Below the pieces are notes generated by a model. It was given only the letters and a program-made list of their open reading frames with translations, was not told the origin of the DNA and ran no database searches. Positions 1 through 64,000 of a DNA stretch of 64,000 nt are shown here, one piece after another. Position 1 is the first letter of the stretch; each line of letters starts with the position of its first letter. Origin of the DNA: an uncultured Poribacteria bacterium. Lineage in GTDB: Bacteria; Poribacteria; WGA-4E; WGA-3G. The position numbers and the translations under genes were made by a program. Location of the stretch: positions 4,672,001 through 4,736,000 of the forward strand of contig OX638351.1 in the NCBI GenBank assembly GCA_951813565.1, given 5' to 3'.

Positions 1-2192
1 AAACAAGCACAACTGTTAGTACAAAGGAAATAAGAGACAAATATGATGAAATTAAGACGATTGCTAAGAAACTTACTAATCAAAGTGTGCCAGAAGAATT
101 GGAGAAATTAGTTGAAAAGTCAACGGATTTTATTGCAGCGTTTCCAGAATACAAACGTATAGATGAGGTCTACTACCGTCTTGGCAACGCCTTAGTTCGG
201 TTGGGCCGTGTTGAAGAAGGTATTAAAGTTTCTGAAGAATTTATCAAGAAACATCCAGATGCGCGTTGGGTCGCACCGATTTTGTTAGAATTGGGTATGG
301 CTTACGACAAGCTCGGTAAACATTATAAAGCAGATGAAACGTATAAAAAGCTGGTAGACCACCCAAAGTATGGTGACCGATCGTATGCCCAACAGGCCAA
401 AAAGATCCTTGAACAAGATAAAGCCTCGCGAACGGGCGAATTACCCAAACCTCCTGGGGCAAGTTCTATACCTATAAGTGAATTGGTCGGTAAATCAGCA
501 CCGGATTTTCAGGTGAAAGATTTGAAAGGTGAAGAACTCTCGTTGAAAAAATACCGAGGACAAGTTGTACTTGTTGACTTCTGGGCAACATGGTGCGGGC
601 CGTGTCTTGTAGAGTTACCTAACGTTAAGAGAACTTATGAAAAATACAAGGATCAGAATTTTCAGATTATCGGTATTAGTTTAGATAGGTCAAAACAACC
701 ACTTGAGACGTTTATTGAAAGAGAAGGGCTTGCCTGGGACCACTATTGGGATCAAAGCCAAAAGATAACGACTCAATATGGGGTGCGAGGAATTCCATCA
801 ACCTTTTTGCTTGACGGTGCGGGCGTTATTCGTAAGACAAATCTCCGTGGGCATTCGCTTGAGGCTGCTGTTGGTGAATTGGTGAAAGAAAATCTCGCTA
901 AACCTGCTGATACTTCCACGAAAACACCCGCATCCAAGTCAATTCCCGCAACAGAGATCCTTAAAAGGGATATAACTTCCCGACAAGTAGAACCGATTGA
1001 GTCAATCAGATCAGGAATAAATGAGTGGGTTGGCAAACCCGCTCCAGATTTTGAGGTGATGGATTTGCAGGGTGAAGCACTCTCGTTGGAGAAATACCGT
1101 GGGCAGGTTGTGCTTCTTGACTTCTGGGCAACATGGTGTGGTCCCTGTCTCGCCGAGATGCCTAAAGTTAAGAAGACTTATGACAAGTACAAAGATCAAA
1201 AGTTTCAGATTATTGGGATTAGCTCGGACAGATCAAAGCCACCACTTGAAGCTTATGTTGAGAAAGAGGGACTCGATTGGATTCACATTTGGGATGAAAA
1301 TCGTAAATTGAGAAATCTATACGGGATAATAGGAATCCCGACAGCCTTTTTGATTGACGGTGAAGGTGTTATCCGAAAAGCGAGTCTCGGTGGTTTTGAT
1401 GTTGAAACTGCTGTTGCTGAATTGGTTAAGGAAAATCTTGCGAAACCTGCTAATCCAGCTCAACCTGAAAAAACACCCTCCGATTTTCCTACAGATAACC
1501 AAACGGTAGATCCTAAAGCGAAAGCAATTATTGCTGCTGCTGTTGCTGCCCACGGTGGGCTTGAGAAACTGCAAGCCGTGAAAAACATTGTGATTGAATC
1601 CGATAGTTTTGAACACTTTCCAGATGATTCCGTGCAGGATGAGGGACGGAGTAAATCCTACTTTTATACTAACAAACTCCGTAGCGATTGGCACATGGAC
1701 GACAGCGTAGATAGTATAATCTACGATGGAAACACTTTGTATCAGTTGGAAAATGGAGAGAACAAACCTATTCCACCAGAGGCGGCTAAGTCTTTTATTG
1801 ACTTCCTCAAAGATAGCCTTTTCCGAGAACCGATCTGGCTTCTGATAAACCTCTCACAAAACGAGATTCCCGTTCAATATATGGGAACGGCGAAGGTGAA
1901 AGATGTTCCTACATCTGTTCTTCTTGTTACGCAGCCTTCTGGGAGTGATCTCAAAATTTTCATTAGTGATGAAACACACTATGTGGTGCAGTTCAATTAT
2001 AGTCTTGAGATAGGAGGAGTAACAAAAAACATGGAGACGGTATTTGAAAATTATCGTGATGTAGACGGCATTAAAATCGCGTATCATCGCACCACAAAAA
2101 ACGGAGAATATCGACAAATTGCTATCACCGACATTAAGTTAAATGCTGAAATTGACGAAGCGCTGTTCAGTCCTAAAGAATCGAATGAATAG
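1..2192 (+). CDS. TPR + two TlpA/thioredoxin-like domains + C-terminal lipoprotein-sorting-like domain (5' end outside window)
   Basis: Frame is open from nt 3. N-terminal TPR-like helices, two DFWATWCGPC redoxin domains. Confidence 0.85.
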   Translation, partial: TSTTVSTKEIRDKYDEIKTIAKKLTNQSVPEELEKLVEKSTDFIAAFPEYKRIDEVYYRLGNALVRLGRVEEGIKVSEEFIKKHPDARWVAPILLELGMAYDKLGKHYKADETYKKLVDHPKYGDRSYAQQAKKILEQDKASRTGELPKPPGASSIPISELVGKSAPDFQVKDLKGEELSLKKYRGQVVLVDFWATWCGPCLVELPNVKRTYEKYKDQNFQIIGISLDRSKQPLETFIEREGLAWDHYWDQSQKITTQYGVRGIPSTFLLDGAGVIRKTNLRGHSLEAAVGELVKENLAKPADTSTKTPASKSIPATEILKRDITSRQVEPIESIRSGINEWVGKPAPDFEVMDLQGEALSLEKYRGQVVLLDFWATWCGPCLAEMPKVKKTYDKYKDQKFQIIGISSDRSKPPLEAYVEKEGLDWIHIWDENRKLRNLYGIIGIPTAFLIDGEGVIRKASLGGFDVETAVAELVKENLAKPANPAQPEKTPSDFPTDNQTVDPKAKAIIAAAVAAHGGLEKLQAVKNIVIESDSFEHFPDDSVQDEGRSKSYFYTNKLRSDWHMDDSVDSIIYDGNTLYQLENGENKPIPPEAAKSFIDFLKDSLFREPIWLLINLSQNEIPVQYMGTAKVKDVPTSVLLVTQPSGSDLKIFISDETHYVVQFNYSLEIGGVTKNMETVFENYRDVDGIKIAYHRTTKNGEYRQIAITDIKLNAEIDEALFSPKESNE

Positions 2193-2276
2193 CCTCCAAT
2201 TTTTGTAATCCCGATTTTCTTAAAGCGGGATCAGAAATCAGCAGGCGAAAACGACATCTGACCAGCAGAGGAAAAT

Positions 2277-2753
2277 ATGGTTCGCATCAGTTTAATTGCA
2301 ACGCTAATTATCTGTGTGAGTATTTCCATTAGCATCCCTACAGCATACGGGCAAGACGCAGATTTTATGGGTGGTGGCGCGACGATCCGAGGTGAAGTTA
2401 TTGAAGCAACTCCTGAACAAAAGCCAATTGCGGGTGTCACTGTAACAATTGTTAACAGCTTCACAGGTGAGACATATACTGTAACAACGGGTAAGGGTGG
2501 TGCTTACGAAAAGACGGGACTGCCTGCCGGCCGTTATACAATTGCTGTTCATAAGGAGGGTTATGGGGATCGAGTTGGCAAATCGAAGGTCGTTGGAGCA
2601 GGGGGCGAAATCTTTGACCGAATCAAGATGAGAAAAAAAGATAATATTATCACTTTTTTTCAGAAACACTTTTTCACTTGGCAATCCTTGATTATCTTTG
2701 CCATTATTTTTTTTGTTGTTTTAATCCTAAGTTCCCTTCGATCGCGCGGTTGA
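2277..2753 (+). CDS. Carboxypeptidase-regulatory-like (beta-sandwich) domain protein with signal peptide and C-terminal TM helix
   Basis: IRGEV..PIAGVTVTI..GLPAGRYTIAVHKEGY pattern; hydrophobic termini; GAGG RBS. Confidence 0.7.
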   Translation: MVRISLIATLIICVSISISIPTAYGQDADFMGGGATIRGEVIEATPEQKPIAGVTVTIVNSFTGETYTVTTGKGGAYEKTGLPAGRYTIAVHKEGYGDRVGKSKVVGAGGEIFDRIKMRKKDNIITFFQKHFFTWQSLIIFAIIFFVVLILSSLRSRG

Positions 2754-2762
2754 GGAGATCCA

Positions 2763-3854
2763 ATGGCGCATGTCACTTTGAAAGATGTTACCAAAATTTA
2801 TGACGGTGATGTCCTTGCAGTTGAAAAGGCAGATTTCCAAATCCCTAATGAGTCGTTTACTGTGCTTGTTGGACCTTCAGGATGCGGTAAATCAACAATC
2901 TTACGGATGATTGCCGGACTGGAGGAGGTTACTGAAGGTGACATCTATATTGACGACGAGCGCGTTAACGACACTCCGCCAAAGGATAGAGATATTGCGA
3001 TGGTGTTCCAAAACTATGCACTATACCCACACATGACGGTGTATAAGAACATGGCGTTCGGATTGAAACTTCGCAAGTATCCGAAAAGCGAGATTGACCA
3101 ACGCGTCAACAAAGCTGCAGATATCCTCAGTATTTCCCATCTGTTGAACCGCAAGCCGAAACATCTTTCCGGTGGCGAACGTCAACGCGTTGCAGTCGGC
3201 AGGGCGATCGTCCGACAACCGAAGGTATTCCTATTTGATGAGCCGCTAAGCAACCTTGATGCGAAGCTGCGCGTGCAAATGCGGATGGAAATCAGTCGCC
3301 TACACGACCGACTCAACGCGACTATTGTTTATGTCACGCACGATCAGGTTGAAGCGATGACGATGGGGGATCAAATAGTTGTTCTCAATCAGGGTAAAAT
3401 CCAGCAGATTGCTGATCCGGGGACACTCTATCATAAGCCTGCAAATCAATTTGTCGGGGGTTTCATCGGCACGCCACCGATGAACTTTATTGAGACACAC
3501 ATTGTGAACAACGGCGATTCACCAAAACTAAGGTTTGAAGGCTTTGAAGTGGAACTAAATTCTCATCTGCAGTCAACTCTCAGCAAACTTTCGGGGAACT
3601 CGGTTACGCTCGGCATCCGACCAGAGAATATTCATATCGGTGAAAATGAGAAAAATCAGGTTTTGACGCAGGTGGAACTGGTTGAACCGCTCGGAAACCA
3701 TGCGCTCCTCTATCTGCGGACAGAAAAGAGCAGTTTTGTTGCGCAATCTAATCTTGTCGATTTACCACAACATAACACACCTTTGAAGGTCAGTTTTGAT
3801 ATTGACAAAGCGCATCTGTTCCATCCAGAGACAGGAGAATTGTTGACAACATAA
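2763..3854 (+). CDS. Sugar ABC transporter ATP-binding protein (MalK/UgpC/MsmX family)
   Basis: GPSGCGKST, LSGGERQRVA, FLFDEPLSNLD, C-terminal TOBE-like region. Confidence 0.95.
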   Translation: MAHVTLKDVTKIYDGDVLAVEKADFQIPNESFTVLVGPSGCGKSTILRMIAGLEEVTEGDIYIDDERVNDTPPKDRDIAMVFQNYALYPHMTVYKNMAFGLKLRKYPKSEIDQRVNKAADILSISHLLNRKPKHLSGGERQRVAVGRAIVRQPKVFLFDEPLSNLDAKLRVQMRMEISRLHDRLNATIVYVTHDQVEAMTMGDQIVVLNQGKIQQIADPGTLYHKPANQFVGGFIGTPPMNFIETHIVNNGDSPKLRFEGFEVELNSHLQSTLSKLSGNSVTLGIRPENIHIGENEKNQVLTQVELVEPLGNHALLYLRTEKSSFVAQSNLVDLPQHNTPLKVSFDIDKAHLFHPETGELLTT

Positions 3855-3924
3855 TTTCAGTATTGTCCTCTTCAAAATCGGCCTTACAAGGTTTCCCTCC
3901 TACAAGACTTTTTCGCAACAAAAC

Positions 3925-4950
3925 TTATAAAAGTGCTTGAATCTGCTGCCATGTCTTCACGTCTATCGGAATACCCTCTCGTTCTCGTTTGCGTTGTTCC
4001 TCCCAACCACGTTCCCCTGGCATCCAAATTGTATCAACCCCAGCAGCGCGTTTCGCAGACTTAAGATAACCGATAAACCGTTCTATTTCAGCACTGAATC
4101 CGGGAAATTCTCTAAAACTTGCAACATTAATCACAAACACAAACAATCCGTTACCCACGCGAGCATCTTCACTATGACTGCAACCCGCACTTGTCAGCGC
4201 GCCTGAAAGAATATCTACAATCACGCTAAGTCCAAAACCTTTGTGTGCGGATACCATCCCACCAAAAGGCAGTAAGGCAGCAGGCGGATCCCCATAGAAA
4301 TCATCGGCATCAGTAGTTGGATCCCCTTCCGCGTTGATGACCCAACCTTCAGGAAGTGCATCATTGCGATGCTGTTTAACGCGAATCTTTCCCGATGCGA
4401 CAACACTGGTAGACATATCCAATACAATCGGGTTTTGTCCTTCAATTGGCACTGCACATGCAATCGGATTGGTAGAGAGTCGTCCTTCAATACCGCCGTG
4501 CGGTGCAACACAAGTGCCACCCCCGTGGTCGTTTGCCATGAGCAATCCAATCATCTCAGCATCTGCAGCGAGGCACGCATATCCACCTAACCTACCCACC
4601 TCATTGCACCTTGATACAGCAACAGAACTAATATCTGTCTGTTTCGCCTTCTGAATTGCCAACGCAACTGCACGCGTGGCAATAACGGGACCGAAGCCCC
4701 AATTGCCGTCTAACACAGCGATAGATGCTGATTCGTGCAGTGTTTCTATTGACGCACCGGGCTGGATTAGTCCTGCTTCCAATTCTTGCACATATTTTGG
4801 GAGGTGTATCACACCGTGTGAATCGTGTCCAACACGATTGGCACCTACCATAGAACGGGTTACGATCTCTGCTTCATCTGCTGAGATATTCAATTTTTGA
4901 AAGACATTTAGGCAGATATCGGTGAGTTTTTCTGCGGTGAGATTCGGCAT
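3925..4950 (-). CDS. Ldh_2 family (malate/L-lactate/L-sulfolactate-type) oxidoreductase
   Basis: GHDSHGV, LDGNWGFG, STNPIA, LDMSTS, HKGFGL motifs. Confidence 0.9.
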   Translation of the reverse strand: MPNLTAEKLTDICLNVFQKLNISADEAEIVTRSMVGANRVGHDSHGVIHLPKYVQELEAGLIQPGASIETLHESASIAVLDGNWGFGPVIATRAVALAIQKAKQTDISSVAVSRCNEVGRLGGYACLAADAEMIGLLMANDHGGGTCVAPHGGIEGRLSTNPIACAVPIEGQNPIVLDMSTSVVASGKIRVKQHRNDALPEGWVINAEGDPTTDADDFYGDPPAALLPFGGMVSAHKGFGLSVIVDILSGALTSAGCSHSEDARVGNGLFVFVINVASFREFPGFSAEIERFIGYLKSAKRAAGVDTIWMPGERGWEEQRKREREGIPIDVKTWQQIQALL

Positions 4951-4990
4951 TATGGGAGTCCTGTGTGTCTTGTCAAAAGAATTTCATTAT

Positions 4991-6847
4991 TTAATCAAAA
5001 TTTTGTGCGACAATGGTGAGGTCTAATATGTTGACAACGCCATCTTTATTGACATCTACCTTCGGGTTATTGGGTTTCTCTACTCCAAAATTTTGCGCGA
5101 CGAGTGTAAGATCAAGGATGTTGACGACACCATCACTGTTAACGTCTCCAAACCGCCAGTTTTGTCGTTCCCGTGCGAGTTCAAATAACTTAAAAGTTTC
5201 AGGTCGGTATTGTTCTTGCAAATCCTTTGCGGTAATAATCCGAATGGTGAGCAAAATATCCCACACATCGTATTCAGGGAAATATTTTTGATATTCCTCA
5301 GCGCGAAGATCCGGATTGGGTATAGCACGTCCGCAGAGTTTTGTATAGGGCGAAAACAGAAAAGAGCTAATCGGATGCGATTGCTCCGTTGGTGGAATGC
5401 GCGAGATATACGCATAACTTTCGTGTAGAAAGGTGATATCATTAATTTCTTCTCCACCCAGAGCGATGCCCGGTATTGCCTCTCTGAGCTCTTGATGTAG
5501 CAAGATATTACCTTCTGCCATCGTCAAGCCGTCAATAAGTCCATTGTTATCGTTTTCAATTTTATAACTAATATCAAGATCAAAGCCATCCACTTGGTAT
5601 CTATCCCATACGTTTCTTACTTTGTCAACGAACATCTGTCTATATGCACGTGAAGCGGGATTAATAAAAGCATGTCGGTATGGGTCTGTTGGGTCGTCCC
5701 ATGCCCATCCTCTTTTTTTACCTGTATTCGGATCACGTATTTGATATTTCTCAAACGCCGCATAAAGCGGATGATACTCTGAAACGCCGAGCATACTTAT
5801 ATGTGCCGTTACCTTGAATCCGTAGCGATGTGCCTCCTTGACGAAATCAGCGAACTCCGGTTTCACCGCATCGGGACCATGATTCGGCAAATCCCCGTCG
5901 TGTCCACCATGTCTCCATTGGTGTATATGTATCAACGTTTGCTCAGGATCCACGAGTCGACTGAGGGGTGCTAAAATGTCAACGTCTACATTCGAGTGAA
6001 TTATCATCAATTCAATATCGTTGACCCATGCGGGCATCTCGGTTCGATCAACAGGTTGGAGTGCCTCATGCATCCATTGTTGATACGCAAGTGCGGGCAC
6101 TTGCCAGTCGCCTTGATAGGCGTTCAATCGCCATGTGGCAGTTGTGATCTCTTTCGCCTGCTCAAAAGGTGCGAACGGCACTTCCCAAAAGTTAAGAAAA
6201 AAACTCTCGCCTTCGGGACGACATTCAAGCGATTTGAACCGATATTGTGTATCGTCGCTACGGATAAAACAACCACCGTGGTGTCCTTGAAGAATAACAA
6301 GGGGTGTTTGCCATTTTACCGGGTAGTGGTATCTATCAGATTGCGTAAGGATGAGACCACCTAAGACAGGCGCGATGACATCTACGGATGCCTCAGAGAG
6401 ATTCGAGAACCCCCACATAATTCGTTCAATACCACCCATGTTTGAGAACCCTGTTTGCCGAATGAGCAGATCCCCGGTTTCCGCATCTATCCCGATAAAC
6501 AGGTGAAGCATCACCTCATTATTACGTGGAGCACGCCAGTTGTCCTGATAGATGAGTTGGCATTCGAGCGGTGAGTGTCTTTTTATTTTCTCTGGTACAA
6601 GGTTTTCTGTTCTTAAGCCTCTACCCCACGCTTTCATCTCTGTGTTTCCCTGGAGATCGCCTTGCGTATAAGTCTCCTGTGTGAGTTTGTTATGGAAATG
6701 CGTCAGCACACCATTTTCAAAGCGTGCCAAATAACGATCTGTCTCCGCGAGGACATTGCCCACTTCATCAACCGTCAGTGTATTGGGGTAGACAGAGAGA
6801 AGTAAAACAAGTTGCAATATAACGATAGAAGCTATTAATTTTTTCAT
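4991..6847 (-). CDS. Secreted DUF6259-like (glycoside-hydrolase-like barrel) protein with C-terminal dockerin repeats
   Basis: Signal peptide; WRLNAYQGDWQVPA motif; two DVNxDGVVNILDL dockerin repeats. Confidence 0.7.
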   Translation of the reverse strand: MKKLIASIVILQLVLLLSVYPNTLTVDEVGNVLAETDRYLARFENGVLTHFHNKLTQETYTQGDLQGNTEMKAWGRGLRTENLVPEKIKRHSPLECQLIYQDNWRAPRNNEVMLHLFIGIDAETGDLLIRQTGFSNMGGIERIMWGFSNLSEASVDVIAPVLGGLILTQSDRYHYPVKWQTPLVILQGHHGGCFIRSDDTQYRFKSLECRPEGESFFLNFWEVPFAPFEQAKEITTATWRLNAYQGDWQVPALAYQQWMHEALQPVDRTEMPAWVNDIELMIIHSNVDVDILAPLSRLVDPEQTLIHIHQWRHGGHDGDLPNHGPDAVKPEFADFVKEAHRYGFKVTAHISMLGVSEYHPLYAAFEKYQIRDPNTGKKRGWAWDDPTDPYRHAFINPASRAYRQMFVDKVRNVWDRYQVDGFDLDISYKIENDNNGLIDGLTMAEGNILLHQELREAIPGIALGGEEINDITFLHESYAYISRIPPTEQSHPISSFLFSPYTKLCGRAIPNPDLRAEEYQKYFPEYDVWDILLTIRIITAKDLQEQYRPETFKLFELARERQNWRFGDVNSDGVVNILDLTLVAQNFGVEKPNNPKVDVNKDGVVNILDLTIVAQNFD

Positions 6848-6858
6848 TACAATCTCCT

Positions 6859-7008
6859 TTAAATTAACCTGTTTAAAGTAGTCGGCATAATAGTGAGCGA
6901 AAATAAAGTGACCGTGTGTCCATAGCCTGCCTGCGCGAGTGAATCGGCGAGCATTGATTTGCCAGCAGCTTTAGACCCGTTGAGCAAAATAAAATTATGG
7001 GTTCGCAT
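6859..7008 (-). pseudogene. Truncated P-loop kinase fragment (49 aa)
   Basis: My translation MRTHNFILLNGSKAAGKSMLADSLAQAG has a beta-strand plus Walker A; overlaps the end of the upstream gene; not in the ORF track. Confidence 0.5.
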
Positions 7009-7690
7009 ACTGTTCTCTGAGTTTTTTGAAACCGGGCATCATGCTATAATCAGCAGATTGCCAGACAGGATAATTGCCAGTCCCGACATCAAACCCCGCA
7101 AATTCGGAGATACCAACAACAACATTCTCAATGTTATCAAAATCCTCGTAGAAGATGAAATGACATTTGTGTTCATATCCACTATAGAGCGAGGGAAAGA
7201 ACCTATAAAACACGTTCGCTCGAAGGAAGTAATACGCAAACTTATCGTCATCTATTTGATAATCTTTGAGGATGTTCTCCCTGTATTTTGTCCAAACTTT
7301 ATGAGGGTTTTTCTGTTTGACTCCTCGGTCAAAGACTTGAGAACCGAACCAGTCCGTCAGGGCATGCATGAACCGGTCTTTACGACCTAACACCACGATT
7401 TTAGGGGACTGATGGATGAGGTAGTCAGAAAATGCTAACCACTGAACGAGATTTGGATCCTCAGTACTAAAGTTGTGATACCGTAAAAACTGAATTGATA
7501 AGTCTCCTATACCGTTATTTTTCCTATAAAGATTCGGATCAACAGGGTTGGTAGAACCTCCATCTTTGAGATAGTTGAGAAAAGTCACCCCTGTCAATGA
7601 AGCACACTTAATACTGTCTTGTAGGAAGTGCGACCCTGACCTTTTTTGTGCGATAATAAGTAGTTTGGGTATCTCGATTTGATAGTCCAT
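6995..7690 (-). CDS. Sulfotransferase-like protein
   Basis: N-terminal LLIIAQKRSGSHFL resembles the PAPS-binding loop; IFYEDF motif near C-terminus. Confidence 0.55.
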   Translation of the reverse strand: MDYQIEIPKLLIIAQKRSGSHFLQDSIKCASLTGVTFLNYLKDGGSTNPVDPNLYRKNNGIGDLSIQFLRYHNFSTEDPNLVQWLAFSDYLIHQSPKIVVLGRKDRFMHALTDWFGSQVFDRGVKQKNPHKVWTKYRENILKDYQIDDDKFAYYFLRANVFYRFFPSLYSGYEHKCHFIFYEDFDNIENVVVGISEFAGFDVGTGNYPVWQSADYSMMPGFKKLREQYANP

Positions 7691-7711
7691 TTTATTCCTT
7701 TTTTATGATCA

Positions 7712-8374
7712 TTAGAAAAACTCAGTTTTCAAGAATCTCATCTCTTGTATGCCTATTGTTTTTTTCGTTTCATCTTTCATAATAGGATCAAGATAGCTAT
7801 ATCCGTTCTCAACGATTGTTGCAATCAGAATGTCAGATGCTTCCCCTTTGCTTACATATTTTCTCTTTTCTTCCTGAATCATAGCAGGAGAGTGTAATTC
7901 AATAGTTATGAAAGTGGGTAAGAGAGGCCACTCCGCCATGTCATTGAAGATATAATGTTCATATCCGTCAATATCAAGCGCGAAGATATCAAAGGTTGGC
8001 GGTGAAATTTGATTAATTAGATGCTTCATGGTTATGTAAACGTGCATCTTATTGTGGATTGGAAAATTATACCATTCACTTCCATGATATCTTGATGTTG
8101 GTTCTATCAAATAGTGGGTATCACTAATTCCGGCGCATATCCACGTGACGTTGGTGAAATCTTTATATCGATCACTATTCGCCACATGCGCTATAGATTC
8201 AGGTTCAATATCAATACCATAATACTTAAACGGTGTTGAATCTTCTGTAAACAATTCAGGAAGGATGTGCTGAGGTCGATCAAGTACCGTTCTCATGTAA
8301 TCAACCCAATCATATTGAGTAAGGTATGCCCAATCTGCGCTTGTATTCAGGCCAAGTTGTATGCATGTTCTCAT
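7712..8374 (-). CDS. FkbM-like SAM-dependent methyltransferase
   Basis: YYGIDIEP, FALDIDGYE and ITIELH resemble FkbM-family motifs. Confidence 0.55.
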   Translation of the reverse strand: MRTCIQLGLNTSADWAYLTQYDWVDYMRTVLDRPQHILPELFTEDSTPFKYYGIDIEPESIAHVANSDRYKDFTNVTWICAGISDTHYLIEPTSRYHGSEWYNFPIHNKMHVYITMKHLINQISPPTFDIFALDIDGYEHYIFNDMAEWPLLPTFITIELHSPAMIQEEKRKYVSKGEASDILIATIVENGYSYLDPIMKDETKKTIGIQEMRFLKTEFF

Positions 8375-8377
8375 ATA

Positions 8378-10261
8378 TTAACCTATTTGTTGTGCGACAA
8401 TGGTGAGGTCTAATATGTTGACAACGCCATCTTTATTGACATCTACCTTCGGGTTATTGGGTTTCTCTACTCCAAAATTTTGCGCGACGAGTGTGAGGTC
8501 GAGAATGTTGACGACACCATCGCTGTTTACGTCTCCGAATACCCAGTTTTGGCGTTTCCTTGCGAGTTCTAATATTTCATACGTTTCTGTTAATTCTGAA
8601 TCTAAATCTGATACCCCATCAAGTCTAAGGGTAGGGATTACCTCCCATATTCGATAGGCGTGGACATATTCCTGATACCTAACGGGATCTCTATCAGGAT
8701 TAGGAAAACCTAAGTGTCCATAGAATCTGGTATAAGGTGAAAACAGAAAGGAACTGATCGGATGAGGTTGCTCTGTTAAACCAATTAACAGTTGCTGTGC
8801 AAAACTTTCATGTAGAAAGGTAACATCATTGATGAGTTCGCCACCAAGAGCGATACCGGGCATTGCTTCTCTCAATTCTTGATGAAGCAAAATATTGCCC
8901 TCTGCCATTCTCATTCCTTTAATAGAGTAAACATTATCTACACTAAAGCTGAGATCTAGATGAAACGCATCAATATTATAAGTTTCCCATACATTTTTTA
9001 GCCGATTTATCAATAAATTTCTAAAATCCTCTGAAGCAGTATTGATAGAAACATAACCTCTTAATGGGTCTGGAGAATCCAAATGTGCACCTACTATTTC
9101 TCCTGTAATTGGGCTAGTAATTTGGTGTTTTTTTATTTTTTCATAGAATGGATTAGCAGGTGAAACAGCCAGCATATTTACATGCAGCATTACTTTAAAC
9201 CCATAACTATGCGCTTTCTGAAGAAATTCTCCAAAATTATCTGTTGGTGTATAATCAGGGTAATTCCAACGCCATCCTGCTTTTCGCCATCCTGTAACGT
9301 ATAATAGTGTTTTTTCAGGATCTACATATCGAGAAAGTATATCTATGACACTTGTACCTACACTTTCTAAAGGATCAGCATGAGTTATAACTAATTCAAT
9401 ATCATTTACCCATGCAGGCATTTCTTCACGATTGGCAGGCTTTAGTGAATTATGCATCCATTCTCTATAAATCGTAGCGGGGACTTGCCAATCACCTTCG
9501 TAAGCATTTATTCGCCATGTAGCTATTGCTATTTCTTTTACATCTTCAAATGGAACATGGGGGATTTCCCAAAAATTAATGGCAAAATCTTTACCTTGTG
9601 GAATATACTCAAGTAATTTGAATCTGTATTGGTCATCATCGCTACGAATAAATACTCCTCCATGCTGTCCTTGAAGTATCGCAAGTTGTGCTTCCCACTT
9701 CCCTGGATATTGGTATCTAACTCTCTCTGCTACAATAGAACTGGGAGTAAGGATTTGCCCTCCTTTTACAGGTACAATGGTATCTACAACTTCTTCAGAA
9801 AGATTAGAAAATCCCCACGCAATATTTCCTATTCCTCCCATTTTCAGTGTCCCTTTTTGTTTAATGAGAAGATCATTTGTTTCAGTATCTATACTAATGT
9901 ATAAATGTAAGGTTGCTTGATTGTCCTGTGGTTTACTTCGCCAATTATCTATATAGATGAGTTCACATTCAAGTGGAGAGGGTATTTTTATCTCTGATAA
10001 GTTACCTTTTGTTTCTAATTTTCGTCCACCAAATTGTCTAATTGATGTATATCCAGCCGCATTACCCCGCGTATAGTTTTCCTGCGTGAGTTTATTGTAA
10101 AAAGCTGTGATTACGCCATGTTCAAAGCGCACACGATAGTTATCCGTCTCCGCGAGGACATTGCCCGCTTCGTCAACCGTCAAAGTGTTAGCCGACCCAG
10201 CCGCAACTAAAACAAACTGCAATATCAGGATATACGCACATTTAGCCCAGAAACTTCTCAT
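8378..10261 (-). CDS. Secreted DUF6259-like protein with dockerin repeats (paralog, AT-rich core)
   Basis: Same motifs as 4991-6847; dockerin tail almost identical in protein. Confidence 0.7.
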   Translation of the reverse strand: MRSFWAKCAYILILQFVLVAAGSANTLTVDEAGNVLAETDNYRVRFEHGVITAFYNKLTQENYTRGNAAGYTSIRQFGGRKLETKGNLSEIKIPSPLECELIYIDNWRSKPQDNQATLHLYISIDTETNDLLIKQKGTLKMGGIGNIAWGFSNLSEEVVDTIVPVKGGQILTPSSIVAERVRYQYPGKWEAQLAILQGQHGGVFIRSDDDQYRFKLLEYIPQGKDFAINFWEIPHVPFEDVKEIAIATWRINAYEGDWQVPATIYREWMHNSLKPANREEMPAWVNDIELVITHADPLESVGTSVIDILSRYVDPEKTLLYVTGWRKAGWRWNYPDYTPTDNFGEFLQKAHSYGFKVMLHVNMLAVSPANPFYEKIKKHQITSPITGEIVGAHLDSPDPLRGYVSINTASEDFRNLLINRLKNVWETYNIDAFHLDLSFSVDNVYSIKGMRMAEGNILLHQELREAMPGIALGGELINDVTFLHESFAQQLLIGLTEQPHPISSFLFSPYTRFYGHLGFPNPDRDPVRYQEYVHAYRIWEVIPTLRLDGVSDLDSELTETYEILELARKRQNWVFGDVNSDGVVNILDLTLVAQNFGVEKPNNPKVDVNKDGVVNILDLTIVAQQIG

Positions 10262-10295
10262 AACTTCATCTCCTTCTTGTGTTATTTCGTGTTTT

Positions 10296-12209
10296 CTATT
10301 CTAACGCATTTGCCACAATCACCAAGTCTTGAATATTCACAACGCCATCGCCATTGAGATCCGGTTCTGCTTCACCAAACGCGTTCGCAACAATCACCAA
10401 ATCCTGAATATTCACGACCCCATCTTCATTGACATCCGCTATAGGGTAGACATCCGCTACAGAAAATATGTCCCAAAAATATCCTGTGGCTATATTTTCC
10501 AGTTTCCTGAGTGTTAGGGTCATACCGGGGTCCAATATCCAGGGTCCACGGATACGGAGGGTTGGTAGAACATCCCATACTCGGTAAGCCTCTTCAAACG
10601 CTTGGTAGTGTTCAGGCTCTAAATCTGGGTTTGGAACAGAAGTATGTCCATAAGAGGTTGTCCAAGGCGAAAACAGAAAAGTGCTAATCGGGTGTGGCTG
10701 TTCGCCTTCATGAATATTCCAACGTAGTGCCAAATTCACGTGGGGGAAGGTGACTTCATGAAGGTGTTCGCCACCGAAAACAACTCCGGGCATCGCTGCT
10801 GCCAACTCCTGATGCAGCAGGATGTTTCCTTCTGCTGGAGTTAAGCCGTCAATGGGCGGATTGTTTACAACAAGGTGATTGATGTCCAGATGCCATGCAT
10901 CTATCGGGTAGGTTTCGTAAACCTTTTTCAGTTGCCCAACGAGATATTCTCTAAATTCTTTTGACGCTGGATTGATATAAGCCAGTCGGTATTTGGTTGT
11001 CGGATCATTCCAATTCCAGCCGAGTTTCCATCCTCGTATTGGGTCTCGAAATTGGTATTTCTCAAACGCTGGGTACAGTGGATGGTTCAGTGAACACCCG
11101 AGAAAATTCGCATGAGGCATGACCCGAAATCCATAAGCCTGTGCCGCTTCCACAAAATCACCGAATTCAGGTTTGGGAGTATATTCGGGGTAATTCTCTT
11201 CCAGGTCAGTGTCAACCTTATCAAGGTTAATACCTTGCCAAGGCAGCCAATTTATTAGATGTATCAAGGTTGTTGAAGGATTTACATGTTCTGCAAGCAG
11301 TTGTAGAGTTTCCTTATCTATACCTGGGGAATTTAGAACCAGTTCAATGTCTTTGACCCATGCGGGCGGTTGATTGGGTTGGAAAGCGTTTTCCATCCAG
11401 TCTCGGTAAATGCGTGCGGGCACTTGCCAGTCGCCTCGGTAGGCGTTCAATCGCCATGGAGCAGATGTGATCTCATGTTTATCGCGAAAGGGTGCGAGAT
11501 TGTCTGTCTGGAAACGCATATCAAAATGTTCACCACTCCGGGTATACCAGACACCTTTAAACTGATAGGTTGTATCCGTGCTGCGGACAAAGAACCCGCC
11601 ATCTTCACCCTGCAGAATGGCAAGTTGTGCCTCCCATCCCTCTGGATACGCGAAACCTCTCCTGCTAAATTCAGTGGCATTATTAATAATTTGACCGCCG
11701 TTTGCTGGCAATATGATGTTAACCTGTTGGCTATTGAGGTATCCGCATCCCCACATAACACCTACAAGCCCACCGAATGCCGAGGTCCCAGTTTGATGAA
11801 TCACCAAATCTTGGGTCTCTGAATCTATCATTATACGCATCCGCACGGCTTTATCTGTTCTATAATCAGAGTGATAAGCGATTTCTATAGCAAGCGGGGA
11901 TAACCTTTGGGTTTCTATGTCCCAATGCTCATTTAGAGTTTCTTCCCTTCCATAATGTCCCTCCTCATGTTGTATTGAGATACCACTTTGCTCATTTGAA
12001 TCGTCTTGCGGTGGGAGCGTATAAGTTTCGTTGGTGAGTTTGTTATGGAAGTGCACCAGCACCCCATGTTCAAAGCGAACCTGATAACGGTCCGTCTCCG
12101 CAAAAACTTCACCCTCTTCACTAAGCGTCAAAGTGTTCGCCAACACAGCAGCCACTAAAACGAACTGTAATATCACGATATAGGCACATTTACACAATAA
12201 CTTTCTCAT
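10296..12209 (-). CDS. Secreted DUF6259-like protein with dockerin repeats (third paralog)
   Basis: WRLNAYRGDWQVPA; DVNEDGVVNIQDLV and DLNGDGVVNIQDLV repeats. Confidence 0.7.
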   Translation of the reverse strand: MRKLLCKCAYIVILQFVLVAAVLANTLTLSEEGEVFAETDRYQVRFEHGVLVHFHNKLTNETYTLPPQDDSNEQSGISIQHEEGHYGREETLNEHWDIETQRLSPLAIEIAYHSDYRTDKAVRMRIMIDSETQDLVIHQTGTSAFGGLVGVMWGCGYLNSQQVNIILPANGGQIINNATEFSRRGFAYPEGWEAQLAILQGEDGGFFVRSTDTTYQFKGVWYTRSGEHFDMRFQTDNLAPFRDKHEITSAPWRLNAYRGDWQVPARIYRDWMENAFQPNQPPAWVKDIELVLNSPGIDKETLQLLAEHVNPSTTLIHLINWLPWQGINLDKVDTDLEENYPEYTPKPEFGDFVEAAQAYGFRVMPHANFLGCSLNHPLYPAFEKYQFRDPIRGWKLGWNWNDPTTKYRLAYINPASKEFREYLVGQLKKVYETYPIDAWHLDINHLVVNNPPIDGLTPAEGNILLHQELAAAMPGVVFGGEHLHEVTFPHVNLALRWNIHEGEQPHPISTFLFSPWTTSYGHTSVPNPDLEPEHYQAFEEAYRVWDVLPTLRIRGPWILDPGMTLTLRKLENIATGYFWDIFSVADVYPIADVNEDGVVNIQDLVIVANAFGEAEPDLNGDGVVNIQDLVIVANALE

Positions 12210-12275
12210 AAATTTATTCCTTACGCCTCTCTTAATGTTTTTCCTGAGTTTTGGGATTAGAAATAAAGGAAGGGA

Positions 12276-13103
12276 TTATTTATCTTTCGTTTGTTTGAAG
12301 ATTTCTGCTATCCGCTCAGCGAAACGGAACGCGCTATTATCCTCTGGCGCGTAGCCTATCACCTCTCGTGCATTGGTGATACTCCAGAACTTATGTGAGT
12401 TGTCGCTGATGCCGTAGAAAATCTGGAATGGGATTCCGTTTTCATCTTCTATGTTCTCTGTTTCAATGCTCTTGACAAAGAGTTGCACCTGATCGCGAAC
12501 ACTTAGATATGCGCCGAGTGCGCGGTGCATCTTCTGATAGTTATCTGCTGTGACGTCATCCATATCAGTCTCTCGCGGTGCGCCGATACGGATCTGTACA
12601 TTTTGGATCTTCTTATTTTTTCTGAAACCTGTCGCAAAAACAAAACCGAGATGCTCATAAGCCTCTTTTGCCCACCCGTAGAAGTTATCTGACAACGGAC
12701 GCATCTCTGGTGTTACGAAATCCCATTTGCCTGCCCAGATGAGCCTTTCATAATAGTCTGCTGCATGGTTAGAACTACAGACAACAACGCGCCTGACATC
12801 CATTTCAAAGCAGGTATGGTAGACGTTGTATGCCATCTGAATGTTATTGAGTTCGTTTTCAAAACCGCCACCTTGGAAAGCACAGTGGACAACTGCGTCA
12901 ACACCTTCAAAATAGTGTTTGTATAGGTCACGGTCAGGGTTGCTAACGTCAACGACTTGAATATCTTTAACCTCTTCACCTTGCCGATTTGTGGTTCTCA
13001 CGTCAAGTAGAACGAGATCGTAACGTTCCCGGAATGCAGGTAGCATCCGTCCGGCTATATAGCCTGATGCACCGGTGATTAGGACTTTTCTGCGGTTTGG
13101 CAT
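12276..13103 (-). CDS. NAD-dependent epimerase/dehydratase (uronate dehydrogenase-like extended SDR)
   Basis: VLITGASGYIA Rossmann motif; SSNHA; YGWAK (YxxxK). Confidence 0.85.
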   Translation of the reverse strand: MPNRRKVLITGASGYIAGRMLPAFRERYDLVLLDVRTTNRQGEEVKDIQVVDVSNPDRDLYKHYFEGVDAVVHCAFQGGGFENELNNIQMAYNVYHTCFEMDVRRVVVCSSNHAADYYERLIWAGKWDFVTPEMRPLSDNFYGWAKEAYEHLGFVFATGFRKNKKIQNVQIRIGAPRETDMDDVTADNYQKMHRALGAYLSVRDQVQLFVKSIETENIEDENGIPFQIFYGISDNSHKFWSITNAREVIGYAPEDNSAFRFAERIAEIFKQTKDK

Positions 13104-13145
13104 TGCTTTAGATGTTTCCTTCTGTGGAGGGATACAATAAAGTTT

Positions 13146-13913
13146 TCAGGAAGTTGGATTATGTGCTGAAATTTTCCGCTTTACTTCTTCCATTAATCTG
13201 TCCAACAAAGGATGTGATCCAGGTATCTTAAGTGCAAAGTTGTAAAGTGCGTAATCGTTAAGGCTTGCCTTTTCAAAACCGTGGGCAGGTTTGCTCAGAA
13301 AACGAACCAGTAACTGGAAAAGTTGTTTTCCTCTAAGTAAAAGTTTATAAGCGGATCTGATTTGTTGAACACGATCTGGGTCAGGAATGCGAAAGTCTTG
13401 ACGTGTACAAAAATCCGCGTCCAATTCAGTTTTGCCAGGCGGCACCATTTCATCACAATGCAGATCAAGTGTTGGAGAATTTCCTGCTAAATACTCCTCA
13501 ACTGCAAATGCAAACCATGTGCTGATAGAATCCAGAATTTGTTGATGTTCCGCTGTCTCGTTTTCATCTAACAAACGTTCCAAATCAGCATCTGAATACA
13601 AGTCGTTTTCAATACTGTATCCACTCGTCCAAATGACATCTTCGTACCCCGGCTCAATCCCTGAAAACAACCACATATCCTGATCCGCGATGAATGCAAC
13701 AGGAACTTGAGAAAATTCACCTCTGCGTTCGTAAATCTGGAGTAATTTATCCCTTCCACCAGAGGGACGTAAAATTACTTCAAAGATTCCAATTCTTTTA
13801 GTTAACTCCCGATAGATGATGACATCATCGTCTCCTTCAACAATATTAGGTTTTCGAGCGCGGCACAGAACACCAACTAAATGGTTTACTGTCATTGGGT
13901 CTGGTGTTGGCAT
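13146..13913 (-). CDS. DUF4435 / TOPRIM-like protein (AriB-like)
   Basis: IVEGDDD, FIADQD (DxD), GYSIEND motifs; abuts the ATPase gene. Confidence 0.75.
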   Translation of the reverse strand: MPTPDPMTVNHLVGVLCRARKPNIVEGDDDVIIYRELTKRIGIFEVILRPSGGRDKLLQIYERRGEFSQVPVAFIADQDMWLFSGIEPGYEDVIWTSGYSIENDLYSDADLERLLDENETAEHQQILDSISTWFAFAVEEYLAGNSPTLDLHCDEMVPPGKTELDADFCTRQDFRIPDPDRVQQIRSAYKLLLRGKQLFQLLVRFLSKPAHGFEKASLNDYALYNFALKIPGSHPLLDRLMEEVKRKISAHNPTS

Positions 13914-15119
13914 TCAAATTTTCCCCTGATAACCTTGGGTATCACCTAACATAAATTCTTTGTCAGGATACATGGTATAGATGAAAGGCGAATGGGTCGC
14001 TATGAAAAATTGATTATTTGTTGCTTGTTCAAGCAAAGTAGATAAGAGTAGTCTTTGCCAATCTACGTGTAGGCTTAATTCGGGTTCATCAATGAAAACA
14101 AGTGTGTTTTTGTTAAAGGCGTTGTAACACAAAAAACTGAGCATCTGTTTCTCACCAGAGGAGAGCTTGTCAGATGATATTGCTTCCTTTGTCAAACCAA
14201 GGGCAATTCCTTCTGTTCCTTCACTAAGGGTAATTCCTTCTATGTCTTCACTATGTGCAACATGTCCTGTGACATGGACTGCTTGATACTCTAGGATATT
14301 CCTAGTAAGATCAGATAACACAGAAAAAGGTCTAAGCAAAGTTTCACGTTCTGCAGTAACCTGATCAACCCTTTTTTGTATATCCTCTAATACTTCATGC
14401 GCCTTTTGAGATGTTTGAGTTTCAGCTATTTCCTTATTACCAAAATACTCTTTAATTTTTCGAGTAATTTCTTGAGACAACTCTACTTGAAGATCGTCTA
14501 TTTTTTTAGAAATAGGGACGAATTTCTGGGTTAACAGTGAGGCTATATCATTGGTTGAAATTGAAGCAATGAATTTGTGGTCATAGACTGACACTGCAGA
14601 CGAGAATTCTGATATTGCTTCTTGAAGTCTCCCAGATGCCCTGCGATTCCGATAATCACTTTCTGAGTCGATCCTTCTAGAAAGGTTAGAAAAACCACCT
14701 TCAATTCTCCTAAATGTTGGAAAAAATAAACTATTCTTCATAGCACTCGCTATATCAACATTAAGTTCATGTAAATTTTCTATGTAATCCCGTCTATCGG
14801 GGTACCCAGTTTCCTGATCCACAGTAACTGTAAAATTCACGTCTTTCGAGAAAGAATTCTCCTCACTGAAAAACTTTATATTGCCTGAATCAAGGCGGGT
14901 TATAGTCAGAGAGAACAAGTCTGTGACAATCGAAACAGAATCAAACGGAATTTCAGGATAAATTCGCTCAAGATTTCCACTAGTTAGGTACCAAATGAGC
15001 TTTAGCAAAGTTGTTTTACATGAACCGTTTGGCCCGGTAAAAATATTCAAGTCTTCATTGAACTCAAACTCACCATCAAGACGATTATTGAGTCCCTTAA
15101 CTTCAAGTCTTTGTATCAT
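13914..15119 (-). CDS. AAA_15/AAA_21 ABC-type ATPase (AriA-like)
   Basis: GPNGSCKTT Walker A variant, LSSGEKQ signature, FIDEPELSLH, IATHSP. Confidence 0.85.
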   Translation of the reverse strand: MIQRLEVKGLNNRLDGEFEFNEDLNIFTGPNGSCKTTLLKLIWYLTSGNLERIYPEIPFDSVSIVTDLFSLTITRLDSGNIKFFSEENSFSKDVNFTVTVDQETGYPDRRDYIENLHELNVDIASAMKNSLFFPTFRRIEGGFSNLSRRIDSESDYRNRRASGRLQEAISEFSSAVSVYDHKFIASISTNDIASLLTQKFVPISKKIDDLQVELSQEITRKIKEYFGNKEIAETQTSQKAHEVLEDIQKRVDQVTAERETLLRPFSVLSDLTRNILEYQAVHVTGHVAHSEDIEGITLSEGTEGIALGLTKEAISSDKLSSGEKQMLSFLCYNAFNKNTLVFIDEPELSLHVDWQRLLLSTLLEQATNNQFFIATHSPFIYTMYPDKEFMLGDTQGYQGKI

Positions 15120-15164
15120 CTGTTTTTACCTCACAGAGATGTCTTCAACGTAAAATCTGAATAC

Positions 15165-16844
15165 CTACGGAATCTTCAACTTCTCTTTACAGTGCCGAGT
15201 GAGCATTTTCATCTCGTCAATGACCTGCGTCTCAGTTTGCATCAGTTGGCAATAAAAAGGCGGGACAGGTTCTCTTCTAAAGAGTTTATCAAAGAAACTG
15301 CGTTGTGCTTCCGCAGGCACTTCAAAGCGCGATATTTCTGTCCGTGACGGATCTATTCCCAAGTATTCAATTGAGAGATAGTGTGCTGCGTCGTCTTTCT
15401 TAATTTTGCCTTTACGGATACTGCCGGTGATCTTCCGTCCGTAACTTACAGCATAGACTCTACCTGTCGTTTGACTTAGGACGGTATAACCGCCCTCGTC
15501 AATAGATTCATTCCAACACTCCTCAAATCCATTCTCTGGGAGACGTTCGCGAAGTTCTTGTGCAGACCGTACCACAAACCTGTTTTGATGTAAGATTTTA
15601 GTGATAGGAAATTCCTCATCCTGCTCTGTTAGTGGGAGAGGGCCTGTCAGCAGATCGACGTTATCAAGTGTCCAAACCACACCATCTCGGATACCTTTTG
15701 CCAAGTTCAGATGTTTTTCAACAAACTCTCCGTTTAGCGGATGCAGGTAGTAACCTTTGTTACCATTAAACACGGCGCGCAATTTTCGGCGATGATCAAT
15801 TACAGAGAATCGCTTTTCAGGAACAGGGACCTCTAACTGGAGGGTGTATCCTGTATCCAAATCGGTTGTAAGATTTAATTGCGACTTACGCAGTTGTGCA
15901 AGACGTGTCAACGCTGTCTGGCTTTTGGACAGAACGCGTCCAATTAGATATTCACTTCGGAGTGCGGGGATTTCCGTGGCGAGCCGTTCAAGTGTAGCAG
16001 CATCAAGTTTCTCCAACATAACCTTGTGTTCCCAACGGGTGCCGCGTTCATGTGCCAGAATTTGAAACTGCTGTTTATCGCCGCTGGTACGAATATATCC
16101 GAGTGCTGTCCACGGATCAAAGGTTGCGCGGTAGTATCCGCTTGTTTCAGCATCTCCACCTGCTAAGACACAATCTCGCCTCTCATATCGGGAATAGAGA
16201 CCGAATTGAAATTCATACGTTTCGTAGCTTTCTAAAGCCTTTCGCAAATCGCGCGCGAACTCACTTCCGCGTGAATACTTTCTGAAAATCTGTTCAGTAC
16301 GTTGTGGTTGATTGAGCGCGTCAAGGAATGATCCGATAGGGATACCCGCCTCTTCCACACCTTCGTCCTCGCTTTTACCAAAGACCTTTGTTTTGGTTTT
16401 GAAAGGCGGGTTTTTGAGCGATACATCACGTTGTGAAACGAGTTGTAAAGCGGGATCGTCTGCCATCCCCGCGAGGGTCGGGGCATCGCCAAGGATCTCT
16501 GCTAATTTCACATCGTCAATTTTTTCCATTAAAACGGTCCCGCGTTTAAGTTCCGCGAAATGGATAATATCGTTGAGACTATACTGAAGTGGTGCACTGG
16601 AAGAAAGGTTGTCGTAGTTAGAACGATGGAACCGGATACGCGGCTTAATCCGAAAGACAGGCGTGAGACCGTAATCCTTTAGCAATGCATACAAGGTCAC
16701 GGTATAGGATTCCTCGTGAACCTTCTGTGCCAGGATACCACGTTCGTTTGGCTTATTGTCAACGATTAACCGCTCTTGTACAAGACGACTATCGTTCCCA
16801 AAAATAATCATCCGATGTTCTTCTCTATTATCATCAACTAACAT
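15165..16844 (-). CDS. Hypothetical protein (559 aa)
   Basis: Long ORF with purine-rich RBS; no recognised motif. Confidence 0.7.
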   Translation of the reverse strand: MLVDDNREEHRMIIFGNDSRLVQERLIVDNKPNERGILAQKVHEESYTVTLYALLKDYGLTPVFRIKPRIRFHRSNYDNLSSSAPLQYSLNDIIHFAELKRGTVLMEKIDDVKLAEILGDAPTLAGMADDPALQLVSQRDVSLKNPPFKTKTKVFGKSEDEGVEEAGIPIGSFLDALNQPQRTEQIFRKYSRGSEFARDLRKALESYETYEFQFGLYSRYERRDCVLAGGDAETSGYYRATFDPWTALGYIRTSGDKQQFQILAHERGTRWEHKVMLEKLDAATLERLATEIPALRSEYLIGRVLSKSQTALTRLAQLRKSQLNLTTDLDTGYTLQLEVPVPEKRFSVIDHRRKLRAVFNGNKGYYLHPLNGEFVEKHLNLAKGIRDGVVWTLDNVDLLTGPLPLTEQDEEFPITKILHQNRFVVRSAQELRERLPENGFEECWNESIDEGGYTVLSQTTGRVYAVSYGRKITGSIRKGKIKKDDAAHYLSIEYLGIDPSRTEISRFEVPAEAQRSFFDKLFRREPVPPFYCQLMQTETQVIDEMKMLTRHCKEKLKIP

Positions 16845-16890
16845 GGATCCGTCCCCCTTTATTTTTAGACCTCGTATCCAAATTTGAGGT

Positions 16891-17865
16891 TCATCCCGCT
16901 TTGAGTCTCTGTCTTGCTAATGCTGCTGCGCCAAGCACACCTGCATTATCTCCCAGTTCCGCCTTCACAATCTGAACTCCTTTTAACGTATCGGGTAGTG
17001 CGTACTTCTTCGCAGCTTTGCGAATATCGTCAATGAATGTATCATCAAGTGCTTCAACAACACCGCCACCTAACACGATCATCTCTGGATTTAAGAAATT
17101 CACAATAGAACCGATACCAACGCCAAGATATTTTGTGACTTCTTTGAATACTTTCAGTGTCAATTTATCCTTGCTACGAAGTGCTTTAGCTAATGTGCCA
17201 CTACGTATTAATCCGAGATCGCCATCAGTAAGTTGGGTAAGTATACTTTTTTTACCTTTTTTCAGTATAGCTTTTTGGAATTGCTTTGCCATAGCGGTAC
17301 GACTCGCGAGTGCTTCTAAACATCCACGGGTGCCACATCCACACTTGGGTCCGTCTGCCTTGACAATGATATGTCCGATTTCACCAGCTGTCTTGCTTGC
17401 ACCGTGGAAAAGCGCACCGTTCAGAATAATGCCACCCCCAATGCCAGTGCCAACAAAAATTCCGACCAAATTCTGAACGTTTTGTCCTACTCCAAACGTG
17501 TGTTCGCCAAGCGTTCCTACATTCACGTCGTTGTCAACGAATGCAGGAATGTTGATGCGTGCTTCCAACTCAGTCTTCAGCGGCACATCCTTCCATCCGA
17601 GATTCGGAGCAAAAATAACGACTCCTGTTTCCGGGTCAAGCGGTCCGGGTGCGCCAATTCCAATTGCACTGATTGATTCTGTGTTAACATGAGATTCGTC
17701 AATCGCTTTTCGGATACAATCTGCGATTCGATCAATAACGATGGAAGTATTGCTTTTCGCGTTTGTTGGAATTTTAGCTGTACCGAGGATATTACCTGCC
17801 TCATCAACAACGGCGGCGAGAATCTTAGTGCCACCCATATCTACTCCGACAACATTCGTGTTCAT
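16891..17865 (-). CDS. ROK family sugar kinase (glucokinase-like)
   Basis: GVDMGGTK, DNDVN, GTGIGGG, GEIGH, CGCGTRGCLE. Confidence 0.92.
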   Translation of the reverse strand: MNTNVVGVDMGGTKILAAVVDEAGNILGTAKIPTNAKSNTSIVIDRIADCIRKAIDESHVNTESISAIGIGAPGPLDPETGVVIFAPNLGWKDVPLKTELEARINIPAFVDNDVNVGTLGEHTFGVGQNVQNLVGIFVGTGIGGGIILNGALFHGASKTAGEIGHIIVKADGPKCGCGTRGCLEALASRTAMAKQFQKAILKKGKKSILTQLTDGDLGLIRSGTLAKALRSKDKLTLKVFKEVTKYLGVGIGSIVNFLNPEMIVLGGGVVEALDDTFIDDIRKAAKKYALPDTLKGVQIVKAELGDNAGVLGAAALARQRLKAG

Positions 17866-17907
17866 TTTTATTTCCTTTATAGTCAGTGTCGTCTTGGTGC
17901 GAGTTTT

Positions 17908-18390
17908 CTATGACGTAATAAATGTGAGCAATTTTTGTTTAAAGTCTGTTACTGATAATTGTTCCCATTTTTCTAAAAACGCCTGATAGTCGGAATTGCG
18001 AGTTTCGCTGGTACGTTCGATAAGTACATCAACCCCTGACAATTCAGCGGGTTGAAGATTTTCTTTATAATTTGTTAGCACCTCTAAGACAACATCACTA
18101 TCGTGTATATCGCCAAGTATATCTTGCAATTCAATAATAGTTTCAAGAAAATCAGAAAAATGTTTACCGTAGTTTACAGCGAAAAACTCCATTGTATACC
18201 GGAGCCGTTTAACAGAAATTCGCATGTTGTGTAGTTCTTCACGTCGCGCGGGGTCTCTAATAAACTGCTCCCAACTATAAACCTCTTCAACCTTTTGTGG
18301 AAGTATGATACAGGCATTCTCGCGAAAACTACGTTTCGGATTGAGTCCTGTGATTTTTTGCGGTTTTGCCATTTCATTCATGTGCCTCAA
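17908..18390 (-). CDS. CHAD domain protein (C-terminal-half type)
   Basis: LHNMRISVKRLRY and LQDILGDIHDSDV motifs. Confidence 0.85.
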   Translation of the reverse strand: MRHMNEMAKPQKITGLNPKRSFRENACIILPQKVEEVYSWEQFIRDPARREELHNMRISVKRLRYTMEFFAVNYGKHFSDFLETIIELQDILGDIHDSDVVLEVLTNYKENLQPAELSGVDVLIERTSETRNSDYQAFLEKWEQLSVTDFKQKLLTFITS

Positions 18391-18847
18391 AAAACGTCAG
18401 AAATTGCATTTCAAAATCGCTTACATCAAGTTCTGTAAATAGGGCCAACATCGGTTTTCGCGCTTCTTTTCGTTTCTGTTGTAGGTGTTCAATCAATCCT
18501 TGGATATCACCCTGTCCCGCTTTCGATAAAGTCTGCAACTCGTTTTGAAAATGCCTGATGAGAACATCAAGATCACGGACCGTTCCCATTGTCCGTGTGA
18601 TAGTTCTTATCTGTTTATAGTGTTTTTTGAACGGTTCTTTTTGAAAACATTCAGCGAAGTTGTCCATTGCGGCACGCAAACGTCGTGAGGCGACACGCAT
18701 ATCATGCACGAATTCGATATCTGTGCCATCAATTGCGCCTGCTTTATGGGACATCATCTCGCGGAAATAACTCACGATAATCTGTTTTGCCCAGACTTCC
18801 AAAGTTTTATCGGGTGAGATATCATTGAACTCGATTGCTGTTGACAC
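18374..18847 (-). CDS. CHAD domain protein (N-terminal-half type)
   Basis: VHDMRVASRRLRA and MGTVRDLDV motifs. Confidence 0.85.
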   Translation of the reverse strand: MSTAIEFNDISPDKTLEVWAKQIIVSYFREMMSHKAGAIDGTDIEFVHDMRVASRRLRAAMDNFAECFQKEPFKKHYKQIRTITRTMGTVRDLDVLIRHFQNELQTLSKAGQGDIQGLIEHLQQKRKEARKPMLALFTELDVSDFEMQFLTFFEAHE

Positions 18848-18890
18848 TGTTTCACCACCTTTTTAACTATAGCCTTGAATTAAAGATTTC

Positions 18891-20278
18891 TTAAAAAAGG
18901 AATATCTTCGCTAACAAAAAGTAGGTAAAAATCCCAATGACATCAATTGCAGTTGTAACAAACGGTCCAGTTGCGACTGCAGGGTCAATACGGATACGTT
19001 TGAAAAACAACGGAATAATTGTCCCTACCGTTGCGGCAATCATCATGTTAACAAAAATAGCAAGTGCCACGACAAGCGGCAGCTTCCACGCATATTCTCG
19101 AAATTGCGGAAAGAGACTGGCAAAACCTCCAAGCAAGACGCCATAAGTTGTTCCGAGTAATGCCCCCGTGCTGAATTCACGCCATAACACCCGCCATGTA
19201 TCTTTGAGGTTAACTTCCCCAATGGCAATACTCCGCACGATAATGGTAGAGGATTGTGTTCCTATATTCCCGCCCATTCCCATGATTATCGGGATAAAAG
19301 CGGCTAAGGCCGCAATTTGCTGCAACTGCGCTTCAAAAATGCCGATGATATAAACAGCAAATAAACCGCCTCCAAAACTGGCAAGCAGCCACGGTAAACG
19401 TGCTCGAGTGTTCCTAAAGATGGAACGGGAGGTAATATCCAGATCGCCGGTACCTGCCATTTTCAGCATATCTTCGGTATTTTCTTCTCGAATAACATCA
19501 ACTACATCGTCAATTGTCACAATACCGACCAGCTGCCCGATACTATTGATAACCGGAATAGCAAGTAAATTGTAGCGAGCGACTGCACGAGCAACCGTTT
19601 CCTGCGGCATGTCGGTATGAACGGTGTATAGGTGCGATGTCATCAAGTTTTTGAGCGGTGTATCTGGCTTTGTTTGCACCAACTGCCGTAACGACAATAC
19701 TCCTTTTAGTTTGTTTTCTTCGTCAATAACATAGACATAGAAGGTGATCGGCGGCATTTCTACTTCAGTGAGTTCTCGAATCATCTCTGTTGCTTCAGCG
19801 GCAGTTGTTTCTTGAAGCAACGCTAAATAATTCGGTGACATGATAGCACCCGCTGTTTTTTCTTCATATTCAAGGAGCCGTTCAATATCCTCAGAGTTTG
19901 CTCCTTCAATGAGATTAAGCAATTCCTCCTTCTTTTCTTCGGGCAGATCCGATAGAACTTGTGTTACATCATCCGCAGGCATTGTGCGTAAGACGTTTGC
20001 TACAACTGCGGATTCTGTTTCCTCAACAAACTCGCTTATGTCCGCACTATTCAGATCACATAGGACCTCCCCATACGATTTTCTTCAATTAGAAGCGTAA
20101 AAAGACTATTTTTTGCTTCGGGACGGAGACGCGGAAACCAACGTGCGATGTCTGCTGAATGCGTTTTTGCAATGATATTCCGAAGATTTGGGAAGGCACG
20201 CCGTTGAATCAAGCGAACAACGGTAGAGATAAACAGTTCATCAACATCATGTGTTGTAATGATTGTTTGACCTTCCAT
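18891..20278 (-). pseudogene. mgtE: Magnesium transporter MgtE with a 1-bp frameshift at ~20069-20072
   Basis: CBS pair and TM motifs (GGNIGTQ, DPAVATGPFVTT). ORF 20051-20278 joins ORF 18891-19982 in frame if one G is added to the G4 run (ATGGGG-AG to ATG GGG GAG). May be a sequencing error. Confidence 0.85.
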
Positions 20279-20317
20279 ATCTGTATTCGTAATTTACCCT
20301 TTTTATTGTGCCAGTTT

Positions 20318-21391
20318 TTAGGATTTCGAGCGGTGTCGGAGCAGATGATCGGTGAGAACGAGCGCTGCCATCGCCTCTACAATTGCAGGAGCACGGACCA
20401 ACACGCATGGGTCGTGCCGACCACTTGCCTCTAATGTCACCTCGTTTCCGTCCATATCCACAGTCTGTTGGGGTTTGCCAATTGTAGCTGTCGGTTTGAA
20501 TACGACTTGAAACACAATATCTTCGCCGTTTGAAATGCCGCCTTGTGTGCCACCAGAATTGTTTGTGCGGGTACGAATCCGTCCAGACTTATTATAGAAT
20601 TCATCGTTGTGTTCAGAACCTGTCATAGTTATACCGCCAAAACCGGACCCGATTTGAAATCCCATCGTTGCAGGAAGTGACATCATTGCCTTCGCCAAAT
20701 CTGCCTTGAGTTTGTCAAAGACAGGTTCGCCAAGACCAACAGGAACGTTGCGACAAACCGATTCAATGATACCACCGAGGGAATCCTGGTCGCGCCGTGC
20801 TTGATCAATACGTTCTGCCATTTTCGGACTGACAATTGGGTCAGGACACCGCACCGGACTTGCTTCTATCTCATCAAGTGTTACCGTGTCTGTATCTACT
20901 GAGGCTTCTAATGTATGAATCTGTTTGACATAAGCGAGCGTTTCGGTTTCACATCTCTCCCGCAGGATTTGCTTTGCGATTGCACCTCCAGCGACGCGAC
21001 CAATGGTTTCTCGCGCACTTGCTCTGCCACCGCCATGCCAGTGCCGAATGCCATATTTCTGCTGGTAGGTAAAATCCGCGTGTGAAGGACGGTAGAGGTC
21101 TTTCAGGTGTTCGTAGGCAGATGGACGTGCATCCTTATTCCAGACCAGCATAGAGATAGGCGTGCCAAGTGTTTTGCCTTCAAACACACCGGAGAGTATT
21201 TCAACAACATCTCCCTCCTGGCGAGGTGTCGTAAGATGGCTCTGCCCAGGTCTGCGGCGATCAAGTTCATATTGGACAGCGGGGACATCAAGGTCAATCT
21301 GCGGGGGACATCCATCCACAACAACACCTATAGCAGCACCGTGTGATTCTCCCCAAGTTGTAATCCGAAAAAGGTGGCCGAATGTATTCAT
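20318..21391 (-). CDS. aroC: Chorismate synthase
   Basis: [29 protein letters not shown] motifs. Confidence 0.97.
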
Positions 21392-21513
21392 CTGTTTTAT
21401 TTCGATAGGCACACTTTGGGTGCCTGTCTTTATTTTTTTGAGTGTATATTTTACATTTCTTGTGATATACTATATCAAATTGTCAATAAATATGCAAGTA
21501 ATTTGACATCAGC

Positions 21514-21850
21514 AGGGTGTAAAGTTTTTGTAGAAAACCGCACAACTCCTATTGTAGGGGCGGGTCTCTGGGGAATGCCAAAAGGCATTCGGACCCGGTG
21601 AAGACTAAAGACGAATGCGCCAAATCAACGGTCCGAATGCCCTTTGGCATTCCCCGTATGGCATTCGCCATGGTTCATACCGTTGATTTCTTGATTTGGT
21701 GCCTGCCCGTTGCATAGCACGTCCTGCGCAGTGGCGGGGCACCAAATCAACGGTATGAATGCCTTATGGCATTCCCCGGGACCCCGCCCTACAGTGGACG
21801 CCGCGTAATCATTGCAAATTGAACCTATGTAACCAAATATTTACACACCC
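21514..21850. mobile_element. MITE with 8-bp target duplication carrying a REP and nested hairpin elements
   Basis: ACATCAGC at 21506-21513 and 21851-21858; imperfect ends AGGGTGTAAA / TTTACACACCC; inner GTAGGGGCGGG...CCCGCCCTAC. Confidence 0.8.
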
Positions 21851-21904
21851 ACATCAGCATCAGAGGCATTCAATTGTCAGCTTATTATCCGTTTTAGGCG
21901 AAAG

Positions 21905-21932
21905 GTCGCGACCAGGAGGTCGCTCCTACAGG
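21905..21932. repeat. REP-like palindrome (GTCGCGA...TCGCTCCTACAGG); related copy at 56628-56655
   Basis: Similar hairpin ending CTCCTACAGG at both sites. Confidence 0.6.
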
Positions 21933-22080
21933 AAGAGATATTTGAGAAAAGTTAGAAATTACTGGAGAATTGAATGGCTCTGTATCAGCATTGGTTTACT
22001 TGCCTAATTGACGGTTGCTCTTACAATGCTCACCTACTGCGAAATATCTACGTATTTTATGGATTTTCTATAGAGGATAG

Positions 22081-22785
22081 ATGATGACCTTTTTTAAACG
22101 TTATATTGCCCTACTTTTGATTTTTATCGCTATCGTGCTTTTGTGGAATACTGTGGTTATTTACCCTCTCAAGATTTTTGTTGTGTTTATGCACGAAGTG
22201 AGCCATGGAGTTGCAGCGATTGCAACGGGAGGCAGTATCGTCGAAATTGAGATTAATCAGCATCAAGGGGGACATGCACTCACCAGGGGCGGGAATCGTT
22301 TCTGGACACTATCCGCTGGTTACCTCGGCAGTCTGTTATGGGGCGGTGTTATTCTACTATTAGCAGCAAGGACGCGCTTTGGTAAAGCGGTTAGTGTGTT
22401 GATTGGTATAGGTATGGTAGCGATCACTATCGGTTTCGGATCCGATATGTTCACATACCTTTTCGGTATCGGTTTTGGGGTAGTGCTCATCCTTTTAGGT
22501 TTGTTTCTGCCGGAGATTGTCAATGACTGGATATTACGCATAATTGGTGTAACAAGTTGTCTCTACGCAATTCTTGACATTAAGAGTGATGTTTTAGATC
22601 GGTCAAATTTACGTTCTGATGCTCGGATGCTGGAAGAAGTAACAAACCTTCCAACACTGTTTTGGGGCATATTATGGATTGTCATTGCCATTGGGTTGAC
22701 CATTTGGTTTCTCTACATAGCAGGGAAATCTTCTAATTCTACAGATGCGGGAAGCACAGACTCCGCTGCTACGGAAACGGGTTAG
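22081..22785 (+). CDS. M50 family (M50B-like) membrane metallopeptidase
   Basis: HEVSH (HExxH), AGYLG, SDA motif, multiple TM segments. Confidence 0.85.
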   Translation: MMTFFKRYIALLLIFIAIVLLWNTVVIYPLKIFVVFMHEVSHGVAAIATGGSIVEIEINQHQGGHALTRGGNRFWTLSAGYLGSLLWGGVILLLAARTRFGKAVSVLIGIGMVAITIGFGSDMFTYLFGIGFGVVLILLGLFLPEIVNDWILRIIGVTSCLYAILDIKSDVLDRSNLRSDARMLEEVTNLPTLFWGILWIVIAIGLTIWFLYIAGKSSNSTDAGSTDSAATETG

Positions 22786-22797
22786 TCCTTAAGCGGA

Positions 22798-23112
22798 CCA
22801 TAGGTGTCAATTTAAGGATAGATATTCTTGTAGGAGGGCTTTGTCCGCCCGATTTTCTTCCAAATGCCACCTTTATTGTAGGGGCGGGGCACTTTGCCCG
22901 CCCGTTGCACGGCACGTTCCTGACACATGGCGGGGCACCAAATCAAGAAATCAACGGTATGAATCATGGCGAATCATGTAGAATACCAAAAGCGTATTCT
23001 ACCAAGCACATTCGTCTTTAGTCATTCACCGGGTCCGAATGCCTTATGGCATTCCCCGGGACCCCGCCCTACGATGTGAATGGGATTGCATGCCGTAAAT
23101 TGACACCTATGG
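22798..23112. mobile_element. MITE (CCATAGGTGTCAATTTA terminal inverted repeats) containing a REP and a 120-bp hairpin element
   Basis: CCATAGGTGTCAATTTA / TAAATTGACACCTATGG ends; related ends at ~34274 and 38267-38467. Confidence 0.75.
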
Positions 23113-23113
23113 G

Positions 23114-23326
23114 TTAATTATTTAGCGGTCCGAAGTCTATATTGTAATAGTTCAGCAACCATACGCAGATACCTAACAGAAAAAGAGGAATACAGATAAG
23201 GAGGATGAGGATAAAGACACCCCATATCCAGGAACCTTTGGATTTTGCGACGGTTGCTAACCGCGCGATCAACACCCCACCACCTATTATAATCAAAACC
23301 ACGAGTCCGAATACCACCATTACCAT
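23114..23326 (-). CDS. Small two-TM membrane protein
   Basis: GAGGA RBS; two hydrophobic stretches. Confidence 0.55.
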   Translation of the reverse strand: MVMVVFGLVVLIIIGGGVLIARLATVAKSKGSWIWGVFILILLICIPLFLLGICVWLLNYYNIDFGPLNN

Positions 23327-23341
23327 TTCTGTTTCCTCTCT

Positions 23342-25252
23342 ATGAAGTCTCCAACGAAAAGTCCGATCACTTTACGTGCAACGCTAATCGGCATTGCCCT
23401 CATTCCATTAAACAGTTATTGGATTCTTCACCTCAGTTACATCTGGGACTCTAATCGTCCCACAAGTTTGGCATTGCTGTTCAATGTGCTGTTTACGTTA
23501 CTTGTCCTCATTGCACTTAATGTTTTACTGCGTCGGTTGCGACCAACACTTGCGTTTTCACAAAGCGAACTGTTAACCATCTACGCGATGCTCTGTCAAG
23601 CTTCCGTTTTCGCTGGACGCGATATGCTACAAGTTTTGGTGCCATTGATGGGTAACGGTTTCTGGTACGCAACGCCGGAAAACGAATGGGCACAACTCTT
23701 TCATCAACATCTCCCTGAATGGCTTGTTGTTGGCGAACAAGATATATTGAGCGGTTTCTATAAAGGCGAATCAACGTTTTATCTTCAAACACATTTACAA
23801 GCATGGTTAGTGCCAACACTGATATGGGTATGCTTCTGTCTCGTTATTGGTGTAACAATGCTTTTCCTCAATGTGCTATTACGTAAACAGTGGCAAGAAC
23901 ATGAACGACTCACCTACCCAATTGCTCAACTTCCCTTTGAAATCACGCAAGGAAAAAATCGCTTTTTCAATCGGCGGATGATGACTGTCGGTTTATGCAT
24001 CGCTGCCTTGCTGAACCTCCTCTATAGTTTACACCAAATCAATCCAGTTTTCCCGACAATTCCGCTTTATCATAATTTTCGCCTCAGCGAAAAGCCGTGG
24101 AGTGCGATGAATAATCCCGGATTCCGTATTAGTTTCTTCCCGTTTGCAATCGGTGTAGGTTTCCTAATTCCGCTTGATCTTGGGTTTTCTTGCTGGTTTT
24201 TTCACCTATTTTGGCATTTTCAACGGATTGTCGGCGAAAGTTTTGGATGGCGTGGTTCTATTGGATTTCCAAGAGAAATGGCACAAATTCGAGGTGTATG
24301 GATAGCCCTATTTCTTTGGACATTGTGGATGGGACGCTCACACGTTAAGGCTGTGTTGAAGACCTTGTTCAGTAGTCGGGCACTGACGGATAGCGATGAA
24401 GGCGAAGCGTTACGCTACAAAACAGCAATAATCGGCGCGCTTGTTGGCTTCATCTTGATTATCGTGTTCTGCCTAAAAGCAGGGATGTCGTTGTGGTTTG
24501 CTGCGCTGTTTTTTGTTCTCTATTTTGCAATGTCAATTACTATAACTCGCATCCGCGCTGAGTTGGGACCGCCTGCACATGACCTATACAACGCGGGTCC
24601 AGATTTACTCTTAATAGATGCATTCGGGACACGGCGTATCGGCAATCGTAATTTATCAGTAATGTCGTTATTTTTCTGGTTGAATCATCTCTCTTATCGA
24701 GCGCATCCAATGCCGCATCAATTGGAGGCTCTAAAACTTGCAAATCAAACCCGTTTTAATGCCACACAACTGCTATGGGTATTAGCAATTGCGATTTTCG
24801 TTGGTGCGCTTTCGGCTGCATGGGGACACCTACACCTTTCCTATCAGGTTGGTTTAGAGAATGCACGTTCATGGTATGCCCGTGCGGCTTTCAATCGACT
24901 CGCTGGATGGCTCTATAACCCAGGCGAAACAAACTTCAGCGGATTGTTCTATACTGGTGGTGGGTTTATTTTCGCTATCAGTCTGCTGCTATTGCGATGG
25001 CGATTTATTCAGTGGCCCCTACATCCTGTCGGATATGTCGTTTCAAGTTGGTGGACGTTTACCGGGCTCTGGTTTCCACTTTTAATCAGTTGGACAATTA
25101 AACGTATCCTGCTGTCAACGGGTGGTGTTCGGTTATATCGGCGTGCCATTCCGTTTTTTATTGGCTTGGTTATTGGGGATGTTATCGTTGCATCCGTGAT
25201 TAGCATTTTGGGATTATTCTTGGATTATCGCGTTGTTTATCTGAGTTGGTAA
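23342..25252 (+). CDS. Polytopic membrane protein, DUF6785/DUF6784-like (putative transporter)
   Basis: Many TM helices; RKQWQEHERLTYPIAQLP and WPLHPVGY motifs. Confidence 0.7.
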   Translation: MKSPTKSPITLRATLIGIALIPLNSYWILHLSYIWDSNRPTSLALLFNVLFTLLVLIALNVLLRRLRPTLAFSQSELLTIYAMLCQASVFAGRDMLQVLVPLMGNGFWYATPENEWAQLFHQHLPEWLVVGEQDILSGFYKGESTFYLQTHLQAWLVPTLIWVCFCLVIGVTMLFLNVLLRKQWQEHERLTYPIAQLPFEITQGKNRFFNRRMMTVGLCIAALLNLLYSLHQINPVFPTIPLYHNFRLSEKPWSAMNNPGFRISFFPFAIGVGFLIPLDLGFSCWFFHLFWHFQRIVGESFGWRGSIGFPREMAQIRGVWIALFLWTLWMGRSHVKAVLKTLFSSRALTDSDEGEALRYKTAIIGALVGFILIIVFCLKAGMSLWFAALFFVLYFAMSITITRIRAELGPPAHDLYNAGPDLLLIDAFGTRRIGNRNLSVMSLFFWLNHLSYRAHPMPHQLEALKLANQTRFNATQLLWVLAIAIFVGALSAAWGHLHLSYQVGLENARSWYARAAFNRLAGWLYNPGETNFSGLFYTGGGFIFAISLLLLRWRFIQWPLHPVGYVVSSWWTFTGLWFPLLISWTIKRILLSTGGVRLYRRAIPFFIGLVIGDVIVASVISILGLFLDYRVVYLSW

Positions 25253-25272
25253 CCTCACAGTATAAGCACTTT

Positions 25273-25460
25273 TATAGTGGGTTTCACAGTTAACTTAACA
25301 TTTTAATTTGTAGGAGGGAACTCCGATTCCCGACTGCAAACGTGTCGCGATTCGGAGATCGCTCCCGCCAAATGCCAAAAGCGTATTTGGCGTTGATTCC
25401 AAAACATGAACAATTGTGAAAAACAACAAAACTTTCACTTAACTGGCACAAGTCGTTATA
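25273..25460. repeat. Degenerate MITE/REP nest with an inserted hairpin+GTTGATT element
   Basis: End TTAACTGGCACAAGTCGTTATA is the reverse complement of a similar end at ~55353; inner GTAGGAGGG REP and GCCAAATGCC..ATTTGGCGTTGATT. Confidence 0.55.
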
Positions 25461-25536
25461 AAAGCGTTTTTGTTAATGAAAAGTGGTCATTCAGAAATGG
25501 TATAAGCACTTTAATGGGTGGATAGAGATGAGAAAA

Positions 25537-25565
25537 CAGGCAGATACCGTAAGATACCTGTCTGT
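25537..25565. terminator. Probable terminator hairpin between convergent genes
   Basis: ACAGGCAG...CTGTCTGT stem. Confidence 0.4.
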
Positions 25566-25591
25566 AAGGTTTGAGGATGTGTTGAACACCT

Positions 25592-26164
25592 TTACGGCTT
25601 TTCTTCTATCAGGTGCACATTATCTGTAAAACTGGGAGTATAAGCCTGAGACTCATGTTTTTCACCAGAGCTGGGGATCGTCACTTCTGCCTTCGAATAC
25701 GAATCACAGTGAGGAAAGGTAAAAACTGGATGGTAGGTATTAAACCAGTCTGTATCTTCGTGATCACCATTATGACTCATGCCGTCTACTTTACCGACGA
25801 TGTCACCGTCATCCTCAAATGGCTCTCCGTCTGGCTCAATTAACGGATTAATCTTCGCGCGTAGATGCCAGGTGCCTTTGATTTTGGGGTCCTCGTAACT
25901 TGATGAATAATAGGAGTAGGCATATAGAAAATGGCATAGCTTGAATTGTGCAGCGGCATTAGCAGTATACGTATACACGCTGCCTTTGCTGCCGTCACCT
26001 TCTGAATCTGCGCCACGCTGTATCACCTTCCAAGTGTCACCATCCCAATAATAATGGGTTTTTTTGCTTGTAATCTCATTGTAGATGTCATTATCCGAAC
26101 GGATGCCTGAATTCAGGGTCGTCAAAAACGCCAATATGGCGATAAAACAAAATACTTTCTTCAT
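25592..26164 (-). CDS. Hypothetical secreted protein
   Basis: AGGAG RBS; signal-peptide-like N-terminus. Confidence 0.7.
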   Translation of the reverse strand: MKKVFCFIAILAFLTTLNSGIRSDNDIYNEITSKKTHYYWDGDTWKVIQRGADSEGDGSKGSVYTYTANAAAQFKLCHFLYAYSYYSSSYEDPKIKGTWHLRAKINPLIEPDGEPFEDDGDIVGKVDGMSHNGDHEDTDWFNTYHPVFTFPHCDSYSKAEVTIPSSGEKHESQAYTPSFTDNVHLIEEKP

Positions 26165-26179
26165 CGGATTTCTCCTTTA

Positions 26180-26953
26180 TTAGGGTCGTGGTAAATCTAA
26201 AAAAGTGTAAGGGTCAATGCCTTCTGACGAATCTAAAATCTTTATATCAGAAGGAATATCACTTTCTAACAAGGGGCGATCATCTCGGCGATTGGCACGA
26301 ATGGCTGCCAAGTCGTCTGGATGCCCTTTTATATATCGGATTCTTCTGCCGATACCCTGCCCAAAAACTTTCCAGCGCGGGCCCCAGTCAACGTAGACCG
26401 TGCCACGTATCGTGGGGTAAAATAACCCCGTTGATCTCCGCGTTGAAAAGCCTTCAACTTTCTCGCCACGCTTCCACAACTCGACCCAAAGACGATCCAT
26501 CAATTCATAATTTGGATTGTCTTTATATTCGTCCATGTTAGGGTTCTCAGTATAATACGGTGGATCAAAAATATCTTGCCAGGGGAAGTCAGGTGGCAGT
26601 TCTGGATAGGGTCCAAAACCGAACTTTGATACCCGAACCTCTGCTGTCTCTGCGTTTTGTGCGGGGGCGCCGGTTTGTGACGCCTCTGTGTTATCCGTCA
26701 GGGCAGTTGCATCGGCACTTTGTTTATCTGCGGTTGGCAATGTGCTATCCGCAGGTGCATCGGCTGCCTGTTCTGCTACCTTGCTTTTCTCGGATTTTTC
26801 TATCTCCGATTGGCGAAGCAGTTTTTGTGCATCGGATGCCGCTTTTCTCTCGTCTGCCAGTGAGTGTTGATACCATAGATAACATGCACCAGCAATGATT
26901 ATCAGAAGGGCTATGCCTCCCAATATCCATAGGGTATAGCTGCTTCTAATCAT
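26180..26953 (-). CDS. Hypothetical membrane-anchored protein
   Basis: N-terminal TM, Ala/Thr-rich linker, VSKFGFGPYPELP region; AGAGG RBS. Confidence 0.7.
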   Translation of the reverse strand: MIRSSYTLWILGGIALLIIIAGACYLWYQHSLADERKAASDAQKLLRQSEIEKSEKSKVAEQAADAPADSTLPTADKQSADATALTDNTEASQTGAPAQNAETAEVRVSKFGFGPYPELPPDFPWQDIFDPPYYTENPNMDEYKDNPNYELMDRLWVELWKRGEKVEGFSTRRSTGLFYPTIRGTVYVDWGPRWKVFGQGIGRRIRYIKGHPDDLAAIRANRRDDRPLLESDIPSDIKILDSSEGIDPYTFLDLPRP

Positions 26954-27452
26954 GCTTATACCTCTTTTGTTGTGCCACACTTTCGCGTGGCGTTTTACTT
27001 GTTTATGAGTTATCCCTATCTGCTTAGTACGCCGGCGTGCCTTGCCTGCTTAAAAGGTTAGGGCACCCCCGGCGACCAAGCCAATACTCCAAAATATAAT
27101 TTTAGAAAAAGGGCACCCATATTGTGAGTATTGTTTGGTCGTTATAAGTATTATAGATGGAAGAAAAAGTCAAGTATAAATTTTAAAAATGAAATTTAGT
27201 GGAGATTGAGCAATTTTAACAAATTTAACGGATTCCAATAATCTTTTCTATAACCTATTGTGTATCTATTGTTTTGAAGACAGCTTTGGTACTTCTGGAC
27301 CAGAATTTTAGAAATATTACAATCCGATTGATTGTTTTTGTTTGATAGGAAAATCACTTGACATTTAAAATACATTGGTGTTAAACTTCTCATGCAAAAC
27401 TGAAGGTTTAATTTTAACACATCTCAAAACACATTATCCTGAGGCCTCTCCA

Positions 27453-27704
27453 ATGAAACGACATCATATTGTTGGTATTATCGTTGGGATATGTGCGATA
27501 GGTTTGGCAGTACGTAGTGCCCTTTCGGGAAATATCATTGACGCACTCATAAACTTTACAGCGTTATCTGTCGTAGCCATCTCAACCTTTTTTAAGGACA
27601 GATTATCACCCAGATGGTCGCACCGGAGATTACCCCTTTGGATGTGTGTTATTGTAGTTTGCCTTTTCTTATTTGAGTTGATTTTTGAGTTGATTGTCCC
27701 TTGA
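27453..27704 (+). CDS. Small three-TM membrane protein
   Basis: ATG after GAGG; three hydrophobic segments. Confidence 0.55.
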   Translation: MKRHHIVGIIVGICAIGLAVRSALSGNIIDALINFTALSVVAISTFFKDRLSPRWSHRRLPLWMCVIVVCLFLFELIFELIVP

Positions 27705-27745
27705 CCTTCTTTCCTAAAGCGGCAGCATCACCTTCATTACATAAA

Positions 27746-28675
27746 ATGGATACAACAGATTTATCACTCAGTGTAAATATCGGCGGGATTCGGATGCGTA
27801 ACCCTGTGATGACTGCATCAGGAACATTTGGATACGGTAGCGAATACGCGGATTTCGTAGACTTAAACCGACTCGGTGCGGTTGTCGTTAAAGGTGTTAC
27901 AAGCGTGCCGTGGCCCGGCAATCCGATGGACCGCATTATGGAAACACCGTCTGGTATGCTCAACGCTATTGGGCTGCAGAATGTTGGGGTAGATGGTTTT
28001 ATTGCAGAAAAGTTACCTTACCTGCGAGATTTTGATGTGCCGGTGATTGTCAATGTTTGTGGCAAAACAGTTGAAGAATACCTGATAGTCGTAGAAAAGT
28101 TAAGTGAGGCAGGTGGTGTCGCTGGAGTGGAGCTCAATATCTCCTGTCCGAATCTTGATTGTGGTGGTATGAGTTTCGGTGTTGATGCAACGTTAGCGCA
28201 TCAACTTGTGAAAGCGGTCAGGGCAAAAACACATCTGCCGTTATTGGTGAAACTGTCGCCAAATGTCACGGATATTACTGAGATAGCGCGTGCCGTTGAA
28301 GATGCTGGAACAGATGCACTTTCTGCGATTAACACGCTACTCGGCATGGCAATCAACGCGGAAACCCGCAAACCGGAACTCGCCAACGTAACAGGTGGTC
28401 TTTCCGGACCTGCGATTAAGCCTGTAGCATTGAGATTGGTTTGGGAGGTATACAAAAGCGTCTCTATTCCGATTGTTGGAATGGGAGGTATAATGAATGC
28501 AACGGATGCAGTAGAATTTTTCATTGCTGGCGCATCTGCGGTTGCTGTCGGAACAGCAAACTTTGTCAATCCACAGGCATCAATAAAAGTGGCAAAAGGT
28601 ATCAACAACTACCTTGAGAAGGTGGACATGAATTCAATAAAGGAATTGGTTGGGAGTTTGAAGGTTGACACTTAA
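27746..28675 (+). CDS. pyrD: Dihydroorotate dehydrogenase, family 1B catalytic subunit
   Basis: NPVMTASGTFG, NAIGLQN, ELNISCPN, VKLSPN, GGLSGPAIKP. Confidence 0.95.
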   Translation: MDTTDLSLSVNIGGIRMRNPVMTASGTFGYGSEYADFVDLNRLGAVVVKGVTSVPWPGNPMDRIMETPSGMLNAIGLQNVGVDGFIAEKLPYLRDFDVPVIVNVCGKTVEEYLIVVEKLSEAGGVAGVELNISCPNLDCGGMSFGVDATLAHQLVKAVRAKTHLPLLVKLSPNVTDITEIARAVEDAGTDALSAINTLLGMAINAETRKPELANVTGGLSGPAIKPVALRLVWEVYKSVSIPIVGMGGIMNATDAVEFFIAGASAVAVGTANFVNPQASIKVAKGINNYLEKVDMNSIKELVGSLKVDT

Positions 28676-28826
28676 TCAACGTAAAAAAGTTGGTATTTTC
28701 TGACAATCTGATGTATAATTTGGAATATGGCACAATACTACGATAACGCAGTCAAATATGTCATGCTTGGGCATTCTCAAGAATTTGCAGAATTCATGGT
28801 AGGACACTCAAACATCAAAGTATTAG

Positions 28827-29230
28827 CACTCCCTGTCAAACCCCCTGCCTTTAGGTAGGGGATGTAGACAGCTCAGCAGTTTATGTGTCAAAAAAACCTT
28901 GACACTTTCACCAAAATTTGATATATTGTCTTTAGCAGTCGGCATCGGTTCTGATTGATGTGGTGGTAGACCGCTCGGCAGTGAAACAATCAGGTAAAAG
29001 CCTTGCGATTCAATACTGCTAAAGTTCTTTGTAACATCTATTGCACGTTTAGGGTAGACGCATTGAAAAATGCTCACCCGCTTGAAAAATCACGTGTCAA
29101 AAATAATAAGTTGCCTTCGGGCAAGTGGCTGGCTTAGCAGCCACTGTGGAGCAGATGTAAGACGCTTCTTCGGAAACGCTAACTGCTACGAAGCACAAGC
29201 CCCTGCCTTTAGGTAGTGGGTCACTATGAC
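28827..29230 (+). mobile_element. Non-autonomous IS200/IS605-type element with no transposase or tnpB ORF
   Basis: Inserted 3' of TTAG with no TSD; subterminal hairpins sharing CCCCTGCCTTTAGGTAG at ~28842 and ~29200; ends in TGAC. Confidence 0.8.
28899..28927 (+). promoter_or_regulatory. Sigma70-like promoter inside the element
   Basis: TTGACA-17 bp-TATATT. Confidence 0.65.
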
Positions 29231-29839
29231 AGAAACTTGAAACGGAGCAACCGACCCTCAAGACGCATCAAAATGATAGCACTTTGAAGGTACAGCTTCC
29301 TGATGAAACAGTTATATTTCACACTGAAGTGCAAGCAGACGACAGTAGAAAACCGATGCATTATCGCCTTGCAGGGTATAACGGTTTTCTTATTAATTTA
29401 CACGAAATGCCTGTCTATTGTAACGTTCTCTATCTACATCCTAACGCAGGTAGAGATGATAATGGCCACTATGCTTACAAAGGGATGGGGTACGAATATA
29501 CGCTTCACTATAAGGTGCTCAGACTGATTGAGATAGACGGACAATCAATATTGGAAAAGCAGGCACCCGGGTTACTACCTTTTACTCCGCTGATGGAAGC
29601 ACCAGAAGGAATGGATGCCAACCGTTGGTTGGAAAAATGTATTGATGCGACAGCATCTGCAAGCATAGATCAGCATACTCGGGATATTTTACTCGCGGCA
29701 CTTGGTATTTTCGGCGGTTTAGTTTATGAACCACAACTAATTAAACAATTTTTACCGGAGGGTATCATGCAAGAATCTCCTTTTTTCCAACACGTTATTC
29801 AAGAAGCAACAACAAAAGCAAAAAAAGAGGCTTACAAAG

Positions 29840-29918
29840 AAGGCATGAAACAAGGCATGGAACAAGGCATGGAACAAGGCATAGAACAAGGCATGGAACA
29901 AGGCATGGAACAAGGCGA
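29840..29918 (+). repeat. 12-bp coding tandem repeat (GAACAAGGCATG; EQGM)
   Basis: About six consecutive units encoding KEGMKQGMEQGMEQGIEQGMEQGMEQG. Confidence 0.9.
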
Positions 29919-30152
29919 AAAGAAGGGTACTATCCAAAGCATTATCGCACTACTTGAGAGGCAATTCCAACCCGATGCAGTGCAAGTTTTAGAGCCGACT
30001 TTAGAGGGTATTGATGATTTACAACGCCTCAGAGAGTTGCTGCTTGCAGCATCTCAAGTTAATAGTCTTGAAACGTTCATGCAGTTTCTGACAAATGGAA
30101 ATGCCACTGAATCAGGGAATGGATTTCAATAAACGCGCTCTTAGAGGAGACA

Positions 30153-31232
30153 ATGCGACATCTGGTAACACTTGACGATTTATCGAATTTTGAGATTGAA
30201 CAGATTTTCCGGCTGGCAGCAGGAATGCAGTCGCAATTAGAGACATGGGCAGGAATCTGCCGTAGTAAATTGTTGGCAACTCTCTTCTATGAACCGAGCA
30301 CACGAACTCGACTCTCCTTTGAAAGTGCTATGGAACGTCTCAACGGCGGCACGCTTGGCTTTGCCGACCCAAGTTCAACTTCTGTGACAAAAGGTGAAAC
30401 GCTCGCCGACACAGCACGGATGGTCACGAACTACGCAGATGTTATAGTTATCCGCCACAGTTGGGCAGGTTCAGCGCGAGTCATGGCAACTTATGCCAAT
30501 ATCCCTGTCATCAACGGTGGAGACGGAAGCCACACACATCCGACACAAGCACTCACTGACCTCTATACGATTATTCGAAGGAAATCACAGGTGAAAGGTT
30601 TAACCGTTGGTATCTGTGGCGATCTCCGCTATGGACGCGCGGCGCACTCGTTTGCATTAGCAGTTGCAAGATTCGGTGGAAATCTGGTTCACATCGCCCC
30701 TAACGGGTTACAGATGCCACCCTGGATACTCACGCGGTTAGCGCAAATCCACGGACAGAAACCTCTTGAGGTAGAAAACGTCACAGAGGTCATTGAAACA
30801 CTTGATGTTATTTATGTGAATAGACTTCAAGAGGAGCGACTCCCGCCAACTGTAGATGCAGAAACGGTACGCGGAAGTTATCTGCTGAATGCTGCAGTGA
30901 TGAAAAATGCCAAACCGGATGCGATGATTATGCATCCGCTTCCACGCGTCAATGAACTCGCTTATGAATTAGATGATGACCCTCGTGCTGCCTATTTTGA
31001 ACAATCCGCGAATGCCGTGCCGGTTCGGATGGCACTTATTTCAAGTCTGATGGGGTTAGAACAACTTATTTTAACACAACCCCCAAAGCGAGACATTGGT
31101 GAGTCTTCCCATCAATGTGAAAACGCAAACTGTATAACTCACCATGAGACCTATCTTGTTCCTGAACATGAAACGTTTAGTGGTAATACAGAGATACACG
31201 GCTGTGCTTATTGTGGAAATCTGTTTTCGTGA
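30153..31232 (+). CDS. pyrB: Aspartate carbamoyltransferase catalytic chain with C-terminal PyrI-like zinc domain
   Basis: FYEPSTRTRLSFE, HPTQAL, HPLPR; tail CENANCIT...CAYCG. Confidence 0.92.
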   Translation: MRHLVTLDDLSNFEIEQIFRLAAGMQSQLETWAGICRSKLLATLFYEPSTRTRLSFESAMERLNGGTLGFADPSSTSVTKGETLADTARMVTNYADVIVIRHSWAGSARVMATYANIPVINGGDGSHTHPTQALTDLYTIIRRKSQVKGLTVGICGDLRYGRAAHSFALAVARFGGNLVHIAPNGLQMPPWILTRLAQIHGQKPLEVENVTEVIETLDVIYVNRLQEERLPPTVDAETVRGSYLLNAAVMKNAKPDAMIMHPLPRVNELAYELDDDPRAAYFEQSANAVPVRMALISSLMGLEQLILTQPPKRDIGESSHQCENANCITHHETYLVPEHETFSGNTEIHGCAYCGNLFS

Positions 31233-31305
31233 TAGAGAGCCAAATGGTTTGATGAATTCGCATGCGTTTCTTGTTGAATCCGATGTTCCTACACACAAAG
31301 ATAGT

Positions 31306-32760
31306 CTAATCATCCTCTGATTCTACAGGTTCGGGAATCTTGGACACCAATCCATCTTTCTCTATGATAGCGGTTCGCGCAATCCGCCATAGAGGCCCTT
31401 TAGGACTAACGGCTTGCCATCCACCTTCGTGGAAAGTGACCACAACATAGTCCTTTTCGGTATCCGGCGCATGATCGGGAAACATTCCCCGTGTTGCCCA
31501 GTTGGTATAGGTAACAGGTTCACCACTATCCCATGCCCATACACCCTCTTTTTCTACATCATTGAGTCCTATCCAAAAATGTGGGTCTCTAAACATTACC
31601 TGAACCCAAAACTGTTCTTCTTCGTCGTTGATGGAAACAAGATGCGCGCCTTCCGCAATCGCTTTCTGTTGTGCATCGAGCCAACCCTGGCAGAAAATCT
31701 TCGCGTATGCGTGTCCATTTGCAGGGTTAATGATCCACACTATTTTCTCTCGTTGCCGAGCGATTGGTTGACGTACATTCTCATCGACAAACACCTCATT
31801 AATAAAACGTCGAGCTTTCTCCTCATCAAGTTTTTTAAGGTCACCAGTAGGGCGTTTCGCAATAACCGGGTTACCGTCAAGTCTAATTACAATATTCTCA
31901 GGGTGCTCGTCTTTTTTGATAAGAAATGGACCTGCCCCTCCAGAAAATGTTTTATATTTTACAGAAAGCGTGTAATACCCCTGATCTTCCCTATATTCAG
32001 TAAAATAACCTTCAGCATCAGTTAAGCAACTTGTTCCGTGGGACCCACTGCCACCGCCAAACTCACCGCCTCGATATCGCATGGAGAGGTTTGCGTTGGC
32101 ATTAGCAAGAGGAGTACCATCAGCATAAACAATTCGCGCACGTATCTTAAGCCGTTTCTTGACGGTAATTTTTACGTCTTCAATGTTTACACCCGGCTTA
32201 AGTCCAAACGTAAGTCCACTAAAAGGAAACGGTCCCTCCTCTATAGAGAAAAAAGTGACCTTATTGAGTCGAATGGAAACAATTTGTATTTCTGACTCTC
32301 TGGGAAGTCTTATAATACCCCGTTGAATCTGTTGTTGTCGCAATTGTACTTGTGGCGGTATGTTGAGATCAATCTTCTCATTTGGTATTACCAAAGTTTT
32401 AGGAATTGCTATTATTTGCACGGGCCCCGGTTGGATACCGGTAACGCTGAAGGATCCTTCTGAATCAGTTTCTGCTCTGGGTATGACCGGAGGTTTGTTT
32501 TTGCCTTCCAGTTGTTCTGCTAAAAAAAGTGGAAACCCGCCTATGGGGTTAGCCATTCCATTATGGACTTGCATAGGTTGAATCATGAACGTGAACCCAC
32601 TCATAGGTTTTCCATCTGTGTCTACAACTTTTCCTGATAATCCACTTAATGCTTTTTCATTAGGTTCTGCAGGCGGTTCTTGGGCAACAATCCCTGTTAC
32701 AGTGAATAATAGTACCACTGCAAGTGCTATAAGTTTTGCTGAAGTGTAGATGCATTTCAT
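31306..32760 (-). CDS. Secreted protein: carboxypeptidase-regulatory-like domains + C-type lectin domain
   Basis: NPANGHAY..GAHLVSINDEEEQ..FWIGLND..W.W.SGEPVTYTNW CTLD pattern. Confidence 0.75.
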   Translation of the reverse strand: MKCIYTSAKLIALAVVLLFTVTGIVAQEPPAEPNEKALSGLSGKVVDTDGKPMSGFTFMIQPMQVHNGMANPIGGFPLFLAEQLEGKNKPPVIPRAETDSEGSFSVTGIQPGPVQIIAIPKTLVIPNEKIDLNIPPQVQLRQQQIQRGIIRLPRESEIQIVSIRLNKVTFFSIEEGPFPFSGLTFGLKPGVNIEDVKITVKKRLKIRARIVYADGTPLANANANLSMRYRGGEFGGGSGSHGTSCLTDAEGYFTEYREDQGYYTLSVKYKTFSGGAGPFLIKKDEHPENIVIRLDGNPVIAKRPTGDLKKLDEEKARRFINEVFVDENVRQPIARQREKIVWIINPANGHAYAKIFCQGWLDAQQKAIAEGAHLVSINDEEEQFWVQVMFRDPHFWIGLNDVEKEGVWAWDSGEPVTYTNWATRGMFPDHAPDTEKDYVVVTFHEGGWQAVSPKGPLWRIARTAIIEKDGLVSKIPEPVESEDD

Positions 32761-32791
32761 AGTCGTGTCTCCCTGATTGACGTATTCAGTG

Positions 32792-34075
32792 CTATTCGGC
32801 ACCTTCGTCTGGTTCTTGCACACCAATAATCATATCTGCTTTTTCCAAGATTGCTTTTTCAGTTATGCTGGCAACAGGATTATCTGCGCGTACTTGTTGC
32901 CATTTCCCTGTCACCCCGATCAGTACGGTAAAGGTTTTGCTTGTATTTTCGTCCTTTTCAGACAATTTTTTTGGGGCAGAAAGTAGTTTTTGTGTATCCC
33001 AACTGGTATAAGTTATCGGATCACCATTATCCCATTTCTTGTCACCCTGTTTTAAACCATCCGTGAATCCTATCCAATAGTTTTCTTTCCCATATACATC
33101 AAGTAACCATTGTTGTTCTGCAGCATTATTAATTGCAACGAGATGTGCACCTTGGGCGGTTGCTTGCGCGAGAGCTTCATCGGGGGTTTGGCAATCGATT
33201 CTTTTGTAAGCATGCCGGTTTGCGGGATTGATAGCCCACACACCTTCCTGGCGTCGTTTCCACATTGCTTGCATACGTCCTGGGTCACGGATAGGAACCG
33301 CTTTCACTACCTTAGGTTTAGGCGGTACTTCCGGCTCTCCGCCGAGAGTCAAGGTAAGTCCATCAAGTCGCTGCCCCTCTTCCAGTAAAATTTCCTTGGA
33401 CTCTACCGATTGTCCTTGATATGTTACAGAGACTGTATAATAGGTTGACCGATTACGGTTGATATATTCCACAAAGTAACCATCAGCATCAAGGGTTGTT
33501 GTGCTGCTACTGCTACCACCGCCACCATCCACATACCGTCTTTTTAGTCTGAGGTTAACCCGAGCATTGCTAAGTGGAGAACCATCCGCGGCAAGTACTT
33601 GCCCACGGATCCGCATTCGAAGCCTGACGGTAATCTTCACGTCTTTTATATCTGTTTCCTCTTCAATCCCAAATGGAATTCCTTCGTGCAAAAAAAACTG
33701 GTGCGGGTGAAAATGGAATGCTATTCCCTGCATTTCAATGCCGCGAATTTCATACTCTGATTGGCGCCCATGAAATAGTGTTAATCTATTAACTGAAGGT
33801 GCACTAATATTCTCAATTGAGAAAGCGCCGGTTGCATCCGTATTGCTCGGTTGCGGGGGTGGGAAGATTTGTTCTTGCCTATGCATATTGTGTCGTTTAG
33901 GCAAAAGGGTTCCTTTAAATGACTTAATGCTTACGGGAATATCAGGAACAGGTTCTCCCTTTTCATCAATAACTATTCCTGATATGGTTCCTGCGAAACA
34001 TTGAATGGATGCCGCAAGCAAAATCACCAGACTTCCTATAAAAACTACAAATAGGGTGAAGTAAAAACGGTTCAT
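32792..34075 (-). CDS. Secreted protein: carboxypeptidase-regulatory-like domains + C-type lectin domain (paralog)
   Basis: NPANRHAY..GAHLVAINNAAEQ..YWIGFTD..ITYTSW. Confidence 0.75.
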   Translation of the reverse strand: MNRFYFTLFVVFIGSLVILLAASIQCFAGTISGIVIDEKGEPVPDIPVSIKSFKGTLLPKRHNMHRQEQIFPPPQPSNTDATGAFSIENISAPSVNRLTLFHGRQSEYEIRGIEMQGIAFHFHPHQFFLHEGIPFGIEEETDIKDVKITVRLRMRIRGQVLAADGSPLSNARVNLRLKRRYVDGGGGSSSSTTTLDADGYFVEYINRNRSTYYTVSVTYQGQSVESKEILLEEGQRLDGLTLTLGGEPEVPPKPKVVKAVPIRDPGRMQAMWKRRQEGVWAINPANRHAYKRIDCQTPDEALAQATAQGAHLVAINNAAEQQWLLDVYGKENYWIGFTDGLKQGDKKWDNGDPITYTSWDTQKLLSAPKKLSEKDENTSKTFTVLIGVTGKWQQVRADNPVASITEKAILEKADMIIGVQEPDEGAE

Positions 34076-34227
34076 TGGAATGCCTCCTTTTTTGATTTAT
34101 GGTGAATATATTAAAATGAGTTTGGATCACGTAAAATTATTATACCCCATGTAAAAATTATTGACAACATTAAAGAAGGGGTGAGAACGCAGGGTTATTT
34201 AGTTTTAAGAGTTTTCATTTTATGAGG

Positions 34228-34561
34228 TTAACTGTGAGTTTAGGTCTTGAGGGGTAGGTGCGATTTCTTAACCCATAGGTGTCAACTTAAGGATTTTCCG
34301 AATATAAGAAATGCTCTTCAGTATAAGGATTCAAGCGTAGGTTTGGGATACCAAATAAACACCTACATCACTGTTAGCGTGTTTAGTCTTTCGCTCCAGC
34401 GGAGCAATATGTTTATAGAAAAAAGTTAACGCTTTCCTCCGCTCCAGCGGAGCGGTATTGGCTACATCACACATAGCACTCCACTGGAGTGCGGAAATTG
34501 ATCTGTTATCAGATATGAATCGTGTCGGGTGCCTCTAAATTCTTAAGTAGAACTCACGTTA
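34228..34561. repeat. Degenerate MITE nest with GCTCCAGCGGAGC palindromes
   Basis: Ends resemble the AACGTGAGTT/AACTCACGTT family; contains a CATAGGTGTCAA end and three CTCCA(G/C)(C/T)GGAG hairpins. Confidence 0.5.
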
Positions 34562-34647
34562 ATTTAGTATTATACACCTAAGTAGAAAAAGGCTGGCAAG
34601 GTTTCTTCAAATTTAGTAGAATATACCTATGCAAAAGGAAAACGAAA

Positions 34648-35339
34648 ATGAGTAAAGAAAAAATTGAATATGAAATAGGTAGCGGCAATGTGTACAAGGA
34701 TTTGGGATTTCCTAACCTAGAGGAAATGTAAGCAAAGGCACATCTTGTTTTTTAAGATTCAGGATACTATAACTGAACGCAAACTTAAGTTAGACGAGGA
34801 TGTGCATAAATAATTCCGATGTTAAATATGCGATTAAAGGTAGTCCGCACACGCCGTGGGTTTCTGTCCACAAGTTCAAAGAGGCGCAGCATGCCACACG
34901 GGGAATGCCATAAGGCATTCGGACCCGGTGAATGACTAAAGACGAATGTGCTTGGTAGAATACGCTTTTGGTATTCTACATGATTCGCCATGATTCATAC
35001 CGTTGATTTCTTGATTTGGCGCATGCTGCGTTGATTTGGCAATGAATTGCGCGACTACAAACGCATTTCTATAAATCAAGCGGCACCTGGCGTCTGTCCT
35101 TGTCTGTGTTGATGCGCCAAATATTTATGCACACCCCTCAGTTAGACAAAGCAGCCGAAATTCTATGCATTAGTAAATCTGAACTCTCGAATCTTTTGCG
35201 TGGTCAGTTTAAAAGTTGTACAATTGATCGTATATTTTCACTGCTGAGAAAGTTGGATCATGACATTGAGATTGTTCTTCACAAAAGACCGGTCAACACA
35301 CCTTCCGCAGCCCTCCGTATCTCAACTTCCGCGGATTAA
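34648..35339 (+). pseudogene. XRE-family HTH (HigA-like) regulator pseudogene
   Basis: MSKEKIEYEIGSGNVYKDLGFPN N-terminus, TAA at codon 28, frameshift in a T-run, then a MITE insertion; C-terminal AAEILCISKSELSNLLRG helix-turn-helix. Confidence 0.75.
34796..35139. mobile_element. MITE with 8-bp TSD containing a REP and nested hairpin elements
   Basis: AGTTAGAC at 34788-34795 and 35140-35147; TIR GAGGATGTGCATAAATA / TATTTATGCACACCCCTC. Confidence 0.85.
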
Positions 35340-35358
35340 TTCCAATCCATGCGCAATT

Positions 35359-36339
35359 ATGGAAAACGAGACGCACATCTACCACATCCAAAAAGATCAC
35401 AGTGGAAAACGATTGGATCAGTTTCTGATGGGTACTATTGAAGGTGTATCGCGAACCTATCTCCAGAAACTGATTCGCGAAGGTGCTGTCACTGTTAATG
35501 ATAAGGTTTTCAAACAACCCGGTTACACGCTCCGTTCCGGTGACCAAGTTTGTCTTTCGCTTCCTGATTCCCGCCCTTTAGAAACCGGACAACCTGAGAA
35601 TATCCCGCTTGACATTCTTTATGAAGATAGCCACTTAATTGTGCTGAACAAACCCGCGGGCATGCTCGTTCATCCTGCAAGTGGTGTGAATTCAGGTACA
35701 CTCGTCAACGCTTTGCTCGCGCATTGCACTGATTTGTCAGGCATCGGTGGCGTAGAAAGACCTGGTATCGTTCACAGATTGGATAAGGATACGTCGGGGG
35801 TTCTCGTAGTTGCAAAAACAGATGTTGTGCATCGCGAACTATCCGTGCAGTTTGAAAAGCATACTATAACACGCCAGTATGTTGCAGTTGTGTGTGGCGT
35901 TCCGGCTGAAGTTACAGGGACGATTGAGGCGCAAATTGCACGGAGTCGTCGTGACCGCCGCCGAATGACTACTGTAAAAAACAACGGCAGGCATGCTGTC
36001 ACGCATTATCAGGTATTAGAAATTTACCACAAATTTTCGCTCGTTCAACTCACATTGGAAACCGGACGACTTCATCAAATCCGTGTGCATCTGCAACACA
36101 TTGGACATCCAGTTGCTGGTGATACCATTTATGGAGGTGAGCAACGTGCGTTAAACGATGCCGATACACTCCCCGTGAAACATGCGCTTATACACCTTAA
36201 ACGACAGGCATTGCATGCGCGGACTCTTAAGTTTGATCACCCTGTAACACATGAAAGTTTATTTTTTTCTGCGCCGAAGCCTGCAGATATGGAGCGACTT
36301 GTTGATGCATTGCGGACGCTTACTCGCGCATATTTGTAG
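35359..36339 (+). CDS. rluD: RluA-family pseudouridine synthase with S4 domain (RluD-like)
   Basis: RLDQFL S4 domain, NKPAGM, HRLDKDTSG, LETGRLHQIRVH. Confidence 0.9.
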   Translation: MENETHIYHIQKDHSGKRLDQFLMGTIEGVSRTYLQKLIREGAVTVNDKVFKQPGYTLRSGDQVCLSLPDSRPLETGQPENIPLDILYEDSHLIVLNKPAGMLVHPASGVNSGTLVNALLAHCTDLSGIGGVERPGIVHRLDKDTSGVLVVAKTDVVHRELSVQFEKHTITRQYVAVVCGVPAEVTGTIEAQIARSRRDRRRMTTVKNNGRHAVTHYQVLEIYHKFSLVQLTLETGRLHQIRVHLQHIGHPVAGDTIYGGEQRALNDADTLPVKHALIHLKRQALHARTLKFDHPVTHESLFFSAPKPADMERLVDALRTLTRAYL

Positions 36340-36385
36340 CATTTTGTTCGATCTCAGTCCTATTAAAATGTAGTATCTATTAGGA

Positions 36386-36705
36386 TTATAGTTTGGATAA
36401 TTCTTATCTCGTGGAAATTGAGTTTCACATAATAGATGGAACACAGCGAAAATGCTGCACTCCAGCGGAGTGCAATGTCTATAGAAAACGGTATGCACAT
36501 TCTCGCACTCCAGCGGAGTGCAATGTGTCGAAAATCACGGACCGCTCCACTGGAGCGGATATGTCGGTTCATAATGTAACTATAAACATATTGCTCCGCT
36601 GAAGCAAAGAAGGTTTCCGTTTTGTCTGTCGTGTGTTGATTTAGCAACATAAGTGGAGAACTAATTTTTTACCAACTTACGTTTGAAAAATTGTCCAAAC
36701 TTTAG
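36386..36705. mobile_element. MITE (TATAGTTTGGA.AATT ends) with GCACTCCAGCGGAGTGC palindromes
   Basis: Ends TATAGTTTGGATAATT / AATTGTCCAAACTTTAG; same end family as 54085-54427. Confidence 0.6.
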
Positions 36706-36720
36706 TATTAGGAGAAAAAT

Positions 36721-37707
36721 ATGGAATATGTCAATTTTGGTAAAGCAGGTGTTAAGGTAAGTCCACTTGCATTGGGATTAGGATTTAGAGGGCAAGGCGA
36801 CGAAAGTGCTGCCCAACGATTGATTGAACACGCAATTGATAACGGTATTAACCTGATTGATTGTGCCAACGTTTATGGTCCAATGGATGACCGTGCCAAT
36901 ATTGGACAGTCTGAGGTTATCCTGGGCAAAGCGATAAAAGGGAAACGTGATGATGTGGTGATTACTTCTAAGGTCTGTAGCAATATCGGACAAGGGCCAA
37001 ACGACTATGGGTTATCTCGATTCCATATCATGCGCGAAATAGACCGTTCACTAACTCGTCTCGGCACTGACCATATTGATGTCTATCTGATTCACATGGC
37101 GGACGATACTACACCACAAGAGGAGACGATCCGGGCATTAGACGATCTAGTGCGTTCGGGTAAGGTGCGCTACCTTGGCTGTTGTAATCATCAGGCATGG
37201 CAAGTTTGCAAAGCGCTCTGGATTGCTGACAGCATTAACGCAACACCCTATATGTGCATTCAAAATATGTATAATCTTCTCAATCGGGATTTGGAAACCG
37301 AGATGTTCGGGTTAGTGCGTGAAGAAGGACTTGGGGTAATGTGTTATAGTCCATTGTCGGTTGGTTTATTGAGCGGTGTTTATTCACCTGATGAACCGCC
37401 ACCTGATGGCACGTTGTGGGCAAGGCGATATCGTGATGAATATGATCGCAGAATGCGCGGTGCAACTGGGCAGGTGATTGCTACGCTCAAACGGCTTGCA
37501 GACGAGTTAGGAAAAACACCCGCACAACTTGCAGTGGCATGGGTGGTATCACACTCGGAAGTTACCGTTGCTATCAGTGGAAGTGATACAATTGAACAAC
37601 TGGACGACACGCTCGGTGGTGTTGGTTGGGAATTAGATGCGGCTGTTCGAGATGAGTTGGATGAGGTGTCGCGTTCGTTTGTGCGTTTGACTGCACCACC
37701 ATTTTAA
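36721..37707 (+). CDS. Aldo/keto reductase
   Basis: IDCANVYG, SLTRLGTDHIDVYLIH, GKVRYLGC, YSPL. Confidence 0.93.
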   Translation: MEYVNFGKAGVKVSPLALGLGFRGQGDESAAQRLIEHAIDNGINLIDCANVYGPMDDRANIGQSEVILGKAIKGKRDDVVITSKVCSNIGQGPNDYGLSRFHIMREIDRSLTRLGTDHIDVYLIHMADDTTPQEETIRALDDLVRSGKVRYLGCCNHQAWQVCKALWIADSINATPYMCIQNMYNLLNRDLETEMFGLVREEGLGVMCYSPLSVGLLSGVYSPDEPPPDGTLWARRYRDEYDRRMRGATGQVIATLKRLADELGKTPAQLAVAWVVSHSEVTVAISGSDTIEQLDDTLGGVGWELDAAVRDELDEVSRSFVRLTAPPF

Positions 37708-37750
37708 CGATTGACAAAATAGATTTAATCGTCCATTCGGTATGAACTTA

Positions 37751-37848
37751 TGGTAAACCTAAGTATTAATTAGACACATTGCATCGGCGAGGTTAGGAAA
37801 CCTCGCCTACCGCGGGTGGGAAATGTCGTTTTATTTTAGGTTTCACCA
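37751..37848. repeat. Small inverted-repeat element with GGCGAGGTTAGGAAACCTCGCC palindrome (also at 54001)
   Basis: Identical 22-nt palindrome at ~37786 and 54001; imperfect ends TGGTAAACCTAA / TTAGGTTTCACCA. Confidence 0.55.
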
Positions 37849-37874
37849 CAATATACGTTTAAGTTTATGTAAGG

Positions 37875-38057
37875 TTAATCTTCATATCTCAGACAAGCGT
37901 GAATATCTGATTTGGTTATATGTTGGTAGTCCTCGAGAATCTCTTCTTCACTTACGTTGGACGCGAGTAAATTTAGGATAAACTCAACCGATAAGCGAGT
38001 TCCTTTGATAATTGATTTTCCTCCCAGAATTCTTGGATCCACAGTGATTCGTTCCAT
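37875..38057 (-). CDS. DUF433 domain protein (antitoxin-like), orphan
   Basis: RITVDPRILGGK.IIKGTRL.V..IL..LA pattern; GGAGG RBS. Confidence 0.85.
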   Translation of the reverse strand: MERITVDPRILGGKSIIKGTRLSVEFILNLLASNVSEEEILEDYQHITKSDIHACLRYED

Positions 38058-38082
38058 TTAGTTTCCTCCAATACATTATTAT

Positions 38083-38528
38083 AACGTGAGTTTGATAATA
38101 AAATTCAATAACCACTGTCCGTTGGGTAGAACGGAATAAACAAAAAATCGGACATAAAAGAGAGATTTTTTTTCCATTTGATGCCGAAATAACAGGAAAA
38201 TGAGTGAAACTCAACTTTAAATTACTTCCAAAACGGTTGAATTGTTGGGTTTCGCTTCGCTCTACTCATAGGCGTCAATTTTAGGATATATCCTATTGTG
38301 GGAGTGAATCAACGCAGCATGCGCGTTTGGCATGCTGCCAAATCAACGCCAAATGCGCTTTTTGGCATTTGGCGGGTTTTCAACCCCGATATAACGGTTT
38401 GAGTCTCACAATATCGGGCTTAGAAAGCCCTCCCACAAGAAAATCAGGCACTAAATTGACGCCTATAGGTTTCGCTTCGCTCTACCCAACGGACATCTAC
38501 ATTTAGGTCTAATTATCAAACTCACGTT
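38083..38528. mobile_element. MITE (AACGTGAGTTTGATAAT TIRs) with a nested CATAGG-type MITE, REPs and two hairpin elements
   Basis: Perfect 17-bp TIRs at 38083-38099 and 38512-38528; inner ATAGGCGTCAATTT...AAATTGACGCCTAT. Confidence 0.75.
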
Positions 38529-38592
38529 TTTTAGCATTCCCTGGGCAGTCTTTTTTTCATTATGCAGTTTGTCCTTAAATCGTCTCAAATTT

Positions 38593-39630
38593 CTAATGCA
38601 TATCTACAGAAAAAATATAACTGAGAATCGTCACCAAAATATAAGTTCCGACCAAAATGACACCAAACGGACGCTTCAATTGGCTTCCTGAAACGAAGAT
38701 GCCGATTCGGAAAACAATCAAAATAAACACCATCGCAGGAAAAAGAAACTGGAAAAATTTTCCTGATGCTTGCAAACCAATAGGTGTTGCAGCAGCTGAA
38801 ACTCCAGCAACAAAGAGAACATTCAGAATATCCGCACCAATGATGTTTCCGACTGCTAACTCACCATGTCCGCGCCGAACTGCTGTTATTGCTGTTACAA
38901 GTTCTGGTAGCGATGTGCCAAACGCGACAAGTGTTGCTGCAATGATTTCCTCTGGCACATTAAACCTAATTGCAAGGGTCTTCACAGTTGGAATAAGGAT
39001 TTGTGCAGCAATAACAACAATTGCAATTGACCCAATGAGTTTAAAAAGTGTAACAAACGTCCTAGACCCATCCGGTTCTGTTTCTTCATCGTGTTCAGAA
39101 GTAGGTGTTATTGAACCTGCCCATCGGATAGACTGCCAGATATACAACCCTAACAGCACAACAAAGACGAATCCCATAAATTGTGAAAGTACACCGCCTT
39201 GTTTAAAAACTTCCATCGGGGAAGACCAAGGAAAACAGGCTAACACCATGAGAATTCCGGCACTTACCTGAACATTGGACAACCGCGATGCCAATTCACG
39301 GTTAAAAGACAGTGGTGCAATCAGCGATGCTAATCCTAAAATTAAACCCGTATCACATATAATTGAGCCAACAGCATTTCCGAGGGCGAGTCCCGGCTCT
39401 CCTTGGACTGCCGACAGCACGGAAACCGCAGCTTCGGGCGTTGTTGTGCCGATACTCACAATTGTTGCACCAATAACCGCCTCACCTAAGCCCCATCGGG
39501 ATGAAAGCACCACTGCTTCATCTACTAACCAGTCCGCTCCTTTGCCAAGTGTGTAAAGCATCACTGCAACGATAAGAAAAAGGACTACGCTCGGTAATCC
39601 TACAATAAGTTGTTCAATCCAATGTTCCAT
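38593..39630 (-). CDS. Calcium/sodium (cation:Ca2+) antiporter, YrbG family
   Basis: GTTTPE and GTSLPE alpha repeats; GNAVGS and GNIIGA. Confidence 0.9.
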   Translation of the reverse strand: MEHWIEQLIVGLPSVVLFLIVAVMLYTLGKGADWLVDEAVVLSSRWGLGEAVIGATIVSIGTTTPEAAVSVLSAVQGEPGLALGNAVGSIICDTGLILGLASLIAPLSFNRELASRLSNVQVSAGILMVLACFPWSSPMEVFKQGGVLSQFMGFVFVVLLGLYIWQSIRWAGSITPTSEHDEETEPDGSRTFVTLFKLIGSIAIVVIAAQILIPTVKTLAIRFNVPEEIIAATLVAFGTSLPELVTAITAVRRGHGELAVGNIIGADILNVLFVAGVSAAATPIGLQASGKFFQFLFPAMVFILIVFRIGIFVSGSQLKRPFGVILVGTYILVTILSYIFSVDMH

Positions 39631-39724
39631 TAACTATAAATGTTCCTTCCAATCTGAAGATTATATAGACAAAGGTTATCACAGACACCGCACAAAGTCA
39701 AACAATAGTCCTATGTTTTTTAAC

Positions 39725-39754
39725 TTGAAATTGTGGGTACGAAGATGGTATCCT
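39725..39754 (+). promoter_or_regulatory. Putative sigma70 promoter upstream of the tmRNA-like gene
   Basis: TTGAAA-18 bp-TATCCT, with TG of an extended -10. Confidence 0.45.
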
Positions 39755-39768
39755 TGTACTATCAATAT

Positions 39769-39851
39769 GGGGGTGAAAGGATTCGACGGAGGACGAAAGC
39801 GTGGTTGCTTTCAATTTTCTCCGGATGTGGGTTCAATTCCCACCACCTCCA
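39769..39851 (+). ncRNA. Miniature tmRNA-like RNA: tRNA-like domain only, no tag ORF
   Basis: Acceptor stem GGGGGTG/CACCTCC with G3-U and discriminator A; stemless D-loop AAAGGATTCGA; helix CGGAGGA/TTCTCCG; T-arm GTGGG-TTCAATT-CCCAC. Confidence 0.8.
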
Positions 39852-40223
39852 TTTGAGTAAGTTGCCACACTTCAACTGATTGCTTCCCTCGCTTCCAACA
39901 CCTTCGCAACAACTGGATTTTTATACAGATACTTGGCTCAGAAAATGCGTATTTTGTGGATAGAATTGAGGTTAGATATGAATAGACGTATCTGTGTTTA
40001 TATCAAATATGATAACATTTCACTTTGCGAATTTGCAATGTGATTTGAGTGTAGGGGTTTCTTATGGCGAAATTCGGAGAGTGTTATCTTGTAGATAGAT
40101 TTATGGTATGGTTACGAAAAAGAAGAATGGACAATCTAACCTGATTATGATGGGCTTTTGCAGTCCTCAAAAAAGTTATTTGGTTTGTAATATTGGGTTC
40201 ATGACTTGCTAGAGATCAAAAAC

Positions 40224-41513
40224 TCAAGTCGTATCTGAATGTTGAAGCACCGCATCAAGCTGATCCATCACCTTGTGAAATGCTTCAACGTAATAAGACA
40301 TCAACTCAAGGTCGTTGGGCGGATTAACATCAAAGATGTAGCAGTGAGAGTCAATGAATTCAACGGCTTTAGGATAGTCCTCAGTCTTGTATTCAATAGT
40401 CGATTGATTGCATCGCCACGGGCAGCCTGTGCCGTAACCGATCCGGTTCTGGAAAATCTCTTGAGATGGGACAGGGAGTCGCTGCCACTGTCCAGATGGA
40501 ACACCCTCAGCGCGTAGCGCCGTTTGTATCTTCTCGCGCAAGGTCCGTGCAGGAATATCTAATCCCAACGCCTCTGGATTGAAACCGATGACATAGTTGT
40601 AATAAACGGGTTCGCATTCTTTTGGGGTAACAGGCGTCTCGATGCCATCAATTTCACTTAGATGTTCCGTGAGATAGTGGCAATTCTTGATTCGCATTGC
40701 ATTGTTCGCATCAAGCCGCTTGAGTTGGCTACGGATAAACGCTTGACTGAACATATCCCCACGATACATCCATCCGAGTCCATACGCGTTGTATTCCTGT
40801 TCCTCGCGTTCCCTACCCGGTACGACGATCTCCCCAAAATACTGCAACAACGCTGCGTGCTTGTAAATTTGCTCATCATCCGTTGTGAACAAACCGCCTT
40901 GACAACCGCTACTCAACGTCTTTGAGGCTTGGGTGCTATACCCCGCCGCGTCTCCGAACGCGCCGCAAGGTTTACCTTTATAATGTGCGCCATGTGCCTG
41001 CGCGACATCCTCAATTACTTTCAGATTATGTTTTTTTGCAACCTCCAGAATCGGATCCATATCGGCAGGCATACCGTGAATATGAACTGGCAGAATCGCG
41101 CGAGTCCGTTCGGTGATTTTCGCCTCAATCTCATTGGGATCAATACAATAGGTTACAGGGTCAATATCAACAAAGACAGGAATAGCGTTGTGATGGAGGA
41201 CGGCTGCTGCCGTCGCCCAGAAAGTGAAGGCGGGAACAATAACCTCATCGCCCGGTTCAATACCGACACCCGCGACACACAGATGCAACGCAGCGGTCCC
41301 ACTGTTGACGGGGATACAATACTCAACACCCATGTATTCCGCCCATTCCTTCGCGAGACCTTCGGATTGAATTCGTTGCTGTTCAGTAATTCTTTCGGAT
41401 GCGATAACCTCGGCAATCGCGTCCCTATCAGATTGGGTAACCTCTGGCCACGGTTGAATTAATCCATTAGGGACAGTCTTTTTTCCACCAGATATAGCGA
41501 GTTTTGCTGCCAT
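40224..41513 (-). CDS. DegT/DnrJ/EryC1/StrS family PLP aminotransferase
   Basis: NSGTAALH, VIVPAFTF, IEDVAQAHGA, STQASK. Confidence 0.92.
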   Translation of the reverse strand: MAAKLAISGGKKTVPNGLIQPWPEVTQSDRDAIAEVIASERITEQQRIQSEGLAKEWAEYMGVEYCIPVNSGTAALHLCVAGVGIEPGDEVIVPAFTFWATAAAVLHHNAIPVFVDIDPVTYCIDPNEIEAKITERTRAILPVHIHGMPADMDPILEVAKKHNLKVIEDVAQAHGAHYKGKPCGAFGDAAGYSTQASKTLSSGCQGGLFTTDDEQIYKHAALLQYFGEIVVPGREREEQEYNAYGLGWMYRGDMFSQAFIRSQLKRLDANNAMRIKNCHYLTEHLSEIDGIETPVTPKECEPVYYNYVIGFNPEALGLDIPARTLREKIQTALRAEGVPSGQWQRLPVPSQEIFQNRIGYGTGCPWRCNQSTIEYKTEDYPKAVEFIDSHCYIFDVNPPNDLELMSYYVEAFHKVMDQLDAVLQHSDTT

Positions 41514-41561
41514 GAACGACCTCCTTATATAGAGGTATATGTACGCTACGGTGCAGTAGAC

Positions 41562-43022
41562 TCATAGATGCGTGATCGCCTTTGGAATCCGCTTTAAAAC
41601 TTCGTTTCTACCGAGCAGCACGACAATATCAAAAAGACTCGGTCCGAACGAGGTCCCCGTTAGCGCAATCCGCAACGCCTGCATCGCCGCGACGCGTTTG
41701 ATGTTGTTCTCGTCTGTATACTTCCAAATTGCGGTTTCAATCGTTTCTATTTCAAACGTAGGGATTTCTTCCAAAATCTGTCCGAGATTTGTCAGAATCT
41801 CACAAGTTTTTTGCTTCTTCTCATCCGAACCTCCCCACCATTTCTTAACCGCTTTCGGTTCATACGCAAAGTCATCCATAAAGAAGTAGCGAGTCTGTGG
41901 AACAATATCTTGGAATGTTGTGAGCCGTTCACCCACTGCCTCAACTATTTCCTCAAGCCAGTCGCGTTTTGTAGTGGAATCCACCAAACCTTCTTGTTCC
42001 CAGAACGACATCACCGCGTCTGTCCGTGCTACCACATCAAGCTGGTTAATATAGTGAGAGTTGAGCCATTCCAGCTTCTTAATATCAAAGACACTGCCAC
42101 TTTTACCAACACGCTCAAGATCAAATTTCTCGATGAGTTCATCAACAGAAAAGATTTCCTGCTTGTCATCGTAGGACCAGCCGAGTCTCGCAACGAAGTT
42201 TAACATCGCTTCAGGAAGATACCCCTGCTCACGATATCGGTTGACAGCGACAAGATCACCGTGATGGCGTTTACTGAGTTTCCTACCGGAGTCGTCAAGC
42301 ACCAGCGGAATATGTGCGAATTGGGGTAGGTTCAAACCGAGAGAATTGGCAATGGCAATCTGTTTCGGTGTGTTGTTGAGGTGTTCCGTTCCACGAATTA
42401 CATGTGTAATCTGCATCTCCGCATCGTCAACAATAGAGGTGAGATTGTAGTTCGGCATGCCGTTTGAACGGACAATCACTTCGTCCTCTAAGGTATCGGG
42501 ATCGATATTGCGTGAACCGAGCACGAGGTCCTCAACAAGGATCGGTGTGTCAGGCATTTTTATGCGGACGGTTGGTTTTCTGCCCTCGGGGACAAAGCGT
42601 TCCACTTCCTCCGATGTCAGGTGTCGGCACCTTCTATCGTAGGAACGAGTCTGCTTATCAGCACGAGCCTGCGTACGGATCTCTTCAAGTTCTTCAGGTG
42701 TGCAGTAGCAGTGATATGCATTGCCACTTGCGAGCAATTGTTCAACGTGACTGTCGTAGATATTCTTCCGCTCTGATTGGACATACTGTTCGTCCCAATT
42801 GATGCCCAACCACTTCAACGCATCGTAAATCTCGTGCATGGATTCATCGGTGGAACGCGCCGTGTCCGTATCGTCAATACGGAGAATGAATGTGCCGTTG
42901 TGGTGTTTGGCAAACAACCAATTAAACAGAGCCGTTCTTGCACCGCCAATATGTAAGAAACCGGTAGGAGAGGGCGCCATACGGACTCTAACTTGGTAAT
43001 TTGGAACAGATGTTTCGTTCAT
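41562..43022 (-). CDS. gltX: Glutamate--tRNA ligase
   Basis: [22 protein letters not shown] overlap with glnS stop. Confidence 0.96.
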
Positions 43023-44761
43023 TTTTGTCCTTTCTGAATTTTTGCCCAAGAATCTCGCAGCGGTACTGTACGGTTGAATACTAATTTTTCTGGCGTTGTG
43101 TCTGAATCAACACAAAAGTATCCTATCCGCAGGAACTGATATCGATTTTCAGGCGGAGCATCGACAAGACTCGGTTCCACTTTGCAGTTATCAAGAATCT
43201 CTAACGAATCTGGATTGAGGAATTGGATCCAGTCAGCACCATCCGCTGAATTTTCAGGTTCGCGTTCTGTAAAGAGCGAATCATATAGGCGCACTTCAGC
43301 GTTAACAGCATGTTCAGCAGAAACCCAGTGCAGTGTGCCTTGCACTCGCCGTCCGTCATCAGACCAACCGCCACGCGTCTCAGGATCATACGTACAGTGA
43401 ATTTCAACAATTTCATCTGTGTTTTCATCTTTAACAACGTTTTCGCAGGTAATATAGTATGCATGCTTAAGCCGAACTTCGCGCCCTGGTGCTAATCTAT
43501 AAAATTTTCGTGGGGGGTCTTCCATAAAATCTTCACGTTCAATATAGATTTCTCGTGAGAATGGAATTTCCCTTGTGCCTGCATTTTCATCTTCGGGATT
43601 ATTATCGGCATCAAGCATTTCAACTTGTCCATTAGGATAGTTGTCAATAATCACTTTAACCGGATTGAGAACAGCCATGACACGAGGTGCCCGTTTATTC
43701 AGATCATCTCGGATAGAGTATTCAAGTTGTCCTATTTCAATGAGGTTATCGGCTTTTGATACACCGATACGGTTGCAAAAATCTCGGATAGATTCTGGTG
43801 TATAACCGCGACGTCGCATTCCCGCAAGTGTAGGTAATCTTGGATCATCCCACCCGTTGACGTGTCCTTCCTCAACAAGTATTTTGAGTTTCCGTTTGCC
43901 AAGCACGGTATATGTAAGGTTCAACCGAGCAAACTCAATCTGTCGAGGCTGATATATTTCCAATGATTCCAAAAACCAATCGTAGAGCGGACGATGATCT
44001 TCAAATTGAACATCACATAAGGAGTGTGTTACGCCTTCAATAGAATCTGATTGACCGTGTGTAAAATCGTAGGTGGGATAGATACACCAATTGTCCGCGT
44101 GCCTGTAGTGATGTGCACGAAGGATACGATACATCACAGGATCGCGCATATTCAGATTCGGGCTTGCCATATCAATTTTTGCACGAAGGGTACGAGAACC
44201 GTCTGGGAATTCATCATTACGCATTCCATTGAACAAAGTTAGATTTTCTTCAACAGGACGGTTACGGTAGGGACTATCTTTGCCGGGTGTCACTAAAGTG
44301 CCGCGATAAGTCCGCATTTCATCTGGTGTCAGATCGCAGACGTAAGCTTTCTCTTTTTTTATCAGTTTGACAGCATATTCATAGAGTGTCTCAAAATAGT
44401 CGGAGGCGTGGAATTCGCGTTCCTCCCAATCAAATCCGAGCCAATACACATCGCGTTTAATAGCTTCTACGTATTCGCTTTCTTCAGTGATAGGATTGCT
44501 GTCATCAAATCGGAGGTTGTAAAGTCCGCCATAATCTTCGGCGATGCCGAAACTAATACAGATAGCTTTAGCGTGTCCGATATGGAGGTATCCACTCGGT
44601 TCTGGGGGGAATCGGGTATGCACCCTACCGTCAAATCTATTTGATGCTATATCTTCTTCAATTGCTTGTCGGATAAAGTTTGTATCAGATGTATTGCTAC
44701 CGTTTTCTTGTGTATTCGTTTTGATTTTGTTTTTTTTTGAGTCGGATTTTGGATGATTCAT
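43019..44761 (-). CDS. glnS: Glutamine--tRNA ligase
   Basis: [40 protein letters not shown]. Confidence 0.96.
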
Positions 44762-44936
44762 GAACACCTCCTGAGACTAATAAATTATACTTTCAAAATG
44801 TGTCAAAGTCAAAATTTTTGCGTTGGATGTGAGGGCAATTAGTATTTAGCCATCAAAGAAAAATGAAACCTCGCTATTAAGGATGGCGTTAAAAGTTTAG
44901 GAAGGAGTAACCTTATAACTATTAAGGGGGATACAG

Positions 44937-45140
44937 ATGTATAAAGATCCAAAACGATATACCGCTGACCGGCAACCGTTAGACGAAAGAAAATTAGATT
45001 ATTACGAATTAGCGGTGTATTTTGCAGCAGCAAAGGCACAAGAGGAAGAATTTCGTTGGGATAATTTTATTGATAACCTTTCTTTTATTTGTGACAAATT
45101 TGCATCGCATATAAAATCAGACGGTGCTTCTCAACTGTAA
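44937..45140 (+). CDS. Small hypothetical protein (67 aa)
   Basis: AAGGGGG RBS; downstream terminator-like hairpin. Confidence 0.5.
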   Translation: MYKDPKRYTADRQPLDERKLDYYELAVYFAAAKAQEEEFRWDNFIDNLSFICDKFASHIKSDGASQL

Positions 45141-45176
45141 ATTTGGTGAATGTCACAAGTCTCAATTTCTCTAAAG

Positions 45177-45212
45177 AGGGTAGTGTTTTTCAAAACCTAC
45201 CCTATATTTTTT
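45177..45212. terminator. Rho-independent terminator between convergent genes
   Basis: AGGGTAG...CTACCCT stem followed by a T tract. Confidence 0.55.
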
Positions 45213-45214
45213 AA

Positions 45215-46459
45215 CTAAATCACTTCGCTCAACTTCGGGTGGTTTTTGAAGATATTTACGAGATTCATCACTAACTTTTCAGGATGATGGCGTATAACGT
45301 TCATCTGCTCTCCACCTAACCACGTTCCAATTTCGGTAACAACCATGTCTCTGATTAAATCTGCTTCAACAACGGTAATGCCTTCATCTTCAAGTCTCTC
45401 CTGCTCCCGGTTATAGGAAACCTGCACTTTTGAAGCGTCCGCAACCTGGACAGTCTCAGCAGAGAGTGTTGAAATATCCTTAGCAAGATCAAGAACCTCC
45501 ATCAGATGTTCGGTATCTTCAGCCAGTTTTGAAAGCCCTTCGTCAGACAAAGAACGAATTCGGGTAAGTTGCGAAACCAACTCATTCCGAACATACCCTT
45601 GCATGATTTCTTGCGGTGCAGGTTGATTATTAACTAAAACATAATCTATCGGAATTTTGGCGTGGTTAAGAATAGCATTGACATGGTCAGTGACTGCGTA
45701 ACCATCGGTCTCTCCGGGCTGCGTCATCACATTACAAACATAAATTTTCACAGCGTTCGAACGTTGAATTGCTTCAACAATGCCTTTTATTACAAGATTC
45801 GGCATGATACTGGTGTAAAGGCTCCCTGGACCGATGATAATTGCATCCGCATTAACGAGTGCTTCCATTGCTGCCTCGTGTGCTTGACATTCATAAACTT
45901 CGTCTGGGGAATGATGTGTTTTGCCGTTCTCACGGGGTTCAAAAAACACGCGTTTAATCGGTTCCCGATTTTCGCGTGTCGGAATGGTTGATTCACCTCG
46001 GACGATCTCACCATTTGTGAGTTCGGCGCAAAGAACGGTATAATCTAAGGTAACAGGGATAATTTGTCCACGCACAGCGAGGAGCCGTGATGCAGCTTGA
46101 ATCGCTTTTGGAAAATTGCCCTGGAATTGTTCGGTCAAGGCAGTTAATAATAAATTTCCGATTGTATGTCCACCGAGGTCACCATTACTTGAAAAGCGGT
46201 ATTCCCAAAGTCCAGCAAGTTCGTCTGCATCGGACAGTGTCCATAATAGCCTGCGGATATCACCTGGCGGAAGCACATCAAATTCTTCAACGAGACGTCC
46301 TGAGCTGCCACCGTCGTCAGAAACAGTAACAATCGCTGCCAAACTATCCAGATCAATAATTTTTTCGTTATCTGTTTCCAGATTAGCATAGTACTTAATC
46401 CCACTGAGCAGTGCGGATAATCCACTTCCACCGCCAATGCAGGCAATTTTCAAAGACAT
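45215..46459 (-). CDS. yvcK: YvcK/UPF0052 (gluconeogenesis factor, UDP-GlcNAc-binding) family protein
   Basis: IGGGSGLS, VSDDGGSSG, PPGDIR, GPGSLYTS, NVMTQPGET, IRH. Confidence 0.88.
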   Translation of the reverse strand: MSLKIACIGGGSGLSALLSGIKYYANLETDNEKIIDLDSLAAIVTVSDDGGSSGRLVEEFDVLPPGDIRRLLWTLSDADELAGLWEYRFSSNGDLGGHTIGNLLLTALTEQFQGNFPKAIQAASRLLAVRGQIIPVTLDYTVLCAELTNGEIVRGESTIPTRENREPIKRVFFEPRENGKTHHSPDEVYECQAHEAAMEALVNADAIIIGPGSLYTSIMPNLVIKGIVEAIQRSNAVKIYVCNVMTQPGETDGYAVTDHVNAILNHAKIPIDYVLVNNQPAPQEIMQGYVRNELVSQLTRIRSLSDEGLSKLAEDTEHLMEVLDLAKDISTLSAETVQVADASKVQVSYNREQERLEDEGITVVEADLIRDMVVTEIGTWLGGEQMNVIRHHPEKLVMNLVNIFKNHPKLSEVI

Positions 46460-46583
46460 AATTTCTCCAAACTACCAAGATAGTGGTTAGTATTTCTTTA
46501 TAGCAAACTTAACCACAAAATACGACTGTTGCACAGTCCTGAAAGACAAAAATATAGGACTCGTTTTGTCATAAATAACGCAT

Positions 46584-47990
46584 TTAAAGGTTTATCTGTT
46601 TCATTAACATCTTCAAGTTTTCAAGAGTCTCATCACAAAGTGCTTCTGCTTCTATTGTCGTAGGTGCTTCACTGAAAACACGAATTACCGGTTCCGTTCC
46701 CGATTTACGGATGTTTACCCATCTATCATCCCAAACGCGCTTGATACCGTCGGTTAATTCAAGAAATGGTCCGGATTGGGCAGTTGAGGTGCTCTCTTTC
46801 TCATACATTTTCAGAGCGAGTTCAACGAGTTGCGTTGCGACCTCTTGTGATGGAATCTCCAATTTTTTTCGGCACATCTCGTAGTGTGGCATGGCTTCAA
46901 CATGTGCTGACACTGTGGTATTAGATTCGGCAAGATGTTGAATAATTGCTGCGATAGAGGTAATACCATCTGTAGTATAGTTAATAGAGGGATAGATTAC
47001 CCCTCCTGTGCCTTCACCTCCGATAACAGCATTGGTTTCGTGCATTGCCTCAACCACCCATCCTACACCAACTTTCGTTCGATGTAGTGTTACGCCGTGC
47101 TTTGCAGCAATATCATCCATCATTCGGCTTGTTGATACTGTGACGACTATGTCTCCCTTTGTTTTACTTAAAATAAAATCTGCTACGAAAGCAACGGTCC
47201 ATTCGCCGCTCAATGCTATGCCGCCATCCGTAACAATTACAACCCTATCCGCATCACCATCATGGGCAAATCCTATATCTGCCCGTGTTTCACGTACCTT
47301 TTTACACAGTTCACCTAAAGCATCAGGTGTGGGTTCTGCGGGACGACGAAAATTACCATCAGGCACACAATTAATTTCAACTACCTCACAGCCCAGTTCA
47401 TGCAATAGGACTGGACTAATTACACATCCCGCACCGTTCCCACAATCAAGTGCTACCTTCAAATTGGTATTTCGGATTAAATCTACGTCAAGCCACGGTG
47501 AACTGAGAATTTGCTTAAGATGATGTTCGGTAGCATCTTTGAATACCTCAAGTGTTCCTTGCTTGTCCCATTGTGCTAAGGTAAAATCTTCAGTTTCATA
47601 GGTGTGTGTCAATTTGTCTCGTTCTGTTTGTGTCAGGAGCTTTCCAGACTCTGACGCAAATTCTATGCCATTCCACTCTACCGGGTTATGGCTCGCTGTG
47701 ATAGTAATACAACCTTGCGCGCCGAGCGTTTTCGCCATCAAAAGAACAGTAGGCGTAGGACACAAACCGACATCAATAACGTGACACCCTGTGGCAAAAA
47801 GTCCAGCAAGCACCGCGTGCCGAATCATCGGACTTGAGGTGCGCGAATCTCGCCCCATTACCACAGTTTTACCACCAACAAATGTGCCAAATGCAAGCGC
47901 AAACCGCGTGATGATACGCGCATCAAGCGAAATGCCAACCTGCCCCCGAACCCCTGAAACGCTAATTATTGGGTCTTTTGTCTTAGTCAT
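46584..47990 (-). CDS. Phosphoglucosamine mutase / phosphomannomutase family
   Basis: ITASHNP, DGDADR, GGEGTG, RKSGTEP. Confidence 0.9.
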   Translation of the reverse strand: MTKTKDPIISVSGVRGQVGISLDARIITRFALAFGTFVGGKTVVMGRDSRTSSPMIRHAVLAGLFATGCHVIDVGLCPTPTVLLMAKTLGAQGCITITASHNPVEWNGIEFASESGKLLTQTERDKLTHTYETEDFTLAQWDKQGTLEVFKDATEHHLKQILSSPWLDVDLIRNTNLKVALDCGNGAGCVISPVLLHELGCEVVEINCVPDGNFRRPAEPTPDALGELCKKVRETRADIGFAHDGDADRVVIVTDGGIALSGEWTVAFVADFILSKTKGDIVVTVSTSRMMDDIAAKHGVTLHRTKVGVGWVVEAMHETNAVIGGEGTGGVIYPSINYTTDGITSIAAIIQHLAESNTTVSAHVEAMPHYEMCRKKLEIPSQEVATQLVELALKMYEKESTSTAQSGPFLELTDGIKRVWDDRWVNIRKSGTEPVIRVFSEAPTTIEAEALCDETLENLKMLMKQINL

Positions 47991-48829
47991 GAAGCATTAA
48001 GTCTCTTTACAGTAATAGTTGCAATCTTAAATATATAGATACAAACTTTGCGGATTCTACATATTAGCCATGAAACTAAAAAACAACATCCTGCTATCAA
48101 AAGTTGCCAGAAACAGATAATATACCAAGATGGGTATGAGAAATCATAAGACGTAATCGGTGTTCGTTCATAGAGCAAAGGTGTCCTAAAAATGTCCATC
48201 CCGTCAAAGATATTGCACACGGCAACAAGCGGATTTAGGTGAAGAACAGGCTGAATAATCGGTTGAAGATTGTTGATATATCGTCCTAAGGGCATGAAAA
48301 AAAATGCACTGCCAATTAAAATGCATGACAAAAAATAGGCACACTCTGTTCCAAAGATAGCATCCTTGAAAACCTGTGTGCCCCACATGCCAATGGCACC
48401 CGTCGAAAAACTAAAAAGCCCCAAAACAACTAACATCTTCAACACTTTATCGATTGACATGCCGATAACAAAGACCGAAAAATTCGTTGATAAAAACACC
48501 CAACATAACAGCGGAATCTGACTAATTGCAAACCGTATCAAGAGGGGCTTGCCAAAAGAGATAGGGCTAAGTGATAGTAAATGCGCGGAAGAACTACTTC
48601 CGCTTTCAGATCGCACACTTAAAGCTGCTAAATAGGGCGCTACTAAAAGTACAACGAATGTCTGTGCAAGCGCAAAACATTCCGCAGACGAACCGAGTTT
48701 CGCGTGTGTCAACAATTGGTATGTCAACCATTGAAGAAAGCTTGCAATACCGATACAAACGAGGAATGTTTTCTTACTGTAAGGCTTGGCTTCAATAACA
48801 GCATTCATTGTTGCTACCCATAACTGCAC
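47987..48829 (-). CDS. Hypothetical polytopic membrane protein (ABC-2 permease-like)
   Basis: About six TM segments; translationally coupled to neighbours. Confidence 0.6.
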   Translation of the reverse strand: MQLWVATMNAVIEAKPYSKKTFLVCIGIASFLQWLTYQLLTHAKLGSSAECFALAQTFVVLLVAPYLAALSVRSESGSSSSAHLLSLSPISFGKPLLIRFAISQIPLLCWVFLSTNFSVFVIGMSIDKVLKMLVVLGLFSFSTGAIGMWGTQVFKDAIFGTECAYFLSCILIGSAFFFMPLGRYINNLQPIIQPVLHLNPLVAVCNIFDGMDIFRTPLLYERTPITSYDFSYPSWYIICFWQLLIAGCCFLVSWLICRIRKVCIYIFKIATITVKRLNAS

Positions 48830-49483
48830 TTATTCTTCTTGGAGCTCACGTCGAAGCTGCATAAGCGACTCGGCAATAGAAACAAGATTCGGATTAATAA
48901 TTAATGCCTGTTTATAAGCGTCAACCGCTTCATCAATTTTACCTAATCTGAGATAAACATGCCCCATGCCTGCAAATGCACCAAAATGATGTGAATTGAG
49001 TTTAATTGTCTGTTTACAATCTTTGAGTGCGTTTTCCCACGCTTCCAGCATAAAATAGGCGATCGCGCGTTGGTTATACCCCTCAGCAAAATTTGGTGAT
49101 GTTTCAATTACCGCGGTAAATTGTTCTACTGCTTCTGTAAAGTTTTCATTCTTAAGGTGTCTTTTACCCGTTTTGAGCATTTTGTCAACGGATTCGTCCC
49201 CTGAGCGGGACCATACGTTCCACAACGCTATTTCAGTGTTAAGGCATGCGCGAAGATCGTCATTTTTGAGGTTTTCCACTAACGCCGGAACCACGTTCAT
49301 ACCGCCGACTAATCCGAGCGCAGTGGCTGCAGCGCGACCCACCAGTGGATCTTCGTTTTGAAGATAGTCTATTAGATCGCCTTCAGAGTATTTTGATGTG
49401 AGAAGTTCTTTAAGGCTTTCTTCATCTGCTGCGTTTTTGAACATCTGTACCGCTAATTCCGAAAATCCGTTGCGTGCTGGCAT
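48830..49483 (-). CDS. HEAT-repeat + TPR protein
   Basis: RAAATALGLVG HEAT-like; FAEGYNQRA and HFGAFAGMG TPRs. Confidence 0.85.
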   Translation of the reverse strand: MPARNGFSELAVQMFKNAADEESLKELLTSKYSEGDLIDYLQNEDPLVGRAAATALGLVGGMNVVPALVENLKNDDLRACLNTEIALWNVWSRSGDESVDKMLKTGKRHLKNENFTEAVEQFTAVIETSPNFAEGYNQRAIAYFMLEAWENALKDCKQTIKLNSHHFGAFAGMGHVYLRLGKIDEAVDAYKQALIINPNLVSIAESLMQLRRELQEE

Positions 49484-49638
49484 GGTTATTCCTCCTTATT
49501 TCATGTTGATTATAGCATATCTTTGTTGAAAATAACAATGCAAAAGTCTATGGCTATGGTAGATTTTACAATTAGCGATATCCCTTCTATCGGCGCGCTT
49601 ACAAAGCGCGTCTACCAGTAGGCGTCTACATTTTTATA

Positions 49639-50777
49639 CGCAATAAGTCGTTTTGGACTTGGAAGTTTTTATTTTTCAGATTTCTCACGTTATACTTTCG
49701 GTGAGAAACTTTTCAAAGATGTTGGTTTCTCGGTAGTTATATTTATAGCATGCCTCTGCGAGATACAGGGGCGTGTATCTTGTTGAGTAGTGGTGGTGTT
49801 GTCCATACCATGCCCTCTTGACGAAAGACCAAAAGCCTTCCATCGTATTGGTATGGATGTCGCCAGCCTCCCATTTCTCACTACGGTTAAGTGTCTCATG
49901 TTTCATTTCCTTACCGATTTCGTTGTAGCCTCTATACTGATCAGTAATGAGTTCAGAATCTTCGGTATTGACGAATCTGTTGATGAAGTCGGAGATCGTC
50001 TCACCAGTGACGTTGGATACGAGTTGTGCGATGACGTGTCCACCACGTGCGACTGCGCCCAGCACGGCATCTTTAGCGGTGCCGCGTCCGCGTTTACGGG
50101 GTTCACCATCCTCCCGGTCATAGTCTTTGCGACGCTTACCACCGATATAGGTTTCATCTGCTTCAATGACCCCTTGTAGTAAGACATTATCCTTTCCCAT
50201 CTCTGTGCGTATAGCCATCATTAGACACCAAGCAGCTTTCTGTTTCATCCCTAAATCGCGTGCCAGTTGATAGGAGGACAAACTTTTCTTTGCGTTTGCC
50301 ATGAGAGCGATAGCGAGAAACCACTTTTGGAGCGGTATTTTCGTGCCGTGAAATATTGTGCCGTGTGTCACCTTGAATGTAGCACGGCAATCGTGGCAGT
50401 TCCAGCGTTCGACACGCCCAACCTCGTGTTCGTTCCGCCTTCGGACGTTTAGACTTGGACAATGCGGGCATTCTGGGGATTCTTTTCATCGGAGCCGCTC
50501 CAGATATTCGATGCAATCCTCTTGCGTTGAGAACGTCTTCATCACCTTGATTAGATCCATCAGAAAACACTCCTGTTTTTTGGAGTTGCATTTTTCTGAT
50601 AGTTTCTGATACAATATCAGATAAGTGTGAACCAGAAAAGCAACTCGCTTTTTTGAGTTTCAAATAGGGGGTTGATACCCCCTATTTTCTTACTGATATT
50701 ATACTATGAAAACCCTTTATTTACAAGGGTTTAGCGCACTTTTCCAACTTTTGTCAAGTCCAAAACGACTTATTCCG
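49639..50777 (-). mobile_element. IS1595-family insertion sequence
   Basis: 23-bp TIRs CG(C/G)AATAAGTCGTTTTGGACTTG (one mismatch); 8-bp TSD TTTTTATA at 49631-49638 and 50778-50785. Confidence 0.92.
49685..50560 (-). pseudogene. IS1595 transposase with in-frame TGA at codon 25
   Basis: MDLIKVMKTF..YLERLR*KESPECPHC..CHDC zinc ribbon, then EADETYIGG, LITD, NTMEGFWS; stop at 50486-50488. Confidence 0.88.
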
Positions 50778-50796
50778 TTTTTATATTTAGGCATAA

Positions 50797-51864
50797 ATGC
50801 CTCTGACACTTGTCAAAAAGTGTTTTTTCAACTACAATGTGTATGTGTACACCTTAGAACCTCTTACACCTCAAAATTGTAACGAATGGGATGCTGTTAT
50901 CCAGCAATGTCCTAATAGCACTGCTTTTCAAGCCTCTGTATGGCGAGATGCACTTGCAAATTCCTTCAAGCAACTTGATCCTGTGCACATGCTTATTAAA
51001 CAAAACGGGACGGTAATCGGTGGAATCCCCGCATTTGTGTTTGAGCCGATACCGGGTATCCGATTGTGGCATTCAATGCCGTGGAACCTATTTGGTGGTC
51101 CACAAATAATTGATGCCGCCAAAGTGGATACCGTATCGTTGATTTCAACCATTGAGACCTATCTTCAAACCGTATCATCTGAAAAAGGGTGGTGTGAACT
51201 GTGCTGGACACTTTTACCCGATGACACTTTAAAATATGGCGATTCGCTAACAGAAATGGGGTATGCACGGACAGAACGGTTTACACATATTTTAAAAACG
51301 AACGGAGATATTGACGCCCTTTGGCACGCCTACAATAAACGTGTCCGAGGTGCTGTTAGGAAAGCGCAAAAATCGGGTGTGGAGGTTACCGATACCGAAA
51401 GTGAGGCGGATTTATCCACATTTTACGACATGTATCTTACAACTGTAAAACGTTTAGGCGGGACACCGAAACCCCGCGCGCTCATGCAAATGCTTCTGCA
51501 GCACGGTATTGCCAAACTTGCTATCGCTACATATCAAGGCACTGTCATTGCAGGATTACTCTATCTCTATTTCAATCGCACTGTAACTTTGTGGTGTGAG
51601 GCTTCTGTACCTGCGTATCTACAATACCGTCCGAATAATGCAATTTTTCACCATATTATCACATGGGCATGCAAGGAAGGGTATGAATGGGTGGATTTCG
51701 GCGCCTCGCCACCGGAAAATGAAGGATTGATTGCACACAAGGAACAATATCGTGCTAAAAAAACTGATTTCTGTAGTTATACCAAGATAGTTTCGTCATT
51801 CAAAAGATCGTTGTGGACACAGAGTGAGAGTGTACTTAGGAAAATTTATACGTGGATGCAGTAG
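50797..51864 (+). CDS. FemAB-like GNAT family N-acetyltransferase
   Basis: RGAVRKAQKSG, PNNAIF, WVDFGAS. True start may be a leaderless GTG at ~50845 after TTGTCA-17-TACAAT. Confidence 0.8.
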   Translation: MPLTLVKKCFFNYNVYVYTLEPLTPQNCNEWDAVIQQCPNSTAFQASVWRDALANSFKQLDPVHMLIKQNGTVIGGIPAFVFEPIPGIRLWHSMPWNLFGGPQIIDAAKVDTVSLISTIETYLQTVSSEKGWCELCWTLLPDDTLKYGDSLTEMGYARTERFTHILKTNGDIDALWHAYNKRVRGAVRKAQKSGVEVTDTESEADLSTFYDMYLTTVKRLGGTPKPRALMQMLLQHGIAKLAIATYQGTVIAGLLYLYFNRTVTLWCEASVPAYLQYRPNNAIFHHIITWACKEGYEWVDFGASPPENEGLIAHKEQYRAKKTDFCSYTKIVSSFKRSLWTQSESVLRKIYTWMQ

Positions 51865-51941
51865 TCCGTATGTCAGTAGAGTTTGTGAAATCTGACGGAC
51901 AAAATAATACAATATAATCACATAGAAATGGAATTATAATT

Positions 51942-53894
51942 ATGAGTCAAACAATCCCCTCCAAAAAGGAAAACTCTCTCATGCAAAAAATAGTAGTTTT
52001 AATTTTAACAATTACGTCGGCGATATGTATTATTCCTGAAAACACGACTGCACAAGACACACAAGATTGGCATTTGCGCCATCTACCCGAAGGCGTGAAA
52101 GCGCGACTCGGTAGAGGCGGTATAACAGGAAACATCGCCTATTCGCCTGACGAAGAATATTTAGCGGCGGCGAGTAGCATCGGCATTTGGGTCTATAACG
52201 CGCAAACAGACGCACCGCTCCAGTTACTCACAGGACATACGGGTAGAGTCACGAGCATTGCGTTTAGTCCAGACCGTTCTTTATTGGCAAGTGCAGGTGA
52301 GGACAAGACCGTCCGTTTGTGGGATGCGCGCACCGGCACTGAACTTCGGACAATGGTGGGACACAATTGGGGTGTTGCAGGTGTAGCGTTCAGTCCAGAT
52401 GGCACACTGTTAGCAAGTGGGTCCCATGACTCGACCGTCAGCCTATGGGATGTGCACACCGGCGAAGAACTCAGGACAATGGACGGGCATACAAAGGATG
52501 TCTTATGTGTTGCTTTTAGTCCGGATGGTGCTACACTGGCGAGTGCAAGTGATGACAGAACGTTGCGTCTGTGGGATGTGCAGACAGGCGCATTGGTGCG
52601 AACAATGAAAGCGTATGAAACAGATGAAATAAAAACCGTTGCGTTTAGTCCGGATGGCAAGACAATTGCAAGTGCCAGTAATCATAACAGCGCACATCTG
52701 TGGGACGCACAGACGGGCAAATTACGCAGCGTGTTGGAAGCACATAATGATAGTATTGGTTTGGAAGGACATAATAGTGATATTGATAGTATTATCTTCA
52801 GTCCAGACGGATCAAAACTGGCAACTGCAAGCCAGGACTACACCGCACGTCTATGGGACGCACAGACAGGAACACATCTCCGCGCGCTGAAAGGACACAC
52901 GTCTAATGTCTTGAGCATCACGTTTAGTCCTGACGGAAAGACGGTGCGGACCGGTAGTCGGGATGGCACCATCCGCTTGTGGGACCCAAACACCAGCGTG
53001 CAGTTGCGGACGATAAGCGGACATACGAATCGTGTCTATAGCGTTATGTTCAGCCCGGATGGGAAAGTGCTTGCCAGCGGAAGCATGGACAATACCATTC
53101 AATTATGGGATACGCGGACAGGAGAATCGCTTCGTGTGCTGAAAGGACATACTCAGCCTGTCAGTAGCGTAGTGTTCAGTCCGGATGGGAAAACTATCGC
53201 GAGTGCTGGTGAGGACGGGACCATTCGTTTATGGGATGCGCAAACAGGGGAATCTCTTCGGACACTGAAGGAGCATCGATTTTGGATATCAAGTCTTGCT
53301 TTCAGTCCAGAAGGGGAGAAACTCGTAAGTACCGGTGATGGCAAAGCACTGCGTGTGTGGGATACGCAAACAGGTGAACAAAGACATATTCTGATGCATA
53401 TCGAGGAGATCAATAGTGTTGCGTTTAGTCCGGATGGGTCTCTGGTGGTGTGCGGACTTGAAAACGGCAGCATCCGCTTGTGGAACTCGAATAAACCGGC
53501 CACCGATAAATTTGGCTGGTCATTGAAAAAGCATACGGGTCCTGTAAATAGCGTTGCGTTCAGGCCGGATGGGTCTTTGTTAGCAAGCGCATCTGAGGAT
53601 GGTTCTATTCGTTTGTGGAATCCACAGACGGGTGAATCTATCCGGACAGTGAAAACAGAAGGGAGTCCTTACCGTTGCGTTACGTTTAGTCCGGATGGGA
53701 AGATATTGGTGAGTGGCGGTTGGGACGCGACCGTCAGTTTATGGGATGTACGCACTGGCGACCTCATTATCGAGTTGAAAGCACATACATCTCTTGTGAA
53801 TAGCGTTACGTTTAGTCCGGATGGAAAAACACTGGCGAGTGGAAGTTCGGATGGCACTGTGTTGTTGTGGGATCTCGCGGTTGATGTGGATTAG
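51942..53894 (+). CDS. Secreted WD40-repeat protein
   Basis: About 13-14 GH...AFSPDG..LAS...D.T.RLWD repeats after a signal peptide. Confidence 0.95.
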   Translation: MSQTIPSKKENSLMQKIVVLILTITSAICIIPENTTAQDTQDWHLRHLPEGVKARLGRGGITGNIAYSPDEEYLAAASSIGIWVYNAQTDAPLQLLTGHTGRVTSIAFSPDRSLLASAGEDKTVRLWDARTGTELRTMVGHNWGVAGVAFSPDGTLLASGSHDSTVSLWDVHTGEELRTMDGHTKDVLCVAFSPDGATLASASDDRTLRLWDVQTGALVRTMKAYETDEIKTVAFSPDGKTIASASNHNSAHLWDAQTGKLRSVLEAHNDSIGLEGHNSDIDSIIFSPDGSKLATASQDYTARLWDAQTGTHLRALKGHTSNVLSITFSPDGKTVRTGSRDGTIRLWDPNTSVQLRTISGHTNRVYSVMFSPDGKVLASGSMDNTIQLWDTRTGESLRVLKGHTQPVSSVVFSPDGKTIASAGEDGTIRLWDAQTGESLRTLKEHRFWISSLAFSPEGEKLVSTGDGKALRVWDTQTGEQRHILMHIEEINSVAFSPDGSLVVCGLENGSIRLWNSNKPATDKFGWSLKKHTGPVNSVAFRPDGSLLASASEDGSIRLWNPQTGESIRTVKTEGSPYRCVTFSPDGKILVSGGWDATVSLWDVRTGDLIIELKAHTSLVNSVTFSPDGKTLASGSSDGTVLLWDLAVDVD

Positions 53895-54084
53895 ACTGCA
53901 CACCTCAACGGTAGGAGCATTTTGTAAACGCGCTGGGCTCAGCTCAAAGACGACACACACGGAGCGTTTAGATGAAGTTTAAAAAATAAATCGGTCCTTT
54001 GGCGAGGTTAGGAAACCTCGCCAGCAGCGGGCACATCTGCCTCGTGCGGACAGAAAATTACCGAAAGAATAAGTTAATCTTCAT

Positions 54085-54427
54085 TTACTATAGTTTGGAC
54101 AATTTGATCCTGTCAGGACTTCCGAATAAGTGTAAAAACTGCAATATAAAGGCTCTTGTATCTCTGAGTTTTGTATGAAATCACTGTATTTTGCGATATT
54201 TTTTGCCAAGATCGTCAAAAATGTGTAAATCTGCTCAGTTTCACGTAGTGTCTTCATCTATTTTTAGATTTTTTTCTAAGTTTTGTTTCGGATCGTTACT
54301 CGCAGAAAAATGCGGAAAAGAGGATCCATTTTGATGTCCTTTCAAAATAGTGTTGTTATATGCTGAAAGGATAAACTCTTTTCTGCTTTTGTGTCAAAAA
54401 AACTTAAAACTGTCCAAAGTATAGTAA
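54085..54427. mobile_element. MITE / internally deleted IS
   Basis: TTACTATAGTTTGGACA / TGTCCAAAGTATAGTAA inverted ends; no long ORF. Confidence 0.65.
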
Positions 54428-54526
54428 TATTAGATGAATTCGGAAAATGCACTATTGAAAACACCGGAATTCCATTCTATCTAACTGATAACCTCAACCC
54501 ACGTTCGTAAATACAGGAAACAATTC

Positions 54527-55357
54527 ATGGAATCTCCTCACCTAACAGAAACACAACGAAAACATTGGCAAGAACAGGGGTATCTTCTCATAAAACAAGT
54601 GCTTTCACCAACAGAAATTGAAGCACTTTTGACAGCAGTGGACTCGGTAATAGAAAGCTACGTCCAGCAGACACCAAATTTACAAGGAGCACGATTTGGA
54701 AAGGGCGCGTACACCATTATACGAGCAATTGAGCGAACCGATGCGCTTGATCCGCTCACCGACCACCCACGCACCTTCGGCACAATCTTATCATTGATGG
54801 GACCGTATCTACAAATAATGGGAACACAAATATATGTGCGTCATCCGGATGCGGAGGCGTTGATGGGGTTTCATACAGATGCTGGACCATCACTCCAACG
54901 GATTCATCCGCACGCTGACAGTCTACCTTTGCAATTCAAAATCCAGTTTTTCTTGACTGATCTTTCTGAACCTGACCAAGCGAATTTTATGTGTGTGCCG
55001 AGGAGCCATAAAAAGCCGTTTCCAGAAAAACGATTTCAAAAAGGCAAGTATCCTGAAGGAGCAGTCCAAGTCCTCGCTGAGGCAGGAGATGCAGTTATTT
55101 TTCCGTGGGCATTGTGGCACGGCGTCGGTCCAAATCGGACTGACAGCATCCGAAAAAGTGTTACATTCCGTTATGGGCAGATGTGGTGCCGCCCTTACGA
55201 TTACGACAAACTTCCCGCAGATGTGTTAGAACGGATGACACCGCGTCGCCGTAGGTTATTCGGCGATATGGGAGAGGATTTTCATCCTACCGATTACTAC
55301 AAACCGAAAGACCAAATTGATATTATTTGTAGCGATGAATGGCATTTATCTTTATAA
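54527..55357 (+). CDS. Phytanoyl-CoA dioxygenase (PhyH) family protein
   Basis: QGYLLIKQVL, FHTD (HxD), VPRSH, AGDAVIF..LWHG, conserved R. Confidence 0.9.
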   Translation: MESPHLTETQRKHWQEQGYLLIKQVLSPTEIEALLTAVDSVIESYVQQTPNLQGARFGKGAYTIIRAIERTDALDPLTDHPRTFGTILSLMGPYLQIMGTQIYVRHPDAEALMGFHTDAGPSLQRIHPHADSLPLQFKIQFFLTDLSEPDQANFMCVPRSHKKPFPEKRFQKGKYPEGAVQVLAEAGDAVIFPWALWHGVGPNRTDSIRKSVTFRYGQMWCRPYDYDKLPADVLERMTPRRRRLFGDMGEDFHPTDYYKPKDQIDIICSDEWHLSL

Positions 55358-55584
55358 CGACTTGTGTTAGTTAACTATTTGTTTGTATTCTTTTCACACA
55401 TATTGAACTCATGTTATACACATATCGTCCCTACCAAATCAACGTCAAATGCGCTTATGGCATTTGTCGGGACTGAAGAAGGAATCAACTAATGATAAAA
55501 ACTAACAAAACGTCATGTAATTGTGAAACAATATTTTACAAATAGTTATTTAGCACAACACGTCTTTATAATAAAGAAGTGATC

Positions 55585-56502
55585 CTAACTCGCTTGCTGC
55601 AATTTCAGAAACAGGTCTCGGAAAATTGCATCACGATTCACGCTTGTCGCAACACGCATCAGGTGCCGATTGTTATCAAAACTCCACGTTACAGCATCTG
55701 TCAGAATAGGACTATGCACAATTTCTGTTGGCACCCAACTGCTATTGACAAGATACGCTGTCGCTGATATATCCCAGATAACTTTTGACCAACCGAAGTG
55801 GTCTTTGTGGTAGTCTTTGAAAATTTCAACGAGATAATCACCGATTTTTCCCTGTCCTTGAACGTAACGCTCCATCTCAGCGACTGTTGTGTGTAAATGT
55901 GAAACCACGCCACGTGCGGGAAGATGGACAAACGGCACACCACAATCAAGAACCAATCGCGCAGCGTGGATATCTTGTGCCAAGTTGAATTCTCGTGTAT
56001 GAGACCAGTATAGCGGATTACCACCAAGCCAGACTACTACTATATTTTTGATAATTTCAGGTTCAAGCAGAATTGCAGAAGCAACATTCGTAATTGCCCC
56101 AACAGCGACAACGTAAAGAGGCTCATCGGTGTTTGCTATTGCGCGTTCAATCATATCGGTTGCTGCATCGCTCGGCACAGCAGCCTTTCCATCTGACAGG
56201 AAAGTCTTTGAACCGCGATAAACAAAACCATCGGAATCAACGCCAAGAAAGTCTAATAGCCGCAGAATTTCGTCGTAGCTTTTCTCCATGCCATCTTCAG
56301 CATTCGCAGAACGGTTGTTGTGAAAGGGGGCAGCGTATATCGCTTCAACATTGAGTTGATCGGGTGAGAGAAGCGCGTGAACAACTGCAAACTGGTCGTC
56401 AATTTCATTGTAGGTGTCCGTATCAAGCACCATTCGGACGCGTCCCTCTGGAAGTTGTAACATCTCTAAACATCTTGACTCAGACAGGTTTGGGAAGTTC
56501 AT
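55585..56502 (-). CDS. Nucleoside hydrolase family protein
   Basis: LDTDTYNEIDD, GAITN, EFN, IWD motifs. Confidence 0.88.
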   Translation of the reverse strand: MNFPNLSESRCLEMLQLPEGRVRMVLDTDTYNEIDDQFAVVHALLSPDQLNVEAIYAAPFHNNRSANAEDGMEKSYDEILRLLDFLGVDSDGFVYRGSKTFLSDGKAAVPSDAATDMIERAIANTDEPLYVVAVGAITNVASAILLEPEIIKNIVVVWLGGNPLYWSHTREFNLAQDIHAARLVLDCGVPFVHLPARGVVSHLHTTVAEMERYVQGQGKIGDYLVEIFKDYHKDHFGWSKVIWDISATAYLVNSSWVPTEIVHSPILTDAVTWSFDNNRHLMRVATSVNRDAIFRDLFLKLQQAS

Positions 56503-56790
56503 TTGTATTGCCTTTATTGCTTTGGATTTTCTATAGTGTATCACATTATCAGGGATGAAAGTCAATTGATTTCTGAAATAGAGTATGACTATTTGGTATT
56601 AGGATTTTTGCACAAATTTATTGATGAGTCGCGAGCTGGAGCTCGCTCCTACAGGAAGAGTCTTGAGCAGAAGATTGGAAAGGCATTGCCGCTTTAAACT
56701 TGTTTGAAAATTTCAGAGTTTCAGAGTAAAGTGCGAAATGCAGCCACGAAATTGGAATATAAATTTGACGTTAGTAACTTTGCTGCAAAT

Positions 56791-56905
56791 GATAATGAGA
56801 CTCTTTATTATGAATTTTAAAAGAAAATGAGTTTCATTATCATTTAATTTTTATGATATTGAGACTCAGTATTACTTTAAATATACGATATTAAGTCTCA
56901 TTATC
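56791..56905. promoter_or_regulatory. Array of four Fur-box-like 19-bp palindromes with 32-bp period
   Basis: GATAATGAGACTCTTTATT (56791), GAAAATGAGTTTCATTATC (56823), GATATTGAGACTCAGTATT (56855), GATATTAAGTCTCATTATC (56887). Confidence 0.7.
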
Positions 56906-57188
56906 AAGTTTATCGTTGTATTACTGAAACTTACTAATATACTTTTGCTTATTTTTATATATTCTATTTGTGAAACTTTGCAGGTCGTTTGTGAAATTCA
57001 ATTGATTGTTAGAAATATGATAAGGTTTGTTGGTTTTATATCGCTCAAATGCCTCAAATTTCGTTTTTATAGCCATAATTTGGTTTGGCGTAGGAAAATA
57101 TAGTAGGTAAGTTCGAATTAATGCTAAGAGAGGCAATTTACAGGTAAATTTGCTTTATGTAATCATCTATACGGAACAATCCTTTATA

Positions 57189-57303
57189 GGGTGTGTAAAG
57201 TTTTTGTAGAAATCCGCACAACTCCTATTGTAGGGGCGGGTCCCTGTGCCCACCCATTGTTCCATCTTCAAGACATGGCGAGGCACAGAGACCTCGCCCT
57301 ACA
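57189..57303. repeat. Partial copy of the 21514 MITE with an uninterrupted REP doublet
   Basis: GGGTGTGTAAAGTTTTTGTAGAAATCCGCACAACTCCTATTGTAGGGGCGGG nearly matches 21514 onward; right TIR not found. Confidence 0.75.
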
Positions 57304-57579
57304 AATGATTTATGAGATAGGTTGTAGTAAGGTTACTCTGAAAACTCTAAATTTCTGACTGTTCATAGTCGTACCGTGCAGGATAATTGGAAGGAAGCAT
57401 GCCGCTAAATGTGTTTTCACCTTTCATTGCTGATATAAACGGTTGACATAGTTTTGGTTTTATTGTATAATTCTTGATAATATTGTACAAGAATACTATT
57501 TCGCAGCTTATCGGAATGGAGATTGTACTGAGACAGAAGTTATAGCATTTAGAAATCACTGCTCTCAACGCACCTAAAT

Positions 57580-58578
57580 ATGAATGCACTCCGTCTATTC
57601 GTTAACGGCTTTCTGATAGGCATCGCCAACATTATTCCGGGAATGAGTGGTGGCACGCTCGCTCTTGTTTTAGGAATTTATGAACGCTTAATCACAGCAT
57701 TACGTAACATAGGTGCTTCTACTGTTAAGCGGTTGCTCAGCATTTTCACCTTTAGAAAGACTGCATTCTCAGACTTTCAAGATGAATTACGTCGTATTGA
57801 TTTTAGTTTCCTGATGATATTAGGCATTGGTGCTGTTGCTGCAGTGTTGATGTCGTCAAAACTGATTGTATATCTATTAGACTCTCACCATGATGCGACT
57901 TACGGTTTCTTTTTCGGCTTGGTTCTGACATCTATTCTGATACCGTTGCGGATGCTAAAGGGATTTGGTTGGCGGGAATTTTTGGTCTTGCTCGTAGCGA
58001 TTGCGCTGCTCGTTTTTGCTGAAGAACTCAAAAAATCTGCTGCGGGTTCAACATCAGTTTCAGGTGAAGGTTTAGAAGTATCAATTGGGACACTGGCCAT
58101 ATTTTTTGGATGTGGCGCACTGGCAATTTCAGCAATGATTCTTCCCGGTGTTAGTGGTTCGTTTCTATTACTTGCATTCGGTGTCTATTTTCCGCTCGTA
58201 ACAGCGATTAAGAATTTCATGGAGGATGTTCCGACTTTATTTAAAGGAGACGTAAATCCCTCAATTCTTAGTAACCTGTTGATACTCGCTTTTTTTGCAC
58301 TCGGTTGTTTGTTTGGTCTTTTAGCATTCACAAGGTTGCTAAACTTTTTACTGGAACGCTACCGTAATCTAACAATCGCCTTTTTAATAGGGTTAATGGC
58401 GGGTTCTTTATACGGCTTATGGCCATTTCGTGCATCTGTGGCGGTTGGCGAAAAAAGGTATGATACGGCGCACTTGCTTCCACAATTAGACATGAATTTG
58501 CTCATCACAGTGAGTGTTTTTCTGGTTGGCTGTGTGATAATCTTAGGGTTTTCCCGATTAGAGAAGGAGACGGGATGA
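57580..58578 (+). CDS. DUF368 membrane protein (undecaprenyl-phosphate flippase family)
   Basis: IIPGMSGGTLA and MILPGVSGS repeats. Confidence 0.88.
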   Translation: MNALRLFVNGFLIGIANIIPGMSGGTLALVLGIYERLITALRNIGASTVKRLLSIFTFRKTAFSDFQDELRRIDFSFLMILGIGAVAAVLMSSKLIVYLLDSHHDATYGFFFGLVLTSILIPLRMLKGFGWREFLVLLVAIALLVFAEELKKSAAGSTSVSGEGLEVSIGTLAIFFGCGALAISAMILPGVSGSFLLLAFGVYFPLVTAIKNFMEDVPTLFKGDVNPSILSNLLILAFFALGCLFGLLAFTRLLNFLLERYRNLTIAFLIGLMAGSLYGLWPFRASVAVGEKRYDTAHLLPQLDMNLLITVSVFLVGCVIILGFSRLEKETG

Positions 58579-59438
58579 CGAAAAAGGTCGGTTTTTTTGT
58601 CAATACCACAAAGGAGAAAGCACCCCAAATTGTGGCGGACGTCTCGGAGTTACTAAAGAAAGCAGGTGTCGTTCCATTAGTACCTGATGAACAAGCAAAA
58701 GCACTCGGACTGCCATTAACAGGAATCACCACAACTCAGATGGTAGAAGAGGCTAATGTGATACTCGTCCTTGGTGGGGATGGGACTCTTCTCAGTGCAG
58801 CGCATACACCACAGATTGAAAATGTACCGATCCTTGCTATCAATATTGGACACCTTGGGTTTTTGACAGATGCGTCACTGGATGAACTGAAACCGACTTT
58901 AAAGGCAACACTACAAGGGGATTATCGGATAGAGCATCGGATGATGTTAGAGGTTGTTGTGAATAGTCAAAGCCCGCAACCATTCCATGCTTTTGCGCTG
59001 AACGATGTTGTCATCCGACACTATACACGGCTAATTGAGTTGAACGCTTATGTTGATGGTGAACTGTTTATTCCGTATAATGCAGATGGATTGATAATTG
59101 CGACGCCAAGTGGCTCAACAGGGTATTCGCTCGCGTGTGGTGGAACGATTGTGGCACCCCAATTGGAAGCGATTTTGCTGACACCCATCGCACCGCACAG
59201 TCTCACCGTGCGCCCCTTTATCGCACACGGGGACGCTAAAATAAAAGTCGAGATGCATTCTACGTATGAACATCTGGATCTATTTATTGATGGACAACGT
59301 GAAACGCATACCCTTGCAAGGGAAGCTGAGATAAAAGTACAGAAAGCAAAACGAACAATTCAGCTCATCCGATCTCGCAGTCATAGTTACTACAAAGCAT
59401 TGCGTGAAAAGTTGATGTTAGGTGAAAGAATCAAATAA
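58575..59438 (+). CDS. nadK: NAD(+) kinase
   Basis: LGGDGTLL, GHLGFL, ALND, ATPSGSTGYSL. Confidence 0.95.
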   Translation: MTKKVGFFVNTTKEKAPQIVADVSELLKKAGVVPLVPDEQAKALGLPLTGITTTQMVEEANVILVLGGDGTLLSAAHTPQIENVPILAINIGHLGFLTDASLDELKPTLKATLQGDYRIEHRMMLEVVVNSQSPQPFHAFALNDVVIRHYTRLIELNAYVDGELFIPYNADGLIIATPSGSTGYSLACGGTIVAPQLEAILLTPIAPHSLTVRPFIAHGDAKIKVEMHSTYEHLDLFIDGQRETHTLAREAEIKVQKAKRTIQLIRSRSHSYYKALREKLMLGERIK

Positions 59439-59468
59439 GATATTTTTAGGTTTTTAAAGGAAAAAACC

Positions 59469-61175
59469 GTGATAGAAGCGATCTCTATCCACAACATTGC
59501 CCTGATAGACGAACTTGAATTGGAACTCTCACCGGGATTGAACATCTTCACAGGTGAGACAGGAGCAGGAAAATCGGTCATCCTCAAATCAATTGGCTTG
59601 GTTTTAGGAGAACGAACTTCTGCCGATATTGTGCGAGAAGGCACCAGCTCTGCGGCTGTGGAAGTCAGTGTTGTGCCGTCATCAGCGCTGCCGACAGATA
59701 CGGAATCGGGTGATACCTTAGTTCTCGCCAGACAAATAAGTGCAAACGGTAGAAGTCGATGTCGTATTAACGGAGAACTGGCAAACTTAAAACAGTTAGA
59801 GGAATTGGGAACTCTATTGGTTGATATTCATGGGCAACACGAACATCAATCTTTGTTTAGAACCGAAATGCATCTTGAACTATTAGATGATTTTGGAGAG
59901 ACCGACACAGAGCGGCAAAAGGTTAGCGAAAAATATCATCACCTCCTTAATTTGCAACGGGAGATGGATTCACTGATACATACATTGCGAACATCTGAAC
60001 GCGAAAAGGAACTGCTTGAATTTGAGGTCCAGGAACTTGCTGCTGCAAACCTGCAAGAAAGTGAAGAGGAAGCACTAACATCTGAAATGCAAGTGCTAAA
60101 TAATGCGGAAGAATTGTACGAGTCCGCAAACCTTGTGTATGAACAACTTGACGGTCAAGCGCAAACGGAATTTGGAGGCACAAGTTCTGGCAGTAGCGTT
60201 TCAGTGTTACAAAATTTGAGAGATTCTGCTAAGACTTTTGCAAAGTTGTCTGAAATGGATACAAGTCTTTCGGAATTGAGCGAGCGGATAGATTCATCTT
60301 TATACGAACTTGAGGATATTGCTTCACAAATTCGGCAGTACGCAGACACTGTGGAGTTTAATCCGGCACGCCTATCAGAAGTGACTGATCGGCTGGAGCT
60401 TATCTCTAAATTCAAAAGGCGATATGGCAACACAATTTCAGAGATGTTAGATTACCAAGTAGAAGCAGAACGTAAGTTAGAGGACTTAGAACTCGGCTCT
60501 GAAAAAATTGATTCACTCAAAGAGCAAATTCGTAAAATGAAACTGGAGGCACAGGAATTGTGTATTGCGTTGTCCGAAAAACGCAAAAAGGTTGCGCAAA
60601 CGCTTTCAGCATTAGTTCAGAAGGAGCTTCAGGAACTTGGCATGGAAAAAGCGGAATTTCGGACATTGGTAGAACCTATTCAAGATGAAAATGGTTTTCT
60701 TTTGATTGATGGAAACCGTTATGCGTGCCGTGAGCACGGTATGGATAAAGTTGAGTTCTTAATTGCGCCTAACGTCGGGTCTGAGTTGCGTCCGTTGGCA
60801 AGAATCGCATCGGGTGGTGAGATATCGCGTGTCATGCTTGCCCTAAAGACAGTGTTAGTTCAAGTAGACAACATCCCGACTGTGCTTTTTGATGAAATTG
60901 ACAGCGGAATAGGCGGTAAAATCGCTGATGTCGTTGGTATGAAATTAAAGGAGCTTTCCCAATCTGCTCAAGTTATCTGCATTACACATTTACCGCAGAT
61001 TGCACGTTTTGCGGATCGTCATTTTCTGGTTGAAAAAGAGGTTGTGAATGAACGAACACTGATTACTGCTAAACCGCTGACAGAAGCTGAACGGGTCACA
61101 GAGATCGCACGTATGCACGGTGGAAAAGAGACGGAAGTTGGGCTTGCCCATGCGCGAGAATTATTGAGTGGATAA
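59469..61175 (+). CDS. recN: DNA repair protein RecN
   Basis: TGETGAGKS, DIHGQHEHQ, ASGGEISR, FDEID, ITHLPQ; follows nadK. Confidence 0.96.
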   Translation: MIEAISIHNIALIDELELELSPGLNIFTGETGAGKSVILKSIGLVLGERTSADIVREGTSSAAVEVSVVPSSALPTDTESGDTLVLARQISANGRSRCRINGELANLKQLEELGTLLVDIHGQHEHQSLFRTEMHLELLDDFGETDTERQKVSEKYHHLLNLQREMDSLIHTLRTSEREKELLEFEVQELAAANLQESEEEALTSEMQVLNNAEELYESANLVYEQLDGQAQTEFGGTSSGSSVSVLQNLRDSAKTFAKLSEMDTSLSELSERIDSSLYELEDIASQIRQYADTVEFNPARLSEVTDRLELISKFKRRYGNTISEMLDYQVEAERKLEDLELGSEKIDSLKEQIRKMKLEAQELCIALSEKRKKVAQTLSALVQKELQELGMEKAEFRTLVEPIQDENGFLLIDGNRYACREHGMDKVEFLIAPNVGSELRPLARIASGGEISRVMLALKTVLVQVDNIPTVLFDEIDSGIGGKIADVVGMKLKELSQSAQVICITHLPQIARFADRHFLVEKEVVNERTLITAKPLTEAERVTEIARMHGGKETEVGLAHARELLSG

Positions 61176-61201
61176 TACCATTCAAAGGATCATTATAAAC
61201 T

Positions 61202-64000
61202 ATGGATGAAAGGTTTACACAATCAACTGGCACAAACGTCTATACTGGCTGTGAGTTGCTTGTCAAAGGTTCATTAGAGAGCGGCGTTAGCCTGATGACA
61301 GGGTATCCCGGTTCACCGCTTGCAGAAGTTTTTGACGTCCTGCAGCGAAATGCGGATCTCCTCAAATCAAATGGGATCGTAGCGCAGATAGCCAATAATG
61401 AGGCGTTGAGCATTGCCCGGTTGAACGGTTCGCAAATGGCGGACATGCGCGCAATCGCATTTATGAAAAGCGTTGGTTTGCACGTTGCGTCTGATGCACT
61501 TGCGATAAGTAATATGGCGGGGACAACCGGTGGTGCTGTGGTTGTTGTGGGTGATGATACGTGGTCCTATAGCACACAAGTTCCTGCTGATTCTCGTGTT
61601 TTAGCACGACATCTTTATATGCCCCTTTTAGAGCCATCAACTTGGCAAGAGATGAAAAATTGGATTGATTGTGCATTCGAAATTTCTGCGGATGCAAACC
61701 TCTATACCTGCTATTTAACAACTCAGAATCAAGCAGATGGTGGCGGAATTGTTGAACTACATCCCAATTGTAATCCGACTATTAGCCAGATAGCACAAAC
61801 AGAGTTGAATACGGAATTAATTTCCATAGATGATCGCGTGGTTTTGCCTCCTGATACTGCTCGTATTGAAGTAGAAACACTCCGTGAAAGGTTTCCTACC
61901 GCGCTTGAAACAGCAAAGCGATTAGGACTCAACGAAATCCTTTATCCTGCAAACAGTAATGGAAATTCAGCGTCAGTTCAAGCGCAACATAGAATTGGAT
62001 TTGTGACATCTGGTTTCAGTTATGTTTATCTGGAACATGCCTTAACTGAACTAAATCTCAGCGGTTCAGTCCCTATCCTCAAACTCGGTCTGACGCACCC
62101 GCTTGACGAAGATATCCTCTATGAATTTGCACAAGAAATAGATGAACTGTTTGTCATTGAAGAAAAACGCCCTATCCTTGAAAACGAAATCAAGGCATTT
62201 CTGACGCAGATGTATCAAGAAGGCACTCTGGATAAGTTTATGAAGGTGTGGGGCAAACAGTTCCCTAATGGGTTGTCTGGTATCCCTATAGAGGCAGGAT
62301 TAGATGCATCTATTCTGATTCAACGCTTAATACCGCTCTTTTCAGAAAATGGGCGATTTGCGTCCACTGTTCCGGTAGATGTCCAACTCTTTGAACAAGA
62401 AGCACAATTACAGCAACAAGTGTCTGAAATCAAGACTGATATTCCAGCACGCACCCCAACTTTCTGTCCCGGATGTCCACACCGAGATTCCTCAAGTGTC
62501 CTTCTCGAAATTACAAATCAATTTATGGATGCCACGTATATGCAAAAGCATCACGATTCACCGCCAGTTGATCTGGTTTTTCACGGAGATATCGGCTGCT
62601 ATTCAATGCTAAAATACGAACCGTTTCCGCGCTTGATGCACAATCTCTCTGCTATGACATTAGGTGGTGGCGCAGGCGCAGGTATTGATCCGTTTATTGT
62701 CAATAAGCAGGTCGTTTTTATGGGGGATTCAACCTTCTTTCACGGTGGTATGTCCGCAATTTCTGATTCCATCAAGAATAATCAAGATATTGCCTATATT
62801 ATATTAGACAATCAAACAACGGCAATGACAGGCCACCAACCGACACCTGCAGGCGAAATGGATATCCTCGGCAATCCAACGTTTGCGCAAGACATTGAGA
62901 CAGTTGTACAGGGCTTAGCTGGAAATTCTGAAATAACCATTGTACGTGTCAATCCGGAAGATCGGTTGAACTATAAAAAATATCTTGAGAAGGCAATTTT
63001 GAGAGATGGAGTCAAGATTATCATCGCGGATAAAGAATGTGCGATTACCTTCCACAGACGCCTCCGACGTGAACAACAAACAATAAAAGAGAAAGACGGC
63101 TTTTTAAAGGTCGAAAAACATATTAACATTACATCTGAAGTCTGTGAATTTTGTTTAGAATGTACCAAATCTACGGGATGTCCTGCCCTAAAAATTGTTG
63201 ATACCGATTATGGAGACAAAATAGCAATTGATCGTTCTAACTGTGTAACCGATGGTGCTTGTGCGCGGATTAAATGGGCGTGTCCGTCCTTTGAAGAAGT
63301 TATCGTAACACGCAAACGTCCCCCTCGTGCGCAACATATTCAGCAAATTGAGAAGCCAAAACATAAGGACGAAGACTCAGCGGATGTATGGGAAGATTCA
63401 GGGCTATCTGAATTACTTTCACGACTGAGGATAAACGGAGCCGCCCCTTTACCACCACCACCTCCAAGAACTTTTGACAGAGCATGGAGTGCCTACGCAG
63501 CAGGTGTCGGTGGAATGGGTATCGGAACGATCTCTAAAATACTTGTTGTTGCGGGGTATCTCCAAGGGTATGATGTGCATTTCTGTGATAGAAAGGGGTT
63601 AGCGATACGAAATGGGGGTGTCTATACACACGTTACTTATACGAATTCTGGTCATAAAATTTCACCGATTATCCCTTACGGCAAAGCGGATCTCGTCTTA
63701 GGGCTTGATATTTTAGAAACGGTTCGGGGCATTTCAGCGGAATCGGTTTTCCGTGTGGCATCAACTGAACGCACTGCTGCCGTTGTCAATACAGCCAAAA
63801 CAGAGACGATGACAACCCTCATTGGGAAAGATAGTTTTGAAACTGATGATTTAGAAGAAACTATTGAACACAATACGAATGCCTATGTTGGTATTAACCT
63901 ATTTGACATCTCGGAACAGTTGTTCGGCACAAAACTTTATGCAAATATCATGCTAATAGGTGTTGCGTTCCAACGAGGCTTGATGCCAATTGAGATGGAA
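61202..64000 (+). CDS. Fused indolepyruvate ferredoxin oxidoreductase family protein (3' end outside window)
   Basis: Partial translation MDERF..TGYPGSP..FCPGCPH..GDIGC..GDSTFFHGG..AGVGGMG; missing from the ORF track, consistent with no stop before the window end. Confidence 0.88.
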   Translation, partial: MDERFTQSTGTNVYTGCELLVKGSLESGVSLMTGYPGSPLAEVFDVLQRNADLLKSNGIVAQIANNEALSIARLNGSQMADMRAIAFMKSVGLHVASDALAISNMAGTTGGAVVVVGDDTWSYSTQVPADSRVLARHLYMPLLEPSTWQEMKNWIDCAFEISADANLYTCYLTTQNQADGGGIVELHPNCNPTISQIAQTELNTELISIDDRVVLPPDTARIEVETLRERFPTALETAKRLGLNEILYPANSNGNSASVQAQHRIGFVTSGFSYVYLEHALTELNLSGSVPILKLGLTHPLDEDILYEFAQEIDELFVIEEKRPILENEIKAFLTQMYQEGTLDKFMKVWGKQFPNGLSGIPIEAGLDASILIQRLIPLFSENGRFASTVPVDVQLFEQEAQLQQQVSEIKTDIPARTPTFCPGCPHRDSSSVLLEITNQFMDATYMQKHHDSPPVDLVFHGDIGCYSMLKYEPFPRLMHNLSAMTLGGGAGAGIDPFIVNKQVVFMGDSTFFHGGMSAISDSIKNNQDIAYIILDNQTTAMTGHQPTPAGEMDILGNPTFAQDIETVVQGLAGNSEITIVRVNPEDRLNYKKYLEKAILRDGVKIIIADKECAITFHRRLRREQQTIKEKDGFLKVEKHINITSEVCEFCLECTKSTGCPALKIVDTDYGDKIAIDRSNCVTDGACARIKWACPSFEEVIVTRKRPPRAQHIQQIEKPKHKDEDSADVWEDSGLSELLSRLRINGAAPLPPPPPRTFDRAWSAYAAGVGGMGIGTISKILVVAGYLQGYDVHFCDRKGLAIRNGGVYTHVTYTNSGHKISPIIPYGKADLVLGLDILETVRGISAESVFRVASTERTAAVVNTAKTETMTTLIGKDSFETDDLEETIEHNTNAYVGINLFDISEQLFGTKLYANIMLIGVAFQRGLMPIEME

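Follow-up and report, generated by a model that had tools for sequence, protein, structure and literature searches.

The stretch of DNA analysed here (the window, 64,000 nucleotides) belongs to the closed 5.43-Mb genome (G000) of an uncultured Poribacteria bacterium, a sponge symbiont, and carries on its forward strand an 83-nt RNA gene of the tmRNA family, hereafter the mini-tmRNA (Table 1). The gene is isolated, with a minus-strand gene on either side. The upstream one, divergent from it, encodes a Na/Ca exchanger (PF01699); downstream in this genome are genes encoding a DegT-type aminotransferase, then GluRS and GlnRS. In most relatives the end of a PLP-dependent decarboxylase gene (PF00282) directly follows the mini-tmRNA. 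Window positions 39860-39915 align with the 3' end of this convergent gene, which is intact in most relatives; G000 retains only its last few dozen bases, and the roughly 370 nt that reach to 40223 are non-coding there. Genes of phages, plasmids or integrases were not found near the locus.

Table 1 Features of the mini-tmRNA locus (window coordinates).
Feature	Position	Strand	Evidence
Promoter-like element: -35 TTGAAA, 18-nt spacer with TG, -10 TATCCT	39725..39754	+	9/12 consensus matches
TLD-only mini-tmRNA gene	39769..39851	+	RF00023 match, fold, 22 orthologues with covariation
Acceptor stem 5' strand GGGGGTG, including G3 of G3-U70	39769..39775	+	sequence, fold; 7/7 pairs invariant in 21 distinct sequences
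Stemless D-loop analogue AAAGGATTCGA	39776..39786	+	aligned to tmRNA consensus GGaUUCGAC
P2-like 7-bp helix, 39787-39793 paired with 39817-39823	39787..39823	+	minimum-energy fold
7-bp hairpin inside P2-like helix, loop UGGU	39795-39812	+	fold; 4-nt bulge on 3' side
T-arm GTGGG-TTCAATT-CCCAC, 5 bp and 7-nt loop	39827..39843	+	RF00023 alignment, fold
Acceptor stem 3' strand CACCTCC (U70) and discriminator A (39851)	39844..39851	+	sequence, fold, orthologues

Sequence and fold of the mini-tmRNA

Read 5' to 3', the gene is GGGGGTG-AAAGGATTCGA-CGGAGGA-C-GAAAGCGTGGTTGCTTTC-AATT-TTCTCCG-GAT-GTGGGTTCAATTCCCAC-CACCTCC-A. The Rfam tmRNA model RF00023 matches 39769-39854 at 64.4 bits (gathering score 47, E 8e-23) and is the sole Rfam family to reach its gathering score in the 64-kb window. 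A relaxed Rfam scan of 39600-40300 (E up to 1), in which overlapping lower-scoring matches of the same clan are hidden, gave nothing else of note. The RF00023 match extends from model position 1 to 374, but 304 consensus positions, which hold the pseudoknots and the tag frame, are replaced by 17 nt. The mRNA-like domain with its resume codon and tag reading frame is thus absent, both by this alignment and by ARAGORN; the latter, which requires a tag frame, reported no tRNA, no tmRNA and no tag in the window.

In the minimum-energy fold (-35 kcal/mol, z -3.17, with 1 of 200 shuffles equally good) the acceptor stem has 7 bp and includes G3-U70, the D-loop analogue is unpaired, a P2-like helix encloses a hairpin, and the T-arm follows a 3-nt linker. 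The hairpin reads GAAAGC(G)-TGGT-(T)GCTTTC and is the single nested element between the P2 strands, PK1-PK4 being absent from the fold. The tmRNA signature GGAUUCGAC spans 39779-39787, and the D-loop analogue is invariant but for one position in a 14-sequence alignment of the gene. The earlier note, made from the letters of the window, had listed the acceptor stem, G3-U70, D-loop, 7-bp helix, hairpin, linker and T-arm; all were found in the sequence and matched by the fold, and its description of tmRNA ends without an mRNA-like domain agrees with the RF00023 alignment. We infer that the mature RNA runs from G1 to the discriminator A83, CCA not being encoded. The RNA carries every sequence determinant predicted to direct alanine charging. 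The junction before its T-arm is GGAA or GGAU in the mini-tmRNAs, whereas 31 of 31 Poribacteria ssrA genes have GGAC.

A tRNA-Ala gene was ruled out, since ARAGORN finds no tRNA and the fold has no anticodon arm. Assembly collapse or a private deletion was likewise excluded: Logan contigs from four runs of two studies bridge 39300-40400 in one piece and with no indels, and the same short gene is present in 21 other species. The bridging contigs are near-identical to the genome and may include the sample from which it came.

Coexistence with full-length tmRNA and SmpB

The earlier note had proposed that the genome be checked for a full ssrA and smpB, and a full smpB-ssrA pair was found elsewhere in it. 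The full-length ssrA (C1:2195363-2195715, 178 bits with RF00023) is 350 nt long, has four pseudoknots and a tag read by ARAGORN as ADQELALAA, and begins 30 nt past the end of the sole SmpB match in the genome (smpB, C1:2194919-2195332). In three assemblies of the genus (G008, G013 and G019) Rfam gave the mini-tmRNA only. We did not take this as evidence that the mini-tmRNA has replaced ssrA: the three assemblies are incomplete and lack SmpB as well, so the smpB-ssrA locus is probably unassembled there.

None of the 40 genus genomes encodes an RF-1-domain protein of ArfB size, such frames being of RF1 and RF2 size only. Hence tmRNA-SmpB may be the only known route of ribosome rescue in the genus. 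ARAGORN also called a permuted "tmRNA*" in G000 at C1:593527-594166, with the tag VGSDTPRRILQLA, overlapping a tRNA-Ala(tgc) gene. Rfam gives only a tRNA-size match of 30.8 bits there, and the call looks false.

Conservation and covariation within the genus

Upon searching with RF00023, a second match of 85-88 nt and 64-70 bits was obtained in 14 of 25 genus genomes and in none of 16 genomes from four other families of the order. The 14 mini-tmRNA sequences were then used to build a covariance model, which found a single copy, at 94-111 bits and at the same chromosomal site, in 22 of the 40 genus species. Among 151 genomes sampled from the phylum, 21 had a match of 94 bits or more, all of them within the 38 sampled members of the genus; the sister genus had none in 57 genomes, and the remaining 56 genomes had none except for a single 48-bit match (G138, described below). 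The 18 species that lack the gene include three closed genomes (G005, G009 and G021), and the mini-tmRNA is dispensable.

Pairing was analysed in the 22 orthologues (21 distinct sequences, 26 pairs, 543 pair cells). Standard pairs filled 99.1% of the cells, as against 44-67% when the partners were slid by 1-3 columns. Two-sided changes were seen in 5 of the 26 pairs (19 cells), and the covariation score was reached by none of 500 shuffles. The compensatory changes fall in three of seven P2 pairs and one of seven hairpin pairs, and one T-arm pair changes from U-A to C-G in 3 of the 21 sequences. The acceptor stem, in which G3-U70 is kept in all, says nothing about pairing because it is invariant. 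The 14-sequence alignment, which is independent of the covariance model, gave the same covariation picture.

Mean pairwise identity is 0.92 within the mini-tmRNA and falls to 0.53 and 0.61 upstream and to 0.47 and 0.56 downstream, so conservation starts at G1 and ends at A83. For the true ssrA in the same genome pairs identity is 0.91 over the whole length and 0.94 over the TLD (tRNA-like domain) ends. On this comparative evidence the mini-tmRNA is a real RNA gene maintained by selection. The relatives have the same short form, and no full ssrA, at the locus, and the earlier suggestion of a functional RNA is supported by the 22 orthologues, the covariation and the conservation relative to the flanks.

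Promoter-like element and RNA ends

The promoter-like element stops 14 nt 5' of the first base of the mini-tmRNA. Such sites are equally common in shuffled sequence (2 found versus 2.1 expected), so the match by itself is not above expectation. What supports it is conservation, for 21 of the 22 mini-bearing genomes have a TTGAnA-N16-19-TAnnnT element whose end lies 11-14 nt 5' of G1. In the exception, G013, the upstream region has been replaced. The TTGAAA-18-TATCCT element pointed out in the earlier note is present, and a matching element is retained in all but one of the carriers.

As had also been noted earlier, CCA is not encoded; TTT follows the discriminator in the window, and a T lies directly 3' of A83 in all 22 mini-bearing genomes. 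This is ordinary here, because 40 of the 51 ARAGORN calls of the genome lack an encoded CCA (11 have it), as does the full ssrA. Two genes of the CCA-adding family are present in the genome, and CCA addition to the mini-tmRNA is plausible from these sequences. In a search for RNase Z the best match was weak (76 bits versus a cut-off of 293).

Probable origin from the ssrA of the lineage

The 18 full ssrA genes of the genus start GGGGGTGA...GG(A/T)TTCGACGGAGGTAATTGCGATACAGGTTGCATG and finish ...TATCAATATGCTTTCGGACGCGGGTTC(A/G)ATTCCCGCCACCTCCA. From these the mini-tmRNA has kept the acceptor stem, the genus-specific GACGGAGG, GCG..GGTTGC and TCAAT..T(C/T)TCCGGA; other Poribacteria genera have GACGTGAG, GACGAAGG or GACGGAAG in place of GACGGAGG. 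The genome's own ssrA shares with the mini-tmRNA the acceptor strands GGGGGTG/CACCTCC, GACGGAGG at the start of P2, TCAAT before the 3' P2 strand, and a T rather than an encoded CCA after the discriminator. The two differ in that the full gene has a tag and lies directly 3' of smpB, whereas the mini-tmRNA has its own promoter-like element and no template.

The ends were compared over 68 positions, 24 from the 5' end and 44 from the 3' end. The genus ssrAs (n=18) match the mini-tmRNA at 55-59 of these positions (median 57), and the ssrAs of other Poribacteria genera (n=13) match at 53-56. Among the matches listed in the searches described below, 92 distinct phage minis match at 39-51 positions and 29 minis of other bacteria at 41-52. 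An alignment to the whole ssrA by gap-free extension was set aside, as it is biased towards long targets. Because the mini-tmRNA ends are closer to the genus ssrA than to the phage forms, the gene is most likely a duplicate of the lineage's ssrA that underwent an internal deletion of about 270 nt. The deletion would have fallen between GGTTGC and TTTATCAAT, removing pseudoknot 1, the tag frame and pseudoknots 2-4, and a new closing hairpin would then have evolved.

The history of the gene was followed on a midpoint-rooted tree of one protein, GlnRS (44 rows, 40 from the genus and 4 outgroups). The genus comes out as a single clade (99/94), and the mini-tmRNA is absent from both outgroup genera. 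The distribution of the 22 carriers takes at least five changes (4-6 in bootstrap trees, with starred branches forcing three); one non-carrier, G024, is 73% complete and is placed beside two carriers. Such a pattern would be explained by a single gain at the base of the genus, about four losses and vertical inheritance at one site. In the non-carrier G009 the exchanger upstream region is similar up to about the -35 box and divergent beyond, and in the non-carrier G005 a palindromic repeat lies in that place; both sites look like losses of the gene.

These losses, and the decay of the adjoining decarboxylase gene in G000, are what one would expect if the gene were a neutral relic, either an ssrA pseudogene in decay or a duplicated fragment of an attachment site. 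We give this explanation very little credence, since the mini-tmRNA is as conserved as true ssrA while its flanks are near-random, its pair changes are compensatory and its promoter-like element is conserved. Fragments left by island integration carry one gene end only according to PMC4131195. An att fragment of this kind was excluded, both gene ends being present with no integrase or phage gene nearby.

TLD-only tmRNAs of phages and other bacteria

Bacteria (one genome per species) and viral contigs were searched with the same pattern, two TLD signatures 32-62 nt apart, and matches were passed through a strict filter (7-bp acceptor stem, G3-U70 and A73). In bacteria at least 119 stretches matched, and 49 of the matches listed pass the filter. 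Twenty of these 49 are the Poribacteria form; the other 29 are forms of 76-104 nt from Nostoc (three species), Christensenella, Treponema, Butyrivibrio, Acidimicrobiia, Gemmatimonadota, Myxococcales and others. A Pfam family was assigned to 16 of 66 neighbouring ORFs of the bacterial matches listed; the families include GIY-YIG, a phage capsid, and PhoH together with RNase H. Five genomes were checked for a full ssrA: four have one besides the short form, and the fifth, an incomplete MAG, has the mini only.

Among the viral-contig matches listed (L203-L322), 119 of 120 pass the filter. They comprise 92 distinct sequences of 75-97 nt (mode 79), and share the interior motif (U/G)AAA(A/G)CC-loop-GG(A). 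Isolated Streptomyces phages (H1-H7) also carry a mini-tmRNA, with no feature annotated over it.

Several of the bacterial forms merit description. In three Nostoc species (L099, L114 and L143) an 81-nt phage-type mini-tmRNA adjoins the same aldehyde dehydrogenase gene, and a full ssrA lies alongside the mini in the one Nostoc genome checked; here too the mini may have become fixed in the chromosome. In G138, a Poribacteria MAG from a different family, there is a GC-rich 102-nt TLD-only tmRNA with encoded CCA (C185:7795-7896; L079 2001-2102 (-)), and the genome has a full ssrA as well; no Pfam family was assigned to the neighbours of the short gene. At L172 301-399 (+) a 99-nt sequence joins tmRNA ends across an internal deletion and encodes CCA; we take the ends to be of the enterobacterial type.

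The TLD-only kind of tmRNA is already published: one from mycobacteriophage DS6A is given as tmID 11587 of the tmRNA Website (Hudson, Lau and Williams 2014, PMC4131195). That record and the 119 viral-contig sequences show that the earlier note overstated the novelty of the form. The DS6A gene lies at JN698994 28478-28557, is unannotated there and scores below the Rfam tmRNA threshold. Like the Poribacteria mini-tmRNA it is about 80 nt long, with G3-U70 and A73, a stemless D-loop analogue, a short hairpin-closed P2, a T-arm and no tag frame. It differs in being phage-borne with a phage-type interior (ACGAAAACC-GCAC-GCGG), whereas the Poribacteria gene is chromosomal, comes from host ssrA by the comparison above, is vertically inherited across the genus, scores 64 bits and has a longer hairpin of 7 bp. 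The phage minis at large share with the Poribacteria form the overall architecture, the alanine identity elements, a length of about 75-100 nt and the lack of a reading frame. Those among the matches listed differ from it in their end positions, interior motif, viral context and diverse acceptor stems. For the phage minis as a class we found no publication in the literature searched.

The abundance of such RNAs in phages, and the phage genes beside some bacterial matches (capsid in L156; PhoH and RNase H in L136), raise the question of whether the Poribacteria gene is a prophage remnant or an acquired phage mini-tmRNA that serves the phage. We consider this very unlikely. The ends of the gene are nearer to the genus ssrA than to any of the 92 phage forms among the matches listed, and its interior does not have the phage-type AAAACC-loop-GG motif. 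Moreover, its neighbours are housekeeping genes with synteny conserved throughout the genus, and a blastn search with the 83 nt gave no match among 50,697 phage records.

Other known reduced and two-piece tmRNAs

The mitochondrial tmRNAs of jakobids and oomycetes (Rfam mt-tmRNA) lack the mRNA-like domain and, like the Poribacteria mini-tmRNA, retain just the tRNA-like part, the one that acts together with SmpB. A mitochondrial tmRNA is the sole tmRNA of its compartment, whereas the Poribacteria RNA coexists with a full-length ssrA. PMC3590771 speaks of a "reduced form" of tmRNA, and PMC4131195 mentions tmRNA homologs in oomycete mitochondria. TLD fragments have also been made in the laboratory for work on SmpB, EF-Tu and the ribosome (Gutmann 2003, Bessho 2007, Neubauer 2012, and Shimizu and Ueda 2006, as cited in PMC3968760 and PMC3895274). 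These have the same acceptor stem, D-loop analogue, loop-closed start of helix 2 and T-arm, but are engineered, whereas the Poribacteria mini-tmRNA is a natural conserved gene.

The earlier note had also entertained half of a two-piece system with the tag supplied in trans. This idea was dropped: both acceptor strands are colinear, the hairpin-closed P2 leaves no surface for pairing, and no match to a permuted-tmRNA family was found in the window or, at E up to 1 and with overlapping lower-scoring matches of one clan hidden, in 39600-40300. The gene is for the same reason of 5' to 3' order not the acceptor piece of a permuted tmRNA. The two-piece phage tmRNA of the OM43 phage Melnitz and the fragments of host tmRNA in the AcrIIIA1 paper are different cases. 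No publication on a chromosomal bacterial TLD-only tmRNA was found in the literature searched, outside which most subscription journals lie. What is new here is the host origin, the vertical inheritance and the coexistence with full-length tmRNA.

A second family of dispersed tRNA-like genes

Relatives carry another family of small genes: a search gave 47 matches, spread over 20 of the 40 genus genomes, G000 not among them. Examples are L052 301-372 (+), L054 301-371 (-), L080 298-368 (-), L391 and L395; four lie in tandem in L389 (G045 C50). The layout consists of a promoter resembling TTGTAA-N17-TATAAT and a leader of about 16 nt that pairs with a trailer, followed by a T-run. Between leader and trailer is a tRNA-like RNA of 68-76 nt whose acceptor stem is of the alanine type (G3-U70, A73); its D arm has 3 bp, and the loop of its anticodon-like arm reads UGA, UCU, UAU, UGU, GAA, GAC or the four-letter UGUC. 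In seven sequences 17 of 43 pairs are compensatory, and the members score 33-48 bits on the Rfam tmRNA model. To some members ARAGORN assigns a tRNA identity (Ser, Arg, Ile, Phe, Val or Thr). Their contexts vary and include TnpB, DDE transposase and housekeeping genes. By their sequences these RNAs may be alanine-charged tRNAs with non-alanine anticodons.

Proposed function

Given an RNA that has all of the TLD parts and a genome in which one SmpB is shared with full tmRNA, we favour the reading that the mini-tmRNA is an SmpB-binding, alanine-chargeable competitor of full tmRNA that lowers tagging, and put the probability of this reading at about one half. Expression, processing, charging, SmpB binding and physiological effect are all things that we infer from the gene. 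The RNA would be transcribed from its own sigma-70-like promoter and trimmed at G1 by RNase P and after A83, the CCA being supplied by a CCA-adding enzyme. AlaRS would then charge it with alanine through G3-U70 and A73, and the single SmpB of the cell would bind it at the elbow. Having no template, the mini-tmRNA would compete with full-length tmRNA for SmpB, EF-Tu and stalled ribosomes, such that a smaller share of rescue events would end in a degradation tag. The route could be sequestration of SmpB or donation of a single alanine without a tag.

Work on other tmRNAs bears on these steps. As described in PMC3968760, G3-U70 and A73 suffice for AlaRS, SmpB binds the TLD elbow with the D-loop/T-loop interaction required for binding, helix 2 of tmRNA mimics a long variable arm, and a TLD-SmpB-EF-Tu complex has been crystallised on the ribosome. 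A TLD-like molecule strongly inhibits tmRNA, perhaps via SmpB titration (Mao et al. 2009, cited in PMC4131195). Against the competitor reading, 18 of the 40 species do without the gene, and a constitutive inhibitor of trans-translation would be costly because the genus has no ArfB and tmRNA-SmpB is perhaps its only known rescue path. The GGAA/GGAU junction in place of GGAC and the lack of a clear RNase Z match (76 versus 293 bits) also speak against it.

The main job might instead be rescue without a tag. In such a scheme the alanyl-mini-tmRNA with SmpB would enter a stalled ribosome and accept the nascent chain, and the peptidyl-RNA would be released and hydrolysed, so that the ribosome is freed and the protein is spared proteolysis, as proposed for mitochondrial tmRNAs. 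Every element needed for charging and for entry into the A site is present and unvarying, peptidyl transfer to a TLD-only fragment has been seen in vitro (Shimizu and Ueda 2006, cited in PMC3895274), and a second rescue outcome could be useful to a genus that lacks ArfB. However, no release factor was identified for a template-less complex, the release factors found being RF1 and RF2 only, and the need for the same single SmpB means that the mini-tmRNA would be no independent backup. In addition, the similar E. coli TLD-like molecule inhibited rather than complemented, whether chargeable or not (Mao et al. 2009, cited in PMC4131195). On balance we regard tag-less rescue as an unlikely main job.

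Roles outside ribosome rescue were also considered; the RNA might, for example, donate alanine for the aminoacylation of lipids or the cell envelope, or act as a decoy for enzymes that target tRNAs. The second tRNA-like family of the genus, with the same alanine-type acceptor stem, suggests that such modules are reused. The invariance of the tmRNA-specific GGAUUCGAC and of the P2 base, neither of which a plain alanine minihelix needs, makes a carrier or decoy of this kind improbable, and no candidate partner gene is linked to the locus.

Implications

In the usual account of trans-translation a single RNA works with a single protein towards one outcome, in which rescue is coupled to tagging. 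The phage TLD-only tmRNA has been read as an anti-host device, and the organelle forms are the remnant of an only copy. The competitor reading of the Poribacteria gene, if true, would mean that cells benefit from a template-less competitor, since the paralogue is by our comparison host-derived and vertically inherited, coexists with full-length tmRNA and equals it in conservation. The TLD-only form would have arisen independently at least twice, once as the phage type and once as the host type. Such genes are probably under-annotated, because the Rfam tmRNA model detects the Poribacteria mini-tmRNA and ARAGORN misses it.

Tentatively, and with more doubt than assurance, the mini-tmRNA may be seen as a second, template-less rescue RNA that the lineage built from its own ssrA and kept as a host switch, either between tagged and untagged rescue or over the supply of SmpB, in convergence with the phage and mitochondrial forms. 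Together with the dispersed tRNA-like genes (Ser, Phe, Val, Thr, Ile and Arg anticodons), it could then be part of a wider, undescribed use of alanine-charged RNAs in Poribacteria. If the competitor reading is true, the gene would provide a natural handle on the balance of ribosome rescue versus proteolytic tagging.
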